DNA of 17,301 nt from an uncultured archaeon (GTDB lineage Archaea; Asgardarchaeota; Hermodarchaeia; Hermodarchaeales; Hermodarchaeaceae), in NCBI GenBank assembly GCA_964347045.1, contig CAYFXC010000010.1, positions 1 through 17,301 on the forward strand, written 5' to 3'. Shown here one piece after another: positions 1 through 17,301 of this stretch. Numbering within the stretch: the stretch's first letter is position 1; every line of letters begins with the position of its first letter. The notes below the pieces were generated by a model, which worked only from the letters and a program-made list of their open reading frames with translations, was not told the origin of the DNA and searched no databases. The position numbers and the translations under genes are program-made.

Positions 1-66
1 TTGGGACTTTACGCGGTGAAAGTAGTTCTAGAAAAAGAACTGGTGTGGATACGGTGATTTAAAGCG

Positions 67-2226
67 ATGGAGCAGAACAGTGTTGGCACTGAACCACCAA
101 GTGTAGTCTTACCGCCATCACTCAAACTTGAAGGATCTTGTATTAGAGTAGAAGGCCAAGAGCTTCCGCTCTATAGTGGTTCATTGGATTACTGGCGCAT
201 TCCATCTGAAAAATGGGATTTGGTGCTGGAACGGATTGTCGGAATAGGTTTCCGAATTATCTCTACAGCAATTCCCTGGAATATTCACGAGGTTGCTAGT
301 GACCTTTTCGATGTTGGTACGACTGACAAACAACGGGATATCGAAGGCTTTCTTACCCAATGTCGAGAAAAAGGGCTTTTTGTGATTGTGCGACCGGGTC
401 CTTGTGTAGATGCTGAACTGAAATATTATGGGTTTCCCAAACGTGTGCTATATGACCCAGAGATTCAAGCGATTAGTGCCTACGGAACACGTGTCATAAT
501 ACCAGCGACGCCCAATCCGTTTCCGATGCCCAGTTATGCTAGTGAAAAGTTCTATGATGAGTTATCAAAGTTCTTTGATGTCATTTGTCCTATTATTGCA
601 CGTCATTTAGCCCCAGGAGGTCCAATTATTGGGATTCAGATTGATAATGATTTACCTCGCATTTTCATGAATGGCCCTTTTAGTGCGGATTATTCGACGC
701 ATGCTTTGCGATGGTACCATGAATTTCTTACAGGTAGGTATCCCTCAATTGGAGGTTTGAATCGAGCGTATAGGACACGATATAATGAATTCATAGAGAT
801 TGACCCGCCACGTGCCCTTGCCACTACAGAACGGGAAGCTTTGCCACGATATCTTGACTGGATGGAATATCAAGAATATTACATTGGACTTGCTCTCAGT
901 GTTATCGCAAGTTTACTTTGGTCACGTGGTGTTCGAGGAATTCTAACCTCCCACAGCACAAGATCAACTTTCCCAACACTGCCCCTCAATGTTAGGAGGA
1001 CAGAAAGAGAGCTTGATTTTCAGGGAGTAGGGCTTTATCTCGATCGATCACACTATGACATTATTCGCCGAGGTGCATTATACTTAAGCACCGTTAGCCG
1101 TTTACCCTATTTGTCAGAAAGTGGAATGGGTACGTGGCCATGGGGTCCTAGATTAGAAGCTAGCGACCAGCAATTTACCATGCTGGTTGCGATGATGTAT
1201 GGTTTCCGGGGATTTAATACGCATATGCTCGTTGAGCGAAATCGATGGCTCGGGAGCCCAATTTCCCCCATGGCAGTATCTAATGATGAACAATCAGCTT
1301 TTTTGAAACGAATACTCGAAATTTTACACTCTATCAAGTTTCATACCTTGCACCGCAATATCCCAGTGCTTCTGCTGCGAAATTTTGAGTACGAGAGGCT
1401 TTATGGTGTATGTACCAACTCCAACTGGTTAACACAATTAATGGGAATACCTGAAGATTTGCTACTGAGCAATCGAACCTTTAGCTATACCGAAACAATT
1501 CAAAAGGCCTATCCTGCACTTTGGGGAGCATTCTATTGGGGCCTAACCCGGTCAAAAATTCCCTTTGCCATTGGAGACACAGATATGGACCGTCCAGCCT
1601 TAGGTCGCCACCAAGCGATTATCATTCCTAGCTTCGATTTCATGTCTGAAGAGCTACAAACAAAGATCACTGATTTTGCCGAACGGGGAGGTTCTGTGAT
1701 TCTTGGTCCAGAGCTTCCTTATTTGGGTACTGATATGCGGGGTTGTACAGTTATTGCAGAATGTGCTGGTATCCAACCAACTACAACACGCCGACCCTTA
1801 GTTGGGCTCCATGATCCATTTACCTTGACAGATGATAAGGTTCGTGTTGGAAATCGTGTTGGTGGAGGCATCACATCCTTAGGGAAAGGGAAAGTCGTCT
1901 ATTTGGGAATTACATTGCCTCCAACATTAAATCGAGAGGATGCATTAGAATCAGAATCTGTGATAACAAAATCATTGAAGCATCTGAATCTTCCTGTTGT
2001 AGGAGATGCACGAAATCCGTCGGTTGATGAAAATTTTTGGGGTATTCGAGCTCCTCGAGTCATTTTTCAAGTGAATGCAACCAATCAACCGCAATCGGTT
2101 ACTTTGAAAGTGGCTAAACGAGCTGTGATTCGGAATTTATGGACCGGAGAACAATTAGCCAAAAAGGGTTCACAGGAAATTGCACTAAATCCTTATGATT
2201 TACGAGTATTTGAGGTGGTTCGATGA
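67..2226 (+). CDS. GH35/GH42-like beta-galactosidase / exo-beta-glucosaminidase-family glycoside hydrolase (719 aa), with a variant acid/base motif
   Basis: GH35 N-terminal motifs SGSLDYWR, IPWNIHE, RPGPCVDAE and GGPIIGIQIDND; putative nucleophile in PYLSE351; C-terminal trimerisation-like region (AIIIPS...FAERGGSVILGP). GGTGA SD at 53-57. No signal peptide. Confidence 0.85.
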   Translation: MEQNSVGTEPPSVVLPPSLKLEGSCIRVEGQELPLYSGSLDYWRIPSEKWDLVLERIVGIGFRIISTAIPWNIHEVASDLFDVGTTDKQRDIEGFLTQCREKGLFVIVRPGPCVDAELKYYGFPKRVLYDPEIQAISAYGTRVIIPATPNPFPMPSYASEKFYDELSKFFDVICPIIARHLAPGGPIIGIQIDNDLPRIFMNGPFSADYSTHALRWYHEFLTGRYPSIGGLNRAYRTRYNEFIEIDPPRALATTEREALPRYLDWMEYQEYYIGLALSVIASLLWSRGVRGILTSHSTRSTFPTLPLNVRRTERELDFQGVGLYLDRSHYDIIRRGALYLSTVSRLPYLSESGMGTWPWGPRLEASDQQFTMLVAMMYGFRGFNTHMLVERNRWLGSPISPMAVSNDEQSAFLKRILEILHSIKFHTLHRNIPVLLLRNFEYERLYGVCTNSNWLTQLMGIPEDLLLSNRTFSYTETIQKAYPALWGAFYWGLTRSKIPFAIGDTDMDRPALGRHQAIIIPSFDFMSEELQTKITDFAERGGSVILGPELPYLGTDMRGCTVIAECAGIQPTTTRRPLVGLHDPFTLTDDKVRVGNRVGGGITSLGKGKVVYLGITLPPTLNREDALESESVITKSLKHLNLPVVGDARNPSVDENFWGIRAPRVIFQVNATNQPQSVTLKVAKRAVIRNLWTGEQLAKKGSQEIALNPYDLRVFEVVR

Positions 2227-3014
2227 GGCGATTAAATGAGGACTATGAGTTTTTCAATGTAGAGCTGTCCCACTGGTTCAACCTTTTATCCGCCTTACCA
2301 CAGTTTGCCAGCGACCGAGGAATACTCTTCCTTCTCTACGAAGAAGCTGAAATTATTCATGCTTTCCATTCAATACAGGGTTCTCGACCTGATTTGACTG
2401 GTCCTTTTTCAACGCCTTCTATCGTAATACAACAACTGCAGCAACGAGAAGATGTTGATGCAGTCTTTATGATTGAGCAAGGTCTTGTGGTGTACCTCAT
2501 TGCAAAAATGCAAGCAGCCTTTAAGCCTGAAATAGATATTCTGCAATATCTTGAGTTTGCCCAAACTGGGATGGAAGAAGAATTCGGTAGACGATTTTAT
2601 GTTTGGCCTAAAGGATTCTGGGAGAAGGGAATTTTTTCATTATTTCATCGTGCACGTAGATTGTTTGATGAGCTGCCATCAGATTATATTTTTGTTCTCA
2701 CTATATTCGAAGAAAACACTATCTGGGCAAGTCTAATTGTACAAGGCGTTGAGGGGCAAATCCGGCGAATTACAACAACGAAGTCTATAGAACCCCTCGA
2801 TGTTGCAATTAGTGAATGGCAAACTGACTATCCTAAACTTCTTGAGGTTGTTGCTCAAAGATTTGGCTCACCTACATTCGGATTTTTCACCGATGATGAA
2901 ACACTTCGATTTCTCATGCGAAGTGAAACCCCACTCGATTTCATCCGACAAGCTCGTCGAACGAATCAAATAATTGTCGATCCCATCCCAAGTCGTATTC
3001 GCAGCCGTCTTTAG
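2223..3014 (+). CDS. Hypothetical protein (263 aa), translationally coupled to the GH35-like gene
   Basis: ATGA start/stop overlap with the upstream CDS, GAGGTGG SD, long ORF with globular composition. No motif recognised. Confidence 0.8.
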   Translation: MRRLNEDYEFFNVELSHWFNLLSALPQFASDRGILFLLYEEAEIIHAFHSIQGSRPDLTGPFSTPSIVIQQLQQREDVDAVFMIEQGLVVYLIAKMQAAFKPEIDILQYLEFAQTGMEEEFGRRFYVWPKGFWEKGIFSLFHRARRLFDELPSDYIFVLTIFEENTIWASLIVQGVEGQIRRITTTKSIEPLDVAISEWQTDYPKLLEVVAQRFGSPTFGFFTDDETLRFLMRSETPLDFIRQARRTNQIIVDPIPSRIRSRL

Positions 3015-3017
3015 CGG

Positions 3018-3974
3018 TTATCCACCAATTCGTCGCCTTCTCACTAATAGAAGCACAACCACTAGAACAATTGTACAGACAATAGTAACAACGATGAATA
3101 GTCCTAGTTCAGATGATAGCCCTGCCGGTAGATACAGAGGTGGTTCACCGTGGTCGATTTGTAATGAGAAGTTGTTGGGGTAGCCATCATCAATTACTGG
3201 ATGAGCCGCTGTGGAATTGCAATTTGCAGCAAAATCAGGAAATGCGGGAAAGACAATCGTTGTGATATAACTTCGACTGAGTGGAGAAGCAAAAGAAAAA
3301 GCTTCTTCTATTGTAACCTCACCGTCAGCATTTGAATCAGCTGATGCATTCATTAGTGCATTCGTGAAGAAATGGTTAAAGACTTCACCAATTATTGGTA
3401 AACCCTCTTCTGGTAGTCCTGCCCAAGCATATTCATGGGCTTCTGTTGAAGCTATATGGATGTGGGGCATTGGATCATCATATAGTGGTTGAAGAAAAAT
3501 TTCTGAAGTGCAGGCTGAAACTATGAAAAATTTTTCTTGGCTTACTAGATTTTTCCAATGTAGGGGAAACCATGCTTGCCATTGGATATCGCTGAGAAGG
3601 TAGTTTCCATGCGCAAAAACATAGAATAGGACCACATCATTTGCGTCAGCATTCATAGCAAGAAATTGTAGTGCTGCTTCACCGGTTTGTTGAACGATAG
3701 GTCCTTGATGGATGAAGATGTGATTAGTTTGCCAGCCAAGTGCATTCAGTGTCTCATTCCATTTTTGGGTATCACTGTAGCCAGTGTCTAAATTCGATCC
3801 TGATTGATAATGATTCATTTCCATTAGCACAGCCCATCCTTCTCGGGGATTGTATAGTGGTTGATATCCCGATGACGCTGAGTTTTCAGCCAACCAAGAC
3901 AGGGGAAAAAGTGTACATACTAAGATAGATATGAAGAATAACCATCTAAGCTTGTAACATAAGGATGGGTTCAC
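3018..3974 (-). CDS. Membrane-anchored caspase-like (clan CD, C13/C14-like) cysteine peptidase (318 aa)
   Basis: GTG start. Caspase-fold strand order WAVL...DVVLFYVFAH122G...FFIVSAC155TS, EF-hand-like DSNADGEVTIEE, N-terminal hydrophobic signal, C-terminal TM helix plus RRRR. Confidence 0.75.
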   Translation of the reverse strand: MNPSLCYKLRWLFFISILVCTLFPLSWLAENSASSGYQPLYNPREGWAVLMEMNHYQSGSNLDTGYSDTQKWNETLNALGWQTNHIFIHQGPIVQQTGEAALQFLAMNADANDVVLFYVFAHGNYLLSDIQWQAWFPLHWKNLVSQEKFFIVSACTSEIFLQPLYDDPMPHIHIASTEAHEYAWAGLPEEGLPIIGEVFNHFFTNALMNASADSNADGEVTIEEAFSFASPLSRSYITTIVFPAFPDFAANCNSTAAHPVIDDGYPNNFSLQIDHGEPPLYLPAGLSSELGLFIVVTIVCTIVLVVVLLLVRRRRIGG

Positions 3975-4049
3975 GCTATAAGCCCCGACAAAAGCCTTTT
4001 TCTAGTTTATCTTTGGGGACTCAAAACCCTTTGGTCTTTTCTATTCCTG

Positions 4050-4061
4050 AAAAAAAGAAGA
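4050..4061 (-). terminator. Possible archaeal oligo-U terminator after the GH38 gene
   Basis: The minus strand reads TCTTCTTTTTTT about 45 nt after the tandem TAG TGA stops. Confidence 0.3.
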
Positions 4062-4104
4062 GGAACTGCCTTGAACTTCCATAGCTGCTTTTTCTTGAAC
4101 CTCA

Positions 4105-7062
4105 CTACTCATTGGTTGATTTAATAGTGCGAAATTGTAGTGTTCGAATTTGAAAAGGTTTCACGTTCATTGTTACTTGATACGGGTAAGGCGTTTTAAT
4201 CGAGAGCTTTTCAATTTGCTGTTCAGCTAAGCTGACATAGGAGGCGTGGGAAATTGGAACGGCTGTGCGGATTTCTACATTCGATGGTTTGCCAACGATT
4301 TCATATAATCGAAGAAGCGTTGAATCTGTTTCTTCGGCTTTTTTTAGACAGCTAAAGGTACAGCTAGAAGGATAAACGGATAAGAAGCCTTGAGATGCTG
4401 GGAGAAGCCCACCTGCTGTTTCAGCGAGTTGAATAGCCTTTAGTGGAGTAATATATTGTTGGGTTTGTTTGAGTGTCGCTGGGTTTTTCCATGATTCATC
4501 ATAGGGTAGTACCGAATAATGCGCAACATGTTTTCCGAGACATTGTGCTCCAGGTGTGGCAAGCGCTGGGCCCGCGTGCCCGCGCCGCGTCGTAAGATCA
4601 CCACGAGAGAGCCAACCGATTGACCGAAGAAGTGTCAATGCAATTGTTCGATTTTCATCATTTAGTACTTCATATTCTGGGAGCCCACGTGTGGCAATTA
4701 GTAGTCCATCTGAGTCATCATTCAAAGCGCAGAAGGTTTGGAGGGCATGAGTTGTGGTGGAATCTTCTAACCAACCTGGAGGTTTTCCAAAGACGTTAGG
4801 TTGTTTGAGGAAGTATGTGAGGTAGTAATCCATCATCATAGGATAAAGCTGAGCTTCCCATTCTTGTGCTGCAGGTTCAAGCAAACGTTCTGTAACATAA
4901 AAAGGCGTATCGCCCCAAGCTGTATTCGTATCGAGATGAGTTGGAAAAAGAACACGTAAACGATGATCATGTGCTGTATTTGTGAAATTGGTTTGAATAT
5001 CAATTCGTGGAGTGTGCGCTGATATGGTGATAAAGGTTTGAATTGGTATCGTCGTTTTTTGCAGACTTCGACGTTGACGGTTTTTTTGAGCTTTCTTTGG
5101 TACCTTAAGGCGTGTACGTATTTCGAGTGTGATAGTGACCGGACCCTGTTCAAGGATTCTAATCCCTGTTTGAGGATCGCTCAGACTGGTAATCCTTTCA
5201 TCCTTCGATGGTGGGCAATAGCTATACTCGTCACCAATATCACCTGTGTCTTCAAAAACTAGAAGACGAGAATATTCTTTGCCAGTGGATTTGTGAAGAA
5301 GGGTGAGTATGCCATTTTTAGTGGAAACGCCAAGCTGAATGAACGGGGTATCGATGATATACATATCGCCTTCTTTCTTTAAGGACAAAGAAGAAGCCAG
5401 AGTTGTCCTGGTATCGGAGGTTTCAGAAGTCACGTAAAAAGTAGCGTATCCGAGTCCTGGAATTTCTTTCGCGGTGAAGGTGACAAGAACCCTAGTTTCC
5501 GGGTCAGGTTCTTGAGGTTCACCTCTAAAGACATTAGGGAGGTTGTGTGCTGTTAGTGAGGAATGGAAAGCTGAATCGAGCTCTTTAGCTCTTTTTGTTT
5601 GCAATGGGATTTTTTCACCTTTTGCATTATAGAGGGCTAGTTTCGTTTTTGCATCAAGAGGGATCGGGATTTGTAGAAGAATTCGAACGATATCAGTAGT
5701 GTTCCAAGGATGGGGATTAAAAACTCGGAACATCGCTAAGCAAGGGTTAGGGATTGTTGAGGGAGGAACGGAGTTTGCTTGGCGGTTGATATGATAGATA
5801 GCATCACTTAGAATCTGGTTTCCAAGTTGTTGGCTCCATTTGAAACGACGAACCATGTCAGCATGAGTAGCATCTACACTGCAGCCACAAATTGAGTCAT
5901 GAGGTTGATTTTGGAGGAGGAATTTCCATGCCCGACGAATTGGTAATGTGGGATAAGCCGCTCCAAGCCACCAAGCAATAGTTGCGAAGGGCTCAACCCA
6001 ACGTTCAAGGAGTTGTTGTGTCACAAAATTACTTTGTTTTAGATACAAACGAGCTGAAAAAACCCCAGGGAGAATTTGGATGTATTTACTCGCATGTTGC
6101 TCGCCCTCGATAAGTGGTAATTCGGCTACATTCACTTCTTTATGGATGATATCGAGATAGTCTTGGAGGGTGCCGTGGTGAACTGTCACACCTGATAGCT
6201 CATTGATGAAATCTGTAAATAATTCGTTGATGAATGGACTTAATTCATCGATGCCAGTAACTTCTTTGTCAATTGGACTCTTTCCAAATTCACTAAGCAA
6301 TTGAGAGGGGGTTTTGCCTTGCAGTATTTCTTGTGATTTAAGCCGGTGATTTAGTGCTTCGATTAAGGTAGGAAGATGAGGTTGAGGCGGGAGATGATCA
6401 CTTCCGTTCATGAGAAGTGCAGCTGAACTGGTTCCACGAAGAGATAACACATTCAAAGGCATAAGTAGTTGAGCTAATGTTGCATCAACTGAATTTGGTA
6501 AGTTTGCTGCCGTAGAATAGCTTGTTCGCAAATGAACAAGTAGTACCTCAGACCCATTGGGAGCTCGCCATCGAAGCTCTGTTGGAAGAGTTTGACCATG
6601 ATCTTCTAATCCGCGCCACCAGACACTTGCATCTATATCAAATCCTGTGAGAATCTGAGGAAGCTGAGCAATATGACCAAAGGCGTCTGGAACATACCCA
6701 ATAGGCATTACCTCCCCAAATTGGCGAGCTATCTGTCGACCATAGAGCAGATTTCGGATAAGTGACTCCCCACTCACTAGAAACTCATCTGCAAGAACAT
6801 ACCATGGGCCAATCTGAATTCGATTTTGAATGATAAGTCGTTGAAGGCGCTTACGGTTTTCTGGACGAAGCTCAAGATAGTCATCAAGAATGATAGTCTG
6901 GCCATCAAGATTGAACCCAGCATAGTTGGGATTCTCTTCCATTAGATCGATGAGTTGATCTATGGTTTTTACGAGCAGCCATCGGAAATCTTCAAATGGT
7001 AAATACCATTCTCGGTCCCAATGAGTATGACTAACAATGATCACTTTTCGGAGTAACGGCAC
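4105..7062 (-). CDS. GH38 alpha-mannosidase (MngB/mannosylglycerate-hydrolase-like subgroup), 985 aa, cytoplasmic
   Basis: SHTHWDREWY, LDGQT, GPWYVLADEFLVSGESLIRNL, GYVPD126AFGH (nucleophile), NGSDH, QPHDSICGCS, TLLRSIGWLS. GTG start with AAGGTG SD. Confidence 0.95.
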   Translation of the reverse strand: MPLLRKVIIVSHTHWDREWYLPFEDFRWLLVKTIDQLIDLMEENPNYAGFNLDGQTIILDDYLELRPENRKRLQRLIIQNRIQIGPWYVLADEFLVSGESLIRNLLYGRQIARQFGEVMPIGYVPDAFGHIAQLPQILTGFDIDASVWWRGLEDHGQTLPTELRWRAPNGSEVLLVHLRTSYSTAANLPNSVDATLAQLLMPLNVLSLRGTSSAALLMNGSDHLPPQPHLPTLIEALNHRLKSQEILQGKTPSQLLSEFGKSPIDKEVTGIDELSPFINELFTDFINELSGVTVHHGTLQDYLDIIHKEVNVAELPLIEGEQHASKYIQILPGVFSARLYLKQSNFVTQQLLERWVEPFATIAWWLGAAYPTLPIRRAWKFLLQNQPHDSICGCSVDATHADMVRRFKWSQQLGNQILSDAIYHINRQANSVPPSTIPNPCLAMFRVFNPHPWNTTDIVRILLQIPIPLDAKTKLALYNAKGEKIPLQTKRAKELDSAFHSSLTAHNLPNVFRGEPQEPDPETRVLVTFTAKEIPGLGYATFYVTSETSDTRTTLASSLSLKKEGDMYIIDTPFIQLGVSTKNGILTLLHKSTGKEYSRLLVFEDTGDIGDEYSYCPPSKDERITSLSDPQTGIRILEQGPVTITLEIRTRLKVPKKAQKNRQRRSLQKTTIPIQTFITISAHTPRIDIQTNFTNTAHDHRLRVLFPTHLDTNTAWGDTPFYVTERLLEPAAQEWEAQLYPMMMDYYLTYFLKQPNVFGKPPGWLEDSTTTHALQTFCALNDDSDGLLIATRGLPEYEVLNDENRTIALTLLRSIGWLSRGDLTTRRGHAGPALATPGAQCLGKHVAHYSVLPYDESWKNPATLKQTQQYITPLKAIQLAETAGGLLPASQGFLSVYPSSCTFSCLKKAEETDSTLLRLYEIVGKPSNVEIRTAVPISHASYVSLAEQQIEKLSIKTPYPYQVTMNVKPFQIRTLQFRTIKSTNE

Positions 7063-7281
7063 CCGGGAACACCTTCACTAATTGCATTGGGAGTAGAATA
7101 TATGATTCTTTGACTTATACTCTTAGGATTTTGCTTACATCATGTTAAGCTATCATCCTGATTTAGATTTCACATCATTTCCACAGAAAAGGTTCGTGGT
7201 ATTGATCTTTACTTATCACAAACCCTCTCTGCCTTTTAGTATACAGGTACGGAATCCTTTCTGCACGGAGGTTTAAGAAAC

Positions 7282-7533
7282 ATGACTCAACTTGTGCAAC
7301 CCCAGGCGGAATCGGACCGCATTCTCTGGGAAGTCCTTCGCGAATTACAACCGCATCGCGACCCTACGCAACATTCAGCTATTCTTCGAGCCAGCCAAGT
7401 GCAACGGCTCCGACCTTTATTGGATTATGCTTGTCGACTTCATTGGCGTGCAGGCCCCACTGAAGAAGGGGAAGCCGCTTTGAAGCGCTTTGTCTACAGA
7501 TTTCTCAGCGGGGATATCCCGTTTTACGACTAA
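7282..7533 (+). CDS. Small hypothetical protein (83 aa)
   Basis: GGAGGT SD at 7267-7272, 9 nt before the ATG. Fills an otherwise empty gap and shows helical amphipathic patterning. Confidence 0.65.
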   Translation: MTQLVQPQAESDRILWEVLRELQPHRDPTQHSAILRASQVQRLRPLLDYACRLHWRAGPTEEGEAALKRFVYRFLSGDIPFYD

Positions 7534-7615
7534 GTAATGTTTCTACCATTACTCAAAAGAAGATTTGAGGAGGGGACGCCCTTCCGCTGGGGGCAACCTC
7601 TCCTTAGACTTTTCT
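7533..7615 (+). other. Two tandem RNA hairpins in the 3' region of the 83-aa gene (terminator or stability element)
   Basis: AGTAATG/CATTACT (7533-7539 with 7547-7553). Long stem 7558-7615 with core TTTGAGGAGGGG/CCTCTCCTTAGA and GCCCTT/GGGGGC, relying on several G-U pairs. Confidence 0.6.
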
Positions 7616-7627
7616 ATTAATCAGAGC

Positions 7628-8947
7628 CTATTTCTTGATGTACCGTCGATAGACAAATCCTGCGATCGCTATGCCAACAACTATCGCAACGCTGATAATG
7701 ATGTACTCAAGGGGAACCGGTTCTGGTGGAGGAAGAGGAGTCGGAGCCGTCACAGAAACTCCTACATTCCAATCCCAGTTGAATATTTGCGTGAAGAAGT
7801 TGGCGACACCAGAATGCGTGATAATAACTCCAGCTTCACGATTCTCGTGGGTGGATTCGTAACTCCAATTTATGCTGGATATGAGTGTTTTGTCACCATC
7901 AACAATTACACCCTTGTTGTGAGTCCATCCAAAGTAGGTTTGATTTGAAAACCGAACTTCCACATTGTTAGCCAGGAACATTTCAGCTACTTCTTGCATC
8001 CCTGCACTACGATTATCCAACATGACTCTAGACGTAACGCCCCGTCCAGCCGCTGCTATAATAGCATCATTGAACTGGTTAGGAGCACCATTCCAATCCA
8101 TTTTGGAATACATTTGTTGAACATATAATGTGGAAGTGGCAGAGTTGATAAGGTCAAGGATAGCCGAGATATCATTGTCAGGTGAGAGTACACCTTGGAT
8201 ACTCATTGATCCAGTGAAAGTTTGGGAGGCGAATGGTGCAGGATATGAACCGGTATTTACGCCAGTACCGAAGTTGTCTTCATCACCGCTATCAGGAACG
8301 TATGGCTCAACGTTATCGAGAAGTAGATCATGTGTGAATGTATCATAGAAATAGTTCACTACATCGGGCTGTTCAATGACTACACCCCATTCTCTATTGC
8401 CAGCACTATTAGCAGGTGGTATTCCAGATTTTGCCCAGTTTGCACTTTGCACAACAACGACCTCTTGGTCGAAGATCATAAATTTCGCATGGGTGAATTC
8501 GAGGGAATCAGCTTCAGAATAGAAGAGTTGGAGGTTGGAACCAAAGGCGGCGCTTTGAGATAAGTTATAGAATGTGGCTTTTGTCCAGTGGCGTTCTGAT
8601 GGTGATGCCCATTTCCAAGATACAATGATCGTAATTTCCATGCTCCCATTACGAGCAAGGGCATCCCAAATTTCCTCTACTAGGAACCAATTGGTGAATG
8701 CATAGACCATGACTAACATTTCATTTTCCGTATTCTGTAACAGGTTTCTGACCACGGTATCGCTCGAGTCAGGTGACGAGAAACAGGTAACTGTTGCTGA
8801 ACCGGTGTAAGTTGTTGCTGGTTTGTCAAAGGCAGGAGGTTGGGCTTTAACAGTAATCAAAGTATTAGAGGTTGGTTGAAGGAACGACAGGGCCATGAAC
8901 CCGACTAGTAGGAAAATCAGGAATTGTTGAATGAGTATTCGGCGCAT
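7628..8947 (-). CDS. Surface-anchored phospholipase D-superfamily enzyme (two HKD motifs), 439 aa
   Basis: H153AKFMIFD...QSANW...NRE and H343NKGVIVD...SSINW...NRE; N-terminal signal peptide; C-terminal Pro-rich linker, TM helix and RRYIKK. Confidence 0.9.
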   Translation of the reverse strand: MRRILIQQFLIFLLVGFMALSFLQPTSNTLITVKAQPPAFDKPATTYTGSATVTCFSSPDSSDTVVRNLLQNTENEMLVMVYAFTNWFLVEEIWDALARNGSMEITIIVSWKWASPSERHWTKATFYNLSQSAAFGSNLQLFYSEADSLEFTHAKFMIFDQEVVVVQSANWAKSGIPPANSAGNREWGVVIEQPDVVNYFYDTFTHDLLLDNVEPYVPDSGDEDNFGTGVNTGSYPAPFASQTFTGSMSIQGVLSPDNDISAILDLINSATSTLYVQQMYSKMDWNGAPNQFNDAIIAAAGRGVTSRVMLDNRSAGMQEVAEMFLANNVEVRFSNQTYFGWTHNKGVIVDGDKTLISSINWSYESTHENREAGVIITHSGVANFFTQIFNWDWNVGVSVTAPTPLPPPEPVPLEYIIISVAIVVGIAIAGFVYRRYIKK

Positions 8948-9158
8948 AGAAAATACTCCAGAAATTAAATTTGAAGGTTCTACAATTCTCAGTATATTTA
9001 GCTATATAGGCTTGTGCTTTTACCTAGAAGCCGACATAAAAGGAGATACGAAAAATCCTGATTTATTCCTGAAATAAGCTTACTTCTCGCAGACATCACG
9101 ATATTTTATTAAGTCTTTCAACCAGTGAAAGTTAGTATACTTCAGAAAGGTGTGAAAT

Positions 9159-9641
9159 ATGCGAAAAGAGCTAAGCTACGAATTTTCAACACTTCCACCA
9201 GCGCAGAAGGGTTTCAAATGCGTATGCGATCGGCTTGGAATTCAACCCCGAGAGACTGATACAGGAGGTGGACTAACAGCGAGATCAGAGGATCGCACCT
9301 TTTCAGGCCAATTAACTACAAATACGACCGAACGCGGTGCAATGAAAGTAGAGGTGCACCTTCGGATTTCCTCCGATGAACAGCTGACTGCAGTAACAGC
9401 GTGTTTTGGCGAGCCACAAAAAGAACGCAAGATAGCCCCCAGCCAAAAGACTTTTGCTAAGACAGTAGTTGATACAGATTTTTCAGACGATACTGAAAGT
9501 TTTGTCAGAGAAGTATGTCAGAAATTAGATATTGCTCCTGATCAATTTGGAAATTATCGGGCTATGGTGCTCTCCACCGCCCGAATGAAAAATGCTCCTG
9601 ATTTCATGAAGGAAGCGGCGATGAAATTGAAGGAGATATAG
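9159..9641 (+). CDS. Hypothetical protein (160 aa)
   Basis: AGGTGTGA SD immediately upstream and an AT-rich TTTTATTAAG box near 9104-9113. Divergent from the PLD gene. No motif recognised. Confidence 0.75.
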   Translation: MRKELSYEFSTLPPAQKGFKCVCDRLGIQPRETDTGGGLTARSEDRTFSGQLTTNTTERGAMKVEVHLRISSDEQLTAVTACFGEPQKERKIAPSQKTFAKTVVDTDFSDDTESFVREVCQKLDIAPDQFGNYRAMVLSTARMKNAPDFMKEAAMKLKEI

Positions 9642-9670
9642 TCGAAAACCTGCCATATCTTCGATTCTTT

Positions 9671-9838
9671 TCAACCAAATCGTAATTCATGACTTTCAGA
9701 TTCGTGTTCACATACTGTGCATTTATATTTCTTCTTCTTGTAGACACAGGTTCGGTGAAATGAGGAATTACAATTAGAGCATTTAATAGGAGTTTGTACG
9801 ATTTTTCCGCATGCTTGACATACATCATCAGTGCTCAA
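9671..9838 (-). CDS. Stand-alone C4HC3 cross-brace zinc finger (PHD-like / RING-variant), 55 aa; not in the ORF track
   Basis: Manual translation from TTG 9838 to TGA 9671: MSTDDVCQACGKIVQTPIKCSNCNSSFHRTCVYKKKKYKCTVCEHESESHELRFG, giving C-x2-C-x9-C-x2-C-x4-H-x2-C-x8-C-x2-C. SD-like AGGAACGTGAT upstream. Fits the gap without overlapping neighbours. Confidence 0.85.
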   Translation of the reverse strand: MSTDDVCQACGKIVQTPIKCSNCNSSFHRTCVYKKKKYKCTVCEHESESHELRFG

Positions 9839-9929
9839 AGTATCACGTTCCTGTTAATCTTATACCCTCGAACTTCTCGGTTAAACGTTTCTCTTGTAGT
9901 TGAGGTGGGACAAACAGTCTAATGGAAGC

Positions 9930-10889
9930 TCAAATTACTTGTTCTTTGATGTATGGGACACCAATTGCTTTAGGTGGAATTGATCTTCGAATGATTCCAA
10001 GAGCGATGATAACACCAAGATAGGGAATCATGCGTAAGTACAAATTGAATGGGGCCAAGAAGCCTAATTCGGGTGTTACTTGGATAACAATCTTTAGACC
10101 ATCAAGAAAACCGAAAAACAATCCTGCCATTAGTACACCAAAAGGCGTCCAATTACCAAAAATAAGAGCTGCTAAAGCAATGAACCCCCGACCAGCAACC
10201 ATATTCCTACTAAAAGACGAGCCAAATCCGATTGAAAGATAGGCCCCAGCAAGACCTGAGAGACACCCACTAAGTATTACTCCAATCATTCGAGTAGTTT
10301 CAACATTGACACCTGCTGAATCAAGAGCGCTTGGGTCTTCGCCTGCGGCGCGTAGCCTTAGCCCGAATGAAGTTCTGTAAAGAATGAACCAGCAAATTGG
10401 GACTAGTGCAAACATTATGTATACAATTGGGGATTGGCTTCCGAACATGGGACCAAGGATTGGAACACCAAGAAGTGAAGGAATAACAATTTCAGGAATG
10501 GGAAGTACCGGGTCAGATACCCCTCGTTGTCCCCAAATAACAGAAAGCATTACCGTGGTGAATCCTGCGGCAAATATGATAATTCCTGTACCGCTTACAA
10601 TCTGATTTCCTTTCAGTTGTACAGAAACGAGGGCGTGAATTAGTCCCATCACACCTCCTATCAGAATAGCGTAGAAAACGCCAATCCATGGATTACCTGT
10701 ATAGTGACTGCCAGCTGCACCCATAAGGGCGCCCATCAACATCATACCCTCTAATCCAATGTTTACTACACCAGATCTCTCTGAAAACATTCCACCCAAT
10801 GCAGCTAAAATCAATGGTGTCCCCGCAATGAGGGTTGTATAGCCAATGATGCCAATAACGAGTACGAAATCGATTTGAACAGCCTGCAT
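9930..10889 (-). CDS. Nucleoside/sugar ABC transporter permease 2 (BPD_transp_2, YufQ/NupC-like), ~319 aa
   Basis: TPLILAALGGMFSERSGVVNIGLEG, FGLRLRAAGE, GRGFIALAALIFGNW. Start moved from 10994 to ATG 10889, which has a TAATG overlap with the upstream stop and a GGAGGTG SD. Confidence 0.9.
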   Translation of the reverse strand: MQAVQIDFVLVIGIIGYTTLIAGTPLILAALGGMFSERSGVVNIGLEGMMLMGALMGAAGSHYTGNPWIGVFYAILIGGVMGLIHALVSVQLKGNQIVSGTGIIIFAAGFTTVMLSVIWGQRGVSDPVLPIPEIVIPSLLGVPILGPMFGSQSPIVYIMFALVPICWFILYRTSFGLRLRAAGEDPSALDSAGVNVETTRMIGVILSGCLSGLAGAYLSIGFGSSFSRNMVAGRGFIALAALIFGNWTPFGVLMAGLFFGFLDGLKIVIQVTPELGFLAPFNLYLRMIPYLGVIIALGIIRRSIPPKAIGVPYIKEQVI

Positions 10890-12481
10890 TAGAACGCACC
10901 TCCTACAACTAGGCCTTTCCATCGCATTTGATAAAATGAAACAATGGAAGTTACAATTCCAATGATTCCTATGACTGCAACGGGAATACGCCAATTATTC
11001 CATAATATTAGAAAAGGAATAAATGAAAGTCCTAGTGAGGTAAAAATTGGTTCTAGGCTAGCAAACAGAACAGGGTTTGCAAAAACGATAACAAGTAATC
11101 CAATCGCAACAACTAGAGTGAGAATAGTACCCCACATATTCCCTCGCATCAGATAAACGAACGCAAGAATACCTAGAATTCCCAATAGGAAAATGAAAAT
11201 GATGTCTAAAGCTAATACCACAGTAATTAAGGGTAATCCGAGCATCAATGACTGGTTGGTAAGAGCTAGTAACAAAAGTAATTGAGTTGTTACAATGCCC
11301 AATGCAGCAAACCCGATAATCAATCCCATTAGAGAAGCTAAGAAGATTGGTGTAGCTCTTTTCCAATCGGCTTCAAGCCATTGAGCATATACACTACCCT
11401 TATCCGCAAGCCAAACGATGAGTTTGGGAGCGGCAACAAAGAGAATTATTAAACCTTGAATAACTCCAATCATTTCAATGGGAACTTGAGCTGTCACTTG
11501 CATCGAGATACTCCCGGCACGGAGTAAACCCAAAAAAATGGCACTAAACAAGGCACCAAATGGACTGTTGTTTCCTAAAACAGCGACTGTAATTCCATCA
11601 AATCCATACCCCGGTGAAAATCCTGCAACGAAACGACCGAAGGTTCCTAACACTTCACTTGCACCAGCTAAACCTGCAATGCCTCCACTAATTGCTAGGC
11701 TAAGAGCAAGCATCCGCTTTGAGTTGATTCCTGCAGTTTCTGCTGCTGTGAGATTTAATCCTACAGCTCGCATTTCAAATCCAAGAACAGTCTTATTGAG
11801 AAAATAGGCAACAGCTAATACTGTAAGAAGACCTAATAGGAAACCCATATGCAAGAAATTACTTCCAAATAGTTTTAGCAAGGCGGCGGTAGGTAAAATT
11901 GGGTAAGTCTGCGGATATGGGTTAACAGGTGTGAGATCCATGAGTGGTCCTGATGAAAGATATTGAACAATAATGAGGGCAATGAAATTCAACATTATTG
12001 TGGTTACAACTTCATGCGCACCGCGGTAAGCTTTGAGTAGACCAGCGATTAGGCCCCATAAACCACCAGCAATTGCAGCCACGAGAATAGCAATGATTGG
12101 GTGAATTACTATCGGCAAGACAACATAGGTTCCAATTACTGCGGCTGAAATAGCGCCCATTTGAAGTTGTCCTTCAGCACCGATATTAAACAAACCAGAT
12201 TTGAAAGCTAATGCAACAGCCAGCCCAGTGAAAATTAGAGGAGTTGCTCGCCAAAAAATCTGATCGGGATTTGATAGAGCCCCTCTTAGAAGTTCAAAAT
12301 ATGCAGAAAATGGATTAAATCCCAAGGCTAACATAAGTAAACCAGCGACAACAAGAGCAAGTAGTATCGAACCGATAGCCCACCCTAATTGACGTAAAAA
12401 TCCACTTAGCAATCGTTCACGGGAGGCTTTCACATCTTCCTTTAAAAGATCGGGATAATCCTCAATCGTTTTCTTTGCCAT
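10889..12481 (-). CDS. Nucleoside/sugar ABC transporter permease 1 (YufP/NupB-like) with a ~170-aa extra C-terminal membrane region, 530 aa
   Basis: ATPLIFTGL, GLFNIGAEGQ, HEVVTTIMLN, GFEMRAVG, GYGFDGITVAVLG. Further hydrophobic segments follow residue ~360. Confidence 0.9.
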   Translation of the reverse strand: MAKKTIEDYPDLLKEDVKASRERLLSGFLRQLGWAIGSILLALVVAGLLMLALGFNPFSAYFELLRGALSNPDQIFWRATPLIFTGLAVALAFKSGLFNIGAEGQLQMGAISAAVIGTYVVLPIVIHPIIAILVAAIAGGLWGLIAGLLKAYRGAHEVVTTIMLNFIALIIVQYLSSGPLMDLTPVNPYPQTYPILPTAALLKLFGSNFLHMGFLLGLLTVLAVAYFLNKTVLGFEMRAVGLNLTAAETAGINSKRMLALSLAISGGIAGLAGASEVLGTFGRFVAGFSPGYGFDGITVAVLGNNSPFGALFSAIFLGLLRAGSISMQVTAQVPIEMIGVIQGLIILFVAAPKLIVWLADKGSVYAQWLEADWKRATPIFLASLMGLIIGFAALGIVTTQLLLLLALTNQSLMLGLPLITVVLALDIIFIFLLGILGILAFVYLMRGNMWGTILTLVVAIGLLVIVFANPVLFASLEPIFTSLGLSFIPFLILWNNWRIPVAVIGIIGIVTSIVSFYQMRWKGLVVGGAF

Positions 12482-12486
12482 ACTAC

Positions 12487-14190
12487 TCAGTTCTCCCTTT
12501 CGGATTGTACTTCTTGACCTGCCATTAACAAACCAAGTTCTTGCTCATTCGTTGTTGCAGGATCTAATATTGCAGCGATTTGGCCAGCAAATAGCACCGC
12601 TATGCGGTCTGAAACACTTTGAATCTCATCTAAATCAGCAGAAACTAGGAGAATCCCAACTCCTTCATCCCGCATTTGCACGAGGACTTTGTGAATATAT
12701 TCTGTTGCACCCACATCGAGACCACGCGTTGGATGTGATGCAACAAGAACTCTTGGATTAAATCCTAAAATCCGAGCGACGATGAGTTTTTGTTGATTCC
12801 CTCCTGAAAGTGTACTAGCGGGTTCTTCTACATTCGTCATTCGGATATCAAATGCCTTTGCACGTTCTCCCGAATGTTTTACAATTTCAGGTTCATTGAG
12901 AAATGAGTTAGGAATTGGAGTAGGTATTGCAACCGCAGCCAATTTTGGCCCAAAGACGGAAGGAGGAAATGGTTGGAATCGATTCGAAGCGAAAGGTTCA
13001 CGGTAATGGCCTCCAAGAATTAGATTTTCTTTGATTGAGAAGTTTAGAATCAAGCCCCGTTGATGCCTATCTTGTGGTATAAATCCGACACCAATGTTTT
13101 GGATTCTTCGAGGACTACAATTTGTAATATTCTGTTCTCCAACCCAAACCTCGCCATCATTGATCTTTCGTAATCCTGTGATAGCTTGAACTAATTCAAT
13201 TTGGCCATTTCCTTCAACACCCGCAATTCCTAAAATCTCCCCTTCTTTAATCTCTAAAGATATTCCTCTAACAGCTTCTAATCCTCGATCATCTTTTACA
13301 TGTAGATTTCTAATTGCCATGATTGGATTTCCAGGTTTGGCTATAGTTTTTGCTACGCGGAATATTACGGGGCGACCGACCATCATTTCAGCAAGGGCTT
13401 CAGGTGACGTTTTCTTCTTTGGTACTGTTCCTACAAGTGCCCCATCTCGAAGAACGCTAATATAATCTGCGAGTGCCATGGGTTCACGTAATTTATGGGT
13501 AATTAGGATGATTGTTTTTCCTGCTTCCCGAAAAGTTTGAAGGGTTTCAAAAAGTTCATCAACTTCTTGTGGCGTTAACACTGCGGTGGGTTCATCAAGG
13601 ATTAGGATATCGGCTTTTCGATACAAGAGTTTAATAATTTCTACTCTTTGACGAAGTCCCACAGAAAGGTCTTGGATTTTGGCTTTAGGATCGATATTGA
13701 GTTTATTTTCTTCACCGATTCGACGAATTTCATCTTCTGCAGCCCTGTAATTCATGGGTTGAACTCGATCTAATCCACCCAATAACGATTGGCCTGCGTT
13801 TCGGAAAAAGCCTCTTGTAGGACTTTCTAATACCTTTCGTTTCTCGATTCGCTCGCTAAGGGTTAAATAGAGAGGTTCTGTGCCAAGAATGACATTTTCT
13901 GTTACGGTTAATGTGGGAATAAGCTTGAAATGTTGATGAACCATCCCGATTCCAAGTCGAATTGCATCTGCTGGTGATTTGAAATGAACCTCTTCACCCC
14001 GAATCTTGATTAGCCCAGAATCCATGGATAACAGACCATATAATATGTTCATGAGTGTGGTTTTTCCTGCGCCATTTTCGCCCAAGAGTCCATGAACCTC
14101 TCCCTCTGCTATTCGAAGGGTAATATCACGGTTTGCTTGTACTCCACCAGGAAAGGTTTTGTTAATATTTTCAAGCTCTATGACGTATAT
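12487..14190 (-). CDS. CUT2-family double-domain ABC ATPase (YufO/NupA-like), ~567 aa, probable ATA start
   Basis: Walker A GENGAGKTT, LSVG signature, ILDEPT, second domain GVEGNGQ/LSGGNQQK. The frame stays open 35 codons above the track start at 14085 (IYVIELENINKTFPGGVQANRDITLRIAEGEVHGL), up to ATA 14190. GGAGGT SD at 14198-14203; in-frame TAG at 14194-14196. Confidence 0.9.
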   Translation of the reverse strand: MYVIELENINKTFPGGVQANRDITLRIAEGEVHGLLGENGAGKTTLMNILYGLLSMDSGLIKIRGEEVHFKSPADAIRLGIGMVHQHFKLIPTLTVTENVILGTEPLYLTLSERIEKRKVLESPTRGFFRNAGQSLLGGLDRVQPMNYRAAEDEIRRIGEENKLNIDPKAKIQDLSVGLRQRVEIIKLLYRKADILILDEPTAVLTPQEVDELFETLQTFREAGKTIILITHKLREPMALADYISVLRDGALVGTVPKKKTSPEALAEMMVGRPVIFRVAKTIAKPGNPIMAIRNLHVKDDRGLEAVRGISLEIKEGEILGIAGVEGNGQIELVQAITGLRKINDGEVWVGEQNITNCSPRRIQNIGVGFIPQDRHQRGLILNFSIKENLILGGHYREPFASNRFQPFPPSVFGPKLAAVAIPTPIPNSFLNEPEIVKHSGERAKAFDIRMTNVEEPASTLSGGNQQKLIVARILGFNPRVLVASHPTRGLDVGATEYIHKVLVQMRDEGVGILLVSADLDEIQSVSDRIAVLFAGQIAAILDPATTNEQELGLLMAGQEVQSEREN

Positions 14191-14298
14191 CGCCTAGACC
14201 TCCAAGACATTGTGTAAAACTCACATAAACGCCAGATAGTGTAGTTTTCAGATGAAACTTGTATTTAACGTAATTGGCACAAACAACAAAGTAACATT

Positions 14299-14337
14299 AA
14301 AAAAAATAGAAAGGGGGGGCTTTGGAAAAAGCCACCC
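14299..14337 (-). terminator. Hairpin plus U-tract directly after the BMP gene (intra-operon terminator/stabiliser)
   Basis: Minus strand GGGTGGCTTT-TTCC-AAAGCCCCCC (9 of 10 pairs), then CTTTCTATTTTTTTT. Confidence 0.7.
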
Positions 14338-14339
14338 GA

Positions 14340-15458
14340 TTATTCAACCCATGGGAAAGTTACTGGTGGATCCAGAGTACCGTCGATAATATCTTGTTTT
14401 AGTTGTTCAACTGCAGCTTTCGCTGCTGGGTCGAGTTGTAGCAGACCGGGATTGTCTTCGTAGTCATGACCACCATTTGCCGTGTCAAAATTATTTATGC
14501 CAGCTGTAAATGTGTAGCCTTCTTGAGTCGCATCTCGGATAATGTTGTACGCAGCAACCTGGACATTCTTCAGTGCAGTCGTTAGACATACTGTTGGTGG
14601 TTGTGGATTATCTGGATCTGCAGTTCCCAGATACATCTGAGGTGAGTCCACACCCACTACCCAGATGGGACCCAATGTGGCATTATTAGATTTGCAACTG
14701 GCAAATACACCGAGACCCGATCGTCCCGCCGCAGCAAAGATGATGTCCACTCCAGCCGTATACATTCCGTCAGCGAGAAGTTGCGCTCCAGCGATATCAG
14801 TAAACCCTGCAGGCGTATCTGCGACATAGGCTACAGAAACGTTATTGCCACCAGCAGTGTTTGTTATTCCGAGTTCAGGTCGAGTGATGTTGGCTCCCCA
14901 GAAGAACCCGGCAGCGAATTTCCAGAGGAGTGGAATTCCACTCATTCCACCGATATAGCCAATTTTTCCTGTTTGGGTGTATGCTCCAGCAATAGCACCG
15001 GCAAGAGCACCAGCTTCTTCTTCATTGAAAAGCAACGATGCAACATTTGGATAGTTTGTTTCGTTAATGTATGAGTCGACGATGGCAAAATTCTGTCCTG
15101 GGAACTGTCCAGCCACAGTTTCCATAGCGACTTGTTGTGTGAATCCGACCCCGATTATGAGTTTATATGGTGTCAACCATTCAGGATGCATAGCAAAGTG
15201 TCTTAGGAAAGGCTCAAACTCTGCAACATCAGTTGGTTCAACCCACGTAAATGTGATATTGAAATCTGCAGCTGCAAGTGATGCACCCTCGAACACACCG
15301 TCGTTAAATGATTTATCACCGAGGCCTCCGGTAGCAAAGACAATTGCCACATCAAAAGGATTAGCTGGTTTGAGAAATATTGGTCCAAGAACGAAACCAG
15401 TGCCAGTACCGACGAGAAAGAAGATTAAAGCGACAGCGACTAATTGAATTCTTGACAT
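14340..15458 (-). CDS. BMP-family (PnrA/TmpC-like) nucleoside ABC substrate-binding protein, 372 aa
   Basis: GGLGDKSFND, IIGVGF, FAIVDS, GKIGYIGGM, DIIFAAAGRSGLG, VVGVDS. N-terminal TM anchor with no lipobox Cys. GGAGG SD at 15467-15471. Confidence 0.92.
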   Translation of the reverse strand: MSRIQLVAVALIFFLVGTGTGFVLGPIFLKPANPFDVAIVFATGGLGDKSFNDGVFEGASLAAADFNITFTWVEPTDVAEFEPFLRHFAMHPEWLTPYKLIIGVGFTQQVAMETVAGQFPGQNFAIVDSYINETNYPNVASLLFNEEEAGALAGAIAGAYTQTGKIGYIGGMSGIPLLWKFAAGFFWGANITRPELGITNTAGGNNVSVAYVADTPAGFTDIAGAQLLADGMYTAGVDIIFAAAGRSGLGVFASCKSNNATLGPIWVVGVDSPQMYLGTADPDNPQPPTVCLTTALKNVQVAAYNIIRDATQEGYTFTAGINNFDTANGGHDYEDNPGLLQLDPAAKAAVEQLKQDIIDGTLDPPVTFPWVE

Positions 15459-15466
15459 TACTAATT

Positions 15467-15550
15467 CCTCCTGATAAGCCCCATCAGGATCAGAAACCCT
15501 CTAAGACAGGAAGGCGTTAATCGTGATACCGAACCTTAGAAGCTTATCAG
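15467..15550 (-). promoter_or_regulatory. Candidate structured 5' leader of the nucleoside ABC operon
   Basis: Nested inverted repeats at 15542-15550/15471-15479 and 15535-15540/15500-15505, an alternative hairpin at 15483-15489/15469-15475, and an anti-SD at 15507-15513. Confidence 0.5.
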
Positions 15551-15572
15551 ATGCATGTGTAGAGATAATAAC

Positions 15573-15581
15573 TATATAAAA
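15573..15581 (-). promoter_or_regulatory. Archaeal TATA box for the ABC operon
   Basis: The minus strand reads TTTTATATA. Usual archaeal spacing puts the transcription start near 15550. Confidence 0.55.
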
Positions 15582-15711
15582 TATCTATCCATTTAGCCGT
15601 TAGATAGAAGTCAGTTTGTCAAACCCAAAAGACGATATAGATTTTGAACAATTTCCTTTTCAATAAAGTCCTATAATGTGGTTCAGATGTCATCTACAGA
15701 GAATCTCTTTG

Positions 15712-16305
15712 TTATATGGTGACAATCAAGCCACGGGATCCAACAGCCACAAGCTTTGTAATCCCTAGGCAATCAGTTTTTCCTTCCGATTCATGAACAT
15801 GCCCACTGTATATTGCCGCTGGTTGAACCTCCATTATGAAATCGCGGAGACTTTTATAACCAATGTGGCTGCCTCCCCAAGTTAAATCAACGTTTGTTCC
15901 AAAAGGTGGTGTATGAGTGCACAATACTAGGTTTTCTAGGTAATAGAACCGTTTCAGCATATGTTGAACCTTTTCATCGGTCAAGCCAAAAGGTAGACTT
16001 GGTTGACCGCCCCCCAACCCTGCATATGTTTTGCTCCCCAGAGTTACATATTCTCCATGTAGGTAGTGGAAAACCTCATGATCTTGGCAAAGCCATCGGA
16101 GCGCCTCGGTATCATCATGATTCCCAGGAATAAAATATACTTCCGTCCCGACATCAAGTGGTTCAAGAGCCTCAACGAGCCCTTTCCCAAAACTTACATA
16201 ATCGCCTAGTCCAAATCCCACTTCAACTTCTTTTAATTTGGTGCGAGTGCGTGTAATCGCGTGTTTGTCACCGTGAAGGTCTGAGAAAAAGAGAGCCCGC
16301 ATCAT
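15712..16305 (-). CDS. Calcineurin-like metallophosphoesterase (Icc-related), 197 aa
   Basis: All five motifs present: SDLHG, GD, GNHD, THTPP, GHVHE. Confidence 0.92.
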   Translation of the reverse strand: MMRALFFSDLHGDKHAITRTRTKLKEVEVGFGLGDYVSFGKGLVEALEPLDVGTEVYFIPGNHDDTEALRWLCQDHEVFHYLHGEYVTLGSKTYAGLGGGQPSLPFGLTDEKVQHMLKRFYYLENLVLCTHTPPFGTNVDLTWGGSHIGYKSLRDFIMEVQPAAIYSGHVHESEGKTDCLGITKLVAVGSRGLIVTI

Positions 16306-16464
16306 TGCAGAGGCATACCCTCATTTGCCAAAAACCTTACCCTTTTCATATCTAGTTAAAACAAACCGGCTAATTTTGATGACTTTGAACAATGAACAAA
16401 GTGAATAAATGAAACAACTCAACCATTGGAGAACTTATTCGTGTTTTCAAAGAGGTATATGTTG

Positions 16465-17301
16465 ATGTCAAAAGCAGATGTATTCTATGTAGATAGAACT
16501 GTGTGGCCACAGTATTCCATGCTTGATAAACTTGAGGTCCTGTGGGAGAAAATCGGGCTTAAAGAGATGATTAAAGAAGATGACCGAGTAGTTATCAAAA
16601 CCCATTTTGGAGCTTATGGCAACCTCATGTATATGCGACCCGCCTTACTCCGAAAAGTCGTGGACTTGGTAAAAGCCCAGAAAGGTTGGCCTATCCTAGC
16701 AGAAACTGCAGGATTAGGATATGGTGTTGGGTTATATGGTGGGCGTACAACCTCAGCTGAGTACTTTAAAATGGCAGCTGCAAACGGTTACACCATTGGT
16801 ACAATGGGAGCACCCATAGTTTTGCTTGACGGATATTGGGGAGCTGACACTTTCACTGTCCCCATTAAAGGGAAACATCTCGAGAAGGTTGAAGTTGCTA
16901 TGGCTTTACGTGATGCCGATATCGTTATTGTGATGACCCATTTCAAAGGACATGGAGGAACGGGTATGGGAGGAACGTTGAAGAATTTAGGAATAGGTTG
17001 CGTGGGTAAATTTAGTAAGACAATGATGCATGGCCCAGATAATCCGATTGTCAATGCTACCGAGTGTAAAGGTCCTGAATGTGGGAAGTGTATTCGCGTA
17101 TGTCCCACGCGGTGTATCACTGTAGATCCCAAGTTGAAAATTAACTATGAACGATGTATTCATTGTATTCATTGTGTTTCAGCGTGTCGTCAAGCTGAGT
17201 CTAAAGCAATTACTGCAAAATGGGGTGAAAACCCCCCGGCTAGCACTGAACGGATGATTGAGAATGCATATGGCGTAGTGGAAGGAGTTGGTCGTAACAG
17301 A
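16465..17301 (+). CDS. DUF362-family Fe-S protein with an inserted 2x[4Fe-4S] ferredoxin domain (3' truncated by the window; not in the ORF track)
   Basis: Manual translation MSKADVFY...VIKTHFG...GAPIVLLDG...THFKGH...GGTLKNLGIGC...CKGPECGKCIRVCP...CIHCIHCVSAC, open to the window end. GAGGT SD at 16452-16456; alternative ATG at 16459. Confidence 0.9.
   Translation, partial: MSKADVFYVDRTVWPQYSMLDKLEVLWEKIGLKEMIKEDDRVVIKTHFGAYGNLMYMRPALLRKVVDLVKAQKGWPILAETAGLGYGVGLYGGRTTSAEYFKMAAANGYTIGTMGAPIVLLDGYWGADTFTVPIKGKHLEKVEVAMALRDADIVIVMTHFKGHGGTGMGGTLKNLGIGCVGKFSKTMMHGPDNPIVNATECKGPECGKCIRVCPTRCITVDPKLKINYERCIHCIHCVSACRQAESKAITAKWGENPPASTERMIENAYGVVEGVGRNR

Follow-up and report, generated by a model that had tools for sequence, protein, structure and literature searches.

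On the minus strand of the window (the whole 17,301-nt stretch analyzed here, C10:1-17301 of an 83-contig MAG, G000, from an Asgard archaeon of the Hermodarchaeia type), the gene for a Bmp/PnrA-family substrate-binding protein is preceded by a leader whose dominant fold is a single unbranched imperfect hairpin, a rod of ~80 nt. Substitutions in its helices among relatives are G-U-compatible transitions or are compensatory on the sense strand, which indicates that the leader structure is real and selected at the RNA level, and it is this comparison with relatives, rather than thermodynamics, that appears to establish the leader as a genuine element. We tentatively favor the reading that the leader is a largely static, 5′-terminal stem-loop that would stabilize the transcript and present the Shine-Dalgarno sequence (SD), and is probably not a metabolite-sensing switch. 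The initial annotation had proposed a structured, undescribed leader RNA on this strand, a claim borne out by helices under selection and by the Rfam scan that it named as a check, which matched no family in the whole window at gathering thresholds.

The minus-strand gene order is a metallophosphoesterase (16305-15712), a 253-nt spacer, Bmp/PnrA (15458-14340), an ABC ATPase, and two permeases, and the leader sits in the spacer directly 5′ of the Bmp start codon. Leaders at orthologous loci follow three designs, designated W (the window and its sister species), L, and H; other relatives of the window genome are Thor-, Hermod-, and Promethearchaeota MAGs. The features of the locus, in the direction of transcription, are as follows.

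15573-15590, minus strand: archaeal promoter, GGATAG (BRE-like) and then the TATA box TTTTATATA (15581-15573), read from the sequence
15549-15552, minus strand: predicted transcription start, from TATA spacing
15539-15550, minus strand: 5′ strand of helix P1, CUGAUAAGCUUC (MFE fold, conservation, and covariation)
15529-15536, minus strand: 5′ strand of helix P2′, AGGUUCGG, with a conserved U.U mismatch (MFE fold and sister comparison)
15494-15528, minus strand: variable apical region with the hairpin GCCUUC/GAGGGU (15515-15510 with 15501-15496) (MFE fold)
15486-15493, minus strand: 3′ strand of P2′, CUGAUCCU (MFE fold and sister comparison)
15471-15482, minus strand: 3′ strand of P1, GGGGCUUAUCAG, ending on the first G of the SD (MFE fold, conservation, and covariation)
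15467-15471, minus strand: SD GGAGG, 8 nt before the AUG (sequence and unpaired probabilities)
14340-15458, minus strand: Bmp/PnrA-family substrate-binding protein gene, first of an ABC operon (Pfam PF02608, E = 2e-37)

The TATA box lies exactly where the initial annotation had placed it. The promoter string GGATAGATATTTTAT is identical in the sister species, and the L-type loci repeat GGATAG plus TTTTTA(A/T). Archaeal TATA boxes centre near -26/-27, and +1 is thus predicted at 15552-15549, with P1 beginning at 15550. In each of the designs, the basal helix has its first base 25-29 nt past the TATA box, so that the structure begins at the expected transcript start, and the 5′-terminal position of P1 is accordingly a prediction from TATA spacing. 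In each of the nine W and L leaders, the MFE fold leaves 1-2 nt overhanging 5′ of this helix.

Several other observations were made on the reading frames of the window. A six-codon uORF (AUG CAU CUG AUA AGC UUC UAA; 15556-15536, minus strand) overlaps the 5′ strand of P1 and is kept in the sister species with another stop codon; it probably starts just 5′ of the transcription start. As a main mechanism the uORF was rejected: its AUG at 15556 precedes the predicted transcription start by 2-4 nt, and neither the L nor the H type has such a frame. Within the operon, the Pfam match of the ABC ATPase ORF (12487-14085, minus strand, with 14086-14339 upstream) opens at residue 1 with profile position 17, and the true start is therefore expected upstream of the listed TTG, in a region with no canonical start in the ORF list. 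The first permease ORF (9930-12481, minus strand) is 530 aa, long for a BPD_transp_2 permease, and as listed overlaps the second permease ORF by ~100 nt. A further minus-strand gene (7628-8947) encodes a protein that has two PLD-like domains and weakly matches the C-terminal portion of TrmB, an archaeal regulator.

Counted from the predicted start, the 5′ UTR of this nucleoside ABC-transporter operon spans 15552-15459 (minus strand, ~94 nt). A 97-nt RNA from the predicted start at A15552 has an MFE of -30.0 kcal/mol (z = -2.2), with 27 of 1000 dinucleotide shuffles at least as stable, and a separate fold of 15456-15555 gave z = -2.44; the thermodynamic support for the leader alone is modest. 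P1 comprises 12 bp, namely a 9-bp outer stem followed by U-G, U-G, and C-G, the two G-U pairs thus lying toward its inner end. The outer stem is the one that the initial annotation had pointed out, CUGAUAAGC (15550-15542) with GCUUAUCAG (15479-15471); it is present, extends to the 12 bp given above, and is kept in relatives. Beyond an internal loop that sets GAU (15485-15483) opposite UA (15538-15537), P2′ forms a helix of eight positions with one U.U mismatch, and a 13-nt unpaired stretch separates P2′ from the apical hairpin. The leader also contains three CUGA(U) motifs and one UGAUGG string.

To place the rod within its genome, a screen was run on 534 SD-led genes with no long ORF in the preceding 115 nt. 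The Bmp leader ranked 12th by MFE and 36th by z among these upstream regions, for which the median z was ~0, and rods are therefore not a general property of upstream regions in this genome. The most structured upstream region in the screen, outside the window on the plus strand of the same contig (C10 of G000), precedes a gene start at 78593 (z = -6.3; 30 shuffles).

The only close relatives of the window leader are those of the sister species (L016/L021 and L118-L124), in which Bmp is 87-89% identical; protein-based scans of genomes and metagenomes recovered nothing else above 57% identity, and the protein database contained one 87% cluster of five members that added only one further leader haplotype. 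MAFFT/RNAalifold misaligned P2′ in the resulting three W haplotypes, and the pairs were therefore read explicitly by script. The promoter, both helix strands, and the SD are conserved in the sister species. P1 carries two changes there, both giving G-U on the sense strand, and CUGAUAGGC/GCUUGUCAG remains fully paired as RNA with the DNA palindrome lost. In P2′, the two sister haplotypes together differ from the window by one double change, G-C to A-U, and by three changes compatible with wobble pairing. Also conserved are the U.U mismatch and the GAU loop, the strand opposite the loop reading UA in the window versus CUG in the sister, although this loop conservation is beyond statistical judgment because the window-type interior is known from only two species-level lineages. 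Even against the sister species, no alignment could be made for the apical 35 nt of the rod, where the sister forms another hairpin, or for the DNA 5′ of the promoter; neutral sites are thus saturated between the two, which argues that the helices are under selection.

The more distant L-type loci (L125, L085, L087, L126-L131, and L133; Bmp 50-60% identical) are syntenic, with the metallophosphatase gene upstream and DUF362 beyond it where the flank reaches. Their leaders start with AACUGGUGGAC and end with G(U/C)CUAUCAGGAGGA, and their basal helix is the same P1 as that of the window. In alignment A3, 95% of P1 cells are paired, compared with 24-52% with slid partners, and five of nine pairs vary, two of them by double changes at positions 7 and 8 (A-U to G-C and G-C to A-U). 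Covariation among orthologous Bmp leaders, which the initial annotation had named as a check, was thus found in P1, though its shuffle control was not significant (104/500), given that just three lineages contribute. No alignable sequence is common to the interiors of the window group, L125, and the L085 group, and all three fold as a rod despite these differences. Within the L-type interiors (L125:897-1003:+; L085:334-425:+; L126-L131), the string GAAGUYGYGGCU is reminiscent of the H-type core described below, and an internal CUCCUGAU of L125 is the perfect complement of AUCAGGAG at the SD.

In the dominant fold of the window leader, GGAGG is paired at its first G only and the SD is ~70% open, with base-by-base unpaired probabilities of 0.01, 0.57, 0.97, 1.00, and 1.00; the mean unpaired probability of the SD was 0.68-0.80 in nine of nine W and L leaders. 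The junction of AUCAG with GAGGA is invariant in both types, and P1 always stops exactly at the SD. The initial annotation had built its translational switch on competing pairings, which can all be located in the sequence but are energetically remote from the rod at -30.0 kcal/mol. The local SD hairpin (UCCUGAU, 15489-15483, with AUCAGGA, 15475-15469) is formable, in the sister species as well (UCUUGAU/GUCAGGA, seven of seven pairs), but reaches only -22.3 kcal/mol when enforced. The anti-SD CUUCCUG (15513-15507) is present opposite CAGGAGG (15473-15467), but this pairing reaches only -20.0 kcal/mol and has no counterpart in the sister species. Similarly, the strings of the inner stem (UCUAAG, 15540-15535, and CUUAGA, 15505-15500) exist, but the stem is absent from the MFE fold, gives -21.5 kcal/mol when enforced with the outer stem, and is without a sister counterpart. 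Both SD-covering alternatives are thus 8-10 kcal/mol worse than the rod, a difference that a ligand would have to supply. Folding against shuffled controls gave modest support to a structured leader, the SD-covering forms lie far from the minimum, and the switch logic itself was not supported, given a stable fold that exposes the SD and an interior that is unalignable.

In 11 of 14 other genomes from the GTDB genus, the same metallophosphatase gene is followed, at the orthologous position, by a different leader, the H type, with three further examples from G001 and metagenomes (loci L074-L084, L094, and L132; e.g., L007:1360-1473:+). Each member folds singly into one common four-helix unbranched rod, with which RNAalifold agrees, and in the model-based alignment 88.7% of cells pair, compared with 41-53% with slid partners. 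Helix P2 of this type shows double changes in all four modeled pairs, and none of 500 shuffles reached the observed score. The core, UCAGAAAU-AA-GUCGGCUCAA...AUUUCUGA, is nearly invariant while Bmp diverges down to 46% identity; an 8-bp helix and an 11-nt segment are kept almost unchanged. In the basal helix, AGCUCUYU is paired to the 3′ half of the SD and the AGC that follows, leaving the SD only 0.06-0.44 unpaired. A covariance model, R1, built from ten same-genus leaders, found exactly one copy per genome in those 11 of 14 genomes, always before Bmp. R1 had no match in G000 or G014, nor in the window at E ≤ 10, and was thus unusable for aligning the window and sister leaders; the core string UCAGAAAU-AA-GUCGGCUCAA is likewise absent from the window leader. 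Rfam returned no match on 11 related loci, and none for the H-type leader.

The H-type and window leaders are alike in their orthologous position, homologous promoter, single copy per genome, and unbranched rod running from the predicted 5′ end, and both contain the strings UCGG and UUUCUGA; they differ in that only the H type has the nearly invariant core and the occluded SD. The common UCGG and UUUCUGA strings, the GAAGUYGYGGCU of the L type, and the promoter suggest that W, L, and H derive from a single ancestral leader, with the core subsequently lost in the window lineage. The conserved core and SD occlusion of the H type further suggest that the ancestral element was regulatory; the H-type leader looks regulated, and would make a better candidate for a sensor or riboswitch, or for a protein operator, than the window leader.

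Conserved Bmp leaders of ~80-90 nt were also seen in Thorarchaeota (e.g., L024, L025, L033, L058, L086, and L101; L036, L040, L046, L052, and L102). One group reads AACCUYGGGG-hairpin-CCCNUGGUCGGUUC-loop-GAACCUUUGCAAGGAG, and another, AAGUCGAGA...UCUCGGCCUAAUGCAUUAGGAG, carries a mini-hairpin across the SD. These leaders look like a pair of hairpins, possibly closed by a helix joining the 5′ end to the SD; this closing helix showed no covariation in a quick alignment.

For the window leader, our tentative reading as a static stem-loop envisages that P1 would clamp the first transcript nucleotides to the segment ending at the first G of the SD, leaving GAGG and the AUG single-stranded immediately after a stable helix. 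Such a 5′-terminal stem-loop could shield the mRNA 5′ end against 5′-end-dependent decay, and could keep the strong SD of a binding-protein gene in high demand open and in a defined setting. Such a role fits what evolution has kept: a clamp joining the 5′ end to the base just ahead of the SD core, one small loop, and helicity, with the interior sequence left free. Decay machinery of this kind is plausible from the three beta-CASP ribonuclease genes in the genome, a family that includes archaeal 5′-to-3′ exonucleases. Protection of the 5′ end alone, however, fails to explain why P1 ends exactly at the SD, or why the GAU loop and U.U mismatch have been maintained.

In the main rival, which we consider unlikely, an RNA-binding protein or sRNA reads the rod and alters translation or decay with nucleoside supply; possible targets are the GAU/UA loop, the U.U mismatch, or the CUGAU repeats. 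In the W group the GAU loop, the mismatch, and the P1 and P2′ strands are conserved while the apex varies, the near-invariant helix and 11-nt segment of the H type look like sequence-specific recognition, and one copy per genome fits a dedicated regulator; against this, the window has no candidate regulator gene linked to the operon, and neither the loop nor the mismatch is common to the L-type leaders. Nor is a k-turn geometry conserved. The initial annotation had raised L7Ae binding from CUGA motifs, and the three motifs are indeed there, but a k-turn (L7Ae, box C/D-like) was rejected by inspection, with no 3-nt bulge and no conserved GA opposite the GAU loop. A metabolite riboswitch, in which binding of a nucleoside or base would shift the leader between the rod and an SD-covering fold, is very doubtful here. 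The position, before the binding-protein gene of a nucleoside transporter, is typical of riboswitches; the structure is under selection, the AUCAG beside the SD has three possible CUGAU partners, and the local SD hairpin survives in the sister. The rod is, however, unbranched and without a junction, no pocket is conserved given interiors that differ among the window, the sister, L125, and the L085 group, and the anti-SD is absent from the sister. No Rfam 15 family was matched, including the purine riboswitch, and a search of 15300-15800 at E ≤ 10 gave only two wrong-strand chance matches.

Two further readings are each highly improbable. One is an RNA thermometer or other physical sensor, with the stability of the helix at the 5′ end and SD tuning translation with temperature; the helices are G-U-rich, including the two pairs at the inner end of P1, and in the basal helix of the H type CUCUUU pairs with the SD via G-U, but the window SD is open at 37°C and still outside the helix at 15°C, and rods of -30 to -46 kcal/mol are far too stable to melt physiologically. 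The other, also raised by the initial annotation, takes the 9-bp boxes as DNA operator half-sites, or as chance or a mobile-element remnant without RNA function. A perfect 9-bp inverted repeat does lie downstream of the TATA box, where archaeal repressors can act. Its arms are 62 bp apart, however, and those of the sister read CTGATAGGC and CTGACAAGC, which breaks the DNA symmetry and keeps the RNA pairing via G-U; the 9-mer occurs 12 times in the genome versus ~21 expected, with no second inverted pair. Broken symmetry, distant arms, and the lack of a regulon motif thus make a DNA operator unlikely, and orthologous loci retain the helix through compensatory changes. A mobile-element or repeat origin was rejected, the leader being single-copy in the genome.

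To our knowledge, cis-acting RNA control is poorly charted in archaea, and a full-text literature search found no description of such an element in Asgard archaea. The locus provides this group with a concrete case of a structured 5′ UTR backed by comparison with relatives, together with a natural contrast at one orthologous locus between an SD-exposing rod (window and L type) and an SD-occluding, sequence-conserved rod (H type). For annotation, a riboswitch label is unwarranted for the window leader on present evidence. A broader proposal, decidedly unlikely in our estimation, is that the Hermod- and Thorarchaeia Bmp leaders constitute an Asgard-specific cis-regulatory RNA family that senses nucleoside supply via a metabolite or a dedicated protein, in which the H type would be the sensor-competent form and the window rod a derived variant still responding via its GAU loop and U.U mismatch. 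If true, this would, as far as we could find, give Asgard archaea their first described class of regulatory RNA.

Among known systems, the purine riboswitch (RF00167), with its 2′-dG, xanthine, and 8-oxoguanine variants, and the NMT1/xanthine motif share with the leader a position before a nucleoside-uptake gene. A resemblance to the purine riboswitch lies in GUUUCU, which, as the initial annotation noted, loosely recalls J2/3, and in a P1 that closes the 5′ and 3′ ends beside the SD; but the leader has no P1-P2-P3 three-way junction with conserved J1/2, J2/3, and J3/1 and no conserved pocket, its SD lies outside P1, its alternative folds are energetically remote, and the RF00167 model itself gave no match even at E ≤ 10. 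With k-turn elements the leader shares its three CUGA motifs and the UGAUGG string, but two of these motifs lie in Watson-Crick helices and the third runs from the end of P2′ into the GAU loop. The closest likeness to the stem-loop favored here is with the Escherichia coli ompA 5′ UTR and the Bacillus subtilis aprE leader, which are 5′-terminal stabilizing stem-loops of bacterial mRNAs. The window leader differs from them in belonging to an archaeon, in the ~80-nt length of its rod, and in a 3′ strand that ends exactly at the SD; like them, it has a helix predicted to start within a few nucleotides of the mRNA 5′ end, a stable helix upstream of the accessible SD of a highly expressed envelope or binding-protein gene, and an interior in which helicity rather than sequence is conserved.
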